In this document: in pieces, positions 1-64,000 of the stretch
How positions within the stretch are numbered: position 1 is the stretch's first letter
How the letters are laid out: each line of letters opens with the position of its first letter
DNA from: Kofleriaceae bacterium
GTDB lineage: Bacteria > Myxococcota_A > Polyangia > Haliangiales > Haliangiaceae
Reading direction: 5' to 3'
Assembly: GCA_022842285.1 (NCBI GenBank)
Contig: JALHPV010000002.1
Span: 15,597 to 79,596, forward strand
DNA length: 64,000 nucleotides
The notes under the pieces: generated by a model
Told to the model about the DNA's origin: nothing
Database searches by the model: none
What the model saw: the letters and a program-made list of their open reading frames with translations, nothing else
Position numbers and translations under genes: made by a program

Positions 1-512
1 ACGTCCGGGTCATCGCCGCGACTCACCGCTCACTCGCGGAGATGGTCGCGGCCAGGACCTTCCGCGAGGACCTCATGTATCGCCTCGACGTCTTTGCGAT
101 CCACGTGCCGCCACTGCGTGAACGTGTTGGCGATCTCGCTCCCCTCGTGCACGCGATCGTCGGTGAGCTCGCCGCTCGGCTCGCGATCGAACCACCGCCC
201 GTGACCCGCACCCTCCTCGAAGCGCTCGGGGCGCACACGTGGCCCGGCAACGTGCGCGAGCTCGCGAACGTCCTCGAGACCGCGCTCATCCTCGGGGATC
301 GCAAGGCGCTCGTGATTCCGCGCGAGCTCGTGCGAGCACCTCGTCGGGCTGGCTTCGCGTTGGCGATGCGCGCGACGATCGAGGAGGCGCTCCGCCTGAC
401 GCGTGGCAAGATCTACGGTGACGATGGCGCGGCCGCGAGGCTCGCGCTGCCGCCGGCGACGCTTCAGAGCAAGATGAAGAAGCTCGGGATCGATCGCCGG
501 TCGTTTCGCTAG
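1..512 (+). CDS. Sigma-54-dependent transcriptional activator (NtrC-family enhancer-binding protein), C-terminal fragment running in from the left edge
   Basis: The translation has the end of the AAA+ sigma54-interaction domain (FREDLMYRL, WPGNVRELANV) and a C-terminal Fis-type HTH (AAARLALPPATLQSKMKKLGI). The frame is open to position 3, so the N-terminus lies outside the window. Confidence 0.8.
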   Translation, partial: VRVIAATHRSLAEMVAARTFREDLMYRLDVFAIHVPPLRERVGDLAPLVHAIVGELAARLAIEPPPVTRTLLEALGAHTWPGNVRELANVLETALILGDRKALVIPRELVRAPRRAGFALAMRATIEEALRLTRGKIYGDDGAAARLALPPATLQSKMKKLGIDRRSFR

Positions 513-1540
513 CGCTCCATGCCGTCCTCGAAGCGGCCACGGTTCTGGAACTCGAACATCCAGCCCGGGTACTCGGCGGGGAGAGCCGAGACCTTGTCTA
601 GCGCCTCCAGCTGCGCGGTCGAGAGCCTGACCGTCGTCGCGGCGATGTCGTCGGCGAGCTGGGCATCGGTCTTGGCGCCGATGATCACGGAGGTGACGCC
701 GGGCTTCGCGAGGAGGTAGGCGAGCGCGATCTGCGCGACGGAGACGCCGTGCTCGGTCGCGATCGGGCGCATCGCGTCGACACACGCAAAGGCGCGCGGC
801 TTGTCGACGATCGGGAAGTCGAACTGGGCGCGGCGCGCATCGGCGGGGGCGGTGTCCGCCGAGAACTTGCCCGAGAGGAGGCCGCCCGCGAGCGGCGACC
901 ACGGCAGGATGCCGATGCCGTCCTCGAGGGCCATGGGCACGATCTCGCGCTCGATGTCGCGGGCGGCGATGGCGTAGAACATCTGCGCGGAGACATAGCG
1001 AGCGAGGTTGTGCTGCTCGGCGTAGCTGATCGCCTTCTGGGCCTTCCACGCCGGGAGGTTGCAGAAGCCGACGTAGCGGACCTTGCCGGCCTTCACGAGC
1101 GCATCGAGCGCCTCGACGGTCTCCTCGATCGGCGTGACCGGATCCAGGCCGTGGGTCTGATAGAGGTCGATGTAGTCGAGCTGGAGGCGGCGCAGCGACG
1201 CGTCGACGGAGTCGAAGATGTGCTTGCGCGAGAGGCCTGCGCCGTTCGGGCCCTTCGCGGTGCGGCCATGCACCTTCGTGGCAATGACAACGCTGTCGCG
1301 CGCGGTACCGAGCTCCTTGAGAGCGGCTCCGACGAGGCGCTCGCTCTCGCCCTCGTGATAGACGTTCGCCGTATCGATGAAGTTGATGCCCGCCTCGAAA
1401 GCGGTGCGGAGCTGACCGGTGACCGCCTCCTGGCCAAGCTTGCCGATGACCTCCCAGAAGCCCTTGCCTCCGTAGGTCATCGTGCCGAGGCAGAGCTCGG
1501 AGACGTAGAGGCCGGTGCGACCGAGGCGCTTGCTCTTCAT
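509..1540 (-). CDS. Aldo/keto reductase family oxidoreductase (343 aa)
   Basis: The start is taken at the internal ATG (cat at 1538-1540), giving MKSKRLGRTGLYVSELCLGTMTYGG, GINFIDTANVYHEGESE and LDYIDLYQTHG, which are classic AKR motifs. The upstream part of the 537-aa ORF is low-complexity and non-homologous. Confidence 0.85.
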   Translation of the reverse strand: MKSKRLGRTGLYVSELCLGTMTYGGKGFWEVIGKLGQEAVTGQLRTAFEAGINFIDTANVYHEGESERLVGAALKELGTARDSVVIATKVHGRTAKGPNGAGLSRKHIFDSVDASLRRLQLDYIDLYQTHGLDPVTPIEETVEALDALVKAGKVRYVGFCNLPAWKAQKAISYAEQHNLARYVSAQMFYAIAARDIEREIVPMALEDGIGILPWSPLAGGLLSGKFSADTAPADARRAQFDFPIVDKPRAFACVDAMRPIATEHGVSVAQIALAYLLAKPGVTSVIIGAKTDAQLADDIAATTVRLSTAQLEALDKVSALPAEYPGWMFEFQNRGRFEDGMER

Positions 1541-1634
1541 GCCGCCGACGATGCCACGGGGCCCCGCGAGCCGGTGCGCCGGGCGGCCTGGTCGATCGGA
1601 GGGCTGCGCCCAACGATCGCAGGACTGTGACGGG

Positions 1635-2606
1635 TCAGTCGCAGGCCTCTTGGCAGAGGACGTCGAGGTCGTCGGTCCAGGCGCCGGTCGTGGACTGGCA
1701 GAGGGCGTGGCACTGCTCGTTCGTGCCCTCCGCGTACTCGCCGCCGCACGCCGCGTGGCCGCGGGCGTACGAGTCGCAGGTACCGTTGAAGCCATAGACC
1801 CAGCAGATCGCCTCCGACGTGTTGCCGAGCTCGTCGGCGCTGCCGCCGTCGATGTCGTAGCAATCGGCCATGCAGCTATCGAGGACGCCGAGGCACGTGG
1901 CGGACTGGTCGGCGTAGAAGGGGAGGGCCTTGATGATGTCCTCGCAGACGGCGGAGGCCCCCTCGTACGAAGCGCAGACGGAGTCGCAGCGCTCGTCGGT
2001 GGACTCGGCCATGCAGCCTTCGAAGAGGGCGCGGGCGCGAGCCGGGCCGACAGCACCATTGAAGGCGGCGAGCTTGTCGAAGCTGCAGCGGCGCGCCTTC
2101 TGGATACACGTTCCGGCATCATCGGGCTCGAGGGGCTCGGGCTCCACGGGGTCGGTGCCCGTGCACGGGCCGGTGACGCAGGTGACGCGAAGCTCGTAGC
2201 GACCGGCGCCGTCGCCCTGGTAGGGCTTCACGCCGATGTAGTGGCGGCCGCTCTCGGTGAGCGCGTAGGTCTTCACGATCCTCGTCGTGGTGCGGTTGAA
2301 CGAGGCGGAGCGGACGTGAACCGTCCCGCCGAAGTAGAGGGTGAAGTGCGGCGCGAGATCGCCATCGGTGACGGTCTGCGTGATCGCGATCGTGGAGTTC
2401 TTGCGGAGGTCGATCGCGTAGACGTCGAGTTGCTCCCCTTCGACGTACCCCGTGCCGACCTGGTTGAAGGCGAGGACGGGGGCGGTGTCGAGGAGGCCGT
2501 CGGCCTTGCCGGTGCTGATGGCCTCGGTGCCCCAGTCATCCACATAGGTGGTGTCGGTGACCGCACACGCGGCGACGAGAGCGAAGCCAAGATAAGCGAG
2601 GCGCAT
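1635..2606 (-). CDS. Secreted Cys-rich lipoprotein, function unknown (323 aa)
   Basis: The internal ATG at 2604-2606 gives MRLAYLGFALVAAC, a lipobox signal. The N-terminal half is beta-rich and pre-peptidase-C-terminal-like (YAIDL...GRHYIGVKPYQGDGAGRYELRV). The C-terminal half has 18 Cys by my count. Confidence 0.6.
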   Translation of the reverse strand: MRLAYLGFALVAACAVTDTTYVDDWGTEAISTGKADGLLDTAPVLAFNQVGTGYVEGEQLDVYAIDLRKNSTIAITQTVTDGDLAPHFTLYFGGTVHVRSASFNRTTTRIVKTYALTESGRHYIGVKPYQGDGAGRYELRVTCVTGPCTGTDPVEPEPLEPDDAGTCIQKARRCSFDKLAAFNGAVGPARARALFEGCMAESTDERCDSVCASYEGASAVCEDIIKALPFYADQSATCLGVLDSCMADCYDIDGGSADELGNTSEAICWVYGFNGTCDSYARGHAACGGEYAEGTNEQCHALCQSTTGAWTDDLDVLCQEACD

Positions 2607-2845
2607 GATGGCCGCGCTCTCAGCAAAGGTTGCGCCCGGGCAATGCCGCGATACTCCGTGGGGCGATCGCTGGCCACAGGATGTGTAGCCGGCCGCTCGG
2701 TGCGCCACTGCAAACTCGTTCGCGCAGTCGTTCGCGTGACTCGCAGGAAGTGCGGCGTACCATCGAAGTGTGCGGTTGCTGCTGCTGGCTCTGCTGGTGC
2801 TGAAATGCCGCGAGCAGTCAGTCCGCGGACCGTCGGGAGGTCGCG

Positions 2846-3253
2846 CTAGGTCCCCGCGAGCGCGACCCGAGCGAGCGCGGTGACGGCCTCGCGCGCGTAC
2901 CCGCGGCGCACGTGGGTCGGAGCGACGTAGCAGTCGATCGCGCACTGGTTCGCGGCGCGTGTGATCGCGACCATGCCGACCACCTCACCCGTCGCATGAC
3001 TCCGCATCACGAACGCGAGCCGGCTGCCTTCTTCGGTCGCCGCGGCCATCACCGCGAACGGCACGTGCAGCCAGGTCGGCGCGTCGTCACACGTGCGAAG
3101 CAGCTCCACGGCGGCGGCATCGTCGCGTTGCAAGGCGCGGAGCTGGAGGCGCGGCGTGTCCACGGCCAGGACGTCGGCGACGATGTCGGCGGTGACGTCG
3201 AGGATGCGCGGCAGCGAGGACGAGGCGGAGGGGCAGGTCTCGAGGGCGTGCAT
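2846..3253 (-). CDS. GNAT-family N-acetyltransferase, short and possibly C-terminally truncated
   Basis: It has a RimJ/RimL-like N-terminus (TPRLQLRALQRDDAAAVELL) and an acetyl-CoA motif-A-like VAPTHVRRGYAREAV, but ends soon after motif A. The start is uncertain: ATG at 3253 or TTG at 3289. Confidence 0.5.
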   Translation of the reverse strand: MHALETCPSASSSLPRILDVTADIVADVLAVDTPRLQLRALQRDDAAAVELLRTCDDAPTWLHVPFAVMAAATEEGSRLAFVMRSHATGEVVGMVAITRAANQCAIDCYVAPTHVRRGYAREAVTALARVALAGT

Positions 3254-3310
3254 GTAGAGACCCACGCAAGCCGCGGCGAAACCCTGCAACGATTGCGTAA
3301 TCCATTAATA

Positions 3311-4492
3311 CTATTCGAGTTTTGCGGCGTGTCGCTCGAGCCAGTCCGGTCCCGGGAACGTCCCCGTCCGCCACCGGGGCAGGATGTTGTCCGTGGGCGT
3401 GAGCAGCCCCGCCTCCACGACGCTGGCCCACGGCACGCTGTGGACCGCCTTGGCTTCCGGGGCGTCGTCCTCGAGCTCGACGAAGAGCACTTCCTCGACC
3501 GGTGGTAGCAACGCGCCCTCGGAGCCCTTGGTCCACACGGCGCGTGTCATGAACTCTCCACCGGGCAGCTCGAAGACCTTCAGCGCCGCGTAGTAGACGT
3601 CCACATCTCGCCGGTTCATCCGTTCGGCTTCTTCGCCGTAATCCATGGCGGCTTCCATCAGCACGAGCTCGCGATACTTGGCGGTCAGCTTGGCGGTCGC
3701 GGGCGGCACGGCCTCGCGCAGCGTGGTGCCTTCGAGCTGGAAGATGCGGCGCGAGATCGCATACGGCTGCTCGTGCATCTCGACAAGCAACGAGACGAGC
3801 TTGTCGAACGCGTCGGGATCGCGCGGATCAGCGAGCACGAGCGTCTCGCGGTTCGGCACCATCACGTACGGATCGATACACACCCGGTGCAGCAGGTCTG
3901 GCAGGAGGATGCGCGCCGCCGCGTAGGAGTCGGTCCACGGCCCGATCCAGACGCCCGGGGCGATGACGGTGAATGGATCGAGCGAGCCGGTGCGCAGCCT
4001 CGATAGCGCATGGGTGAAGGCCTCCTCGAAGGACACCTCCCAGGTCTCGAGCTGGTTCTCGCTCACGATGGACATCGAGACCTCACCATCCACGACGAGG
4101 CTCGTGTGGAGGCCAGGCGCCAACAGGTTTCCGGCAATGCGGGGTTCATCGCCCCCCTCGACCATGAGCGGTACGAGCGCGACGTACCCCGTGCTGCGCA
4201 CCGTGGGTAGCAGGAGGTCCTTCGCATCGGCGTACGAGGCGGGAGCCGCAGGGCTGTTCACGCTCGCGAGCACGCGGGCCTCGATGAATGCGTGACGCTC
4301 GCGGCGCGGCACCTCCAGAAATACCTGGTGCAGGTTGCCGAGCATCATCGTTCGCCCGCCTTCGCGAATCGACATCGCGGCCTCGTCGACTGTCGGGTCC
4401 GTCCACAGGCCGCGCTCCCGTCCCATCTTCACGACGAGGCGCGTGAACGCGGGCCCATCGAGTGCGCCAATTCCGAACAGCTTACTGAACAT
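3311..4492 (-). CDS. Hypothetical cytoplasmic protein (393 aa)
   Basis: This is a long ORF with balanced, non-low-complexity composition and an ATG start. It overlaps the stop of the upstream cytochrome gene by 11 nt, so it is probably co-transcribed. I recognise no confident family. Confidence 0.6.
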
Positions 4493-6281
4493 CGATGTCT
4501 CGACTCTCTGCGATGTAGTGGTTCGCGCGGCCCCGGGCGAGAGCCTCTTCGTATAGCGCGCGGCGCTCGGGCGTCAGCTTCCCGCGGAGGCGCTTCTCGT
4601 AGAGGCGCTCGTAGTAGTCGTCGGGATGGACCTCGATCGTCACCCGGGCCCGCTGCGTTGCGGCCGTGGTCGACCACTTCCCCTCGAGCTCGAGGTACTC
4701 GCCCGGCGGGATGCGGGTATCCGAGCCTTCGCGCCAGCCGCCGGCGTCGGGGTAGACGTCACGGCCGATGCGCTTGCTGATGCGCGTCGAGGCGATCGGA
4801 GCCCCGTGCTCGTCGAGCAGCTCGAGGATGAGGTAGGCCGCAGGCGTGGGCGTCGTCGGCAGGTAGTGGCCGGCGCCGACGTTGGTGATGCGCGCGGTGG
4901 CGATCGTCTTCGACTCGTAGCGCACGGCCTCGGCGTCGAGGCGATACCCCTGGCGGAACGTGTCCGGATCGTGGATGCCGAGGAACGTGTGCTCGCGGTT
5001 GGGCATGTGGCAGTGCTGGCACTGCACCCCGCGCGGCATGTACGGCCCTTCGAGCCACTCGCGGTACGTGTCGAGTAGCGGCTTGCCCGCGACGGCCGTG
5101 CGCGGCGGCAGCTGATGGCAGCCGATGCAGAGATCGCTGCGCTCGTAGATGGCGAGCTCGACGAGCGGATACGACGGGCTCGCGAGCAGCGACGGGGCGA
5201 CGCGCGGAGGGCCATGACGCGTCCAGTTGCGCACGTGGCAGCCCGCGCAGGACGCACCATCGGCGTAGAGCGTGTCGTCGGTGAGTTGCTCGGCGAGGGG
5301 AGCGTGGCACCGCATGCAGGAGGCGCGTGCGTCGGCCGCGAGCGGGGCCATCTGGGCGGCGAGGCCCGGCGAGGTGGCGCGGGCGTGCAGCGACGGAGTC
5401 CACTCGCGGAACTGCTTCGCGTGACAGCGGGCGCATTGCTTCGCCGAGAGCTGGGCCTGGGCCGGGGCGAGCGTCGATGGCGGGGCGCCCATTGGCGCGA
5501 TGTCACCGCCGAAGATGCGCGACTCGTAGGGATCCGCCGCGGGCCAGCGACCGATCGGGATGCGCGTCGCCTGGTCGCGGCGGATCGCGCCCGCCGACAT
5601 CGCGCGCGACGGCTTCGCGCCCGCGTTCAGCGCGACGATATAATCGGCCAGCGCCCAGCGGTCCTCCGCGGAGAGCGACGCATAGGCGGGCATCGCGGTG
5701 CCCGGCAGGCCGGTCGTGATCGAGAGCGCCACCGCCTCGCGCGGATCGCTCGCGGGATCGCGCGGGCGACGCAGCGGCTCGCGCGCGAGATCGTACGGCG
5801 GAGCTTCGAGCGACGCGTTGCCGTGACACGACGTGCAGCCCATGTCGTGCCACAGCTCGGCACCGGACTTCGCGGGCGAGGCCGGCGCGATCGTGATCGC
5901 GGCCCCCCCAGGTCCGGTCCACGCGGCGGGGGCGAACGCCTTCACGACGTCGATCAGGTCCGCGATCTCTCCGTCGGAGAGGGCGGCCCCCGGCATCGAG
6001 GTTCCGGGCGCCCCGTACCGGATCAGCGTCCGCAGATCCTGGTCGCTGGGCCGCTCCGTGGTCGAGCGCCACTTGTAGATGCCCGCGGTCAGATCGCGCG
6101 GAGATGTGCGCGTGAAGGGCGCGCCCGGCCCCCGGCCATCGCCTGACGCACCGTGGCACGCGAGGCAGTAGCGATCGTAGAGCGCCCATCCGGGGAGGTC
6201 GCGGGGACTCGGCGGCGGCGACGGGGGCATGACCCACGCCGCGAGCACGGCCAGGCCAAGCGCGAGCACCGCGAGACGCAT
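4482..6281 (-). CDS. Exported multiheme c-type cytochrome with seven CxxCH motifs (599 aa)
   Basis: The internal ATG at 6279-6281 gives the signal peptide [16 protein letters not shown]. The heme motifs are CLACH, CTSCH, CARCH, CMRCH, CAGCH, CIGCH and CQHCH. The remainder of the 908-aa ORF upstream is antisense to fabH and was rejected. Confidence 0.8.
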
Positions 6282-6371
6282 CCCCACGAGCCTGTCGTAA
6301 CGCAGCGTGTAACGCCAGAGTTGGCGCGGTGCTCTTGAAGGCCTCGTCGGAAAAGCGATATCCAACGCCAA

Positions 6372-7430
6372 ATGATTCGCACGAAGGTGATGGGGCTCGG
6401 TAGCTATGTGCCCGACCGCATCGTCAAGAACGAAGAGATTCCGTTCCTCGACGAGAAGCATGTCCGCCAGGCGACGAAGCAGACCGAGACGGACGACGAG
6501 TGGATCCAGCGGCGCACCGGCATCAAGGAGCGTCGCTATGTCCCGCAGGACGGCACCACCGCGACGAGCGACCTCGCCCTCGAAGCAGCCAAGCGCGCGA
6601 TCGCCGACGCGGGCCTCCAGCCGACGGACATCGACTGCATCATCCTGGGCACGCTCTCGCCCGACATTCACTTCCCCGGCACGGCCGTGTTCGTGCAGAA
6701 GAAGCTCGGCATCGCCGACAAGACGAACTGCGCGTGCTTCGATATTCGTCAGCAGTGCTCGTCGTTCGTGTACGGCATGCAGATGGCCGACGCGTTCGTG
6801 CGGACCGGCATGTACAAGCGCATCCTGCTCATCGGCGCGGAGCTCCACAGCCACTCGCTCGACTACTCGACGCGTGGTCGCGACGTGATGGTGCTCTTCG
6901 GCGACGGCGCGGGCGCGATGGTCCTGGGGCCGATGGAGACCGACGATGCCAAGGCGGGCATCATGTACACGTCGGCACATGCGGACGGTAACGGCGCGAT
7001 GGACCTCTATCTCAAGATCTTCGAGATCGCGAAGGCGCCCTATGTCGGCTACGACGCGAACAACCGCGACGAAAACCAGATCAAGTATCCGCAGATGGAC
7101 GGCAAGCGGGTCTTCCTGAACGCGGTCCGCGGCATGGTCATGTCGACGCAGGCGGCGCTCGCGAAGACCGGCCTGTCGTGGGACGACATCACGTGGTTCG
7201 TGCCGCACCAGGCCAACCTCCGCATCAACGAGAAGGTCGTCGAGGTCGCGAAGATTCCGCCCGAGAAGGTGCTGAACACCATCGACCTGTTCGGCAACAC
7301 GACCGCGGCGACGGTGCCGCTCACGATCGACTACTGGCGCCAGCAGGGCAAGGTGAAGAAGGGCGACCGGATCCTGTCGTCGGTCTTCGGCTCTGGCTTC
7401 ACCTGGGGCGCGGCGATCTTCCAGGTCTGA
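6372..7430 (+). CDS. fabH: 3-oxoacyl-ACP synthase III (KAS III / FabH-like)
   Basis: It has the thiolase-fold KAS III pattern. The catalytic Cys sits in [13 protein letters not shown], the His in VPHQANLRI and the Asn in [10 protein letters not shown], with a GSGFTWGA C-terminus. The gene is stand-alone, not in a fab cluster. Confidence 0.8.
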
Positions 7431-7549
7431 CCGCCCCTCCGGGCGATTTGCACGATCTGATCAGCCGGCTAGCCGGGTAGCCACGAGCTCCCAACCTCGC
7501 GAGGATCCTCGTGGTCCCGTGGGCACGGCCACTGCAACTTGCCGTGGGC

Positions 7550-9265
7550 ATGCGCGGCAACTGGCTTCTCGGCTTTACGACGGTCCTCGTCCTCGGCGGT
7601 TGCTCCGCAGGCGGTGACCCCAATGACAAGGCGCCCGGTGACTGGGTGCCTGGCAAGGGCGATGGCGCGTTCGAGCTGGTCGAGGCAGGCCCGGCCCCCA
7701 TCGGCGGCAGCACGACGCTCGCGCTCGATGGCCGCGTGCCGGCGTTCCGCGTCGAGTCGTTCGGGAACACCGAGCTCACCATCGATGTGAAGGCCGACGA
7801 CGGCTACGTGATCGTGGAAGGTCCGCTCGACGGCAACGGCGATCGCGTCGCGGTCGGTGGCGGCTCGGTCGTCGCCGAGGATGACGACAGCGGCGACGGC
7901 TACGACGCGAGCGTGACCGTGAAGCTCGAGCGCGCCGGCGTGTACCGCATCCTCGCGGGCACCTTCGAGTCGCTCGGCGTGGGCGAGCGCGCGACGGGCG
8001 AGGTCGAGCTCGCAGTGGCGTGCAAGGCGAACTGTACCCGCGGCTCGATCGATCAGAAGACGTTCGTGCGCGCGCTCCAGGCGCAGAGCGGCGGCGCGTT
8101 CAGCGAGATGCTGAAGGGCGAGCTCGCGGCCCTCGTGCACGATCCTGCCGCCGCGACCGCGCTCGGGGCCCGGCTCGACGCGATCCTCGCCGACCCCGAT
8201 CTCGAGGGCATCGAGCGCTTCCCGACCTTCTCGCTGACGCAGATCGCGACGCTGCGGCCGGCGCTCGGTGGCCTCAATGCCGAGGCGCCTGCGCCCGACC
8301 AGGTGATCACGGGTGACCTCCAGCAGATCCTCGGCGGCTGCACGCCGGACCGCTCGCTCCCCGCGGACCTCGACGCCCGGCTCCCCGGCGTGAAGTACGG
8401 CCACTTCCCGGACGCGACCCTCGCGCCCTGCCAGTTCGCGCATGCCGACAAGCTCGCGCAGGTGCTGACCTCCCTCGCCGCCGACAACGGCTCGTCGGTG
8501 ACGTTCAAGGGCGAGACGATCAACTCTCCGAAGGCGCTGTTCGCCGCGCTCCTCGCGTCGGGTCACTCCGTCGAGGTCCGCAACGAGCGCACCTACGCGA
8601 ACTTCCTCTCCGCCATCGTCGGGGACAAGGACCTCGTCTGGCCGGTGTGGCTCGACACCGGCATCACGCTGTCGAACGGCGAGACGTTCGTCATCCCGAT
8701 GGGGCACAGCCACCACGCGTGGCGCATCAGCGGTCCGAACGTGAACACGCGCGTGATGTTCTACCTCGGCATCTCCGGCACGGCCTTCTGGGGCCAGACG
8801 GGGACGCGCCCCGCATGGACCGGCGAGATCGTGTCGGCCGCGACGACCGTCTCCGGTACGACCGGCGCCGACGCCGAGTACCTCCTCTCGACCCTGGATG
8901 CCGCGACGACGTACCTCCAGCGCAACCGCGTCGAGCGCACCACGGTGGCCGCGGGCATGCCGGCGGACGGCTACGGCTACGTCGGCGTCTGCAACGATTC
9001 CAATGCGACGCTCGAGCTCGCGACGAAGGGCACGATCTCGGCGTTCCCGCTCCTGCGCGCCAAGGAGCTCGACGCCGAGGCCGACCTCGGCGATGGCCTC
9101 GACGCCACCGTGAAGGCGCTCCCGAACGACGCCGACGGCATCACCGACCGCGCCGATGCCCTCCGCCGCGCCGTCGCCATGCAGCCGCACCCGAACGGCT
9201 CGCCGCTCATTCTCGACGCGAAGCTGGCGGCTCAGATTGCCGCCGCGCGCGCCGAGGTCCGCTAG
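7550..9265 (+). CDS. Secreted lipoprotein, function unknown (571 aa)
   Basis: The ATG at 7550 gives MRGNWLLGFTTVLVLGGC, a lipobox. The N-terminal domain is beta-sandwich-like (TELTIDVKADDGYVIVEG...AGVYRILAGTFES...GEVELAV). The remainder has no family I recognise. Confidence 0.65.
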   Translation: MRGNWLLGFTTVLVLGGCSAGGDPNDKAPGDWVPGKGDGAFELVEAGPAPIGGSTTLALDGRVPAFRVESFGNTELTIDVKADDGYVIVEGPLDGNGDRVAVGGGSVVAEDDDSGDGYDASVTVKLERAGVYRILAGTFESLGVGERATGEVELAVACKANCTRGSIDQKTFVRALQAQSGGAFSEMLKGELAALVHDPAAATALGARLDAILADPDLEGIERFPTFSLTQIATLRPALGGLNAEAPAPDQVITGDLQQILGGCTPDRSLPADLDARLPGVKYGHFPDATLAPCQFAHADKLAQVLTSLAADNGSSVTFKGETINSPKALFAALLASGHSVEVRNERTYANFLSAIVGDKDLVWPVWLDTGITLSNGETFVIPMGHSHHAWRISGPNVNTRVMFYLGISGTAFWGQTGTRPAWTGEIVSAATTVSGTTGADAEYLLSTLDAATTYLQRNRVERTTVAAGMPADGYGYVGVCNDSNATLELATKGTISAFPLLRAKELDAEADLGDGLDATVKALPNDADGITDRADALRRAVAMQPHPNGSPLILDAKLAAQIAAARAEVR

Positions 9266-9276
9266 GCCTCACGTCA

Positions 9277-10812
9277 CTACTTCGCTCCGCACCCGAAGCC
9301 TTCGGCGTCACAGACGCAGTCGGCGATCTCGTCGGGGAAGTCGAGGGTCACGGCGCGGGCATAGCCGTCGTCGGGCGTCTCCAGCACGAAGCCATCCTTC
9401 AGGACGAGCTCGGGGCGCGTGTCCGTGGCCAGGTCAGCCACGGCAAGCACGTCGAAGCGCCGCGTCGTGTCCTCGTAGAGGAGCTCGAGCTCGGGCTCGC
9501 CGGGAGGACTCGACGCGACGACCTCGCGCCACACGAGCCCGAGGAAGCCGACACCCTCCTCGCAGCTCCGCACGCCGTTGATCTCCGCGATGATGATCCG
9601 GATCTTGCCGTCGGGTGACGTGGCCTGCATGACCCACTCGGCCCAACCGCCATGGATGCTGTCGAACCACTCGCCGTACGACTCGTGGGCGCGCAGCTCC
9701 TTCAGGTAGGGCTCGGCATTTAGCTCGGTGAGCTCCTCGAGCTTCCAGAACACGGGCGTTGGTGCGGAGGCGGGTCGTGCGAACGCGAAGTCCTTGCACG
9801 GCGCGAGCTCCGACAGGTACACGCCGCCGGGCTCGAGCACGGCCCGCGCGAGCTCGACCTCGGAGTCACCGTTGGCGGTGATGCGCTCCTGCGTGGTCGA
9901 CCGCTGGCCGTAGGCCTCGACGACGCCCGCGGTGCCCTTGCACGCGGCGCCGGCGGCCGTGTACCCGACGAGCTCGGAGCCGGCGATTCCGGCCAGCGCG
10001 GCGGGGAGCTTGCCGGCCTTGATCGGGGCCTCGGCGGCGAAGTCGTCCCAGCGAATGTCGGGCTCGCTGTGGCGGCAGTCGAAGTAACGACCATTCTCCT
10101 GCTCGTAGTCGGGAGGATCGCTGTCGCACTCGGGATCGCGCTCGACGAGCTGGCCGTCGAGGAGCACGGGCGTGCCAAGGATCTCCATATCGACGTTGCC
10201 CGCCAGCACCACGTGGCCGTCGTAGCCGAGCCACAGCGTCGACAGCAGATCCGCCCCGCTCTGCGAGGGCATGATGCGCGAGGCGAGCATCTCCTCGGAG
10301 GCGATGCGCAGACCGCCCGAGGCTTCGACGACCGTGATCACCTTCGGTCCGACGTCACGAAACTTCCCGGACGACCAGGTCTGCTCGAAGGTCACCGTCG
10401 CCCGGCCGACCATGGGAACGATCACGACGTGGTCCGCCTCGACGACCATCGGGCGCGCGAACATCTTCTTCCGGTCCGCGAGCCAGCCGGCGCGATCGAG
10501 CCGGACCGTCTTCTTCCCCGTGCGACGTACGCCGGCGAACGGGTCGGCATAGAGCGCCGCGTACGCGTCGAACGCGCCCGTGTTCTGGGCCGCGATCCAC
10601 GACGCGACCAGCGCCTCCACCTGACTGTACGCGACCGGGTCCTTGGGCTTGGTCGCCGTCGGCTTGGTCGCCGTTGGCGTGGTCGCCGCATCGTGCGCTC
10701 TCGCATCCTGCGGCGTGGAGACCGGAGGCGTGGCTGCAGGTTTGTCCTTACACGCGACGAGAGCGATCAGGAGAGCGGTTAGCGCGCGGGCACCCACATC
10801 GTCGACCACCAA
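9277..10812 (-). CDS. Secreted lipoprotein with an NTF2/SnoaL-like (DUF4440-like) domain
   Basis: It has a lipobox (LTALLIALVAC) and a T/P/K-rich linker with a tandem TATKP repeat, followed by WIAAQNTGAFDAYAALYADPF...VTFEQTW, which is NTF2-like. The start is uncertain: TTG at 10812, or GTG at 10809 or 10797. Confidence 0.6.
   Translation of the reverse strand: MVVDDVGARALTALLIALVACKDKPAATPPVSTPQDARAHDAATTPTATKPTATKPKDPVAYSQVEALVASWIAAQNTGAFDAYAALYADPFAGVRRTGKKTVRLDRAGWLADRKKMFARPMVVEADHVVIVPMVGRATVTFEQTWSSGKFRDVGPKVITVVEASGGLRIASEEMLASRIMPSQSGADLLSTLWLGYDGHVVLAGNVDMEILGTPVLLDGQLVERDPECDSDPPDYEQENGRYFDCRHSEPDIRWDDFAAEAPIKAGKLPAALAGIAGSELVGYTAAGAACKGTAGVVEAYGQRSTTQERITANGDSEVELARAVLEPGGVYLSELAPCKDFAFARPASAPTPVFWKLEELTELNAEPYLKELRAHESYGEWFDSIHGGWAEWVMQATSPDGKIRIIIAEINGVRSCEEGVGFLGLVWREVVASSPPGEPELELLYEDTTRRFDVLAVADLATDTRPELVLKDGFVLETPDDGYARAVTLDFPDEIADCVCDAEGFGCGAK
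10646..10690. repeat. 3 x 15-bp imperfect tandem repeat inside the lipoprotein gene
   Basis: The units are ggcttggtcgccgtc / ggcttggtcgccgtt / ggcgtggtcgccgca. They encode the TATKP-TATKP linker on the minus strand. Confidence 0.8.
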
Positions 10813-10860
10813 GCGATGGTACCGAGGGATTCGCCCGTAAAGTAGCAGAGCCGACTCTAG

Positions 10861-13503
10861 CTAGGTTGCCGACGAGCGGCGCCGGCGGCGGCGCAGCACC
10901 CACCCAAGCACGCCGAGGCCGACGAGCGGGGAGAGACCGGCGCTGCCATCCGTGTTGCAGCAGCCGGCAGGATCCTCGGTGTCATCGGTGCCAGGGCCGT
11001 CGGTGAACGTACACACCTGCGGCTCCGGCGGGGTGGCGGTGCGGGTCGTCGGCGCGAGCACTTTCACCGTGCCGTCGTACGAAGCGACGACGAGCCAGTC
11101 ACCGACCGCCGCGAGGCCCGCGAGGACCGGCGCGCCCAGCTCCGTCTCCCAGACGAGGGCCCCGGTCGCGAGCTGGAGCGCGACGAGGCGGCCCGACGTA
11201 TCCGCGGCCCACACCAGCTCGTTGCCCGGCGCGCCGGTGATGACCGGGCCCGACTCGAACCCCGACTGATTCTTGCCGTAGTAGTGGTTCGTGCGGATCG
11301 GGCTCGGCCGGCCGGCGAAGCGCCACTTCTCGACGCCAGTCGCGGCGTCCAGGGCAACGAGGTCGCGCAGCATCGTCGGGACGACGAGCGTGCCGCTGGC
11401 GAGCGCCGGCGTACCCACACTTGCCTGGCCCCATTCGAATCCTGCCGGATCGAGCCGACGGCTCCAGCGCGCGGCGCCGGTGGAGGTGGCAATGGCGGTC
11501 ACATCGGTGGCGCCGTTGATGATGTACGTCGTGTCGCCGTCGACGATGGGCGTGGCCTCGATGCCGAGGACCTGACCATCGAGCTTGCGCCAGCGCTCCG
11601 TGCCGGTGTCGCGGTTGTAGGCGACGAGGCCACCCTGATCGCGATGGAACACTCCGATGACGGCGCCGCCGGGAACCGTGGCGCTCGGCGCGGCCACCGC
11701 GACGGCGGCGAGTGACTGGCTATAGCGACCACCGGGCACCGGGTCGACGGTCCACTGTGCAGTGCCGGTGGTGGCGTCGAGCACGGCGAGGCGGCGCTGG
11801 TTGCCGAGGATGAACGCGGAGCCATCGGACGCCGCGGACGCGAAGAAGCTCGCGGCCTCCGGATCGATGCCTTCGCCGAGCGGGGCCTGCCACAGCTCGT
11901 CGCCCGTGCGGGTATCGAAGGCGAGGACCGTGCCCTCGAGCATGCCCACGGCGACGACCGTGCCGACGACCGCCGGAGCCCCGCGCACCGGGAACGGCGT
12001 GATCGCGCGCCAGCGTTCGGCACCCGTCGCGAGGTCGAACGCGACGAGGCCGCCGGTGGTGCCATCGCCGAGATCCGTCGCGGTGACGAACACCGCGCCA
12101 TCGGCGACGACGGGCGGCGCGTGGACGACATGACCTCCAACGGCCGCCGTCCAGCGCGGCGCGAGCGGGGGAACGATGGGAGTCGCACTCGTCCCCAGGT
12201 GGGCGGGACTGCCGCCGGTCTGCGGCCACGTCGCGGTCGGCGTCGGCGTCGGCGTCGCGTCGCACACCTCGAAGCTCGACGTGCGGACCTCGCGGGTGCC
12301 ATTCGCGGTGCGGATCTCGACGTGGAGCGAGTGCCAGCCCGGATCGAGCGCGGGCAGGGTGCCGGTGAAGTCCCAGCCGCCGACGCCGGTGAGCGCGACC
12401 TGCTCGCCGCAATCGACCGCCGCCCGCACCGTCGGGACACTCGCGTCGAGCTCGGCCGCGACGACGATGCGTCCGCCGGTGCGGGCCACGCAGGTCGCCG
12501 CCGTCGGGGTCATCACCGCGATCTGGGGCTCGTCGATGGTCGTGCGGTGATACGCGGTGAGCTCGCCGTCCGACAGCGTGACGATGCGATAGCCGCCGGG
12601 CAGCTGATCGAGACCGCCCATCATGAGCGGCTGGGTCGTCAGCTCGATCATCCCACCGTGATCCACGGCGCGATTCGTGTGGGTATGCCCCGACAGCACG
12701 TAGTCGACGCCGAGCGACTTCAGCGTCGCGATGAGGGAGGGGATCGGAGGCGCGTGGGACATCGCCACGACGGGCATGGTGGCCGGTACCCGCTCGAGCT
12801 CGAGACCGAGATACGTGTGGATCTCGGCCTCGGGCATCATCATGTTCCAGACGACGAAGTGCACGCCGCCGAGGTCGAAGCTGTAGTTGTCGGGCCCGCT
12901 GCGTGCGACGTACCTGCCACCGCCGTCGTACCAGTCGTGGTTCCCGGGTACCGGCACGTACGGCACCCGCAGTTTGCTGACGCCGAGGTCGACGAGGTCG
13001 AAGTCCTCGACGGCGGTGTCCTGCGTGATGTCGCCCGTCACGACGACGAACGCCGGCAAGGGCGCCAGGCTTTGCATCATCTCGAGCTTCTGTCCGAACT
13101 CCGGACCAAACGTCTGCCGGGGCGAGACGTGCGAATCCGACGCCAGGACGAACGTGAGCGGCTCGCCCTTGATCGGTGGCTGGTCGAGCGGCTTCGCTCC
13201 GAGCTGGATCGTCAGCGTCTCGGAAGCAATCCGCTGCCACACCGGTCCTGGCGTGTGGCCCTCGGGGACGCGCAGCCACACGATGCCCTCCGCGCCCGTC
13301 ATCACCGTCAGATCGAACCCACCGTTCTCGTCCGTGGTCCCGAAAACCCCGTGGCCGTAGGCGACCACCGCCTGGGCGAGGCCGGGCTCGTCATCCTGAC
13401 GCCGGCCATCGCCGTTCCGATCGCTGAACGCGATGCCGCGGTAGGTGGTCACGCACCCCGATAGCCCCAGGAGGGCTAACGAGATCGAGACCAGCGGGCG
13501 CAT
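10861..13503 (-). CDS. Lipoprotein fusing a calcineurin-like metallophosphoesterase, a PQQ-type beta-propeller and a MYXO-CTERM-type anchor (880 aa)
   Basis: It has the lipobox LALLGLSGC. The phosphoesterase motifs are SDSH, TGDITQD, PGNHDW and SGHTHTN. There are at least seven A-x-D-x2-TG-x3-W propeller repeats. The C-terminus is GCCNTDGSAGLSPLVGLGVLGWVLRRRRRR. Confidence 0.8.
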   Translation of the reverse strand: MRPLVSISLALLGLSGCVTTYRGIAFSDRNGDGRRQDDEPGLAQAVVAYGHGVFGTTDENGGFDLTVMTGAEGIVWLRVPEGHTPGPVWQRIASETLTIQLGAKPLDQPPIKGEPLTFVLASDSHVSPRQTFGPEFGQKLEMMQSLAPLPAFVVVTGDITQDTAVEDFDLVDLGVSKLRVPYVPVPGNHDWYDGGGRYVARSGPDNYSFDLGGVHFVVWNMMMPEAEIHTYLGLELERVPATMPVVAMSHAPPIPSLIATLKSLGVDYVLSGHTHTNRAVDHGGMIELTTQPLMMGGLDQLPGGYRIVTLSDGELTAYHRTTIDEPQIAVMTPTAATCVARTGGRIVVAAELDASVPTVRAAVDCGEQVALTGVGGWDFTGTLPALDPGWHSLHVEIRTANGTREVRTSSFEVCDATPTPTPTATWPQTGGSPAHLGTSATPIVPPLAPRWTAAVGGHVVHAPPVVADGAVFVTATDLGDGTTGGLVAFDLATGAERWRAITPFPVRGAPAVVGTVVAVGMLEGTVLAFDTRTGDELWQAPLGEGIDPEAASFFASAASDGSAFILGNQRRLAVLDATTGTAQWTVDPVPGGRYSQSLAAVAVAAPSATVPGGAVIGVFHRDQGGLVAYNRDTGTERWRKLDGQVLGIEATPIVDGDTTYIINGATDVTAIATSTGAARWSRRLDPAGFEWGQASVGTPALASGTLVVPTMLRDLVALDAATGVEKWRFAGRPSPIRTNHYYGKNQSGFESGPVITGAPGNELVWAADTSGRLVALQLATGALVWETELGAPVLAGLAAVGDWLVVASYDGTVKVLAPTTRTATPPEPQVCTFTDGPGTDDTEDPAGCCNTDGSAGLSPLVGLGVLGWVLRRRRRRSSAT

Positions 13504-13578
13504 CCCGCGAGCTTACTTGAAGGACGGCCGTTTGACGGACGCTTCCTCACAGGGCCGGCCCGCCAGGCCGGGCGAGGG

Positions 13579-14859
13579 TCAGGTGCCACGCTTCGGTGTC
13601 AGATCCGCGGGCGTGAACGTTTCGGTGTAGAAGCGTGCTCCGCCGGGGCCGAGGCCGGTGACGGTCAGGGTCGTCGCCGAGATGTCGACGAGGCCGACGT
13701 TGTAGGTGCTCGCGCGGAACAGCACGTTTGGCGACTCGGCGCCGTACGGTCCCACGCCCCGCGCGAACGGGCCGATCTGGAACTCGCGGATGCCATACGC
13801 GTGGCGTTGCGCGGCGAAGTAGTGCTGGTCGGCGCTGAGGAACAAGAGACCGGACACCCCGACGACGGCATCGAAGATCAGCTGCCGCTCGGACAGGAAG
13901 CCGGTCCACGCATCCGGCGGCGCGAAGTCGAGCGGCACGCTGGTGAGGACCAGCTTCCACGTCGCGGTGGAGGCGGCGAGCCCGGCGAGGAGCCAGTCGC
14001 GCTGGGTGACCCCGAGCATGGTCTTGGTCGCATCATCGGGGGCTTCGTTCCGGCTGCGGAAGCGGCGACAATCGAGTAGCCAGCACTCGGCGTTCGCGCC
14101 GTACCGGAACGAGCGATAGCAGACATCCGTGTTCGGGGCCTCGGCGAGGGGGAAGAACTCGTTCCACGCCGTGATCGCGGCCGTGAAGCGCGCCGCTTCC
14201 GCGGCCGCCCGCGCCGTGTCCCAGTTGTTACGGAACTCGTGGTCGTCGTAGATCGCGCGTACGCCGGCGGTCGCGAGCAGCTCGCGGAACCGGGGATGCT
14301 GGCGCGCCTCGAGATGGCGCTCGCGGTACACGTCGAGCGTCATCGCGGGCGGGCCGTTGTCCGTGTAGGGGAAGTCGCCGAGGCTCACCACGAGATCGGG
14401 GGCGGCGGCGATGACGTGCTCGACGAGGTCGGAGTCGAACTCGGGACTGGGATCGAGATCCGCCAGGACGGCGAGCTTCACCGCTCGCGGATCGTCGTCG
14501 GCCGGAGTGGTGCGTACGCGGTGCACGAGCTCCACGCCATCGACGGAGACCCGAACCTCCCACGCCTCTCCGGACGGCAGGGCACCGATCGCGACGACGC
14601 CGCTACCCGACTCACCGAGCTCAACCTCCCGCGCGACCGTCTGCACGCCCTCGACGACAACCGTCGCGCGGCGGGCCGTTCGGGCCCAGACCGCCACCAC
14701 GAAGCCGCTCGCCGTCGGTTCGAGGATGGCGGTCGCGGCATCGGCTGGGTCGGCTGGGTCGGCTGGGTCGGCGGGCTCCGCGTCGGTGCCGCAGGCCTCG
14801 CCGAGCACGAGCAGCGACGCCGCCGCCCCGATCGACTGCAGCCACTCGCGTCGCTCCAT
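13579..14859 (-). CDS. PhoD-like phosphatase (alkaline phosphatase D family), exported
   Basis: The ATG at 14857-14859 gives MERREWLQSIGAAASLLVLGEAC, a Tat-like signal with a lipobox-like Cys. PhoD-like blocks follow: LGDFPYTDNG, YDDHEFRNNWD, WKLVLTSVPL and FLSADQHY. Confidence 0.75.
   Translation of the reverse strand: MERREWLQSIGAAASLLVLGEACGTDAEPADPADPADPADAATAILEPTASGFVVAVWARTARRATVVVEGVQTVAREVELGESGSGVVAIGALPSGEAWEVRVSVDGVELVHRVRTTPADDDPRAVKLAVLADLDPSPEFDSDLVEHVIAAAPDLVVSLGDFPYTDNGPPAMTLDVYRERHLEARQHPRFRELLATAGVRAIYDDHEFRNNWDTARAAAEAARFTAAITAWNEFFPLAEAPNTDVCYRSFRYGANAECWLLDCRRFRSRNEAPDDATKTMLGVTQRDWLLAGLAASTATWKLVLTSVPLDFAPPDAWTGFLSERQLIFDAVVGVSGLLFLSADQHYFAAQRHAYGIREFQIGPFARGVGPYGAESPNVLFRASTYNVGLVDISATTLTVTGLGPGGARFYTETFTPADLTPKRGT
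14741..14776. repeat. 9-bp tandem repeat (tcggctggg x3 plus one imperfect unit)
   Basis: It is directly visible in the sequence and encodes PADPADPADPAD in the post-signal linker of the PhoD-like protein. Confidence 0.85.
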
Positions 14860-14902
14860 CGAGCGATCAGGATAGCGTGAAGCGTCCGGCGTGGACCATC
14901 CC

Positions 14903-15021
14903 CCGGCGAGCGCTAGAACCAATGCTGGTCAGTTAGCAGGTTCCGAGTTCGTGGACGTGGAAGAGCACGTGGCACGTGGCACGTGCACGAACGACCTTAA
15001 CTGACCGGCGAGCGCTAGAAC
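14903..15021. repeat. Perfect 17-bp direct repeats (ccggcgagcgctagaac) flanking an 85-bp lower-GC insert with 9-bp terminal inverted repeats and three phased CACGTG palindromes
   Basis: The direct-repeat copies lie at 14903-14919 and 15005-15021. The inverted repeat is ggtcagtta (14927-14935) and taactgacc (14998-15006). CACGTG occurs at 14966, 14973 and 14980. The second direct-repeat copy contains the stop codon of the upstream sulfatase-fold gene. Confidence 0.6.
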
Positions 15022-17114
15022 GGAGACGCGGCGGCAGCCGCATTCCGAGCGGCCAGGGCCGCCTCGAGCTCGGCGGTGATGGTCGGGTACGTCCTGGCGA
15101 GGTTGTTCAGCTCGTGCGGGTCCTCGTGGATATCGTAGAGCTCGACCTTGCTCCCGATCCGCAAGAGCTTGTACCGGCCCTGGACGAACGACGTCACGTT
15201 GCCGGGGTTCGACCGATCCTTGATCATCGCGGCAAACGCGACTCCGTCATCGCGCGAGGCCCGACGCCCGGTGGCCAGGGGCGCGAACGAGACCCCGTCC
15301 ATCCGCTCGTTGCGAGGCGTGAACCCGGCGAGCTCCAGAATCGATGGCGTGACGCCGGTCAGGCTGACGGTCTCGCGCACGCGATGCGCGGCGATCCCGG
15401 GGCCGACGATCACCAGGGGGACGCGGGTCTGCGAGTTGTACAGGTCCGTCGAGTGATACGCGGAGCCGTGCTCCCCGAGCGCCTCGCCGTGATCCGCGGT
15501 CACGATCACGATCGGCGCGTCCGCGGGGGACCGATCGGCGAACGCTCCCAGCACCGTCCCGATGATGCTGTCGCTGGCGGCGAGCGCCCGGTCATAGAGC
15601 TTCGAGCGGTCGGTCGGTTCGGACGGTGGGAGCGAGACGCCCTCGAGCCAGTTGTGGGGCTCGAGGATGTGCATCCACAGGAACAGCGGGCCGCGCCGGC
15701 CGGCCGCACGACGGGCCGAGAGCCACGCGGCGGCTTGCTGCCCGAGAATTGCTCCGTCGCGCTCGATCACGAGATGGCTGAGGCCTCGCTGCAGCCCCGT
15801 CTTCGCCCGGGGGCCCCAGAAGCCTTCGCAGCACATGAAGCCCGCGGTCTCGTAGCCGCCGGCGGCCAGGCGCTCGGCGAGCACGACGTGCCGTGGATCG
15901 AGCCGCAAGGCCCATCCGACGACGCGGCCTCTCACCCGATCCGCCGACAGCCCGGTGATGATCGACGGGATCGATCGCCGCGTCACGTTGCTCGGCGAGA
16001 ACGCCCACTCGAAGACCGTGCCCCGCTTGGCGAGCTCGCCGAGCGTTGGCATCGCGGCCGTGCCGCCGTACGGAGGCGTGTGATCCGCGCGCACGGTGTC
16101 GATCGTGATGAGGACGATATCGGGATGCACCGCACCCGGTGTCGGCACGGGACGAAACTGCTCGAGCGACACGCGGGTCCGCATGGCCTCGAGATCGAAG
16201 ATGGTCTCGATCGCGAGGCCGGCCAGCGGCTGATCGCCCCAGACCTCGAGCGTCGTCACCGGTCGCATGACCGTCGTGGCGATGGCGGTGGTCGTCGTGA
16301 GCGCGACGATGCCCGCCGCCAGACCCACGAACCATCGCCGTACACGTGGCGCGAACCCGACGACGACCGCCGCCAGCAAGCCCGCGGCCGGAGCCTGCAC
16401 GGGTGAGGTATCGAGGGGCCCGAGCCGAGGCCGCACGGCGGCGAACCACGCGATCGCGAGGGCAACGCCGAGGGCCCCGAGCGTCACGAGCCCGATCCGT
16501 CGCGGCGATAGCGTCCACTTCGCATCGAGTCGCCGCATCGCACGTTCGATCGCCAGAGCGGTCGGCCGCGACAGCCCCACCAGGGCGAGCGCGAGGACCG
16601 CGACGATGACCGGATAGAGGAACAGCATGTTCGGCAGCGTGAACGCCATCTGCCGGGCGACGGTCCACGTCGCCTGGATGACGCTCGCGCCCAGCACGGC
16701 CAGGCCCAGGACGGCGGTCGCCACCCACGCCGCGAGCACCGGGGCCCCGCCTCCGGTCTCGACGAGGCGCATCCGCAACACGTCGGGCCGCCACGCCGCG
16801 ATCACGCCGCGCACCAGCAGCCCGAGCACGAGCAGGATGGGGACGATGAGGAGTGCCACGAAGCCCGTGGTCACGCCGATCGCGGTCATCCCCGACGCCC
16901 CGAGGCCGTCGACGAGACCGGCGACCGCGCCCCCCACGAGCGCCGCGCTGATGCTCGGTGCGATCCAGCGCCAACCCCGCGTCAGCACCCCCGGGGGCTT
17001 CGGGACCACGGGCGTGGATGGGGGCAGCTCGTCCGGCTCGAGGGGCGCCGCGTCAGCCGAGGCCGCGTCGTCGAGTTGGGACACCAGCGCGACAATATCC
17101 CCGACGGAACGCAT
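15015..17114 (-). CDS. Membrane-anchored sulfatase-fold (alkaline-phosphatase superfamily) enzyme, LtaS/EptA-like (699 aa)
   Basis: The ATG at 17112-17114 starts the gene. An N-terminal polytopic hydrophobic region of about 300 aa is followed by IVLITIDTVRADH, SPSNVTRRSIPSIITG, VTADHGEALGEHG and LYDIHEDPHELNNL, which are sulfatase-family blocks. The upstream 240 codons of the track ORF were rejected. Confidence 0.75.
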   Translation of the reverse strand: MRSVGDIVALVSQLDDAASADAAPLEPDELPPSTPVVPKPPGVLTRGWRWIAPSISAALVGGAVAGLVDGLGASGMTAIGVTTGFVALLIVPILLVLGLLVRGVIAAWRPDVLRMRLVETGGGAPVLAAWVATAVLGLAVLGASVIQATWTVARQMAFTLPNMLFLYPVIVAVLALALVGLSRPTALAIERAMRRLDAKWTLSPRRIGLVTLGALGVALAIAWFAAVRPRLGPLDTSPVQAPAAGLLAAVVVGFAPRVRRWFVGLAAGIVALTTTTAIATTVMRPVTTLEVWGDQPLAGLAIETIFDLEAMRTRVSLEQFRPVPTPGAVHPDIVLITIDTVRADHTPPYGGTAAMPTLGELAKRGTVFEWAFSPSNVTRRSIPSIITGLSADRVRGRVVGWALRLDPRHVVLAERLAAGGYETAGFMCCEGFWGPRAKTGLQRGLSHLVIERDGAILGQQAAAWLSARRAAGRRGPLFLWMHILEPHNWLEGVSLPPSEPTDRSKLYDRALAASDSIIGTVLGAFADRSPADAPIVIVTADHGEALGEHGSAYHSTDLYNSQTRVPLVIVGPGIAAHRVRETVSLTGVTPSILELAGFTPRNERMDGVSFAPLATGRRASRDDGVAFAAMIKDRSNPGNVTSFVQGRYKLLRIGSKVELYDIHEDPHELNNLARTYPTITAELEAALAARNAAAAASPF

Positions 17115-17219
17115 GGGCCACTCGGGCGCGCGTGGTCGCGATGCGAAGCGGCAGAAGCGTGGTGAGGGGGCCCATGGCGATTCGCGACACGGCCTCCCCT
17201 TTGGCCGTACTGTCGGGCC

Positions 17220-19271
17220 ATGCGTCGCGTCGTTCGGGCCGTGGTTCAGGCGGTGCGCCAGGCGTGGCGCGCGCTGGGCCACGTACCGGCGACGCTGCTC
17301 GTGCTCGCCGCGCTCGCGACGGCGGTCATGTACTGCTCGAACGACCTCCAGGACAAGGAGCCCGCGGCCCCACGCGGCGACGGGACGTACCGCCCGGTGA
17401 TGGCTCGCGGCGACGGGCACATGCACTTCCTCATCACGCGGTCGCTCGTGTTCGACCGCGACATGAACTTCGACAACGACCTGGCGCGGTTCGGCGATCC
17501 GTGGCGCCAACCCAAGACGGTCACCGGCCGCAAGAACGTCATGCAACAGATCGGGCCGTCGCTCGTGTGGGCCCCGGTGCTCGCGCTCGCGCACGGCGCC
17601 GCCTTGGTCGCGAATCTGTTCGGCGCTGATATTCCGACCCACGGCTACACGCTGTTCCACCAGCGCATCCTCTACGGCTCGAGTGTGCTGTTCGCGTGGC
17701 TCGCCATTGCCCTCGGCGTGTTCTGCGCCGTGCGGCTCGTCGGCGGGCGGTGGGGACCGGTCATCGCCGGTATCGCGGTGCTCCTCGGGACATCGCTCAC
17801 CTACTACGCGACGTACATGCCCAGCTACGCGCACGCGATGGACGCAGCGGCCTGCGCCGGCTTCCTCGGGTACTGGCTCTGTACGTTCCAGGAGCTGCGC
17901 TGGCGGCGCTACGTCATCCTCGGCGTGCTGCTCGGTGTGGCCGCGATGGTGCGCGTCCAGGATCTCGGCTTCGGGATCGTGGTGGCGATCGAGGTCGTGG
18001 TCGTCGCGTGGAATCTGCGCGCACGGGGCGAGTCATCACGGGCGTGGCTGCGCGCGGCGGGTGGCCTGGTGGCGCGCGGTGCGGTCGTGCTCGCGATCGC
18101 GATCCTCGTCCACGTGCCGCAGTTCTACGAGTGGAAGCAGCTCTACGGCTCCTGGCTCACCACCCCGCAGGGCCCCGGGCAGATGCGCTACACGACGCCG
18201 CTGGTCCTGGAGCTCCTGTTCTCGTCGCGCAACGGCTGGTTCTCCACCCATCCGATCGCCTACCTCGGCACGCTCGGGCTCGTCGTCGGGGCGATCTCCG
18301 GACCCCGGCTCGGGCCTCGCACGCGCATCACGTGCGTCGCGCTGCTCGCCGCGATCGCCGTGCAGGTCTACTTCAACTCGATCACGTACGAGTGGTGGAG
18401 CGGCGCATCGTTCGGGCAGCGCCGGATGTGCTCGGTGAGCTTGCCGCTCGTGATCGGGCTCGCCGTGCTCATGCGAGAGTGCGCGCGGATCGTGGGGCGG
18501 CGGCTCCCGCGCGTGGGGCCCCGCGTGCAGTACGCGAGCGCGATCGTCGGCTTCGGGTACCTCGTCGCGTGGAACCTCGCCTGGACCGGCGCGCTGCGGC
18601 ACGGCGTGCCCGCAGGGCGCGACAACCGACCGACGTGCTGCAAGGACGTGCCTCGACCGCTCCGGTGGATCGCGCAGCCGATCTACGACGCGATCGGCAA
18701 TCCCTTCGAGCTGCCGGCGAGCGGTCTGTTCGCGGCGCGCTACGGCGTGAGCCTGCAGCGCTGGGATGTCGCGGTCGGGATGTACCCGCTCGTGCCGGGG
18801 GTGCTCGGATACCAGGACGGCAGCTATCGACGGGCCACGGCGACGTGGGATCTGGCCGGTCCCGGTGGCGCGCCGTACCTGCTCGACGGCTGGTCGAAGT
18901 CCCATCGTGATGCGACTCGTCAGGTGAAGGTGTGGCGGTGGACGCGCGAGCGCGTCGCCGAGATGATGGTTCCCCTGCTCATGCCCGAGCCGCACCAGAT
19001 CACGGTCCCGATCGCCGCGAACGTGGCCGACGGCGAGAGCATGGAGGTCGTGATCCGTTGGAACGGGAGTGAGCGGATCCGCACCCGGGTCGCGGCCGGA
19101 TGGACCTCGCTGCAGTTCGTCACCGACGACCGGGTCGGCACGGGGATCCTCGCGATCGAGAGCGAGCCCGCGCCGTTCCGTAGCCCGAGCCGATCCGACA
19201 TGCCGTCCATCCAGCCCGGAGTCGGAGCCGTCGGGGTCGCCGTGGGCCCGTTGCGGATCGGCTTGCCGTGA
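17220..19271 (+). CDS. Polytopic membrane protein, putative GT-C-fold (ArnT/PMT-like) glycosyltransferase (683 aa)
   Basis: It has multiple hydrophobic segments, an acidic first loop (GDGHMHF...FDRDMNFDNDL) and a large soluble C-terminal domain. It is divergent from the sulfatase-fold gene, with a 105-bp gap. The family call is tentative. Confidence 0.55.
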   Translation: MRRVVRAVVQAVRQAWRALGHVPATLLVLAALATAVMYCSNDLQDKEPAAPRGDGTYRPVMARGDGHMHFLITRSLVFDRDMNFDNDLARFGDPWRQPKTVTGRKNVMQQIGPSLVWAPVLALAHGAALVANLFGADIPTHGYTLFHQRILYGSSVLFAWLAIALGVFCAVRLVGGRWGPVIAGIAVLLGTSLTYYATYMPSYAHAMDAAACAGFLGYWLCTFQELRWRRYVILGVLLGVAAMVRVQDLGFGIVVAIEVVVVAWNLRARGESSRAWLRAAGGLVARGAVVLAIAILVHVPQFYEWKQLYGSWLTTPQGPGQMRYTTPLVLELLFSSRNGWFSTHPIAYLGTLGLVVGAISGPRLGPRTRITCVALLAAIAVQVYFNSITYEWWSGASFGQRRMCSVSLPLVIGLAVLMRECARIVGRRLPRVGPRVQYASAIVGFGYLVAWNLAWTGALRHGVPAGRDNRPTCCKDVPRPLRWIAQPIYDAIGNPFELPASGLFAARYGVSLQRWDVAVGMYPLVPGVLGYQDGSYRRATATWDLAGPGGAPYLLDGWSKSHRDATRQVKVWRWTRERVAEMMVPLLMPEPHQITVPIAANVADGESMEVVIRWNGSERIRTRVAAGWTSLQFVTDDRVGTGILAIESEPAPFRSPSRSDMPSIQPGVGAVGVAVGPLRIGLP

Positions 19272-19351
19272 CCTCACGGACGACTCCGATCCGGCGGTGA
19301 ACGCACAGGTCCTCTGAACCGGCGTCGCCAGTAGACTGCATCCAAGTAGCG

Positions 19352-20707
19352 ATGCAGCACGTGGTCATCATTGGCGGCGGGTTCGGTGGGCTCGCAGCCG
19401 CGCGCGCGCTCGCGAAGGCTCCGGTCCGGATCACGTTGCTCGACCGGCGCAATCACCACCTGTTCCAGCCGCTCCTCTATCAGGTGGCGACGGCGGCGCT
19501 GAACCCGAGTGATATCGCCTACCCGATCCGCAGCGTCGTCGCCGAGCAGGACAACGTGCGGGTGCTGCTGGCCGAGGCGAAGAGCATCGACCCCACGGCG
19601 CGCACCGTCACGCTCGACGATGGCTTGCTCGAGTATGACTTCTTGATCGTCGCCACCGGCGCGACGCACTCGTACTTCGGCAACAACTGGTCGGCGGTCG
19701 CACCCGGGCTCAAGACCGTCGAGGACGCGCTCGAGATCCGGCGGCGCATCTTCCTCGCCTACGAAGCGGCCGAGCGCGAGGCGGATCCGGTCGCCCAGCG
19801 CGAGTGGCTCACGTTCGGGGTCGTCGGGGCGGGGCCGACCGGTGTCGAGCTCGCGGGAGCCCTCGGCGAGATCGGGCTGCAGACGCTCGTACATGATTTT
19901 CGCACGATCGACTCGACGGACGTGAAGGTCCTGCTCTTCGAGGGCACCGATCGCGTGCTGCAGGCGTACCCGCCCAAGCTCGGCGAGGCGGCCAAGCGCT
20001 CCCTCGAGAAGCGCCACGTCGAGGTGCGGTTGAACACGCGCGTGGTCGGCATCGACCCGCACGGCGTCACCATCAAGGACGCGACGGGTGAGCACCGCAT
20101 CGGCATGCGCACCGTGCTGTGGGCGGCGGGCGTGCAGGCGTCGCCCCTGGCGGCGAGTCTGGGCGTCCCGCGCGACAAGGCGGGCCGCGTGATCGTCGAG
20201 CCCGATCTATCGATCCCGGGCCACCCCGAGGTGTTCGTCATCGGAGACCTCGCGCTCATGACGAGCAAGGGCGCGCAGGTGCCAGGCGTCGCGCAGGGCG
20301 CGCTGCAAGGCGGCAAGCACGTCGCGAAGCAGATCGCGGCCGAGGTGCGCGGCACACCGGCGCGGAAGCCCTTCGCCTACTGGGACAAGGGCAACATGGC
20401 CACCATCGGTCGCGCCTCGGCGGTGGCAGCGACGAAGCGGGTCGCGCTCAGCGGCTTCTTGGCCTGGCTCATGTGGTGGGCCGTCCACATCTTCTTCCTC
20501 GTCGGCTTCAAGAACCGCTTCGTGGTGATGTTCTCGTGGGTGTCGTCATGGCTCTCGTACAAGCGCGGGGCGCGCCTCATCACCGGCGACGTCGGCGCCT
20601 TGCCCCGCCTCGAATCGATCGCGCCCGACGGGCAGCCGTCGATGCCCGCCGGCGCGGAAACCGTCGCGTTCAGTGAATCCGACGGAAGTGCAGCATCTCC
20701 TGGCTGA
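19352..20707 (+). CDS. ndh: Type II NADH:quinone oxidoreductase (NDH-2)
   Basis: The sequence shows VVIIGGGFGGLAAA, HHLFQPLLYQVATAAL, a second dinucleotide fold VVGAGPTGVELAG, and a C-terminal membrane-association helix. Confidence 0.9.
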   Translation: MQHVVIIGGGFGGLAAARALAKAPVRITLLDRRNHHLFQPLLYQVATAALNPSDIAYPIRSVVAEQDNVRVLLAEAKSIDPTARTVTLDDGLLEYDFLIVATGATHSYFGNNWSAVAPGLKTVEDALEIRRRIFLAYEAAEREADPVAQREWLTFGVVGAGPTGVELAGALGEIGLQTLVHDFRTIDSTDVKVLLFEGTDRVLQAYPPKLGEAAKRSLEKRHVEVRLNTRVVGIDPHGVTIKDATGEHRIGMRTVLWAAGVQASPLAASLGVPRDKAGRVIVEPDLSIPGHPEVFVIGDLALMTSKGAQVPGVAQGALQGGKHVAKQIAAEVRGTPARKPFAYWDKGNMATIGRASAVAATKRVALSGFLAWLMWWAVHIFFLVGFKNRFVVMFSWVSSWLSYKRGARLITGDVGALPRLESIAPDGQPSMPAGAETVAFSESDGSAASPG

Positions 20708-21335
20708 CCAGGGTGCCGCTTTCGATCGTGATCTTGCGCGTCGCGATCACCGGCATGCCGCCGGGATTGGGCGCGAAGTTCATCTGGAAGGCAGTGTCTT
20801 TCAGGCAGTCGAGCAGCTGATCCTGGTTCTCGATCGTCGTGCCGTCGCTGTCGATGCCCGGCGCCTCGACGAGGGACTGACCGCGCTTGCTGACGACGTT
20901 CCACGTCGCCATCACCGTGCCCGACACGCCGTTGCTGAACCGCGAGATGCACTCGCGCACCTGCGGCTCGACGGTCTCCATCGCCGTCCGCAAGGTGGCC
21001 TTGGTCGCGACCGGATCGTTGCTCGTCGGAGGGTCGTCATCGGGGTCGCCGGCGAACGCCTTGTCGGCGGGCGACTCGTTGACCACCAAGGGCGCGGGCT
21101 CGACCGGGGCGCTCTTGGCGGTCTTCGCCGCCACGGCCGCCCGGGGCGTGCGCGTGCCGGGGACAATGGTGGGCGGTCCGGGCGCTTGCTCGCGCAGGCC
21201 CGGCGGGGCCGCGACCGGCTTGACCGTCGCCATCGGCTCGGCGTGCGTGTCCTCGGCGAGCAGACCCTTCAGCACGACGAGCAGCACGAGCACCAGGCCG
21301 CCAGCGATGGCGATGAGTGCTCCAAGTCCCTTCAC
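20670..21335 (-). CDS. Single-pass membrane-anchored protein with a Pro-rich linker and a TonB-C/AgmX-like C-terminal domain
   Basis: The N-terminal TM is GALIAIAGGLVLVLLVVL. A Pro/Ala-rich spacer leads to a roughly 100-aa globular C-terminus. The gene lies 19 bp downstream of the HEAT-repeat gene on the same strand. Confidence 0.55.
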   Translation of the reverse strand: MKGLGALIAIAGGLVLVLLVVLKGLLAEDTHAEPMATVKPVAAPPGLREQAPGPPTIVPGTRTPRAAVAAKTAKSAPVEPAPLVVNESPADKAFAGDPDDDPPTSNDPVATKATLRTAMETVEPQVRECISRFSNGVSGTVMATWNVVSKRGQSLVEAPGIDSDGTTIENQDQLLDCLKDTAFQMNFAPNPGGMPVIATRKITIESGTLVSQEMLHFRRIH

Positions 21336-21354
21336 GTCCGTGACCTTGCCACGG

Positions 21355-24264
21355 TCACGCCAGAGCGACCAGGTCTTCGAACGCGGTGTAGTAGCTCTTC
21401 CGGAACGCTGCCAAGGTGGCAGCCCCCGCGCTCGCCCGGTGGGTGACGAGGTTGCGGACGGCGGCGAGGGTGTGGAGCCGGTGGGCGAGGGCGACCGTGC
21501 GCTCGTTCGCCTTGGCCTCCTTGCCGCCGAGCTTGAACAGGTTCTTGAAGCCCGTCGGGTGATCCACCGCGAACAGCACCAGCATGCGGGCCCACTCCGT
21601 GACGGAGAGCGGCGAGTCGAGGCGCTTGCGGCGGTGCTCCTGGAGCTCGCGCACGGCGTTCGTGATCGCGCGCAGCGGGATCTCGACCTTGGCGCCCCCG
21701 ACCTCCGCCGGATCGCGCCACTTTGGCTCGAGCCAGCGCGCGTAGCTGCCCCAGCTGCCGCCGATGACGCGATCGACGTAGTCGAAGAGCATCCCGGGGT
21801 CGCGCTGGAGACCGGCGAGGCGCGGCCCGAGGAAGGCGTGGACGTAGTTCTCGAGCACCTTCATCCACAGCGTGATGGGCGGCGAGAGATCCGCGTCCAG
21901 CGCATGCGCGCTGGCGTTTCGATCGTCAGTCCTCGCGGCTTCGCCGCTGCGGAGGGCCTGACCCGTCGACTGGAATAACGACTCCGCCGTGCGGAGACTG
22001 CGGATCATCGCATCGAAGCCGGAGAGCTTCGTCATCTGCGCGAAGCTCGGGAACGCGGACGTGATCTCGCCGTCGACGTCGATCGGCGCGGGGGCGGCAC
22101 TGGTGCTCGCCGACGTCTCGATCTTCAGGCGCAGCAATGGTTCGAAGGCCGGATCGTCGGCGTCCGTGCGGCGTAGCGCGGCGTCGATGGCGGGACCGAG
22201 CGCGGCGGCATGTGGACGCCCGATCGTGATCGCGGCGGCGACGGTGCCACGCGCCGTGGGATCGCCATCACCAGCGACGAAGGCGATCGCTTCGGCGAGG
22301 GACTTCGCCGTGCCGAGCCGCAGGAGGCCGGTGACGGCGCGCTCGTGAACGGCCGGGTCGTCGTCTCGCATCGCGTTCAGCAGGACGGCTTCGCTGCTCG
22401 GGTCGGCGATGCGCCCCAGGGCGGCGATCGCGGCTCCGCGGACCGCAGGCGCGTCGTCCTCGGTGAGCGGCGTGATCACGCCCGCGGGCACCGCGCCGCC
22501 GAGGATGCCGGCGAGCTCTGCGCCCACCTCGCGCAAGCGCGGCTCCGGAGCTGCGATCAACTGCGACGCGCGCCCCGCGAGTGACGCCACGACCTTCACC
22601 TCCGGCGCGGTGGCGACGAGCGCGGTGACGGCGGCGCCGAGGACCCGCGGATCCTCTTCCTTCTTGATGAGCGCCACGAGCTCGGCCGCCGTCGCGGGGA
22701 GCGCGAGCTCGGCCAGCGCCACGTAGGCCGCGAGACGCAGGTCCGACGGCTCCGTCGCCACGCAGCGACGCAGCAGCACCGGCGCGAGCTCGGTGAGCCC
22801 GAGGTTGCCCGCGACGTAGGCCGCACGGCGTCGCACCATGGGGGCTTCGTCGTCGAGCATCGGCGCGATCACGGGGCCCATCACGCTGATCTGGCCTGGA
22901 TCCGTGCCGAGGCGCTGCCGCTTCGCCGGCAACTCGTCCTCGTCATCGATCGGCGGCAACACGATCGCGGCCGAGCTCAGGGCCGCCACGGCGGTCGGGC
23001 TGGGCGTCGAGGACTTCGCGGGCCCGGCCCCTCCGGTCGAGCGCCCGCCGAGCTGCAGGGCCCACAGCAGCGCGCCACGGATCGCGCTGGACGGTGACCC
23101 CGCCAGATCGCCGAGGCGCTCCACGACCTCCGTGCCGCTCGCGAACGCCCCCATCGCCTGGATGGCGGCGGCGCGAATCTGCTCGTCAGCCGTCTCGCGA
23201 TGCGCGAGCTCCGACAGCGCCGAGCGCTCCCACGGCTGATCCGCCTCGATCGCACCGACGGCGCGCGAGCGCACCTCGACGTCGAGGCCGGGCCGCTCGG
23301 CGACGCCGAGCAGGTACCGCGTGATCTCCGGATCGCGGAGCTCGCCGAGAATCTGCACCACGCCGCGCGGATCGTCCGCGAGCAGCACTTCGGCCTGTTC
23401 GAGGACGTCACTCACCGCGAGCGTGCGCAGCCTCCGGGCGAGCGCCGCCCGCACCGCACGATCAGGCTCGCCGAGGGCCACAAGGAAGCGCCCGGCCGCA
23501 TCGCGGTTGCGCTCGTCCTCGAGGGCGCGCGCCGCGAGGCGCGATGCGAAGCGGATCTCGGCGTCGTCGTGGCGCGCGAGGCGCCGCAACATGGGCAGCA
23601 CCTCCAGCGCGCCCAGCTCCGCGAGGTATCGCACCGCCGCGATCTGCACCTCGGGCTCGAGATCCTGGCCGAGCACCACGAGCGCCGCGTCGCGGGCCGC
23701 GGGCGACCGGATCTCCGTCAGCGCCGTGAGCGCGGCCGCCGCCTCCATCGCGTCGCCCATGATGAGGGGCACGAGCCGGTCGACCGCGCTCATCGCGCCC
23801 ATGCGCCCCAGCGCCCCGATAGCCGCGCGCCGCAGAGCCGGTGGAGACGTCTCGACGATGAACCCGGCGACCGCTTCCTCGAGCGCCGGGAATCCAAGCC
23901 CCCCGGCCGCCTGCAGCGCCGAGGCGACGATCGTCGGATCGCGGTCCGACAGCCGCCGGTGCACGTACGGCAGGAGCCAGATGTTCCGGAAGCCGCGCCC
24001 CATCGCACCGAGGACGCCGCGCCGGTCGGCGGCCGTATCGACGAGTCGCGCCGCCTCGAGCAGCGCGAACGCCGCGCGCTCTGCCGCCTCCCAGCTCGCC
24101 CCCAGCGCCCGCCCGGCCAGGTCTCCCAGCAGTCGGCAGGCATCCAGTCGATGCGCCCGCGTCGATGCCTCGAGGGCGGCGACGGCGAGCACTGCCACCG
24201 CCTCCGCCGGGTTCCCCTCACCATGCTCCAGCCTCGTCCTGAGTGCCCCCGGACTTTCGATCAT
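21355..24264 (-). CDS. HEAT/PBS-lyase-repeat protein with a distinct C-terminal alpha-helical domain carrying an R-N-x3-H (HEPN-like) motif (969 aa)
   Basis: The ATG at 24262-24264 starts the gene. HEAT-like units recur (RRAAIGALGRMG, VRRRAAYVAGNLG, VRGAAIAALGRIADPS). The last roughly 200 aa are non-repetitive and end in HTLAAVRNLVTHRASAG. The upstream 75 codons of the track ORF were rejected. Confidence 0.75.
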   Translation of the reverse strand: MIESPGALRTRLEHGEGNPAEAVAVLAVAALEASTRAHRLDACRLLGDLAGRALGASWEAAERAAFALLEAARLVDTAADRRGVLGAMGRGFRNIWLLPYVHRRLSDRDPTIVASALQAAGGLGFPALEEAVAGFIVETSPPALRRAAIGALGRMGAMSAVDRLVPLIMGDAMEAAAALTALTEIRSPAARDAALVVLGQDLEPEVQIAAVRYLAELGALEVLPMLRRLARHDDAEIRFASRLAARALEDERNRDAAGRFLVALGEPDRAVRAALARRLRTLAVSDVLEQAEVLLADDPRGVVQILGELRDPEITRYLLGVAERPGLDVEVRSRAVGAIEADQPWERSALSELAHRETADEQIRAAAIQAMGAFASGTEVVERLGDLAGSPSSAIRGALLWALQLGGRSTGGAGPAKSSTPSPTAVAALSSAAIVLPPIDDEDELPAKRQRLGTDPGQISVMGPVIAPMLDDEAPMVRRRAAYVAGNLGLTELAPVLLRRCVATEPSDLRLAAYVALAELALPATAAELVALIKKEEDPRVLGAAVTALVATAPEVKVVASLAGRASQLIAAPEPRLREVGAELAGILGGAVPAGVITPLTEDDAPAVRGAAIAALGRIADPSSEAVLLNAMRDDDPAVHERAVTGLLRLGTAKSLAEAIAFVAGDGDPTARGTVAAAITIGRPHAAALGPAIDAALRRTDADDPAFEPLLRLKIETSASTSAAPAPIDVDGEITSAFPSFAQMTKLSGFDAMIRSLRTAESLFQSTGQALRSGEAARTDDRNASAHALDADLSPPITLWMKVLENYVHAFLGPRLAGLQRDPGMLFDYVDRVIGGSWGSYARWLEPKWRDPAEVGGAKVEIPLRAITNAVRELQEHRRKRLDSPLSVTEWARMLVLFAVDHPTGFKNLFKLGGKEAKANERTVALAHRLHTLAAVRNLVTHRASAGAATLAAFRKSYYTAFEDLVALA

Positions 24265-24294
24265 GCGTGTCACGTTACTGTAGAGTCCGCGACC

Positions 24295-24705
24295 GTGTCT
24301 TTGTGTCCTCCCGTCCGCTTCGCGATTCCCATCACCGCGGTGGCCGCCGATATCGACGAGCTGGGACACGTCGGAAACCAGGTCTACCTGCGCTGGGTCC
24401 TCGACGTCGCCATGGCCCACTCGCGCGCCCGCGGCTGGGACCACCCCGAGTACCGCGCCTTCGGCTCGATCTTCGTCGTGCGCCGTCACGAGATCGACTA
24501 CATCGCGCAGGTTCGCGAGGGCGAGACTCTCACCGCCGAGACCTGGGTCGACTCCTGGCGCCCCGCCTCGTGCATCCGCAAGTCCGAGCTCCGCCGCGGC
24601 GACACCGTCGTCTGCCGCGCTGCCACCACCTGGGCTCTCATGTCCCTCTCCTCTGGCCGCCCGCAGCGCATCCCGGACGAGCTCATCACCCTCTTCACCA
24701 CCTGA
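24295..24705 (+). CDS. Hotdog-fold acyl-CoA thioesterase (4HBT/YbgC-like, 136 aa)
   Basis: This is the tail of the 501-aa track ORF: FAIPITAVAADIDELGHVGNQVYLRWV...FVVRRHEIDYIAQVREGETL. The start is inferred at GTG 24295, with TTG 24301 as an alternative. Confidence 0.7.
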   Translation: MSLCPPVRFAIPITAVAADIDELGHVGNQVYLRWVLDVAMAHSRARGWDHPEYRAFGSIFVVRRHEIDYIAQVREGETLTAETWVDSWRPASCIRKSELRRGDTVVCRAATTWALMSLSSGRPQRIPDELITLFTT

Positions 24706-25399
24706 CCGCCGCGATCGCCTCCCGCAGCCGCTCCGGCTGCTCCAGCGTGGGATCGTGCCCCGACCCCTCGATCACGGTCAGCGCCGCCGGTAGCCCCCGC
24801 GCGATCGCCAGGTACTTCGCGTCGTCCCCTCCGACGATCAGCCGCACCCGCTCATCCACCACCCCCCGGTAGTCCGGCATCTCCGCGAGTCCCATCGTCT
24901 CGAGGCTCCGCGCCAACCCCTCGGCATCCAGCCCCCGCCGCGCCGCCCGCCGCGCCGCCCGCCTCCCCGCGTCCGCCCGCGCCTGCGATGCGAACAGCGC
25001 CTGCGCCTCCCACGCGTCACCGAACGCCTCGATCCCTTGCTCCCTCAGCATCGCCGCCCACCGCGCATCGCCGGCCCGGCGCTCCGCACGCTCCCCCTCG
25101 CTCGCGAGCCCCGGGTTGACCCCGATCAAGATCGCCCGCGGTACGAATCCCATCGCGACCAGCCCCAGCCCCACGCGTGCCCCGAGCGAGTACCCGACCA
25201 CGACATCGACAATCCCGATGTCCTCGGCAACTGCGTGGAGCTGTCCATTCCACGTCGACGCGCTGACCGGGGGCGGCGCCCCTTGATGTCCGGGATTCGG
25301 ACGGTGCCCGGGCAGCCACGCCCTCGCCGCATCCGGCGGCGCGATCCCGTCCCACACCGCCGGCGTGCCGGCAAAGCCGTGGACATAGACCGTTCGCAC
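24695..25399 (-). CDS. menH: Alpha/beta hydrolase, MenH-like (SHCHC synthase-like, 234 aa)
   Basis: The GTG at 25399 gives VRTVYVHGFAG. The nucleophile elbow is GYSLGARVG. The blocks GVNPGLASEGERAERRAGDARWA and WEAQALFASQ resemble E. coli MenH. Only the C-terminal part of the 452-aa track ORF was kept. Confidence 0.6.
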   Translation of the reverse strand: MRTVYVHGFAGTPAVWDGIAPPDAARAWLPGHRPNPGHQGAPPPVSASTWNGQLHAVAEDIGIVDVVVGYSLGARVGLGLVAMGFVPRAILIGVNPGLASEGERAERRAGDARWAAMLREQGIEAFGDAWEAQALFASQARADAGRRAARRAARRGLDAEGLARSLETMGLAEMPDYRGVVDERVRLIVGGDDAKYLAIARGLPAALTVIEGSGHDPTLEQPERLREAIAAVRW

Positions 25400-25496
25400 C
25401 CGCCTATCCGAGCACGAATGCGCTCGGTCCGCCGGACCCTGGGCTGGTAGGTGTCGCAGGGGGTGTCGCAGGGGTCGGACCCCTGCGACACTGGCG

Positions 25497-27329
25497 TTAC
25501 TCCACGACGTCGACGCCGCGCTTGGCCAGCTTCTGAACCGTCTTCTTGCCGGCGGGGGACAGGGCGACCTGCCAGAGGCCGAGGGTCCGTAGATTGGGCA
25601 GGGCCAGGAGGGCGACGGGATCCTCGATGTCGGTTGCTGACAGGTCGAGGGCGGTGAGGGAGGTCCGGCGGGCGAAGGCAGGGAGCAGGGAGTCATCCGT
25701 GTCCTGGCCGTAGAGGGAGAGGGTGCGCAGGTGGGGCCAGGCATCGAGATCGGTGATGCCGGAGCGGATGCGGGTGTTGCCGATGGCCAGCTCGGTGAGG
25801 CCGGTGAAGGAGCGAAGGGTCGGGATAGCGAAGTCGTCGACGTTGGTGTCGGTGAGGTGGAGGGTGTCGAGGTCGACGAGCGGCGCGAGGGCGACGAGGG
25901 TGGTCGAGGTGACGGAGGTGCTGTCGAGATAGAGGCGCTCGAGCTTGGTGAGGGCGGCGAGGGCGCGGAGGGCAGGGTCGGACGCTTCGGTCTTGGAGAG
26001 GACGAGTGTCCGGAGATCGGACAGCTTGGCGATGCGGGCGACGGTGGGATCACCGATGCGGTCCTTGGCGACGCCGAGGGCCTCGAGGGCGGGGAGGCGA
26101 TCGAGGATGGCGAGGCCGGCGTCGGTGACGGCGGTCCGGGACAGCCAGAGCTCGGAGAGGACGGGGGAGACGGGGCCGGCGAGGGCGGCGTCCGTGATCC
26201 AGGTGCCGTCGAGGCGGAGGCTGCGGAGCTTGGGCTTGGCGAGGAGGAGCGCGGCCGCGTCGTCGTCGACGGGGGTGTCGGCGAGGTCGATGTTGCGGAG
26301 CTCGGCGAGGGCGGTGAGCTTGCTGATGGTCGCCTTGGTGATGGCGGTGCCGGCGAGGTGCACCGTCATGAGCAGCGGGAGGGAGGCGAGGGGCAGCCCG
26401 GTGGCATCGGTGATCTTGCTGCCGGAGAGGCCGATATCGACGAGGGCGGGCGCCTTGGCGAGCCAGGCGACATCGGTGTCGGTGGGCTTGTAGCCGACGA
26501 GGTCCGAGGCGTTGAAGCGGATGAGGCCGGGGGCGAGGGGCGCGAGGGTCGCGAGCTCCTTGCCGACGTAGGTGTGGTCGATGAAGAGCTGGCGCGGGTG
26601 GAGGGTTCGCAGCGCGGCGATGGTCTGGGCGCCGATCTCGGTGCCCCCCAGGTCGATGATGTCGAGGTCGGTGAGCTGACCCAGGGCCGCGCCGCCGGCA
26701 TCGGTGAGACGGGTGCCGGCGAGCACGAGGGTCTTCAGGTGCATCTGCGCGGCCACGGTCTTCGCACCGGCGTCGGTGACGGGCGTGTCCTCGAGATCGA
26801 GCGCGAGCACGGTGTCCCCGAGGTTCGCGGCGATCCAGCCGAGCGCCGCGTCATCGACGAGGGTGCGCGCCACGCCGAGCCGGTCGATGCGCAGGTCGGG
26901 TGACAGCTTCTGGATGGCTCCGGCATCGAGGTCGGTGCCGTCGAGGAGCAACGCCTTCAGGTCAGGGAGGTCATGCAGCTGATCCGCCCAGGCGGCGATC
27001 GCCTGACCGCGCAGCGACAGGCCGGGGACGCGTTCGGACCGCACGATGCCGAGCAGCGCGGTGAAGGTCGTGGCCGTCAGCGGCGCGATGGGCTCGACGT
27101 ACCAGGGACCCGTCGGGAGCGCGGTGAGGCCCGGAAGCTCGCCGACCTCGACTTCACCCTCGGGGAGCCAGGCCATCACCCGGACGCGAACCGTCCACGG
27201 CGACGCGGGCGCGGTCTCGACGGGCGGGGCCACGACCGGGGGCGGGGCCTCGACGACCATGGGGGGACGGGGCGGGGCCGGCTTCGTACATCCCGCCACG
27301 AAGGCGACCAGCAGAGGGGCGCGCAGCAT
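25497..27329 (-). CDS. Leucine-rich-repeat lipoprotein (610 aa)
   Basis: It has the lipobox LLVAFVAGC, followed by about 20 RNI-type LRR units (L..L.L..T.ITDAGL..L..L..L). Confidence 0.75.
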   Translation of the reverse strand: MLRAPLLVAFVAGCTKPAPPRPPMVVEAPPPVVAPPVETAPASPWTVRVRVMAWLPEGEVEVGELPGLTALPTGPWYVEPIAPLTATTFTALLGIVRSERVPGLSLRGQAIAAWADQLHDLPDLKALLLDGTDLDAGAIQKLSPDLRIDRLGVARTLVDDAALGWIAANLGDTVLALDLEDTPVTDAGAKTVAAQMHLKTLVLAGTRLTDAGGAALGQLTDLDIIDLGGTEIGAQTIAALRTLHPRQLFIDHTYVGKELATLAPLAPGLIRFNASDLVGYKPTDTDVAWLAKAPALVDIGLSGSKITDATGLPLASLPLLMTVHLAGTAITKATISKLTALAELRNIDLADTPVDDDAAALLLAKPKLRSLRLDGTWITDAALAGPVSPVLSELWLSRTAVTDAGLAILDRLPALEALGVAKDRIGDPTVARIAKLSDLRTLVLSKTEASDPALRALAALTKLERLYLDSTSVTSTTLVALAPLVDLDTLHLTDTNVDDFAIPTLRSFTGLTELAIGNTRIRSGITDLDAWPHLRTLSLYGQDTDDSLLPAFARRTSLTALDLSATDIEDPVALLALPNLRTLGLWQVALSPAGKKTVQKLAKRGVDVVE

Positions 27330-27365
27330 CCCCGGGAGGACACCACGAGGAAGGGGCTGGTTGCG

Positions 27366-28265
27366 TCAGGGAACGATGAGTGGCTCGAAGTATTCGGTCG
27401 TGACGGCGCGGTCCGTGAAGTTCGTGTAGTCGCGCGCGAGGTCGTAGCGGAGCGGGTTGTGCGGCTTGTGGGTGATGACCACGTCGTGGAGACACCAGCC
27501 GGCGCCCGACTGGCAGCCTGTGCCGCGGATGTTCACCTCGAACAGGGTCGCCCCCGTGCCGCGGTACGCCGAGAAGAGCGACTTCGCGGCGCCATGGTTC
27601 TGCGAGAGACCGGAGGTCAGCGCCGGATCCTTCGCGTAGACGAACTGCAGCGCGCCGAGCTTGTTCGCGAGAGCCGTCGAGAGACCGCTGCCCCCACCAT
27701 CGAGGTTCGAGTAGCTGATGCGGGCGAGGATGTCGTCGCGGCCGGCGGTGCTCAGCTGCCGCAGGAATTCGTGTGCGACGAACGCGCCGCTCGAGTGCGC
27801 GACGACGAAGATGGGGGCGGTACCGTCATCGAAGCCGAGCAGGTGGGGCCGGATCTTCGAGTTGCCGATCTCCTGCGCCGCGTAGCCCGGATCCTGCGGG
27901 CCCTGCACGGCGTAGACATGACCGACCCCGGCCTCGCCGAGGCGCGCATTCACGAGCTCGCTGGCCCACGCCGCGGTGTAGCCGATGCGCGCCGAGTAGC
28001 CGCCGTAGGCGATCAGGATGCCGGGCTGGTCGTTGACCTTCTGGTATGCGACGCCGCGGCCGACCGAGACCCAGCCCGAGTCGAACCAGTCGTCGGACTT
28101 GCCCCCGAGGTCGGTGTCGAGTCCCTCTTCGACCTCCGGCTCGATGAAATCATCGTCGCCGACCGTGGCACAGCCGGTGACCATCACTCCGAGGAGAACC
28201 GTCGTCGCCAGGGCCCACATATGTGTCGCGGCCAATGCGAGCGCCGCACCAGCGCGCATTTGCAC
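27366..28265 (-). CDS. Secreted lipoprotein, alpha/beta-hydrolase (esterase/lipase)-like
   Basis: It has the lipobox LLGVMVTGC and a GxSxG-type nucleophile elbow in FVVAHSSGAFVAHEF. Confidence 0.55.
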   Translation of the reverse strand: MQMRAGAALALAATHMWALATTVLLGVMVTGCATVGDDDFIEPEVEEGLDTDLGGKSDDWFDSGWVSVGRGVAYQKVNDQPGILIAYGGYSARIGYTAAWASELVNARLGEAGVGHVYAVQGPQDPGYAAQEIGNSKIRPHLLGFDDGTAPIFVVAHSSGAFVAHEFLRQLSTAGRDDILARISYSNLDGGGSGLSTALANKLGALQFVYAKDPALTSGLSQNHGAAKSLFSAYRGTGATLFEVNIRGTGCQSGAGWCLHDVVITHKPHNPLRYDLARDYTNFTDRAVTTEYFEPLIVP

Positions 28266-28412
28266 TTCATGCCACGCGTGGTCCAGAGGTTGGGCGGGTC
28301 AGGGAGCCGGAGTGAATGCCCCAAACGTGGGACCTTCGCTCCCAGCGACGAGGTCGCACTGTGCAGGGGGCCGCACAACCTGTGCGGCAGACAGCGCATC
28401 TCCGGCCGAGCA

Positions 28413-29018
28413 TCACACCAGGGTGATCGAAGGCGCGACCACGAGCTTGATGAACTCTTCGCGCGTCGCCGGGTTCTCGAGGAACACGCCCCGCACACCC
28501 GAGGTGACGAGGCGCGCCTCGTGGGCGCCGACGCCGCGCGCCGCCATGCACATGTGCAGACCTTCGATGTAGACCGCCGAGCCCTGCGACTGCAGCTGCT
28601 CGTGCAACGCGTCGGCGAGCTCGTGGGTGAGATCCTCTTGCAGGCGCGGACCACGCGCCAGGAGGCGGGCGAGGCGCGACAGCTTCGACAGCCCGAGCAC
28701 CTTCTCCGTCGGGATGTACGCCATCGAGATGCGGTAGATGACCGGCAGCAGGTGGTGCGGGCACACGCCGAACGCGGTGTTGTGCTTCGAGATGACCATC
28801 TCCGTGTACTTCGCGGGGAAGGTCTTCGCGAGCAGCGTCTCTACTTCCGCCCGCGCTTGCGTTTGGTCGTGGATGAGCTCGTGGAAGCCTTTCGCGGCTC
28901 GGACCGCGGTGTCGACGAAGTTCGCGTCCTGCGTGTCGAACCCGAGGACCCCGATACCTTCGACGATCTTCTGGTAGCCCTCGACGAAGAGGGCGAGCGC
29001 GGCGGGATTGAGCTCCAT
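28413..29018 (-). CDS. folE: GTP cyclohydrolase I (type 1)
   Basis: The zinc and active-site blocks are FGVCPHHLLP and GLHMCMAARGV, with an LSKLSRLARLLA block. Confidence 0.9.
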   Translation of the reverse strand: MELNPAALALFVEGYQKIVEGIGVLGFDTQDANFVDTAVRAAKGFHELIHDQTQARAEVETLLAKTFPAKYTEMVISKHNTAFGVCPHHLLPVIYRISMAYIPTEKVLGLSKLSRLARLLARGPRLQEDLTHELADALHEQLQSQGSAVYIEGLHMCMAARGVGAHEARLVTSGVRGVFLENPATREEFIKLVVAPSITLV

Positions 29019-30088
29019 GGAGTGTCCTCGTACGTGCGCAGGAGAGCGGAGGTGGCGGCGGCAATGCCGAGCTGGCGTGCGTCCGCGATCCGGACCGTCG
29101 CGAGCGCGTCGTAGCTCGGATCACCATCGGTCACAAGCCGCGCAGGCAGGCGTCCACGTACGAGGTCCACGGTGAGCCGGCGGTGCGACAACGTCTGCGC
29201 GTGGGTCGCCACGACCTCGTCATCGATCGCGGAACCGAGGCGCCGCGCGAGCTCGTCCGATGGCAGCTCCCACAAACCACCGAACAGCCCCTCGGGCCGC
29301 CGCCGCGCGAGAAGGATCTCGTCGCCCTCCTGCATCCACACGAGGCGAAGCGCGAGGAGGGGGAGGTCCTTCTCCTTCTTGCGCACGGGCATCACCGGGA
29401 GCTCGTCCTGTCGCCCGGTCCGCGCGGCCACACACTGTCCGGACAGCGGACAGATCAGACACCGGGGGTTCGTGGGCGTGCAGGTGGTCGCGCCGAGCTC
29501 CATCAGGCCCTGGTTCAGATCACCGGGCGCGTAGCTCGCGGGCAGTCCCGCCATGACCTCGGCCGCGGCCGCCCATAGCGCCTTGCCGCCCGCCGTGGAC
29601 TTCACGTCGAGCTCGATTCCGCACACGCGCGCGAGCACCCGGGCGACGTTGCCGTCGACGAGGGGCGTGCGCTCGCCGAACGCGATCGACGCGATCGCCC
29701 CCGCCGTGTACGGACCGATGCCGGGCACGGTGCGCAACTCGGCCGCCCGCGTGGGCATCGCGGCGTCGGGACGCGCCATCACCGCCTGCGCGCCCGCCTT
29801 CAGATTGCGCGCGCGCGAGTAATAGCCGAGCCCCGCCCACGCCGCGAGCACGTCATCGAGTGGTGCCTCGGCCAGCGCGCGCACGGTCGGAAAGCGGGCC
29901 ATCCAGCGCTCCCAGTAGGGGATCACCGTGGCCACGCGGGTCTGCTGGCACATGATCTCGGAGACCCAGATCGCATACGGATCGCGTGACCGGCGCCACG
30001 GCAGGTCGCGCTTGATCGCCGCGTAGTGCTCGACGACGGCCGAGGCGATCGCGCCGGATGGCGACGCGGTTCGATCCTTCGCTCGCAC
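28841..30088 (-). CDS. mutY: A/G-specific adenine DNA glycosylase
   Basis: It shows the HhH-GPD region (WVSEIMCQQTRV, GLGYYSRARNL, VPGIGPYTAGA), the 4Fe-4S cluster loop CTPTNPRCLICPLSGQC, and a NUDIX-like C-terminal domain. The GTG start is inferred. The 3' tail overlaps folE by 178 nt. Confidence 0.85.
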   Translation of the reverse strand: MRAKDRTASPSGAIASAVVEHYAAIKRDLPWRRSRDPYAIWVSEIMCQQTRVATVIPYWERWMARFPTVRALAEAPLDDVLAAWAGLGYYSRARNLKAGAQAVMARPDAAMPTRAAELRTVPGIGPYTAGAIASIAFGERTPLVDGNVARVLARVCGIELDVKSTAGGKALWAAAAEVMAGLPASYAPGDLNQGLMELGATTCTPTNPRCLICPLSGQCVAARTGRQDELPVMPVRKKEKDLPLLALRLVWMQEGDEILLARRRPEGLFGGLWELPSDELARRLGSAIDDEVVATHAQTLSHRRLTVDLVRGRLPARLVTDGDPSYDALATVRIADARQLGIAAATSALLRTYEDTPWSSIPPRSPSSSRATRRSSKVSGSSGSTRRTRTSSTPRSEPRKASTSSSTTKRKRGRK

Positions 30089-30101
30089 GCGGCGCGGCCT
30101 G

Positions 30102-30815
30102 CTAGAGCGCGGGCATCGGCGTGCCCTCGGCCCGCATCGGCCAGACGCGCCAGGTCACGCCGCCGCGCGCATCGCGGAACACCAGGGCGAGCTCGCCTTC
30201 GAGGCGGTCGTCGTCGTCCACCTTGATGTACGCGGAGGTCGGCAGGTCGTAGTCACTCATCGTGCCCACCGAGGTGAGCCAGTTGATGTCGTCTTCCAGG
30301 ACGGCTTCGACGAACAAGGGCGTCTCGACGGCCGCGTCGATGACGAGCTCGGTCTTGTCACGCAGCGGCTCGCCATTGATCGTGGCGCTGTCGATGGACG
30401 GATTGGTGCGCGTCTCACCGAGGTAGACCGTCTTCACCGCGAGGAGCGAGCCCGCCTGATACGACACGCCCACCGAGAGCGGCACGGGGGCCCCGGGCAT
30501 CAAGCCGAGCTCGGTGCGAGCGGCCTGCAGGGCGGCCTCGTCGGGCACGGTGACCGTCCACTGTCCGTTCGTGGCGACCAGGCTCGATGCGAGGCTCATC
30601 GGCGCCACGACGACGGCCCCCTCCGGGGGAAGCTCCTGGGCCGGCGCGCCCTCGTTCGCGATCAGCGACGTGATCGTCGAGACCTCGCCCGATACGATTC
30701 CCGGCGGCTCGGCCCGGACGGCGACGATGCGCGTGTAGTCGAGATCCCATTCGAGCGGGAGATCATCGATGCAACCAGCGAACAACGCGATGGAGACGGC
30801 GAGCAGGACTCTCAA
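30102..30815 (-). CDS. Lipoprotein downstream of, and coupled to, the TonB-dependent receptor (237 aa)
   Basis: The TTG at 30813-30815 gives M-RVLLAVSIALFAGC, a lipobox. It overlaps the receptor stop as TTGA. The start codon is inferred. Confidence 0.5.
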   Translation of the reverse strand: MRVLLAVSIALFAGCIDDLPLEWDLDYTRIVAVRAEPPGIVSGEVSTITSLIANEGAPAQELPPEGAVVVAPMSLASSLVATNGQWTVTVPDEAALQAARTELGLMPGAPVPLSVGVSYQAGSLLAVKTVYLGETRTNPSIDSATINGEPLRDKTELVIDAAVETPLFVEAVLEDDINWLTSVGTMSDYDLPTSAYIKVDDDDRLEGELALVFRDARGGVTWRVWPMRAEGTPMPAL

Positions 30816-33072
30816 AACACACCTCGGATGCCGAGCGAAGGGATGATCGGAATCGTGCGGAACGCGCTGCGCGTCGTGTAGTCGAAGCTGTAGATGTACG
30901 AGACGACGCTCGAGTTGGCGTAGACGTTCTGGACGTCGAGGAAGCCCGTGATCAAGACAGGCCCGGCCTTCCACGTGCGGTCGACACGGAGGTCGAGCTG
31001 ATGGTGGACCTCGACGCGATCGCTGTTCGGCTCGGCGTACGTCGGGACGTACAGGTTGCGATCGCTATCGAAGAACGAGCCGGTCGCGGGCGTGAAGGGC
31101 AGGCCGGAGTACACCTGGAACCGGCCGCCGAACTGCCACTTCCCCTTTTGCCAGGAGAGGGCGAGGTTCAGGTTGTGCGGCTGGTCGAACGAGAAGAGCC
31201 GGTTGTCCTCGCCGGGCCGGTCGACGCGCTCGGACCGCGACAGCGTGTACGCCATCCACGCGAACCAGGGTCCCCCGCGATACGTCGCGAGGAGCTCGGT
31301 GCCGTAGGAGCGGCCGCGCCCGCGGTTCCCCAGCGCGCCCGTCATGAAGTCTTCGGTCGTGATCAGCGCGTGCCGATCGGTGTAGTAGAGCGAAGCCTGG
31401 GTCCGGAAGCCTTCACGGGGCTGGTACTGGAGGCCGAGGATCGCCTGCCGCGAGCGTTCGCTCTGGAGCGACTCGGTGAGGAGCTCGCTCTGGAACTCCG
31501 GGGGCCGCGAGAACAGACCCGCCGAGAACCGGGCCGTCCAGGCCTTGTCGAACTTCCACGATAGCTCGCCGCGCGGCTGCACCACGGTCTCGTTGGGCCG
31601 CCCGAAGTGTTCGGCGCGCACGCCGACCGTCGCGCGGATCTTGTCCTTCTCGAGGTCGGCCGATAGCGCGGTCCACACCGCCACGTTCGGGGTCCAGACC
31701 TTGCCGTCGAAGCGAGTCGTCGTGTCCTCGGGATCGAACGGATCCATCATCCCGGGCTCGCCCTCGCGGGGCTCGCGGGGCAGGGCGATCGAGATGCCGT
31801 AGCGCGAGAGGGGAGCCTCGCCGCCGAAGCGCCACTGCACGTTCGCGAGGCCACCGGCCTCCGCGCTGGTCTTTGCGACCTCGAAGCGCGGCGTGACCTC
31901 GACCTTGTCGATCTCGATGTACTGGAACGCGCCCAGCTCGAAAGTGAACTCCTGGATCAGCGACGACATCGACAGGTCAGCGGTCCACCCGTCGTCGTGG
32001 TAGCGCGCGTTCGCGGTCGAGCGGAGAAAGCGGGTGCGATTGAAGAAGCGCTTCTCGGCCGCGTCCTCGTCCTTGCTCGCCACGAGCTCGAACGTGTCGT
32101 CGGTGCCGACGGTGGAGAGCGTGGCGTCCCACTTGGCGTTCACCTTGTGATCGACGCGGACCTGGCCATCCCAGTACCGGGGCACCGTCGTGAGCGACAG
32201 ATCGACGCTCTCGGGGATCAGGGGGGGAGCACGAAGTCGATCGTCGAGCGCCGGATGGCGAGCAGGTACCGCGTGTCCTTGCCCGCCGGCCCCTGCGCCA
32301 CCACGCCGCCATCGACGAACGAGACCTCGGCCTGGTTCGTCCGGTTCTCGGACCCGGGCCGGGTCGTCAGTTTCACGATACCCGACGAGGCTCGTCCGTA
32401 CGCGACATCGAAGCCGCCGGGGATGAAGTCGAGCGACTGGATCGTCTCCGCCGGCGTGATCGCGCGGAACCCGATCTGGTGGAACAGCACGGGGACTTCG
32501 AAGTTGTCGACAAAGACCTTGCTGTCCTGCGGGGACGACCCGCGGATCACGACGCCGGAGTACCCGATGGGGAGCTGCGAGTTGACCACGCCGGGCATGA
32601 TGGTCAGCGCACGCACGACATCGCCGCCGGTGCCGGGAATCCGCTGGAGCTCCTGGCGATCCAGCTTGGCCGCTCCCGGAGCGGCCGCGGGCGCCTCACC
32701 GGAGATCTCGATCGTCTCCGCGCTCGGCACGAGCATCACGACGTCATCGATGACCTCGCCGGTCACGATGGCGATGCTGGCCTCGTACAGATCGTTCTCG
32801 AACGTGAGGGTCGCGCCGATCGGGGCGGTCAGCTTGAAGAAGCCGTCCTTGTCCGTCATGGTCGTGACGTCGGACGCTTCGACCGCCACCTTGACCTTGC
32901 GGACCGGCTTGCCGAACGCATCGATCACCCGGCCGCGCACCAGGATGGTCGGCTGACTGGCCGGGTCCGCAGGCGGTGGCCCCCCCTCCGGAGCCGTGGC
33001 TCCGTCTGGTTGGGCCATTGCCACGCTGGTACCGAGCGTGAGCGCGGCGACACCAAATCCAACAAGTCGCAT
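30812..33072 (-). pseudogene. TonB-dependent receptor interrupted by a frameshift at a G7 (C7 on the coding strand) homopolymer
   Basis: The N-terminal ORF (32218-33072) has a signal peptide, a carboxypeptidase-regulatory-like domain and a plug (LQRIPGTGGDVVRALTIMPGV). The C-terminal ORF (30812-32185) is the beta-barrel and ends in the typical terminal F. The two frames join seamlessly (..VLPP-LIPESVDLSLTTVPRYWDG..) if the tract at 32221-32227 is one base longer. Confidence 0.75.
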
Positions 33073-33612
33073 GGAAGCCACGTGAGGGTAGCAACGTGTG
33101 TGCCCCCTCGCGTCCCGTTCGTTCATGCAATTGAGACGAACGAGTGTGAACGATTCCGACACGTGTCGTGTCGGCGACAAGTTCGCCTCACGGATCCGGG
33201 AGGATCACGTCGGAGATCTTGACGGCGAGCTGGTTCCGCGGGTTCCCCACGACCCGCCGGATCCAGGTGCCGGTCGCAGGTGCGTCACCCGCGACACCTG
33301 TCCCGGCGGCCGACCGGGCTTCCGCGCCATCAGGCCGTGAGCTTCCACCGCTCGGGCCGCGCATCGTCATGCTGCTGGATCAGAAGACCGGACGACGCGA
33401 CGGTTCGCGCCCGATCTCCCGCCGTATCCGGTTCGCCAACTCGCGTGGTCTCCAAACGGTGCGAAGCTGCTCGCGAGTCGTCGTGATGGTGAGCGATCCT
33501 CGTCGGACGCGCGACCCGAGCGGGAGATATCTGGGAGGCGGAGCTTCTGGAACAACCGCGCGCCCCCGATCGTTGACCCGCTTCGTGTGGGAGAATTCCC
33601 GCAGGAGGCAGA

Positions 33613-34902
33613 ATGAAGAGGGGCTCGCTGGCTGCGGTCGTTTTGATGTGGGCGTGTGGTGGCAAGACGGCAACACCGCCGCCCACCCCGACGGGCAACC
33701 AGCCGGTCGCCGAGAAGGTCGCCGCGACGGAGGCCAAGGCCGACGATGGCCCGAGCTGCCAGACAGCGGCGCGCATGCTCCTCAAGGAGCGCGGTCCCGG
33801 CAAGATCCCGACGAAGCACTGGGACCGCGCGCGCACGGCCGGTGAGGCCGAGATCGTTGCGCTCTGCCTGACCGATCAGTGGGACGAGGAGACGCTCAAG
33901 TGCTTCCCGAAGCGCGCGTCGGCATTCAGCTGCCTCTCCAACCTGTCGTCGGATCTCCAGTACAAGTACGAGCGTCGCATCGAGGACTGGGAGTACTCCA
34001 CGACGATGAAGCTCGACCAGGGCGTGGTCGGCGGTGCCGGCTATGGCGGCGCGGGCTACGGCGGCATGTACGGCGGCATGGGCGGCGGCCCTGGCCAGCC
34101 CGAGGAAGAGTGGATCGCGTGCGAGACGACGCTGGGGGACGTCGCGATGTACGCGCCCGCCATCGGCGAGAAGGTGCCCGATCGGGACTTCCTCGTCGCG
34201 CAGCGCAAGCAGTTCATCGCGCGGGCGTGCAACATGCAGTGGAAGAACCCGGAGAAGAAGTGCTTCGGCGCCGCGAAGGATGCGGCGAGCATCGAGGCGT
34301 GCCGCAACAAGCTCGCCCCGACGACGAAGAACTCGCTCGCGAACATGATCGCCGACTCGCGCGGCAAGTACGAGAAGCTCGTCGCCCTGAAGAAGAAGCC
34401 AAAGACGATCGACTGCAAGGCCGTCTCGCTCTCGTTCTATGGCGATGACGCGATCCGCGGCAAGCTGACGGCGATCGACGCCGCGGAGCGCACCCGGGTG
34501 ATCAAGGAGTCGCGCGAGAAGCTGGCGTCGACGTGCACCACGGACAAGTGGGATGCCACGCGCCGCGCCTGCATGATCATCTCGAACGGCCAGATGTACG
34601 AGCTCGGTGACTGCTTCCCGAGCGATCAGCCAAACTCCATGTACAAGTGGGGCTTCCCCGCGCCCGGCATCATGTTCAAGACGGGCGTCATGGCCTGCGA
34701 CGCCACCACCGAGACGGTGAAGAAGATCGCGGCCTGCACCTCGATCAAGCAGTCGATCCGCGACAGCGTGCTCGATCGCTATGGCCAGGAGCTCTCGAGC
34801 TGGATCGAGTATGGCGGCATGGGGGACGACGTCACCAAGCGCTGCCAGGAGATGAACGACGGCTACAAGGCCGGCGCGAAAGAGTTCGGCTGCACGATCT
34901 AG
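33613..34902 (+). CDS. Secreted lipoprotein with three repeated Cys modules and a Gly/Tyr-rich linker (429 aa)
   Basis: AGGAGG lies 6 nt upstream of the ATG. The lipobox is AAVVLMWAC. The repeated modules are CLTDQWDEETLKCF, CNMQWKNPEKKCF and CTTDKWDATRRAC. The linker is GGAGYGGAGYGGMYGGMGGGPG. Confidence 0.7.
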   Translation: MKRGSLAAVVLMWACGGKTATPPPTPTGNQPVAEKVAATEAKADDGPSCQTAARMLLKERGPGKIPTKHWDRARTAGEAEIVALCLTDQWDEETLKCFPKRASAFSCLSNLSSDLQYKYERRIEDWEYSTTMKLDQGVVGGAGYGGAGYGGMYGGMGGGPGQPEEEWIACETTLGDVAMYAPAIGEKVPDRDFLVAQRKQFIARACNMQWKNPEKKCFGAAKDAASIEACRNKLAPTTKNSLANMIADSRGKYEKLVALKKKPKTIDCKAVSLSFYGDDAIRGKLTAIDAAERTRVIKESREKLASTCTTDKWDATRRACMIISNGQMYELGDCFPSDQPNSMYKWGFPAPGIMFKTGVMACDATTETVKKIAACTSIKQSIRDSVLDRYGQELSSWIEYGGMGDDVTKRCQEMNDGYKAGAKEFGCTI

Positions 34903-35762
34903 AGTCCCGCGCGGCGGATCGCCTTGTAGGCTGAGCCCGCCGTGCGGATGTTGTGGACGATGCCGTAGCTGCAGCCACGCGCCTCGTACGCCCAGAACGA
35001 ACCCCACGGGTCGTCCTTCTCGTACAGCACGATGTGGCCCGAGCCACTCGAGCGGTACACGAGCGCGTCACCCGGCAGGATGTTGGTGCGGTTGACGCCC
35101 GACCACAACGCGTTGCTGCCGGCGAAGCTCGCCGTCGAGTACGGGTGCTTGTTCGCGTCCATGGGCAGCGACGCGGGCAAGAGCCAGGTCTTGCCGATGT
35201 AGCCGGAGCAATCCGCGCCGTAGCTGCCCTCGTGGCGGCAGTTCGGGCACGAGCCGTAGCAGGCGCCCGGGGGCGCGCCTTCGGCGAGGCGGCCACCACC
35301 CCAGTAGTACGAGAAGCCAACCGACGCGGCCGCGATCGAGAGGAAGCTCTCGCGGGAGATCTCGGTGGAGCTGAGACCTTCGCCCGTGGGCGGCGCCGTC
35401 GTATCCGGCGTGACGGCGCAGAGGTAGCGCGCTGACGACCAGCCCACCGCGCCGGTCCAGTCGAGCTGCACCCAGGAGCCCTGGACCGACACCACAGTCG
35501 AGGTCGAACCGTTGGGCATGACCTTCAAGATCTCGTCGTTCGTGCTCGGCCCGCTGCGCAGATTCAGGGCCGTCGCATCGCACACCCGGGCCTGATCACC
35601 CGGCATGAGGTTGACGTTGTCGCTGCCGACCCCCGACGAATCGTCGGCCGGGACCAGGGGTTCCTGGTCGCCGACGTCTGCGTTCGTGGTGTCCCCGGAC
35701 CCACCGACGGTGCATCCGACCAAGCCTGCGAGAGCGACGAACGTCAGGACCACGGCTTTCAT
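34899..35762 (-). CDS. Lipoprotein with an SH3b domain and an NlpC/P60 (C40) cell-wall peptidase domain
   Basis: It has the lipobox LAGLVGC. The SH3b-like segment is LNLRSGPSTNDEILKVMPNGSTSTVVS. The catalytic Cys context is GADCSGYIGKTW and the His context is GDALVYRSSGSGHIVLY. Confidence 0.8.
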   Translation of the reverse strand: MKAVVLTFVALAGLVGCTVGGSGDTTNADVGDQEPLVPADDSSGVGSDNVNLMPGDQARVCDATALNLRSGPSTNDEILKVMPNGSTSTVVSVQGSWVQLDWTGAVGWSSARYLCAVTPDTTAPPTGEGLSSTEISRESFLSIAAASVGFSYYWGGGRLAEGAPPGACYGSCPNCRHEGSYGADCSGYIGKTWLLPASLPMDANKHPYSTASFAGSNALWSGVNRTNILPGDALVYRSSGSGHIVLYEKDDPWGSFWAYEARGCSYGIVHNIRTAGSAYKAIRRAGL

Positions 35763-35958
35763 GACCAGCCTTCACAGCAAGGCCCGCACCATTGGATCGC
35801 TATGGCAGCGAAATGGGCAGATCGCGCCACGCGGTGCACAACCCCGCATGATCGCTATGCTCACGCGAATGGGCACATGGCAACCCGTGTGGCCGCGCGG
35901 GCGACACGTGGCTGGTCCGGTTGCGTTACCTCCGTAGTCCGGCGCACCGAAACGACGA

Positions 35959-35986
35959 ACGGACCGGCCCGCAAGGACCGATCCGT
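35959..35986 (-). terminator. Possible hairpin terminator downstream of groEL
   Basis: There is an imperfect stem of about 12 bp (two mismatches) around a GCAA/TTGC tetraloop, 20 nt after the groEL stop. It has only a weak U-tract. Confidence 0.3.
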
Positions 35987-36005
35987 TAGTCAGGGTGCGA
36001 GCTGC

Positions 36006-37625
<1,620 letters not shown>

Positions 37626-37661
37626 GATGGTTCCTCGTTTTCCTTAGAAAGCCCGCTGAGA

Positions 37662-37949
37662 TCAGTCGAGAACGGCGAGGAGGTCTTCCTCGCGCATGAT
37701 GAGGTGCTCTTCGCCGTCGATCTTGACCTCGGTGCCGCTGTACTTGCTGAACAGCACCTTGTCGCCGGCCTTCACCTCGAGGGCGACGACCTTGCCGTCC
37801 TTGTCGCGCTTACCTGCGCCAACGGCGATGACCTTGGCCTGGATCGGCTTCTCCTTGGCGGAGTCCGGGATGAAGAGGCCTCCGGAAGTCTTCGACTCCT
37901 CTTCGAGGCGCTTGACGAGAATGCGGTCGTGGAGCGGACGAATCTTCAT
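37662..37949 (-). CDS. groES: Co-chaperonin GroES (95 aa)
   Basis: The internal ATG at 37947-37949 gives [35 protein letters not shown]. The upstream 34 codons of the track ORF were rejected. Confidence 0.95.
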
Positions 37950-37978
37950 GGCCGCCTTAATAGACACTGGTCGGGCGG

Positions 37979-38005
37979 CTGGCAACCCCCGAAGTAGAGT
38001 GCTAA
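37979..38005 (-). promoter_or_regulatory. Possible degenerate CIRCE (HrcA operator) upstream of groES
   Basis: On the minus strand the sequence reads TTAGCACTC-N9-GGTTGCCAG, compared with the consensus TTAGCACTC-N9-GAGTGCTAA. The left arm matches 9/9 and the right arm only 5/9. It lies about 30-55 nt upstream of the groES ATG. Confidence 0.3.
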
Positions 38006-38057
38006 CAGAATAACCTAAGCTGTTGTGATAACGCCGGTTTGGCGGTAACACGCCAGC

Positions 38058-38762
38058 ATGGCCACGACGGACTACGAGAAGTACATCCGCACGGATGAGC
38101 TACTCGCGCTGCAGAAAAAGCCGGAGGAGCTTTCCTGCCACGACGAGCTCCAGTTCCAGATCGTCCACCAGGCCAGCGAGCTCTACATGAAGCAGGTGGA
38201 GCACGAGCTCCGCTTCTTCGCGGTCCTCATCGCGGAGGACAAGACCCCGCGCGCCGTCACGGCCCTCCGCCGCGTAGGCACGATCCAGCGAGTCCTCCTG
38301 CACTCGATCGATCTCCTCGATACGATGGCGCCGACGGACTACATGACGATCCGGCTCGGCCTGGGTCGCGGCTCGGGCCAGGAGTCGCCCGGCTTCCGCA
38401 CGATGCTGAAGCTGCCCGGCGAGGTCGTCTGGCCCGCCTTCGAGGCCTTCCTCGCGCGGCAGGGCGTGACGGTGCGGCAGATCTACGACCATCCGCACGA
38501 TCACCACACCCTGTTCCAGCTCTGCGAGAGCTTGCTCGACTACGACCAGCTCCTCCAGACGTGGCGCTACCGCCACCTGATGCTCGTCTACCGCATCATC
38601 GGGGCCGGCACGCCGTCGCTGAAGGGCAAGCACTCCGATCTGTTGATGCACGGCATGAAGACGCGCTTCTTCCCGGACCTCTGGGACGTACGCGAGGATG
38701 TCTTCGGCGACTGGACCAAGGCCCAGGAAGCCAAGGGCAACGCGCCCGGATATCACGGTTAG
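38058..38762 (+). CDS. kynA: Tryptophan 2,3-dioxygenase-like protein (short form, 234 aa)
   Basis: The blocks [33 protein letters not shown] and [14 protein letters not shown] (proximal His context) match the TDO family. The canonical GTGGSSG block is diverged. Confidence 0.7.
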
Positions 38763-38830
38763 AGGTATCGTCGCGTGGGGCGTCGAGCTGCGGGGAGCCC
38801 CTCTCCACGCACGAGACCCCTCGACGCCCC

Positions 38831-41800
38831 ATGAGTGTCGCTCCCACCCAGTTCCCCGACGCCACCGACGCCTGCGAGAGCGCGGAGGTTGCCCTGGCTG
38901 CTCGCGAGTTCCGGACCCTCGGCAGCAACGAGGCGCGCTCCCTCGAGGAACATCTTCTCACCTGCGAACGCTGCCGAACGGCGGCGGCGCTCTCCGAGCT
39001 CGACGACGACGACGACGCGTGGCGGTGGCTCGTCCGGGTTCGGGTGGACGAGGGGAACGGTGGGTCGCAGCTCGCGATGGTCGATCCGGAGGCGTTCAGC
39101 ATCGAGCGCGAGCTCGCGAGCGGGGGCATGGGCAAGGTCTCGCTGGCGACCGATCGCCGGCTGGGGCGCCAGGTCGCGCTCAAGGAGATCCTGGACCCGG
39201 CGCTGCACGAACGCTTCGAACGCGAGGCGCTGATCACCGCGCATCTCCAGCATCCGGCGATCGTCCCGGTCTACGAGGCGGGGCGATGGCCCGACGGGAT
39301 GGCCTTTTACACGATGCGGCGGGTCGAGGGGACGACCCTTCACGAGGCCGTGATGGCGGCGGCGGGACTCCCCGAGCGCCTCGCGCTATTGCATCACGTC
39401 GTGGCCGTCGTCGAGGCGGTCGCGTACGCGCACGGCCAGCGCGTCATCCATCGCGATCTGAAGACGACCAACGTCCTCGTCGGCGAGCTCGGCGACACGG
39501 TCGTGATCGACTGGGGACTCGCGGGCTATCTCGACGAGGATCCCGCGCCCACATCGCGTCCTGCGGTCCCGCGCTCGTCCCCCGACTTGACCCAGCACGG
39601 CACGGTGATGGGAACCCCCGGTTTCATGGCGCCGGAGCAGGCGCGCGGCGATCGCACCGACGAGCGCACCGATGTGTTCGCGCTCGGCGCGATCCTCTAC
39701 ACGGTGCTTGCGGGGGCGCCGCCCTACCTCGAGCCCGGGGAGAGCTCCGAGCAGGCGGTCAGCCGGGTGGCCGCCGGTCCTCCGCGCTCCCTCTCGGTCG
39801 TCGCGCCCGACGCTCCGGCCGACCTGCGCGCGATCTGTGAGCGGGCCATGGCCCATCGTGCCGCGGATCGCTATCCGACGGCGCGTGACATGGCGATCGA
39901 GCTCCGGCGCTTCGAAGCCGGACAGCTCCTCGCCCGCCCGTATTCGCTGCGCGAGCTGATCGCGCGCTGGCTTCGCCGCCATCGAGCGGCGGTGGCGGTG
40001 GGAGGCCTCGCCTTCGCGGCGCTGACGATCGTGGGGATCACGGCTGTCGTGAGCATCACGCGATCGCGGGCATCGGAGCGGGACGCACGCCAGGCCGCCG
40101 AATCGGCCCTCGCCGAAGCACGGGTTGCACGCGAACACGCGGTCGCCGGCGAAGCCGCCGCGATCGAAGAGCAGGCTAGAGCCGCGCTCCTGCGGGGCGA
40201 ACGATCACAGGCGCTGGTACTCCTGAACGAAGCCCTGGCCCGCGGGCGCGACACGCCGGTGGTCCGGTACCTGCTCGCCTCAATTCTTCGCGACCGCGAC
40301 CTCGATCGCCCCGGAACGCCGACCCACGACCTGGTCGTCGCCCTCGCTGCCTCCCCCACTCTGCCTCCGCTCGCCATCGACAGGGACGGCAATGTTGTGC
40401 GCGGAGATCAGGCGCTCGGTGGTCTCGGAGCAGAAGTCGAAGCGGCGGTGATCTCGAGCGATCACGGCTGGCTCGTCGCGCACCAGCAGGATCAGCGAGT
40501 GACCGCATGGGACGTGACCACTCGGACCGTGCGCTGGCAGACCACGCCGCTCGCGGGGCCCGGCTTGGACGCCATGCTCCAGCTCGCCCCCGATGACAGC
40601 ATCGTCGCGTTCGCCGCCGGAGGCGATATCCGCATCCTCGCGGCGGCGACGGGAACGACGATCGCGGCCACACGAATAGAGGGAGAGGTGCTCGCGATCG
40701 CGATTCATCCAACGGCGAGCACGCTGGCAGCGGTGACCGATCGCGGCGAGCTGGTCGTGCTCGACGGCCAGACCCTCGAGGTGAGGCGCTCGTGGGACGC
40801 GCCCGAGGTGCGCGGCAGCGGGAACCTCGCGTTCCTCGGTCCCGACCAGCTCGTGTACGCGGGGGGCGTGCATGCCTCGGTGTACGAGCTCGGATATCCC
40901 CGGCGGGAGATCGCGCTCGTTCACGATGACAGCATCATGCAGCTCGAGGTCGCGCCCGCAGCGGGGCTGGTCGCGACAACGAGCACGCGGGGGGTGCGCG
41001 TCTGGCGAGCGGATGGGGCCTTGCTCGCGACTCGCTATTTCTCTCCGTCGGTTCAGACCATCGCCTTCTCGCCGCGGGGCGACCAGCTCGTGGTGACCAC
41101 GGGCGACGAGTGGAACGTCTTTCAAACCCCGGCCCTCCAGTTGGTGCTGCGAGAGCAGGGCGACCGGTACATGGCGACCTGGGACGCCGAAGGCACGAGT
41201 CTCGCCATCTACAATCCTCGCTACGGTGTCGTCGCTACGAGAGCGCCGCGCGGTAAGCTGGTGAAGTCCTTTCCAGACGCACTCAGGGTCCAGTTCGCCG
41301 GCGATCGAATCCTCGTCGGTGATTCCGATGATCACGTGACCGCGTGGACCCAGCGGGGCGAGCTCGTCGGGGCGCTTGGCGACCTTCCGACGTTCTACGA
41401 CTGGGTCGCGAGCCAGGATGGGGCCTGGCTCCTGGTGGCAGACGAGTCCGATGCCAGCATCGCGGTGCTCGTGGAGACGCGCACGGGACGGCGCATCGCG
41501 ACGTATCCGATCGGCGGCGATCCAGACGTGGCGCTCACACCGGATGGCACGCGTGGGCTGGTGCTCGACGACCAAGGCGACGCGCGACGCCTCCGCGTCT
41601 TTGATGGCGAGACGGGTGCGCTGGTCGCACAGCGAACGTTCCCGGAGGGCACCAGCCCCGCCAGCGTGGCGTTCCTGTCCCGGACCCAGTTGCTTGTCGG
41701 ATGGGACCGAACAGGGTGGCAGGTGTGGGACCCCGTGACGCTAACCGGATCGTCGGTCGCGGTGGGAGACCCGGAGGGCGACGCGCAGGTCGTGGTCGCG

Positions 41801-42334
41801 ACGAACGGTCGGTTCTTGCTCGTGTATGGTTACGAGGGCAAGGTGACCGTCCACGACTCGGCGCGAGTCGGCGCGCCGATTGGCCTCATCCATACGAAAA
41901 GTCCCAAGTCCGTGCGGCTCTCGGATGATGGGACCGTCCTTGCGGTCCAGGATCTGACGGGACGCATCGAGCTCTTCGCCGTCGGTGCGGACGAGCCGCC
42001 GCGGGCCGTCGTGACCGGAGCGACCCGCGACGCGTACGTGCTCTCGGCCGACGGGCGGTTCCTCTATACGGGGCACCCCGACGGCTCGGCCCACGTCTGG
42101 GAGACCGAGCAGGGGCACGAGCTGGAGGTCATGCAGGGGCACACGGAATCGATCGACATGGTCTCCTGCGCGCCCGACGGAGCGACGCTGCTCGTGAAGA
42201 GTAGCGACGGTACGGCCACGCTGTGGGACGTGTCGCTCGACCGTCACACCCACAGGGAGATCGCCGACCTCGCCGAGGGCAGCGACTGGACCTTTGCGGA
42301 CGGCTCGCTGCGGCTCCGCCCACCCAAGAAGTAG
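38831..42334 (+). CDS. Hanks-type Ser/Thr protein kinase with an N-terminal zf-HC2-like motif, one TM and an extracytoplasmic WD40/beta-propeller region (1167 aa)
   Basis: The ATG at 38831 starts the gene. The zinc-finger-like motif is HLLTCERCR. The kinase motifs are GGMGKV, VIHRDLKTTNVLV, DWGLA and GTPGFMAPEQ. The TM is AVAVGGLAFAALTIVGITAVVSI. It is followed by about 650 aa of repeated beta-strand/WD-like units. The upstream 90 codons of the track ORF were rejected. Confidence 0.85.
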   Translation: MSVAPTQFPDATDACESAEVALAAREFRTLGSNEARSLEEHLLTCERCRTAAALSELDDDDDAWRWLVRVRVDEGNGGSQLAMVDPEAFSIERELASGGMGKVSLATDRRLGRQVALKEILDPALHERFEREALITAHLQHPAIVPVYEAGRWPDGMAFYTMRRVEGTTLHEAVMAAAGLPERLALLHHVVAVVEAVAYAHGQRVIHRDLKTTNVLVGELGDTVVIDWGLAGYLDEDPAPTSRPAVPRSSPDLTQHGTVMGTPGFMAPEQARGDRTDERTDVFALGAILYTVLAGAPPYLEPGESSEQAVSRVAAGPPRSLSVVAPDAPADLRAICERAMAHRAADRYPTARDMAIELRRFEAGQLLARPYSLRELIARWLRRHRAAVAVGGLAFAALTIVGITAVVSITRSRASERDARQAAESALAEARVAREHAVAGEAAAIEEQARAALLRGERSQALVLLNEALARGRDTPVVRYLLASILRDRDLDRPGTPTHDLVVALAASPTLPPLAIDRDGNVVRGDQALGGLGAEVEAAVISSDHGWLVAHQQDQRVTAWDVTTRTVRWQTTPLAGPGLDAMLQLAPDDSIVAFAAGGDIRILAAATGTTIAATRIEGEVLAIAIHPTASTLAAVTDRGELVVLDGQTLEVRRSWDAPEVRGSGNLAFLGPDQLVYAGGVHASVYELGYPRREIALVHDDSIMQLEVAPAAGLVATTSTRGVRVWRADGALLATRYFSPSVQTIAFSPRGDQLVVTTGDEWNVFQTPALQLVLREQGDRYMATWDAEGTSLAIYNPRYGVVATRAPRGKLVKSFPDALRVQFAGDRILVGDSDDHVTAWTQRGELVGALGDLPTFYDWVASQDGAWLLVADESDASIAVLVETRTGRRIATYPIGGDPDVALTPDGTRGLVLDDQGDARRLRVFDGETGALVAQRTFPEGTSPASVAFLSRTQLLVGWDRTGWQVWDPVTLTGSSVAVGDPEGDAQVVVATNGRFLLVYGYEGKVTVHDSARVGAPIGLIHTKSPKSVRLSDDGTVLAVQDLTGRIELFAVGADEPPRAVVTGATRDAYVLSADGRFLYTGHPDGSAHVWETEQGHELEVMQGHTESIDMVSCAPDGATLLVKSSDGTATLWDVSLDRHTHREIADLAEGSDWTFADGSLRLRPPKK

Positions 42335-42612
42335 TTCGCAACCAGAGCATGGGCGGCTGACCGACGGGCCATGCAAATCATGATCGGTCTGATGGCCCTG
42401 GCGCTCGCTACAAGCGGCATCGTGCAGGCACCCGCGAGGACGACGCTCCTGCCGACGGCGACGGTCCGAGCGACGGCCATGGTCGGGACTCGTCGCTAGA
42501 AGGGCCGCCCCCCCCGCAACCGCGTGGTGCGCGAAGCGCCGAAACCATCGCTTCTGGCCTTGGCGGTTCTCGGCGTCTTGGCGCACGCACGACCTCGGAC
42601 CATGCTCCGGGA

Positions 42613-45600
42613 TCAGTCGCGGCTGGACCACTCGAGCACGAGGCCGACGCCACCACCCAGTCGATCGCCCGCGCGGAACCCGACGCCGAGCGCAGCGCGG
42701 CTCGACTGGATGAACATGCGATCGAGCTGGAGCTCGGCGGTGGACCGGCCCGGGGTGAGCGGGCGACCGACCGTGCGGACGCGGTAGCGATCCTTCCAGA
42801 CATAGCGGTCAGCCTCGAGATTGCGGATGCGACCGTAGGCGCCCCGCGCTTCGGTCCAATCGGCCCAGGCGCTGACGCGATCGAGGACGAGGAGGTGCTG
42901 CGCGGCCAGCGAGACGAACGCGAGGACGTTGCTCTGGTCGCCGCGCGGAACCTGCACCGTCGACGTCGCGGGTTGGCCAGGGCGCGGAGCGTAGATCGAA
43001 CGGCCCGCGTTGTAGGTGACGAAGACCTCGGGCAGGAGCGCCGCGCTGCCGCTGAAGGCGACCGCGGGGTGTGACGGCGACCCGGTGAGGTGGAGCTCCT
43101 GGGCCACGTCGGCATCCGCGAAGTCGCGCGCGCTCTCGGGCGGTAGCGTCCGCTTGAACCGAAGATCGAGCTGGCCCGTCGGGTGTGCTCTCGAGACGGT
43201 GATGGTGCCGCGGACGAGCTCGTGGTCCTGAGCGAAGAGGTTGAGCACGCCCGACTCGAGCTCGAGAGCGCCGCTCGGCGTGACGCCGTCCGGGCCGAGC
43301 GAGATGACGAGGTCGCCGGTCGCGGTGACATCGAGGGGCCAGCGCGTGATCTTGATCGGCTGCGGGATGTGGACGCGGACATCGATGGGAGGCAGCGCCG
43401 GTATCGGCTCGCGGGCGGGAGTCGGGATGCGGCCCGGGGGATGCGCAGCGTCGACGAAGATGATGTCGCCGGAGACACTGGCGCGCTCGGGCTGATGCGC
43501 GCGGTCCTGGCGGTTCGGCGCCTCGAACGACGCCGACTCGACGGTGACGTCCACGGCGCGCGGCCGGGTGGTCAGGTCGGCTGCGACCCGGGCGCGCAGA
43601 TCGAGGGCGCCGGTCGGAGCGTCAGTGAAGATCGGCGACGTTTTCCCGACGAGCAGCCAGTCCGTCGCCTCCAGGAGGAGCTCGGCCTTCTGCGGCTTCG
43701 TTCCGGCGAGGGTGACGAGTCCCGAGACCGAGAGCGTGCGATTCGCGAGCTGGCGATCGGACTCGTGAAGCTCGAGCTTGCTGAGCCGGATGCCCTCGGG
43801 GGCGCCGGCGATCTGGAGATCGATGTCGTGCCAGACGCGCGCGCTGTCGGGGATCGCCAGCGAGCCGTCACGCACGTCGAGAGTGCCTTCGACGACCGCG
43901 CGGTCGATGACGGATCCGGTCGGCGTCTGTGCGAGGCCGAGGTCGACCGTCATGGCCCACGCGAGCTTGCCGATGTCGGCGCCGCGCGCCCCGGGATCGA
44001 ACGAGCCGAGCAGGGCAGGGAGCAGCGGCCAGAGCGGCGTCTCGGCGGCGGCGAACGTGGCCTTGATGTCCGTGCGGTCCGCCTTGTGCGTAACGTTGGC
44101 GATGATCGAGACCGCGCCGCGCTGATAGTCGATGTTCGCCTTCAGCTTCGTGGGAGTGCCCGTGACTCCGATGGTGGTCTCGCCCGTCGAGCCATCCGCC
44201 ATCGCATAGCCCGTCCACGCGATCTGGCCGTCGAGCGTCAACGCATCGAGTGCCGCTGAACCCGTCGAGCCATCGGGGAGAAGACCGGTGACGCGGACCG
44301 TCGCGCCGACGGTGCCGCCGAGGGCCGCCACCTTCGGCGGGATCTGTGGCAGGGACGCGAGTGGCCGCTCGGCGACGGTGATCGTCTGGTCCAGCGTGAT
44401 CTTGGGATCGAGCACAGGCGTGCGGCCGCGGAAGATCGACGGCAAGGACACCATCCCCGAGAGCTCGGCGGCGATGCCGTTCGCCTCGATGGTCCCAGTG
44501 GTGGTGGCGATGACTCGGCCGCGCGCGCCCGGCGTCAGGTCGGCGTGAAGCACGCCGCGCTGCGGGCCCTCGACGGCGATATCGACCGTACCGCGCGGCG
44601 CGGCGGGGGTGCCCGCGAGGTCAACCGTGATGCGCGCGGTGCCGTGTTCGCCGACGGGGAGCTTGGCGCGGACGCGCGGCGGCAGCAGCGTGACGAGCTC
44701 GGCGATGGGCCGCTCGGGAAGATCGGCGGTGACGCGCCATGGCCGCGTCGGAACCAACCCGCGCGCGTCGAGCGAGACCTTGGCCGTCACCGCGCCGACG
44801 TCGATGCCCGCCTGGCGGAGCTTCGCCGTCGTCGTGAAGACGCTGCCATCCGACGAGCCCTTTGCGCGCAGCGTGCCGCCGGGAAGCTCGATGGCGAGGT
44901 CGTAGCTCGCGGTGCGCGTGGTCTGCGTGTGACGTAGCGAGACGGTGCCACTCACCTTGCCATCGAGCGGGGGCCTGAGCCCGGCGAGTCGGGCCAGCGA
45001 GCCGATGTTCACGCCGCGCAGAGCGAGCGTCGTCGAGGCGCCGGCGAGCTCGCGCCGTTCGAGGATCGCACCACCGGTGATGGCCACGTTGCCGCCCGCG
45101 AACGGGATGCTGGTGGGGTCGAGCTCGAGGTCGATCGTGCCGTCGAGGTGGCCCTTGGCGTTGATCGCGACGTCGATCGCGGGCAACGGCGGGAGCCTCT
45201 GGGGAGTCGCGATGCCGGCGGCCGCGAGCACGCGAATCGCGTCATCGGGATCGCCCGCGACGGTCAGTCGGCCGGCGAGCACGAGATCGCGCGTGTCCGC
45301 GGCGGTGGTGATGACAGGCTCCGGCCCGCTCGGCGTGAGTGTACCGCTGGCCCCGATCTCGAAGCCGATGCCGCGGGCGCGCATGCGCTTCAGCTCGACC
45401 GTCCCCCGGTCGACGGCGACGCTCGCCTCGAGGCCATCGACCGCGACTTCGCCGATCGTCGTCGCGCCGACCTTCACATCGGCGTGCGACTGCGCGGTCG
45501 CGAAGGTGATGCCCTTGCCCGCGAGGTGGATCGCGATGTCCGTGGCCACCGTCGGCATCCGTGGACGCGGCGCGACGAGCAGGTCCTCACTCTTGCCCGT

Positions 45601-46632
45601 GCCGCTGAGGTGCAGGTCGTACTGGGGGAGCAGTCGGTCGGCAAGGTTCACGGTGCCGTCGAGCGCGAGCGTGGTCGTGCCCGTGGCGACCGTGCCGTGG
45701 ACCGTGAGGGCTTCGATCGGCCCGACGAGCTTCGCGTCGGCCATCACGTCGGCCACCAGCAGCTTGCGGCTCAGCAGCGAGTCCAGCTTCCGCTGATCGA
45801 TCCGCAATCCCTCGATCACGAGCGACTGCACGCCGCGGGGCTCGCGATCCACCAGGGCAAGGTGCGCTTCGATTCTCCGCGCCGAAGCGGCGGCGATCGA
45901 CAGATCCTTCACCTCGATGTCGGTGCCCTCGGCGCCCCGCCGGATGCGGATCGGGCCGAGAGCGATGGGGACCACACGCGTCGCCTCCTCCTGCACGACC
46001 GTCATGGTCGCGGTCATCGCCGCGAGGTCGACGGCGAGCTCCTGCGCCCCGGGCTTCGCGAGCACGGTCCCGGTCACCGCGAGGTCGCTCACCGTGACGA
46101 ACGTGCCGTCGCGGTGCTGGTAGCGGACCGTCCCCGCGACGGAGAGCTGCTTCACCGTGAGCGAGGCCATCGGCGTGCCCGTCGATGGCCTCATCAGCGT
46201 CGCCAGATTCGATCGGCCATCCGCACCCTCGACGAGCGCGATCTCGACCCCCGCGATGTCGATGCGTTCGACGATCGGCGTCCCGTCGAGCACGGAGCCG
46301 CGATCCACGACCGCGCTGACCGACTTCACGGCGAGCGCCTGCGTGCCCGATGCGTCCTTCACGACGACATCCCGGAGCTCTAGCGACGAGAACAGGAAGC
46401 CGTAGTCGAGCGAGCCGATCGACACGGAGCCGTTCACGCGTCCAGCGAGCCGCGCCTCGATCCGGCCGCGCACGAAGTTCTTGCCCCAGCCCGTATGCAG
46501 GAGCGCGAGCAAGACGGCGGCGAGCACGATCATGACGAGCACGAACCGCACGAGGTACCTCGCGATCCGGCGTGGCCACGAGCGCTGCCCAAGGGGAGCC
46601 GGATGGCGAGGCGGTTCGGTCGCGCGCTTCAA
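42613..46632 (-). CDS. tamB: Translocation and assembly module protein TamB (AsmA-like/DUF490), 1339 aa
   Basis: It has an N-terminal anchor (RYLVRFVLVMIVLAAVLLALL), a long beta-rich body and a DUF490-like C-terminus. It lies immediately downstream of the Omp85-family gene with a TTGA overlap. The TTG start is inferred. Confidence 0.75.
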   Translation of the reverse strand: MKRATEPPRHPAPLGQRSWPRRIARYLVRFVLVMIVLAAVLLALLHTGWGKNFVRGRIEARLAGRVNGSVSIGSLDYGFLFSSLELRDVVVKDASGTQALAVKSVSAVVDRGSVLDGTPIVERIDIAGVEIALVEGADGRSNLATLMRPSTGTPMASLTVKQLSVAGTVRYQHRDGTFVTVSDLAVTGTVLAKPGAQELAVDLAAMTATMTVVQEEATRVVPIALGPIRIRRGAEGTDIEVKDLSIAAASARRIEAHLALVDREPRGVQSLVIEGLRIDQRKLDSLLSRKLLVADVMADAKLVGPIEALTVHGTVATGTTTLALDGTVNLADRLLPQYDLHLSGTGKSEDLLVAPRPRMPTVATDIAIHLAGKGITFATAQSHADVKVGATTIGEVAVDGLEASVAVDRGTVELKRMRARGIGFEIGASGTLTPSGPEPVITTAADTRDLVLAGRLTVAGDPDDAIRVLAAAGIATPQRLPPLPAIDVAINAKGHLDGTIDLELDPTSIPFAGGNVAITGGAILERRELAGASTTLALRGVNIGSLARLAGLRPPLDGKVSGTVSLRHTQTTRTASYDLAIELPGGTLRAKGSSDGSVFTTTAKLRQAGIDVGAVTAKVSLDARGLVPTRPWRVTADLPERPIAELVTLLPPRVRAKLPVGEHGTARITVDLAGTPAAPRGTVDIAVEGPQRGVLHADLTPGARGRVIATTTGTIEANGIAAELSGMVSLPSIFRGRTPVLDPKITLDQTITVAERPLASLPQIPPKVAALGGTVGATVRVTGLLPDGSTGSAALDALTLDGQIAWTGYAMADGSTGETTIGVTGTPTKLKANIDYQRGAVSIIANVTHKADRTDIKATFAAAETPLWPLLPALLGSFDPGARGADIGKLAWAMTVDLGLAQTPTGSVIDRAVVEGTLDVRDGSLAIPDSARVWHDIDLQIAGAPEGIRLSKLELHESDRQLANRTLSVSGLVTLAGTKPQKAELLLEATDWLLVGKTSPIFTDAPTGALDLRARVAADLTTRPRAVDVTVESASFEAPNRQDRAHQPERASVSGDIIFVDAAHPPGRIPTPAREPIPALPPIDVRVHIPQPIKITRWPLDVTATGDLVISLGPDGVTPSGALELESGVLNLFAQDHELVRGTITVSRAHPTGQLDLRFKRTLPPESARDFADADVAQELHLTGSPSHPAVAFSGSAALLPEVFVTYNAGRSIYAPRPGQPATSTVQVPRGDQSNVLAFVSLAAQHLLVLDRVSAWADWTEARGAYGRIRNLEADRYVWKDRYRVRTVGRPLTPGRSTAELQLDRMFIQSSRAALGVGFRAGDRLGGGVGLVLEWSSRD

Positions 46633-48575
46633 AACGCTTCTCCGATCCGGAGGAACCCCTGCACGCGGGACAGCGACAAGCCGGGGTCGCTCTCGTCGAG
46701 GATGCGGTAGCCGATGTCGATCGCGATCGGCACGTACCAGAGACGCACGCGGCCGCCGATGCCCGCCGCGAGGGCCACGCCCTGCGCGAACGGATCGAGA
46801 GCTTCGCCGGCGCCGCCGAGATCGAGAAACGCCACCGCGCCGACCTGCTTCCGATACGGCAGGAAGCGCAGCTCCGCGCTGGCCTCGACGAGGCTGCGCC
46901 CTCCGACCAGCACCTCGGAGCCCATGGCATCGACCGCAGCCGGCGCGAGTCGGTCACGGCCGTAGCCGCGGTTGCCATATGCACCACCGCCGAAGAGGCG
47001 TGGCCCGAGCGGCACGCCGGCCTCATCGGCGGCGAGGACCCAGCCCGTGCCGACGCGCAGGCCCACCGACACGCTCTGCCTGATGGGCACGAGCAGCCGC
47101 GCATCCGTCGTGAGCTGCAGCCAGCGGTGATCGCCCAGGGCCCCGCCGGGGGAGTACTGCCCGGTTGCTCCCACGAGCCAGCCTCGCGTGGCCTCGACGC
47201 GTTCATCGCGGTGGTCGATCACCGCGGAGCCCTGGAGCACTCCGCCGCGCGACTCCTCGGCGGTGAAGCTGCCTGCCGTCGAGCCGTCGAGCATCGGCAG
47301 ATCGCGCGTCTGGCCCACGCGGAACAGCGCATCGAGCTCGAGCAGGACGCGCGGTGCGGGCACGGCGCGCAGGCCCGGGCCGACGGTGAGCTCGCGCAGC
47401 AGCGCGTCGGGGTACAGCGTGTCGCGCCAGCGGCCCGTGATGCGCCCATCGATGTGATCGCCGGGGTGCAAGTATTGAACGAGGCCGTTGCCGTAGAGGC
47501 CGCTCGCGATCTCTTCATCATCGAAGCGCCAGCCGTAGCCAACGCTACCCTCGAGCACGAGGTGATGCTGCGCCCCGAGAAGGTTCCTCAGCGTCACGCG
47601 CGCGCCGGTGAAGGCGTCGAAGCGATTCGGATCCGCCTCCACGCCGAGCTCCGCCCGCAGCTGCCGGCGTGGCGCCTCCGCGACCAGCACGCGTACCGAC
47701 AGCTCCGTCGGCAGCCTACGGGGCACGAGCTCACCGTTGGCGTCGACTTGCTCGGGCGCGAAGCGACCACCGCTGTCAGGAAACTCGGGGAGGCGCGCGA
47801 TATCGGCGTCGGTGACCACGGCCGCCGTCACGAACGCGCCCGTGTCGAGTAGTGCTAGCTCCGCCTTCTGCGCCCGCTCCGTCGAGAACGGCTCGCCCGC
47901 TTTCAGCCCCGCGCGCGCGAGCACCTCGTCAGCGGGGACCTGCGCGTTACCGACGACGCTGATCGATCCGATCGTGGTCTTCGGTCCGGCGTCGACGTAG
48001 TAGACCCACGCGACCCGCTTCGTCGAGCGATCGACGAAGGCCCGGCTGTACACGCGGGCATGGCCGTAGCCGTGCTCCTGGAGGTGCAGCGCGAGATGGA
48101 GGCGCTCCAGACGATACGGCTCCATCTGGATGTCGGAACCGGCGCCGAAGTGGATCATCGACCGCAGCTCGGCGGCTTCATGTTCGGGGGCGCCCCGGAT
48201 CTCGACGGAGCCGATCGTGTACTTCGGCCCCTCGTGCACCTTCCACGTCACGCGGACACCCGTCTGGTTGGTGTTCCAGTCGAGGACGGGCGCCTCGACC
48301 TCCGCGTCGAAGCGGCCATTCCATGCGAGGAAGGACTGGAGGCGGCGGCGATCCTCGGCGAGCCGGTAGTCGTTGTACGTGCGCTCGGGGAACAGCAGGC
48401 TCTGCTTGCGGAGCCCGAGCAGGTTCATCACCGGCTTGTAAACCACGCTGGTGTCGCCGACCGGCTCGATCGAGACGCTCTCGACGCTGATCTTCGTCGC
48501 GCCCGGCACCGCCGGTAGCGTCACGCTCCGGCATGCCGCGAGCGCAGCGATGAGGACCAAGGCGCGCGCGAACAC
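46629..48575 (-). CDS. tamA: Omp85-family outer-membrane protein (TamA/BamA-like) with POTRA repeats
   Basis: It has a signal peptide (LVLIAALAAC), POTRA-like repeats (e.g. YNDYRLAEDRRRLQSFLAWNGRFDAEVE) and a C-terminal barrel ending in RIGEAF. Confidence 0.75.
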   Translation of the reverse strand: MFARALVLIAALAACRSVTLPAVPGATKISVESVSIEPVGDTSVVYKPVMNLLGLRKQSLLFPERTYNDYRLAEDRRRLQSFLAWNGRFDAEVEAPVLDWNTNQTGVRVTWKVHEGPKYTIGSVEIRGAPEHEAAELRSMIHFGAGSDIQMEPYRLERLHLALHLQEHGYGHARVYSRAFVDRSTKRVAWVYYVDAGPKTTIGSISVVGNAQVPADEVLARAGLKAGEPFSTERAQKAELALLDTGAFVTAAVVTDADIARLPEFPDSGGRFAPEQVDANGELVPRRLPTELSVRVLVAEAPRRQLRAELGVEADPNRFDAFTGARVTLRNLLGAQHHLVLEGSVGYGWRFDDEEIASGLYGNGLVQYLHPGDHIDGRITGRWRDTLYPDALLRELTVGPGLRAVPAPRVLLELDALFRVGQTRDLPMLDGSTAGSFTAEESRGGVLQGSAVIDHRDERVEATRGWLVGATGQYSPGGALGDHRWLQLTTDARLLVPIRQSVSVGLRVGTGWVLAADEAGVPLGPRLFGGGAYGNRGYGRDRLAPAAVDAMGSEVLVGGRSLVEASAELRFLPYRKQVGAVAFLDLGGAGEALDPFAQGVALAAGIGGRVRLWYVPIAIDIGYRILDESDPGLSLSRVQGFLRIGEAF

Positions 48576-48593
48576 TGCCCCGCTAGTGTAGGG

Positions 48594-49331
48594 CTAAACT
48601 CTCGACGACGCCTCGCGCAGGACGGCGGCAGCGTCGGCGCCGGAGGCACAGCGCGTGTGTGCCACGATGAACCGCTTGAGGTCGGGCAATGCCGCCAATC
48701 GCTGGAGCTCGCCGCGAAATGCCACCTTGTCGTCGAGCATCATGAACTTGATGAGCCGCGACACCCGAGGGCCCGGTGCGGAGCCCAGGACGGTCGTGAG
48801 CAGCTTGCCGATCACCGTCGGCGGCTTCGGCATGTTGAACACGCAGTCGCACACGACGACCGTGGCGCCATCGTTCGAGTGGACGATCATCGCGCCCTCG
48901 AGATCCTTCACGCCGGGAAGCGCGCGCAGCGTCACGTCGGCGTCCGATGGGAACTCTTCGTAGGTGCCGTCGACCGCGACCACGTCCTCGATCTTCTGTC
49001 GCGAGCCCTTGGGCGCCCACACCTTCAGCTGCGGGTAGCGCGCCTTGTAGGCCGGTGCGTCGAGTCGGTGCCACCCGTTCGGGACGATCAGGTGTGTGGG
49101 CGTGCCGAGCGCCTCGAGCTTGGCTTGCTCCTCGTCGCGCATCGCGATCGCGTTGTGAATGACCAGCTCGCCATTCTTCCGGCGGGCGACCACCATGTTT
49201 CGCTCGAAGGGCAGGCCGGGAATCGCGCCCAGCACCCACCAGAGGTTCTCGGCGAGCTGCTCCAGCGGCCCGTGCTCGATGACCTTCCAGGTGGTGTTCG
49301 CCTGCCTTGCCATCGCTGGATCGTAGGGCAA
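48594..49331 (-). CDS. Conserved hypothetical protein, DUF4336-like (metallo-beta-lactamase-like fold)
   Basis: The pattern LWWVLG...ERNMVVARRKNGELVIHNAI...LGTPTHLIVPNGWHRLDAPAYKARYP matches my recollection of DUF4336. The start is ATG 49331 or 49313. Confidence 0.5.
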   Translation of the reverse strand: MPYDPAMARQANTTWKVIEHGPLEQLAENLWWVLGAIPGLPFERNMVVARRKNGELVIHNAIAMRDEEQAKLEALGTPTHLIVPNGWHRLDAPAYKARYPQLKVWAPKGSRQKIEDVVAVDGTYEEFPSDADVTLRALPGVKDLEGAMIVHSNDGATVVVCDCVFNMPKPPTVIGKLLTTVLGSAPGPRVSRLIKFMMLDDKVAFRGELQRLAALPDLKRFIVAHTRCASGADAAAVLREASSRV

Positions 49332-49365
49332 CCAAATCGACGTTACCGTGATACGTCATGTGGCG

Positions 49366-49770
49366 ATGCGTCGCATCGATCGAACCGAGGGCCACGCCCG
49401 CGCGGCCCTTGCTATCGCTGGTCTGCTCGCGCTCACGAGCTGCAAGTTCGCCGTGCAGCACCCCGGCGTCACCACCGGCATCGTCGCGGGCACGATGAGC
49501 ATGGGGACCTGCGAGCTCGCGAGCTCCGAACACGCGAAGTGCGCCGCCCTCTCGGGCGGGATCGGCCTCGGTCTCGCGCTCATCGCCGGCCTCGTCTACC
49601 TCGTGGCCGACCCCCATGCGGACGAGGCCGCCGCTGCGGGCCCGCCGCCGCCGCCGGTCGACTGGTCCAAGATCCCGGATACGACGCCCACGCCCGAGGC
49701 CCCGGCCCCCCCGCCGGCGGACAACCCCATGCCCGGCGATCCAGGCTCGGGGTCCGGCTCGGGTTCGTGA
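49366..49770 (+). CDS. Small lipoprotein with a Pro-rich C-terminal tail (134 aa)
   Basis: The ATG at 49366 gives MRRIDRTEGHARAALAIAGLLALTSC, a lipobox. A second hydrophobic segment and a PPPPP/GSGSGS tail follow. It lies 12 bp upstream of kynU. Confidence 0.45.
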   Translation: MRRIDRTEGHARAALAIAGLLALTSCKFAVQHPGVTTGIVAGTMSMGTCELASSEHAKCAALSGGIGLGLALIAGLVYLVADPHADEAAAAGPPPPPVDWSKIPDTTPTPEAPAPPPADNPMPGDPGSGSGSGS

Positions 49771-49782
49771 TACGCACGCGGC

Positions 49783-50949
49783 ATGGGTGACCCCATCGCC
49801 GACAGCCTCCTCGAGCACCGCGCCAAGTTCCCGGCGCTCGAGAAGTGCGTGCACCTCATCTCGCATTCCCTCGGTTGCGTGCCTGCGCAGGCGAAGGAGG
49901 ACCTCGGCGAGTTCTTCGACCTGTGGCAGACGAAGTCGATCACGGCGTGGAGCGACTGGTTGCCCGAGGTCGACAAGGCCGCCGCGCGCATCAGCAAGAT
50001 CATCTCCGCCCAGCCCGGCACGATGATCATGCAGCAGAACGTCTCGGGCGTCATGGCGACCCTCGCCTCGTGCTTCGAGTACACGCCGGAGCGGAACAAG
50101 GTCGTCTACGAGGCGCTCCAGTTCCCCACCGTTTCGTATGTCTGGCAGGCGGAAGCCCGCCGTGGCGCCGAGTGCGTGCTCGTGCCCTCCGCCGATGGGA
50201 CGACGATCGACGCCGACGCGATGTGTGCCGCGATCGACGAGCGCACGGTGTGCGTCCCGATGTCCCACGTCGTGTTCTCGTCGGCGTACATCCAGGACGT
50301 CCGCAAGATCTGCGACAAGGCTCGCTCCGTCGGCGCGCACGTGATCCTCGACTGCTATCAGTCGGTCGGCACCGTGCCCTTCGATGTCACGGAGCTCGGC
50401 GTGTCGTTCGCGTGCGGCGGCTCGGTGAAGTATCTCTGTGGCGGTCCCGGTGCGGCGTGGCTCTACGTCCGCCCCGATCTCATCGAGCAGTTCTCCCCCC
50501 GCGTGACGGGCTGGTTCGGTAACGAGGCCCCGTTCGCGTTCACGATGCCCGCGCAGTCCTACGCCGACACTGTCTGGCGCTACATGGGCGGCACGCCGGC
50601 CATCGCCGCGCTGTACCAGTCGCGGGCCGGCCAGCAGATCATCGCCGACATCGGCATCCGCGCGATCCGCGAGAAGAGCCTCGTCATGACGCAGGCCTGC
50701 ATCGACTGGGTCGACGAGCTCGGCTTCAAGCTCAACAGTCCGCGCGCCGAGGCGCAGCGCGGGGGCTCCGTGGTGTTCGACTTCGTCGGCGCCGCCGATA
50801 TCTGCCGCGAGCTCAACCGCCGCGCGTTCTTCTGCGACCACCGCCCGAACGCCGGTATCCGCATCGCGCCGCACTTCTACACGAAGCGCGAGGAGCTCGA
50901 CCTGTTCTTCGGCGAGCTGAAGAAGATCCGAAGCGGCACCGGACGCTAG
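49783..50949 (+). CDS. kynU: Kynureninase (PLP-dependent, class V aminotransferase fold)
   Basis: The blocks are HLISHSLGCVP, VILDCYQSVG, GGSVKYLCGGPGAAWLYV (PLP-Lys context), GWFG and RIAPHFYT. Confidence 0.75.
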   Translation: MGDPIADSLLEHRAKFPALEKCVHLISHSLGCVPAQAKEDLGEFFDLWQTKSITAWSDWLPEVDKAAARISKIISAQPGTMIMQQNVSGVMATLASCFEYTPERNKVVYEALQFPTVSYVWQAEARRGAECVLVPSADGTTIDADAMCAAIDERTVCVPMSHVVFSSAYIQDVRKICDKARSVGAHVILDCYQSVGTVPFDVTELGVSFACGGSVKYLCGGPGAAWLYVRPDLIEQFSPRVTGWFGNEAPFAFTMPAQSYADTVWRYMGGTPAIAALYQSRAGQQIIADIGIRAIREKSLVMTQACIDWVDELGFKLNSPRAEAQRGGSVVFDFVGAADICRELNRRAFFCDHRPNAGIRIAPHFYTKREELDLFFGELKKIRSGTGR

Positions 50950-50986
50950 CAATCCCGTCACATCTGCTGGCTAGCGTCGGCGGCCG

Positions 50987-52528
50987 ATGACGACCAGGTT
51001 CACGCGGCGGACCTTCCTGCGGGGGGCCGCGACCGTCCCACTGGCGAAGTTCCTTCTCGGGTGCGGCGACGACAACAGCGGTGACGGCGGGCAGGTCGAT
51101 GCAGGTATCGACGCGCCTGATGGTCCATCCCCGCCGATGGTGTTCGACCATGGCGTCGCGAGTGGCGATCCCACGCCCACGGCGTTGATCATCTGGACCC
51201 GCATCTCGCTCGCCAGCGCGCCGGTCGAGGTGATCTGGGAGCTGTCGACGGACGACTTCTCCACCATCGCGATGATGGGCACGGTCATGACGGATGCCGA
51301 CCGCGACTACACGGTCAAGGTCGACGTCACGGGCCTGACGCCGGGCACCACCTATCAGTATCGCTTCAAGGCATCGGGAGAGACCTCGCGCGCTGGTCGC
51401 GCGAAGGTGCCGGTGATGGGCCCGCTCGACGCGATGAAGATCGGGGTGACGTCGTGTTCGAGCCTCGCGCATGGCTACTTTCACGCGTACCGCTCGCTCG
51501 CCGGCGAGGAGGTCGATGTCGTGCTGCACCTCGGCGACTACATCTACGAGTACGGCAATCTCGAGTACGGCGAGATCCGCATGTACGAGCCGCCGACGGA
51601 GATCCTCAGTCTGTCCGACTACCGGACTCGCTACGCGCAGTACCGGCGGGATGCGGATCTGCAGGAGGTCCATGCCCGCCACGCCTTCATCGTCGTGTGG
51701 GACGACCACGAGGTCGCCAACGACGCGAACGAGGATGGCGCCGAGAATCACATGCCCGGGACCGAGGGTTCCTACGCAGCGCGGCGGGCGGCCGCGTTCC
51801 AGGCGCACCGCGAGTGGATGCCAATCCGCGACGGCGAGCCCGGCAAGATCTACCGCAAGCTTGCGTTCGGGGACCTGGTCGATCTCTTCATGCTCGACAC
51901 GCGTCACTTCGGTCGCGACATGCCCATCCCCAACATCGAAGATCCGAACCGGCAGCTCCTCGGAGCCGAGCAGGAGGAGTGGCTCGCTGCCGAGCTGCCG
52001 GCCTCGACGGCAGCCTGGAAGTTCATCGGACAGCAAGTCATGATGGGGCAGCTCCCGCTGCTCATGAACAACGACGCATGGGATGGCTACCCCGCCGCCC
52101 GTACGCGCTTCCTCGACCTGATCGAGACCTCGGACGTGGATGACGTGGTGGTGCTGACGGGGGACATCCACTCCTCCTGGGGCATGGATTTGACGCGCGA
52201 CCCGCAGAACACGTCGACGTACGATCCGGCCACCGGCATGGGCAGTCTCGCCGTCGAGCTCGTGACCCCAGGAATCACGTCACCGGGGCTGCCCGATGCA
52301 ATCGCCCCCGATCTCAACCTCGAGATCTTGTCGATGAACCGCCACATGAAGCATGTCGACGTCGCCCTGCGCGGATACATGTTGCTCGACGTGAATCGCA
52401 CGCGCGTGCGCGCATCGTATCGCCACTGGAATGACCTCCAGATCATCGAGCCAACGTTCGTCGAAGGGACGGTGGGAGCGACGCTCGAAGTGCAGGCGGG
52501 CACCCCTCGCCTCATCAAGGTCAGCTGA
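50987..52528 (+). CDS. phoD: Alkaline phosphatase D (PhoD) with a Tat signal and lipobox
   Basis: It has the twin-arginine signal TRRTFLRGAA followed by LLGC. The PhoD blocks are GVASGDPTPTALIIWTR, TPGTTYQYRF, HLGDYIYEYG, WDDHEVANDA and LTGDIHSSW. Confidence 0.85.
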   Translation: MTTRFTRRTFLRGAATVPLAKFLLGCGDDNSGDGGQVDAGIDAPDGPSPPMVFDHGVASGDPTPTALIIWTRISLASAPVEVIWELSTDDFSTIAMMGTVMTDADRDYTVKVDVTGLTPGTTYQYRFKASGETSRAGRAKVPVMGPLDAMKIGVTSCSSLAHGYFHAYRSLAGEEVDVVLHLGDYIYEYGNLEYGEIRMYEPPTEILSLSDYRTRYAQYRRDADLQEVHARHAFIVVWDDHEVANDANEDGAENHMPGTEGSYAARRAAAFQAHREWMPIRDGEPGKIYRKLAFGDLVDLFMLDTRHFGRDMPIPNIEDPNRQLLGAEQEEWLAAELPASTAAWKFIGQQVMMGQLPLLMNNDAWDGYPAARTRFLDLIETSDVDDVVVLTGDIHSSWGMDLTRDPQNTSTYDPATGMGSLAVELVTPGITSPGLPDAIAPDLNLEILSMNRHMKHVDVALRGYMLLDVNRTRVRASYRHWNDLQIIEPTFVEGTVGATLEVQAGTPRLIKVS

Positions 52529-54691
52529 TCACGGTTGCTCGGCGAGACGTGGCAGAGCGCGGCGACGGCGGCGGCGTAGCGGCAGCACCGCGAGGAGGAG
52601 CGGCCAGGCGCCGGCCAGCGAACCACCGCCGCTGCACGTGCACGCGTAGAAGCTCGTGCGCTCGAAGAGCTCCCCGTCGGCGAAGCCGCTCAGGGTGACC
52701 GTCGTCTGGGCCCCGCCGATGATGAACGGCAGCTCGGCGAGGTGCTGGCCGGGGGTGAACGGCGCGAAGCGCACCATGACGGTGTAGCGCTCGCCCGGAG
52801 CGAGCGTGACGGTCTCCATCGCGGGCTCGATGAGCCACGCGCGTGCCGGCCCCTGACGCGAGAGGACGCTCTCGACGCTCAGCGTCGTCGGCGCGCTGTC
52901 ACAGTTCTCGAGGGTGATCAGCCGCGGCGCGCTCGTGGCATCCACGTCGATGACGGCGAAGTCGTGCGAGCGCGGCGACACGGCGGTGCCATCGGCGATG
53001 TACTCGGCACGCAGGTCGAGGACGTAGGGCCCCACGTCGCCGAGCCAGGTGAACGTGCCCGCGAGGGAGCCACTGGTCTGAGTGGTGGTGATGCTGACGC
53101 TCTGCACCTGACCGACGGGGATCTGGGCGGGAAAGGTGACGTCGGGCGAGTACGTGCCGGCGAAGGGGCCCGTGATCATCGGCGCCATCATCTCGAATGG
53201 TGCCGTGCCGTCGTTCGTGAGGCGAATCGTGCCAGCGACCGGCGCCCCCTCGCAGGCCGTGCCGAGATCGAGCGCACCCGTCGGGTCGATCCGTCCTGAC
53301 CTCTCGGTCACCCGTCCCTTCACGGGGACGTCGAGCGCGATGCCATCCACGGTGAACGTGAGCTTGGTCGTGTCGGCATAGTCCTCGGCCACGGACGGAG
53401 TCATCAGCAGCTTCACGAGAGCGACGCCACCCGGGGTGAGATCGCCGACCGGCATCGTCGTCAGCGCGAGCGTGCTCAGCGGCGCCGCCGAGACGATCTC
53501 GAAGTCGTCGAGCAGCACCGTCGCGGCGCCCGTGTTGCGCACCATCACCGTCAGCTCGACGGAGTTTGTATCCTTCAGCACGTCGCCAAAGCCGAGCTCG
53601 GACGGCTCCAGGCTGACCGACGCACTGGTGACGCTGCAGAGGACGTTCACCATCATCGTGTTCTGCGTGACCTGCGGCGACGACTGGATCGTCAGCGTCT
53701 CGAAGACCTCGTCGGGGACCGGGGACTTGCAGGTGACGGTGATGTCGGTGTTACCGGACGGCGTGTTCACGGCGACGCTGGGAACCGAGACCCGCTCCGG
53801 GTCGGTCGAGGTGATGCTCGCGCCCGCCATGGGGTTCGTACCGGTGTAGCGAAGGCGCAGGGTGCGCGTGCCACCGCTCAGCGGCACCGGGCCCATGTCG
53901 AGGTTGAACACGGGGCCGGCGGGGATGGTGACGTCGAGCGACTCGGTCGCGATGCCGTTGCCGCGGAGCATGACCACGTAGCCCGACATGTTGGCGCCGG
54001 CGCCACCCGTGAACATGGCGATCGAGTCGAGCGGTCCAATCACGGGCGGCGTCAGGGTGACGCCGAGTTGCTTCGTTTCGAGCGGCTGCAAGACGCACGG
54101 AATGGGGCAGCCGGTGATCGTCCACTCGGGTAGGAGGCCAGTGATGGACAGAGGGACTTCGGTCGAGAGCAGGTTCGTCACGGTGATGACCGGCCCCGTG
54201 TTGCTCGGTGTCCCGACCACGACGTCGCCGACGTTCACCGTCAACGGAGACACGGTGAAGGCCTCGTTGTTCGAGTTCGCGAAGCAGGAGATGTTCTCCT
54301 CGTCGAAATCGACCGCCGGGTTCGAGCCTACGACGCGCAGACGCGCGGTGGCGGACCCCATGCCGCTGTAGATGCACCGCAGGCCGATCAGCTGCGGGTT
54401 GTTGGAGAGCGGCCGCGTCGTGTACTGGCAGCTGAGTCCGTTCGCCGAACAGAGATCGCCCACCATGTTCGCCATGAGCCTGAAGGCACCCGGCGGTGAG
54501 GGGTTCAGGATGAACGCCTCGGTCAGCTCGCCCGTGCCGACGATGCCGATGTCGTTCGCGATCGTGAAGTCATGGGGCTCCTCGCCGAGGATTTCGACCT
54601 GACCATCGGCGTACGCGATGGCCGCGGCCGTCGCCACGATCAGGATCGACAGCGCCCGGCGCGCCCAGACTCGTCGCCGTCGCCAGGTCAT
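52529..54691 (-). CDS. Large secreted protein of tandem Ig-like/beta-sandwich domains with a MYXO-CTERM-type anchor (720 aa)
   Basis: The ATG at 54689-54691 overlaps the upstream stop as ATGA. The signal peptide is ALSILIVATAAAIAYA. There are several domains of about 100 aa each, rich in T/V/S (choice-of-anchor-D-like). The C-terminus is YACTCSGGGSLAGAWPLLLAVLPLRRRRRR. Confidence 0.75.
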   Translation of the reverse strand: MTWRRRRVWARRALSILIVATAAAIAYADGQVEILGEEPHDFTIANDIGIVGTGELTEAFILNPSPPGAFRLMANMVGDLCSANGLSCQYTTRPLSNNPQLIGLRCIYSGMGSATARLRVVGSNPAVDFDEENISCFANSNNEAFTVSPLTVNVGDVVVGTPSNTGPVITVTNLLSTEVPLSITGLLPEWTITGCPIPCVLQPLETKQLGVTLTPPVIGPLDSIAMFTGGAGANMSGYVVMLRGNGIATESLDVTIPAGPVFNLDMGPVPLSGGTRTLRLRYTGTNPMAGASITSTDPERVSVPSVAVNTPSGNTDITVTCKSPVPDEVFETLTIQSSPQVTQNTMMVNVLCSVTSASVSLEPSELGFGDVLKDTNSVELTVMVRNTGAATVLLDDFEIVSAAPLSTLALTTMPVGDLTPGGVALVKLLMTPSVAEDYADTTKLTFTVDGIALDVPVKGRVTERSGRIDPTGALDLGTACEGAPVAGTIRLTNDGTAPFEMMAPMITGPFAGTYSPDVTFPAQIPVGQVQSVSITTTQTSGSLAGTFTWLGDVGPYVLDLRAEYIADGTAVSPRSHDFAVIDVDATSAPRLITLENCDSAPTTLSVESVLSRQGPARAWLIEPAMETVTLAPGERYTVMVRFAPFTPGQHLAELPFIIGGAQTTVTLSGFADGELFERTSFYACTCSGGGSLAGAWPLLLAVLPLRRRRRRALPRLAEQP

Positions 54692-55974
54692 AGCCGCCCG
54701 ATCACCCCGACCGTCGGCACGAGGATGCTCGTCTCGTAGAGGGCCTCGTCGACGCCGAAGAAGTATTCGAAGCCGATGTCGGCTTGCACGCTGAGATGCC
54801 CATTCAAATACAGCTCCAGGCCGCCCGCGCCGCGCAGGCCCGCCGCGATCTTCGTCGCCTCCATCGAGTCCTGGTAGACGAACGCGGGCACGCCGCCCGC
54901 GATGTACGGCCGGAAGAAGCCGGTGAGCAACCGGTACCGCAGACCGATGTATGCGCCGTTCACGTCGGAGCGCAGATACATGATGTCCGCTTCGATTCGA
55001 TCGCGCGCGATCGCGATGCCCACTCCCCCCGCCGCACCACGCAGCTTGCCGTCGACGCGCAGCACGCCGAGCACGCCCGAGTGGATGTACTCTCGCTTCG
55101 GCACGAAGGCGACCAGATCGCCGCCGTCGCGGGTCTCGAACGTCGGCACGATCGCCGACACCTCGGGACCCGCGTACCCCGAGCGGACCCGGCGCTTGTT
55201 GCCCGTGCCGTCGGAGCCGTACTGCGTGCCGGTGGTGAGCCACGCATCCACGTGCTCGGGGGCTGCTGCCGTCGGCGGAGGAGCCGTCACCACGTCGGGC
55301 GGACCCACCGGCGTGACCGCCACGGGGGGTGGGGGGGCGACGACGGCGGCGACCTCCTTCAGCTCACCCTCGAAGCCGTTGACTGTCACCTCCGTCGTCT
55401 GCTCGCCATTGCGCGCGCGCAGGAGATGAAGTCCCGGCCGCACCCGCGTCTGCATCGACGTGCCAACAGCGATGAACGGTCCTGCATCGATCGACAGCTC
55501 GGTGCCCGGTGGCGCCACGCGAATGGTGAGGATCGTGAGCTGCTCGTCGAGCTTGAGCAGGATCTCCTTCACCTCGGCCACGCGTTCGGGACCCGTCGCG
55601 GGGTCGAGTAGATACCGCTGGTACGTGTTCGCCGCGTCCGCGAGCCGCCCCATGTCGCGCAGCGTCGACGCGATGTTCAGCAAGATCTTCGGGCTCGGAA
55701 ACGTCGCGTACGCCTCGAGGAAGTTTGCGAGAGCCTGGTCATAGACCTCGGCGTCGAGCTGTCTCAGACCCTCGAGCATCAGCGCTTTCGCGAGCTCGCG
55801 CAGCTTCGGGTCCGTCACCGGAATCGCCGGGTCTTGCACGATCACAGCGAGGGAGCGCGCGAGCTGCCCGTCGTCCTGCTTCGTGGCGAGCGGCGGTGGC
55901 GCCGTCACCGGTTGGGCAGCGGCGGCGCGAGCCAGGAGGGCCGTCGCCACGAGTGCGGCGCGAGGTATCGTCAC
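54688..55974 (-). CDS. Secreted protein with a TPR-like region, a PEGA domain and a C-terminal beta-barrel-like region (428 aa)
   Basis: The signal peptide is AALVATALLARAAAAQP. The TPR-like segment is YDQALANFLEAYATFPSPKILLNIASTLRDMGRLADAANTYQRYL. The PEGA-like segment is LTIRVAPPGTELSIDAGPF. The C-terminus has alternating hydrophobic strands. The GTG start overlaps the kinase stop as GTGA. Confidence 0.7.
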   Translation of the reverse strand: MTIPRAALVATALLARAAAAQPVTAPPPLATKQDDGQLARSLAVIVQDPAIPVTDPKLRELAKALMLEGLRQLDAEVYDQALANFLEAYATFPSPKILLNIASTLRDMGRLADAANTYQRYLLDPATGPERVAEVKEILLKLDEQLTILTIRVAPPGTELSIDAGPFIAVGTSMQTRVRPGLHLLRARNGEQTTEVTVNGFEGELKEVAAVVAPPPPVAVTPVGPPDVVTAPPPTAAAPEHVDAWLTTGTQYGSDGTGNKRRVRSGYAGPEVSAIVPTFETRDGGDLVAFVPKREYIHSGVLGVLRVDGKLRGAAGGVGIAIARDRIEADIMYLRSDVNGAYIGLRYRLLTGFFRPYIAGGVPAFVYQDSMEATKIAAGLRGAGGLELYLNGHLSVQADIGFEYFFGVDEALYETSILVPTVGVIGRL

Positions 55975-57290
55975 AGGTCGCGCTCCACGGGAGAGTGCTT
56001 CTTCGTGTGCGTCTCCGTCGGCAGCGCAGGCTTCACCAGCGCGGGCGCCGCGCGCTTGGTCGGGCGTGGCTTCGTTTCGACCGGTCCGGGTGCGGGGACC
56101 GGGACGTCGACCGGCGGTGCGGGCGTCGGTGCTGGCACCGGATCGAGCTTCGCCGGCACGGGCGCGGGCGGAGTCGTCACCATCTCGATGGTCGGCGGGG
56201 GAGGGGCGGGTGCGGGAGCCGGGGCATCGCCACGACCGCGGAGGGCGATCGCGGCCACCACGATCCCCGCGACGAGCACGGTGACGACGCCCGCGATCAG
56301 CGGCATCGACGCCTGGCGAGGTGGCGCCCCGGGGACCAGCGACGGCGCCGGGAGGGCGATCGCAGGCGGGCTCGAGGTCGCGTTCAGCACCGGCTCACTC
56401 GCGCGGAGTGGACGACGCGGCACGCGGGTCGCGATCGCATCGAGCCGCTCGACCACCACGCCCGCATCGGCCGGCCGCTGCTCGGGCTCCTTCGCGAGGA
56501 GCTGGAGCACGAGCTCCTCGAGCTCCGGCGTGACGCCGGCCACATGATCGCGCACGGGCCGCGGCTCCGTGAACATCTGCGCGACGATCACCTCACCCGG
56601 TGCGTCGCCCGGGAAGGGTGGGGCGCCGGTGAGGAGCTCGTAGAGGATGCAGCCCAGCGAGTAGAGGTCGGCGCGATGGTCGACGGCGTTTGCGGTGCGG
56701 GCCTGTTCGGGAGCCATGTAGAGCGGCGTGCCCATGAGGGCCCCGGTCTGCGTCTGGCCCTCGCCGGCGAGGAGAAGCTTCGCGATCCCGAAGTCGAGGA
56801 CCTTCACGCGCTCGCTCGTGCCGTCGGGGACGAGGAAGACGTTGTCGGGCTTCAGGTCGCGATGGACGATGCTCTTGGCGTGAGCCGCCCGGAGCGCACC
56901 GGCAATGCCGCGCGCGACGGCCACGGCTTCGCCTTCGGAGAGCCGGGTGCGCTGCTGGAGTCGCTTCGCGAGCGTGACGCCCTCGAGCAGCTCCATGACG
57001 AGGTACGCGCGGCCCTCGGACGTGTAGCCGAAGTCGTAGACCTCGATGATGCCGGGGTGCTGGATCGCCGACGCGGCCTTGGCCTCGGTGAAGAAGCGCT
57101 GGACGACGTCCTCGTTGTGCGCGAGGTCGGAGCGGAGGAACTTGATCGCGGCCGGGCTATCGAGCAAGCGATGCGTCGCCCGATACACCGTCCCCATACC
57201 ACCGTGCCCGAGCGCTGCGGTCACCCGGTAGTTACCGAGGACCGCCCCGAGCATCGATTGCCGGCGCGGCTCTGGGAGGCTCGCCATCAT
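55971..57290 (-). CDS. Hanks-type Ser/Thr protein kinase with a single TM and a Pro-rich extracytoplasmic tail (439 aa)
   Basis: The kinase motifs are GHGGMGTVY, AIKFL, IVHRDLKPDNVFL, DFGIAK and GTPLYMAPEQ. The TM is PLIAGVVTVLVAGIVVAAIAL. Confidence 0.9.
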   Translation of the reverse strand: MMASLPEPRRQSMLGAVLGNYRVTAALGHGGMGTVYRATHRLLDSPAAIKFLRSDLAHNEDVVQRFFTEAKAASAIQHPGIIEVYDFGYTSEGRAYLVMELLEGVTLAKRLQQRTRLSEGEAVAVARGIAGALRAAHAKSIVHRDLKPDNVFLVPDGTSERVKVLDFGIAKLLLAGEGQTQTGALMGTPLYMAPEQARTANAVDHRADLYSLGCILYELLTGAPPFPGDAPGEVIVAQMFTEPRPVRDHVAGVTPELEELVLQLLAKEPEQRPADAGVVVERLDAIATRVPRRPLRASEPVLNATSSPPAIALPAPSLVPGAPPRQASMPLIAGVVTVLVAGIVVAAIALRGRGDAPAPAPAPPPPTIEMVTTPPAPVPAKLDPVPAPTPAPPVDVPVPAPGPVETKPRPTKRAAPALVKPALPTETHTKKHSPVERDL

Positions 57291-57355
57291 CCCGTGAATC
57301 CTCTAAGGATGCGACAGAAGAGGAGAATCCACAAGGCAGGTGTTACCGTCGGGGC

Positions 57356-57985
57356 GTGTGCAACATCCTCGCGACAGTTGGGGTCGCGGCGGTCGCCGTC
57401 CTCACGATTCCGAGCCCGGTGTGGGCCGATGATCCCGCAGCGCTTGAGGCCGCGGAGGCCAACCTCGAGCCGGTCGAGGCGCGTCGCGGCATGGTGTTCA
57501 CCTTCGCCGTTGGGGGCGGCTTCACCTTGGGCCTGGGCCTGGACGACTCGACCGGCACCGGCGGGTCGGGCGTCCTGCGGGTGGGGCGCGTCGCGAGCCG
57601 GCGGGCCGTCGTCGGCATCGAGCTCGCCGCGGTGGCGCACTTCTCCGGCGTGGTCGTGCCGCCCCTCGATGATACGCCGACGACCGAGCGCTATCGCCGT
57701 GACTCCACGGCCGTCCTCGCGTTTGGCCAGTACTACGTGGGCCCGGTGCTCTGGCTGCGGGCCGGCGTGGGCCTGGGGCGGTATGCGGGCGATGCGCTGG
57801 AGGGGCTCTTCGAGAGCCGCGACCGGGTGCGCCTCGCCGCGCTCGCGGGATCGGCAGGAGCAGGACTCGATCTCATCCGGCTGAAGCGCTTCCGCGCCGG
57901 TGTCGAGATCATGAGCACCGGCTACCTCACACGCGACGGCGTCCTGTCCGCGAACGCCTTCATGCTCGATCTCACGATCGATTGA
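57356..57985 (+). CDS. Secreted beta-strand-rich protein, possible small outer-membrane beta-barrel (209 aa)
   Basis: The GTG start gives a signal peptide (ATVGVAAVAVLTIPSPVWA). Alternating Gly/hydrophobic strands follow (VFTFAVGGGFTLGLGL, LWLRAGVGLGRY). Confidence 0.5.
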   Translation: MCNILATVGVAAVAVLTIPSPVWADDPAALEAAEANLEPVEARRGMVFTFAVGGGFTLGLGLDDSTGTGGSGVLRVGRVASRRAVVGIELAAVAHFSGVVVPPLDDTPTTERYRRDSTAVLAFGQYYVGPVLWLRAGVGLGRYAGDALEGLFESRDRVRLAALAGSAGAGLDLIRLKRFRAGVEIMSTGYLTRDGVLSANAFMLDLTID

Positions 57986-57989
57986 CCGG

Positions 57990-59618
57990 TCAGGTCGGGT
58001 CGTCGTAGTCGCGCGACGCATCTGCGTCGAGATCGACGGTGGCCGTCGAGCCGGCCTGGATATCGGTGCGCACGAACATGCGGCCATCGCGCCAGCGCAG
58101 GAGCAGCGCGACCTGACATGCAGGCAGATCGTCGACGGAGAAGTGACCGTGCTCGACCTGGACGACGCGGCGCTCGCGGGCGATCTCGATGTCCATGCCG
58201 TCGAGACAGCGCGCGATCTCGATCTCGAGCGTGCCGTTGTCGACCTGCGCGAGCGTGCCTTCGAGGCGCCCGGTGCCCTTCAGCGCCAGCTTCACGTTCT
58301 TCGCCGGAGACGCGATCATCTCCGAGACCACCCCGCGCTCGGGCGCGGCCGCGGACACCTGATAGCGACCAGCCGGCAGCGCGTACACGCTCCAGCGGCC
58401 GTGCTCGTCGGTGCGCTCCTGCTGTCCGATGCCCCCCGGATCGAGCGGCATCAGGTCGACGTGCGTGAACGCGACCGGCTTGCCATCGTGATCGACCAAG
58501 ACGCCTTCCAGGTCCGGCGTTCGGTTCGGCAACCGAAACACGACGTTCGAGAAGCGCGCGCCGTTCTTGCACGAGAAGCGCTGCGCGTCGGCGGGCGGCG
58601 CCTTCCAGGGCCAGGCGCGCAGCACGACCTCCTGCTCCGCGACAGTGGTGTAGCGGAACGTGCCATCGGCGGCGATGCGACCCACCGGGGCGAAGGCCGC
58701 CTCGCTCGGCGCATACTGTTCCTCGATCGCACCTTCGCCGGCGGGAGCGCCACTCGGAAGCACGACGCGGCCTGCGATGATGCAACCCTGCACGAGGGCG
58801 AGCGTCACCGTCACGTCGTCGAGAGGGCTGACGCGGACCCCGATCGGCTCGGCGAGGGCGGCAAACTTCGCGTGCGTCGCTTCGAGCACGTACCCCCCGC
58901 CGGGCAGCTTCAGCTCGAACGCGCCCTTCGCATCCGTCTCGGCGACGTCGGTGCCGGGCGTGGTCGAGACCGAGCGCCCGTAGTTACTCGCGCGTACGAC
59001 CGCGCCTGCGATCGGCTTGCCTTCGCCGTCCACGACGGTGCCGCTGACGGTCCCGGCCTGCACGACCTCGAGGTCCACGGACCCGAGATTGCGGACGGCG
59101 GCAACGACAGGCATGCGGTCCGCGACGGGAACCCCGATGTCGTCCGCGCTCGGCTGGCCAGGAATGCGGATGCGGGGCGCGGTGCCGATCGAGAGCACGT
59201 GATCGCCGCGGGCGAAGGCGCGGTACACGCCGATGGGGACCTCGATGCTGTACGAGCCGTCGGCCGCCGACATCGTCGACGACTCCGCGCCCCCGACGGT
59301 CGCGAGCAAGACGACCTCGGCGCCAGGCACCCGCGTGCCCGTGGCGGAATCGATGACCGCGCCGCTCACGATGACCATACCCGGCAGCGATGGCGTCAGG
59401 GTCGGCGCGGGGTCACCGGCGGACGGCGCGACCGGGGGGCCCGACTTCGCGACGCGGCCGGCCTTGCCGAGCTTGTCCTTCACCGTGGGCTCGACGATTC
59501 GCACGTTGCTCGTGCGGCGTGGCTGCGACGACGGTGCGTCACCACGGAAGCGCCATATCCCGAGCCCGACCAGCCCCACCGCCAGCACTCCGAGCCCCCC
59601 GACGACGCGTTTGTTCAT
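57990..59618 (-). CDS. Membrane-anchored protein with tandem carboxypeptidase-regulatory-like (CarboxypepD_reg) domains (542 aa)
   Basis: It has an N-terminal TM (GGLGVLAVGLVGLGI) and at least four units of the type G.V.D..G.P..GA.V......T.DA.G.F.L..P.G.Y. It lies 32 bp downstream of the PP2C gene on the same strand. Confidence 0.7.
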   Translation of the reverse strand: MNKRVVGGLGVLAVGLVGLGIWRFRGDAPSSQPRRTSNVRIVEPTVKDKLGKAGRVAKSGPPVAPSAGDPAPTLTPSLPGMVIVSGAVIDSATGTRVPGAEVVLLATVGGAESSTMSAADGSYSIEVPIGVYRAFARGDHVLSIGTAPRIRIPGQPSADDIGVPVADRMPVVAAVRNLGSVDLEVVQAGTVSGTVVDGEGKPIAGAVVRASNYGRSVSTTPGTDVAETDAKGAFELKLPGGGYVLEATHAKFAALAEPIGVRVSPLDDVTVTLALVQGCIIAGRVVLPSGAPAGEGAIEEQYAPSEAAFAPVGRIAADGTFRYTTVAEQEVVLRAWPWKAPPADAQRFSCKNGARFSNVVFRLPNRTPDLEGVLVDHDGKPVAFTHVDLMPLDPGGIGQQERTDEHGRWSVYALPAGRYQVSAAAPERGVVSEMIASPAKNVKLALKGTGRLEGTLAQVDNGTLEIEIARCLDGMDIEIARERRVVQVEHGHFSVDDLPACQVALLLRWRDGRMFVRTDIQAGSTATVDLDADASRDYDDPT

Positions 59619-59650
59619 TCGACCTTCGCAAGACCAGCGTGACGCGAAAG

Positions 59651-60424
59651 TTATTTCTCGACCACCTCGATCACGACCGCCGTGATGTTGTCCTTACCGC
59701 CACGCTGGTTGGCGAGCCCGATGCAGGCATCGGCGCACTCCTCGAGCTGGCCCTCGCCGCAGAGGTCGTCGACCTCTTTGTCGCTGCTGAAATAGCCATG
59801 GAGCCCGTCGCTGCAGAGCAGGAAGCGGTCGCCCTTCGAGATGTCGATGTCGGCCGTGTCGACCTGGACGTAGTCCTTGTGACCGACGGCGCGGGTGATG
59901 ACGTTCTTGCCGGCAGCCTTCTCGGCCTCGGCCTTCGTCATCATGCCGTGCTTGACCTTGTAGTTGATGAGGGTGTGGTCCTCGGTGAGCTGGAGCACCG
60001 ACGAGTTGCGCACGCGATACACGCGGCTGTCACCGACGTGCACGGCGAAGGCGAGCCCCGCGCGTACGAGCAGCGCGGAGAGCGTCGTCGACATCCCCTT
60101 CTTCTCGGGGTCGAGCTCCGCCAGCCCGAACACCATGTAGCAAGCGCTCTTCACGCCACTCTCGAGGAGTCGCCGGATCTCCCAGACCTGCTCGGTGTCT
60201 CCCGCCTCGATCGCCGAGCCGAGCCGGTCGATCTCGCGCGTCGCGCCGAACACCCACATGCGGAGCTGCTCGACGGCCTCGCGACTGGCGATCTCGCCCT
60301 TGTTGTGGCCGCCGACGCCGTCGGCCACGACGTAGAAGCCACGCTCGTCGTCGCGGAAGAAGGCGTCCTCGTTGATCTGACGCTTCCGCCCCACGTCCGT
60401 CCGCGCGACCGATTCGAGCTTCAA
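59651..60424 (-). CDS. PP2C-family Ser/Thr protein phosphatase (257 aa)
   Basis: The motifs are TDVGRKRQINEDAF, YVVADGVGGHNKGEIAS, LLCSDGLHG and GGKDNITAVVIEV. Confidence 0.9.
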   Translation of the reverse strand: MKLESVARTDVGRKRQINEDAFFRDDERGFYVVADGVGGHNKGEIASREAVEQLRMWVFGATREIDRLGSAIEAGDTEQVWEIRRLLESGVKSACYMVFGLAELDPEKKGMSTTLSALLVRAGLAFAVHVGDSRVYRVRNSSVLQLTEDHTLINYKVKHGMMTKAEAEKAAGKNVITRAVGHKDYVQVDTADIDISKGDRFLLCSDGLHGYFSSDKEVDDLCGEGQLEECADACIGLANQRGGKDNITAVVIEVVEK

Positions 60425-60461
60425 GGAGCATCATCGTACCACCTTTGCTACGCTGTCTTCG

Positions 60462-61295
60462 ATGAGTGAACGGCCGGCGCTGGGGGCAATCTTGCGCGAG
60501 CGATCGAGCGAGATCCTCGCGAGCTGGATCGTTCGCTTCGAGCGCTCACCGCTCCGCTTTCGTCGCGCGACCAAGGCGGCCGCACATACGTCCCAGGTCG
60601 CCAACCTCGTCGAGACGCTCGTGGTCGGCTCCGCGGGTGGCGCCCAGGACCTGAAGATGGGCTCCCACGCCACCCGCGAGCTCGAGCGCAGCGCGGCGTT
60701 TCTCGGGGCGCAGTTCTCGAGCGAAGGTGCGACAGGGTACGACGTCGCCGCCATGCTCCTGGAGCTGAAGGATGTGATCGCCGAGATCGCACACGCCGAC
60801 GATCAGGCGCCGCTGAGCCGGATGTTCGAATGGCTGACCGTGGTCGCGCTCGACGGGTTCGCGACCTCCGGCCTCCAGTCTCTGCGCGAGCGCCAGGCCG
60901 AACAGCTCGAGGTCGGGACGCCGGTCACCGAGATCTTGCCGCGGGTCCCAGCGGTGCTCCTCGTCGGTGCTCCGAGTGCCTCGCTCGTCGACAACTTGCT
61001 CGCACGGGCGTGGATGCTGGCGATCGGCACCGGAGCGCCGTGCCTCATCATCGACTGCGCTGGGCTCGCGGAACCGGGCGAGCGCGCATTCGAACAGGGC
61101 TATCAGAAGTTCTTGGAGCAGGCCGAAGGGGCCGCGATCCAGGTCCTGTTGTCGTCCGCGCGGCGAGGACTTCGCGAGCGCACGGCCGCCGCCACCACGG
61201 AGAAGGGCGTCCCGTTCCAGCACTTCGATCGGCTCGATACGGCGGTCGCCCATTCTCTCGACCGGGCCGGCCACTTATTGATGCGTCGGAGCTGA
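60462..61295 (+). CDS. RsbR-like protein with an RsbRD_N-type N-terminal domain and a STAS domain (277 aa)
   Basis: The N-terminus reads LGAILRERSSEILASWIVRF. The C-terminal STAS-like region is VTEILPRVPAVLLVGAPSASL...APCLIIDCAGL. It is divergent from the PP2C gene, with a 37-bp gap. Confidence 0.65.
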   Translation: MSERPALGAILRERSSEILASWIVRFERSPLRFRRATKAAAHTSQVANLVETLVVGSAGGAQDLKMGSHATRELERSAAFLGAQFSSEGATGYDVAAMLLELKDVIAEIAHADDQAPLSRMFEWLTVVALDGFATSGLQSLRERQAEQLEVGTPVTEILPRVPAVLLVGAPSASLVDNLLARAWMLAIGTGAPCLIIDCAGLAEPGERAFEQGYQKFLEQAEGAAIQVLLSSARRGLRERTAAATTEKGVPFQHFDRLDTAVAHSLDRAGHLLMRRS

Positions 61296-61340
61296 CAGCA
61301 CACTTCTTCACGTTGCGCACACGGCCCCCCAGGCGGGCGC

Positions 61341-63737
<2,397 letters not shown>

Positions 63738-63807
63738 CCCGAAACGGGGTCAGACGCAACCTGCGCCGCTGCCCCGTCGGGGCACGGGCAATGCACGGGC
63801 CCATGTC

Positions 63808-64000
63808 ATGTCGCGCACAACCATCGGTCTCGGTCTCCTCGGCGCCGCCGCGCTGGGCCTCCGAGCGGCAGTGAGACGGAGCCGCACGCTCGACGTGCGC
63901 GGTCGCGTCGTCGCGATCACGGGCGGTTCACGGGGCCTTGGCCTCGTGCTCGCGCGCGAGCTGGTCGCCCGGGGGGCCCGCGTGGCCATCTGTGCGCGCG
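63808..64000 (+). CDS. Short-chain dehydrogenase/reductase (SDR), N-terminal fragment running off the right edge
   Basis: The ATG at 63808 gives MSRTTIGLGLLGAAALG... followed by VVAITGGSRGLGLVLARELVARGARVAICAR, which is the TGxxxGxG Rossmann motif. The frame is open to the window end. Confidence 0.6.
   Translation, partial: MSRTTIGLGLLGAAALGLRAAVRRSRTLDVRGRVVAITGGSRGLGLVLARELVARGARVAICAR

Follow-up and report, generated by a model that had tools for sequence, protein, structure and literature searches.

Three consecutive minus-strand genes of a Kofleriaceae-type uncultured myxobacterium, at positions 52529–57290 of the 64,000-nucleotide stretch analysed here (the window), form a real, uncharacterised and lineage-restricted operon, in which a Ser/Thr kinase, a secreted barrel protein and a predicted surface protein are joined by start-on-stop overlaps. 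We give an even chance to the reading that the locus is a lineage-specific split receptor kinase, arranged across the cell envelope. The first-pass annotation had interpreted the operon as a trans-envelope module, which is partly supported by the present analysis, and its remark that no characterised system has this layout agrees with the literature searched, in which none was found.

Gene 1 (55971–57290; all coordinates are on the minus strand unless noted) encodes a Hanks-type Ser/Thr kinase of 439 aa, predicted to be single-pass with an N-in/C-out topology and assigned by its Pkinase match and catalytic motifs. Gene 2 (54688–55974, GTG start) encodes a secreted TPR/PEGA-like/eight-stranded β-barrel protein of 428 aa, and gene 3 (52529–54691, ATG start) a protein of 720 aa with a signal peptide and choice-of-anchor-D/ASH-type Ig-like domains. 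Both overlaps reported earlier were confirmed by direct reading: the kinase ends in ...GAC CTG TGA, which with the GTG start of gene 2 gives GTGA (55974–55971), and gene 2 ends in ...CGG CTA TGA, which with the ATG start of gene 3 gives ATGA (54691–54688). The overlaps, which are conserved in relatives, are by themselves suggestive of stoichiometric co-expression of the three genes.

The kinase is the first gene of the operon. Upstream of its ATG (57290) lies a divergent intergenic region of 65 bp (57291–57355), the presumed promoter region, in which a sigma-70 consensus was looked for and none found. An ORF at 57287–58087 was rejected as an operon member, as it is the shadow of the divergent plus-strand gene at 57356–57985. 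This neighbour, syntenic at 19 of 20 loci, encodes 209 aa with a signal peptide and many amphipathic β segments, and is without any family match. At the other end, the phoD stop (52526–52528) meets the gene 3 stop (52529–52531) with zero gap; the adjacency noted earlier is real in the window, but phoD adjoins the operon at none of 20 loci elsewhere. A PP2C phosphatase (59651–60424, PP2C_2 E 1.7e-14) is a conserved neighbour, 80–88% identical and syntenic at 17 ortholog loci, and is an uncertain candidate for the cognate phosphatase.

The predicted cytoplasmic kinase domain covers residues 21–274 (56469–57230; Pkinase E 2.5e-52) with complete catalytic motifs (G-loop, AIK, HRDLKPDN, DFG, APE), and gene 1 is a catalytically intact Hanks kinase. 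A hydrophobicity maximum marks the only TM helix (residues 329–350, MPLIAGVVTVLVAGIVVAAIAL; 56241–56306). It is followed by a predicted periplasmic, low-complexity tether (residues 351–439; 55974–56240), in which 27 of the 89 residues are Pro (30%) and a domain search found none, so that the earlier picture of a membrane kinase with only a Pro-rich extracytoplasmic tail holds. The tails of related kinases range from 83 to 182 aa and from 13 to 34% Pro and are unalignable, and neither gene 1 nor its partnered relatives have a sensor domain of their own. Long open frames suggesting myxobacterial kinases with TPR/PEGA fused in cis were rejected as GC-rich artefacts.

A conserved short linear motif ending these otherwise unalignable tails is, at the level of sequence comparison, a new finding of the present analysis. 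It reads SPVERDL in gene 1 (residues 433–439; 55974–55994), and takes the form [SA]P[IL]Exx[LI] or [LI][LI]E[TI][DE][LI] (e.g. LLETDL) in almost all partnered kinases inspected; a scripted motif scan detected it in 28 of 30. Its codons vary synonymously between kinases and its distance to the stop ranges from 0 to 18 codons, which points to constraint at the protein level and not merely on a ribosome-binding site.

Gene 2 begins with a signal peptide (cleavage between AAAA and QP), followed by a helical N-terminal extension with TPR-like repeats (residues 35–145; 55540–55872; AF2 helices, pLDDT about 90), a PEGA-like β-sandwich (residues 147–211; 55342–55536; AF2 strands, pLDDT >90) and a flexible linker (residues 212–299; 55078–55341; pLDDT 35–66), the whole model having a pLDDT of 82.8. 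TPR matches in gene 2 itself are sub-threshold and a profile search of the window's protein for PEGA gave no match; among family members, TPR_16 is matched in 25 of 33 and PEGA in 5 of 33. PF08308 matches paralogues at the homologous position (25.3 bits vs a cut-off of 20.8), with the own-genome paralogue above the Pfam threshold. The signal peptide, the AF2 model and the matches of relatives together bear out the secreted TPR and PEGA modules that had been proposed. The linker contains a conserved insert (WLTTGTQY...) in the ortholog clade only; the paralogue clade lacks it.

The C-terminus of gene 2 is modelled as an eight-stranded β-barrel (residues 300–428; 54691–55077) ending in an invariant GVIGRL, with pLDDT >90 across residues 300–427. 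The top Foldseek matches are OprF (4rlc, E 2.9e-5, TMt 0.72), then OmpA, NspA, PagL and OmpX; as these are eight-stranded outer-membrane barrels, they support the small outer-membrane-type barrel suspected at first, and from this we infer an outer-membrane location. The predicted fold resembles the N-terminal barrels of OmpA and OprF (PDB 1qjp, 4rlc), with both termini predicted on the periplasmic side in each case. However, identity to these barrels is only 12–16%, the soluble TPR-PEGA domain of gene 2 is N-terminal to the barrel, in place of a C-terminal OmpA_C peptidoglycan-binding domain, and the C-terminus is GRL rather than aromatic. The best 150 of 380 library representatives are all secreted proteins that carry the barrel at their very C-terminus, and among them no genuine kinase fusion was seen.

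Gene 3 matches choice_anch_D in four stretches (74.8 bits, cut-off 45) and ends in a MYXO-CTERM sorting signal (52532–52651) made of FYACTCSGGG, a hydrophobic helix and RRRRRR. This tail passes TIGR03382 (17.1 bits, cut-off 15.85) but not TIGR03901.2 (14.6 bits, cut-off 20). A tail of the same kind is present in every gene 3 homologue, and a myxosortase core is encoded in the same genome (107.6 bits, cut-off 100), in line with the domains and sorting signal first assigned. Among same-genus loci the ectodomain is 23–35% identical or beyond detection, with tandem copies at some, and gene 3 appears to be a fast-evolving, hypervariable predicted surface protein.

The full triad is found at 17 of 21 same-genus loci, and gene 2 with its coupled MYXO-CTERM gene at all 21. 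The kinase/gene 2 overlap is 4 nt at 14 of 17 orthologous loci, paralogous kinase/gene 2-type pairs lie within a few nt in 11 of 12 cases, and the offset from gene 2 to the MYXO-CTERM gene is −4 at 18 of 21 loci, −1 at two and +1 at one. The synteny suggested in the first-pass annotation is thus widespread, but the triad is not fixed: at least three independent losses have removed the kinase and left genes 2 and 3. The own-genome paralogue of gene 2 is also without an adjacent kinase. The kinase/TPR-PEGA-barrel pair has at least two further paralogous lineages, a second clade (100/100 support) and a third, more distant family. A kinase/barrel-protein pair is also present at 10 of 13 distant loci, which belong to other genera and to one other family; paralogous pairs are without a coupled gene 3. 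Divergence ranks run in parallel, with identities of 47–63%, 45–55% and 38–39% for the kinase against 42–65%, 30–36% and 24–26% for its partner. The kinase losses and the paralogous pairs without gene 3 indicate that the evolutionary core consists of two overlapping pairs, kinase–gene 2 and gene 2–gene 3, and not of a fixed three-part machine.

By analogy, the closest known systems appear to be TraAB and TagQR–PpkA, neither of which is homologous. TraA/TraB, the outer-membrane-exchange receptor of Myxococcus xanthus (PMC3325183, PMC11980579), likewise pairs a polymorphic, myxosortase-dependent MYXO-CTERM surface protein with an envelope partner in an operon overlapping by four bases (PMC3325183). 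In contrast, TraA has a PA14-like domain and Cys-rich repeats where gene 3 has choice-of-anchor-D Ig-like domains, the OmpA-like peptidoglycan-binding domain of TraB is absent from gene 2, and traAB has the reversed gene order and no kinase. Genes 2 and 3 could form such a surface unit, a polymorphic adhesin or recognition protein with its anchor or assembly factor, while the kinase shares the transcript without contact or senses something else. Their coupling is the most conserved link of the locus (21/21), at least three lineages do without the kinase, and the gene 3 ectodomain is as hypervariable as in polymorphic receptors. AF2 also failed to dock the tail when a paralogous pair was modelled as one chain, with the 60-aa tail joined to its partner protein through the in-frame TAG read as Gly. 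The motif remained unstructured (pLDDT <50) and no confident contact appeared, although this trial, with the signal peptide included and a 3-row tail alignment, is a weak one. We nevertheless consider this reading rather unlikely: the kinase/barrel-protein pair recurs, in paralogous lineages and in other genera, where no gene 3 is coupled to it, the kinases lack a sensor domain of their own, and their motif is conserved although the rest of the tether varies freely.

The second system, TagQ/TagR–PpkA, is the threonine-phosphorylation pathway of the Pseudomonas aeruginosa H1-T6SS (PMC13713981), with RtkS–PpkA described in Serratia (PMC6082577). As proposed here, control of an inner-membrane Hanks kinase comes from the periplasmic side, through envelope proteins that are separate gene products, one of them outer-membrane-tethered; the input is envelope state and activation is thought to occur via kinase dimerisation. 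Only the kinase domain is homologous, however: PpkA has a folded periplasmic domain where gene 1 has a Pro-rich tether and terminal motif, a lipoprotein and a soluble protein stand in place of the predicted integral barrel fused to TPR-PEGA, the operon neighbours inspected include no T6SS or FHA genes, and the present operon adds a MYXO-CTERM surface protein. The gene 2 barrel might itself be soluble, without an outer-membrane anchor, and activate or stabilise the kinase from the periplasm in the manner of TagR/RtkS. It ends in an invariant G-R-L, vs F in the TonB-dependent receptor and TamA of the same window, and without an aromatic end departs from the canonical β-signal. Designed soluble barrels (6ohh, TMt about 0.61) and a chain of the RtkS–PpkA complex (9k1u) are also among the Foldseek matches, and Hanks kinases with periplasmic activators are known (PMC6082577, PMC13713981). 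Against a soluble barrel, which we regard as quite improbable, all of the top structural hits are membrane barrels, OMP_b-brl (PF13505), at E 0.06 in gene 2, is matched in 18 of 33 relatives (best 2.5e-8), and the related third family, built on the same plan, has a canonical ...ELWF end. Moreover, the strands alternate between a variable, aliphatic face and a face with invariant Gly, Arg and Glu, the opposite of the conserved hydrophobic core of a soluble barrel.

Canonical PDZ class I ligands (x-S/T-x-Phi-COOH) resemble the ETDL, ETDI or ETKL in which paralogue kinases exactly end, with a free C-terminus. The motif (Phi-Phi-E-T-D-Phi-COOH) could then be recognised by a PDZ protease or chaperone of the periplasm, leading to regulated kinase proteolysis with gene 2 independent or a competitor, and its undocked state in the single-chain AF2 model of the paralogous pair (signal peptide included, 3-row tail alignment) would fit. 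This is very doubtful, as the motif is internal in many orthologues (7–18 residues follow it), many have no Ser/Thr at −2 (the window's ERDL among them), and the kinase gene is tightly coupled to that of the TPR-PEGA protein, with no linked PDZ gene in the loci inspected. That the genes are neighbours by descent only, their overlaps mere genome compaction, is scarcely credible: 4-nt overlaps are common in high-GC genomes, but here order and overlaps are kept across proteins 42–65% identical, whole-pair paralogous duplications and genera, while the flanks change (phoD at 0/20 loci).

In the split receptor kinase that we propose, the gene 2 barrel would be placed in the outer membrane, so that the TPR-PEGA head would hang in the periplasm. 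The extended kinase tether would reach this head and dock via its terminal motif, most likely by binding in the TPR groove or by adding a strand to the PEGA sandwich. A change in the outer membrane or at the surface would alter docking, and with it kinase clustering and autophosphorylation. Candidate inputs are envelope damage, a changed distance between the two membranes, or contact with a ligand or a cell made by the hypervariable MYXO-CTERM protein, which may be an input or an output component; the PP2C neighbour may reset the signal. The kinase losses (at least three), the kinase-less own-genome paralogue, the GRL end and the AF2 docking model without confident contact count against the split receptor, and the very short putative surface loops of the barrel against a direct gene 3–gene 2 link.

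TonB has a Pro-rich periplasm-spanning arm that contacts an outer-membrane barrel protein via a short strand motif, and the TonB box is a β-strand-like, acidic-Thr-hydrophobic motif. The inner-membrane anchor and long Pro-rich spacer of gene 1, and the similarity of the TonB box to I-E-T-D-L, are a likeness by analogy only: the roles are reversed, with the motif on the inner-membrane protein, the operon has neither a TonB C-terminal domain nor ExbBD, and the output would be phosphorylation, not energy transduction. In RcsF–OMP–IgaA of Enterobacteria, an outer-membrane-associated sensor contacts an inner-membrane signalling protein and reports outer-membrane or peptidoglycan perturbation. This sensing across the periplasm is similar in direction, but uses other proteins and a phosphorelay output, without a Hanks kinase, TPR/PEGA or MYXO-CTERM. 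Within the family described here, the kinase/barrel-protein pair appears to be the deeper, ancient core, and the MYXO-CTERM protein a clade-specific and rapidly diversifying component.

The three minus-strand genes lie where the first-pass annotation had placed them, with gene 1 (the kinase, 439 aa) at 55971-57290, gene 2 (428 aa) at 54688-55974 and gene 3 (720 aa) at 52529-54691, and both overlaps of start on stop can be read directly. The kinase ends in GAC CTG TGA and the GTG of gene 2 begins one base before this stop (GTGA, 55974-55971), while gene 2 ends in CGG CTA TGA, overlapping the ATG of gene 3 (ATGA, 54691-54688). An ORF at 57287-58087 (−), considered as a fourth operon gene, is a junk translation that shadows a conserved plus-strand gene (57356-57985), so that the operon starts with the kinase, behind a 65-bp divergent spacer. 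Promoter and terminator scans at the operon returned nothing informative. At the other end, the stops of gene 3 and phoD adjoin with a gap of zero, as had been noted, but phoD is syntenic in none of the relatives' loci, which rules it out as a member of the unit.

Gene 1 encodes a Hanks-type kinase, as judged by the Pkinase domain (PF00069, 178.3 bits against a cut-off of 31.7, E 2.5e-52, residues 21-274) and a complete set of catalytic motifs: the G-loop GHGGMG, AIK, HRDLKPDN, DFG and APE. A single transmembrane helix (residues 329-350) is followed by an extracytoplasmic tail of 89 aa, which consists of 30% proline and contains no domain, in agreement with the earlier description of the ectodomain as a Pro-rich tail only. 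Assignment to the PknB/Stk1 PASTA kinases (NF033483) fails, with 304.7 bits against a cut-off of 450, a match confined to the kinase domain and no Pfam PASTA domain.

Gene 2 carries a Sec signal peptide without a lipobox Cys, which leaves residues 21-428 as the predicted mature protein, and its own Pfam matches are weak (TPR_16 with 21 bits, OMP_b-brl with E 0.06). In the family as a whole, TPR_16 is matched in 25 of the 33 aligned relatives, and OMP_b-brl (PF13505, MBB clan), for which the window protein reaches 14 bits against a cut-off of 28.7, is matched in 18 of the 33 at E<0.01 (best 2.5e-8) and appears as a precomputed match in many database relatives. PEGA (PF08308) has no match in the window protein; five of the 33 relatives match at the homologous position (best 6.3e-6), as does a gene 2 paralogue from the same genome (25.3 bits, cut-off 20.8). 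One database relative bears a YbgF/CpoB-type name, that of the Tol-Pal TPR protein; no NCBIfam YbgF match was found in gene 2 at E<=0.1, and the architecture differs.

The AlphaFold2 model of gene 2, computed with the alignment of relatives as input, has an overall pLDDT of 82.8 and comprises helical repeats (residues 35-145), a beta-sandwich (147-211), a disordered linker (212-299) and a barrel of eight long antiparallel strands (300-427, pLDDT >90). Residues Y89, S94, N116, Y118, Q119 and Y121, all within the helical part, are invariant. A Foldseek search of the model against the PDB places 8-stranded outer-membrane barrels on top, with the OprF N-domain (4rlc, E 2.9e-5, TMt 0.72) followed by OmpA, NspA, PagL and OmpX. 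In the alignment the strands alternate between a face of variable aliphatic residues and one of invariant Gly, Arg and Glu, as a membrane barrel, and not a soluble one, would be expected to do. The C-terminus of gene 2 is thus predicted to form a closed, even-stranded antiparallel barrel with a lipid-facing hydrophobic side, and the proposal of a small outer-membrane barrel holds for the modelled structure. An aromatic-ended C-terminal beta-signal is absent from the gene 2 family, which ends in an invariant GVIGRL; in contrast, the TonB-dependent receptor and TamA encoded within the window both end in Phe. In the same Foldseek search the RtkS-PpkA complex came up as well, with its chains 9k1u_B and 9k1u_D (TMt 0.61-0.68, E ~2e-3, ~73 aligned columns), a hint from the model that gene 2 may contain a part similar to some domain of this known complex of a kinase and its periplasmic regulator.

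The product of gene 3 has a signal peptide, a choice-of-anchor D match (NF012200, 74.8 bits, cut-off 45) in four stretches and a Pfam HYDIN/VesB-like Ig match (40.9, cut-off 25.5). Its tail is tripartite, with the Cys motif FYACTCSGGG, the hydrophobic helix SLAGAWPLLLAVLPL and RRRRRR, and it passes TIGR03382 (17.1 bits, cut-off 15.85) and scores below the revised model TIGR03901.2 (14.6 bits, cut-off 20). According to a preprint by Haft, a single MYXO-CTERM HMM is unable to serve all lineages. The genome also encodes the myxosortase core (Mrt, NF040914; contig C123, 107.6 bits, cut-off 100), and in M. xanthus the myxosortase cuts MYXO-CTERM and is needed for the cell-surface sorting of such proteins (PMC11980579). 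The identification of gene 3 as a chain of Ig-like/choice-of-anchor-D domains with a MYXO-CTERM signal is borne out by these results.

Full-length orthologues of gene 2 (42-65% identity) were found in 23 of 24 same-genus genomes, and synteny was assessed in 20 fetched loci together with the window; the whole analysis gathered roughly 45 loci. The shared order is PP2C phosphatase, CarboxypepD_reg protein, small divergent gene, kinase, gene 2 and gene 3. Gene 2 is followed by a MYXO-CTERM-tailed gene in all 21 loci, with a 4-nt overlap between stop and start in 18, a 1-nt overlap in two and a start 1 nt after the stop in one, and the kinase is kept in 17 of the 21. The triad is thus syntenic in relatives, and a description as two conserved pairs that overlap fits it better; the gene 2 tree indicates at least three independent losses of the kinase. 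In the kinase-less loci (L021, L023, L026 and L032, from genomes G015, G007, G004 and G014) a spacer of 0.5-1.1 kb separates gene 2 from the small divergent gene. The ectodomain of the downstream protein is 23-35% identical to that of the window or, in locus L028, undetectable. Six genomes (loci L014, L015, L017, L019, L022 and L027) have two tandem MYXO-CTERM choice-of-anchor-D genes after gene 2, strongly unlike each other and with 24-35% identity to the window gene 3, which suggests that the surface component evolves by birth and death of copies or by diversification.

Two of the flanking genes deserve attention. The small gene transcribed divergently from the kinase (57356-57985, +) is syntenic in 19 of 20 relatives at 29-50% identity. 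Its product, 209 aa long and with a signal peptide, matches no Pfam or NCBIfam model, contains some eight beta-like segments of amphipathic character and may, too, be a small protein of the outer membrane. Homology of this upstream product (P0007) to the gene 2 barrel was rejected, with an hhalign probability of 0.2%. The PP2C phosphatase (59651-60424, −) keeps its place in 17 orthologous loci with 80-88% identity, a conservation well above that of the operon proteins. It could serve either the gene 1 kinase or the cluster of RsbR/STAS/kinase-DUF4388 genes that flanks it in the opposite direction.

Comparison with paralogues and with other genera argues that the kinase/barrel-protein pair is the deeper core. 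A second clade of ~340-aa proteins with signal peptide, TPR, PEGA and barrel is split from the orthologues with 100/100 support, and a kinase with 45-55% identity to gene 1 directly precedes each member. The layout is unchanged in a third, more distant family, in which the kinase is 38-39% identical and the partner has the canonical ending ...ELWF. In two pairs of this family (L072 on G010:C64 and L074 on G002:C261) the partner has clear TPR_2 and PEGA matches and ends in ...GGELWF or ...GGEVWF, and the kinase ends in ...SPYD or ...SPY. A profile of the barrel only detects the family in seven of 110 genera of the class and in three of 208 genera of a phylum-wide sample, and 10 of 13 more distant loci have a kinase directly upstream with an overlapping junction. 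Against a library of 1.84 billion representatives the profile matches 380 proteins, with the barrel at the extreme C-terminus in the best 150 of the 380. The gene 2/barrel family does not extend beyond a single lineage of family rank, mostly of uncultured bacteria. The paralogue loci often have a MYXO-CTERM protein resembling gene 3 in their vicinity, but upstream or divergently placed. Alignment A1 of gene 2 shows an N-terminal helical extension (residues 29-60) and a linker insert WLxxGxxY... (238-290) in the orthologue clade, both missing from the paralogue clade, which has no coupled gene 3; these are candidate gene 3-related regions. For the own-genome paralogue (L042, contig C285, 3318-4475, −) the available upstream sequence of 2.1 kb contains no kinase, and the ORFs flanking it have no Pfam matches.

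Apparent fusions of kinase and partner did not withstand inspection. Open frames of 814-961 aa at paralogue loci are separate ORFs, every partner having its own signal peptide, and long frames around other TPR-PEGA matches are GC-rich read-through artefacts. Three long library matches were inspected, and a true fusion with a kinase is not among them: in P0206 (711 aa) a frameshift has merged kinase and partner, P0184 is a tandem TPR-PEGA variant, and P0148 is a chimera of Ig repeats and PEGA-barrel with its joint within the TPR. This last protein, a metagenome representative of 1124 aa, combines a signal peptide of the lipoprotein type and some ten Ig-like domains of the ASH/choice-of-anchor-D kind with a paralogue-type PEGA and barrel, and is either a Rosetta-stone-like deletion that fused a gene 3-like to a gene 2-like gene with excision of the kinase, or an assembly chimera.

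The kinase tails revealed a newly noticed feature, which is the most useful new lead of this analysis. The periplasmic tails of the relatives (83-182 aa, 13-34% Pro) are unalignable, and nearly all finish in a short conserved motif, [SA]P[IL]Exx[LI] in the orthologues: SPVERDL-COOH in the window, and SPIETTL, APIEPDL and CAPIETAP elsewhere. Paralogues and other genera have endings such as LLETDL, LIETDL, LIEDDI and LPIERDIE. We considered whether the motif is a by-product of a Shine-Dalgarno sequence. This cannot be its whole explanation: several orthologues have the motif 7-18 codons ahead of the stop, and its codons differ synonymously between relatives (GAG/GAA, TCG/TCT/GCG and others), so that the constraint acts at the protein level and not only on a ribosome-binding site for gene 2. 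From its sequence, a conserved terminal peptide behind a freely varying spacer looks like a docking motif.

The trans-envelope interpretation, with a surface protein, an outer-membrane/periplasmic adaptor and an inner-membrane kinase, is plausible. It could have failed on three points, and on two of these, the synteny of the triad and the predicted barrel, it held. Beyond gene content and predicted fold, we infer the following steps. Gene 2 would be anchored in the outer membrane by its barrel, with TPR-PEGA in the periplasm; the kinase tether would span the periplasm (~90 aa at about 3 Å per residue could reach >250 Å), and its terminal motif would dock on TPR-PEGA. A perturbed outer membrane, a changed inter-membrane distance or the surface MYXO-CTERM protein would alter the oligomeric state and activity of the kinase, and the conserved PP2C may reverse the signal. 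Docking was modelled as a single AF2 chain of a 60-aa kinase tail and the partner, with the help of three paralogues whose kinase stop, a TAG read here as Gly, is in frame with the ATG of the partner behind it. In this weak test, with the signal peptide in the chain and a three-row tail alignment, no confident contact of the tail was obtained (motif pLDDT <50), so that docking gains no support from it; the partner folded as before. A bolder reading would make such operons a new class of modular split receptor kinases, in which a sensor-less Hanks kinase places a Pro-rich tether motif in a TPR-PEGA adaptor fixed by its OmpA-like outer-membrane barrel. The assembly would be an envelope ruler or mechanosensor and, in the window clade, also the transducer for a hypervariable, myxosortase-anchored surface protein, so that surface contact or kin/prey recognition would lead directly to cytoplasmic Ser/Thr phosphorylation. 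We put this reading forward tentatively and consider it rather doubtful.

We rate the module as a putative case of envelope-to-Hanks-kinase signalling through separately encoded outer-membrane/periplasmic partners. The nearest functional analogue of the kinase/gene 2 system is TagQ/TagR-PpkA, in which membrane damage is followed by the action of two proteins, a lipoprotein of the outer membrane and a periplasmic protein, on a Hanks kinase of the inner membrane (PMC13713981); RtkS-PpkA is a second case of control of a Hanks kinase by envelope partners (PMC6082577). PpkA, however, has a folded periplasmic domain, whereas gene 1 has, outside the cytoplasm, a low-complexity tail without any domain; TagQ is a lipoprotein, unlike gene 2; and TagQRST-PpkA sits in a T6SS context, whereas the neighbours inspected here are PP2C, the CarboxypepD_reg protein and phoD. 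For the gene 2/gene 3 pair the nearest analogue is TraAB, a MYXO-CTERM receptor and its envelope partner in an operon with a 4-base overlap (PMC3325183). The MYXO-CTERM tail and the overlap are the only common features, since TraA has a PA14-like domain and Cys-rich repeats and TraB an OmpA_C domain, with no such Pfam or NCBIfam matches in gene 3 and gene 2. None of the defining parts of TagQRST-PpkA or TraAB is present at the window locus, and the literature searched on PEGA, kinases and the outer membrane and on Kofleriaceae holds no account of a kinase/gene 2/gene 3 module.

Myxobacteria possess Hanks kinases in large numbers, several of them in the window alone, and many are, like gene 1, without a recognisable sensor domain; to our knowledge, the inputs of almost all of them are unknown. 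A conserved partner whose sensing head would be anchored at the outer membrane, together with a conserved docking-type tether motif, would provide a concrete, testable scheme of the way in which kinases of this 'sensor-less' type might sense the envelope or the cell surface, and the tail motif offers a simple experimental handle on this wiring. If true, it would also connect MYXO-CTERM/myxosortase surface proteins with phosphorylation signalling for the first time, to judge by the literature searched.
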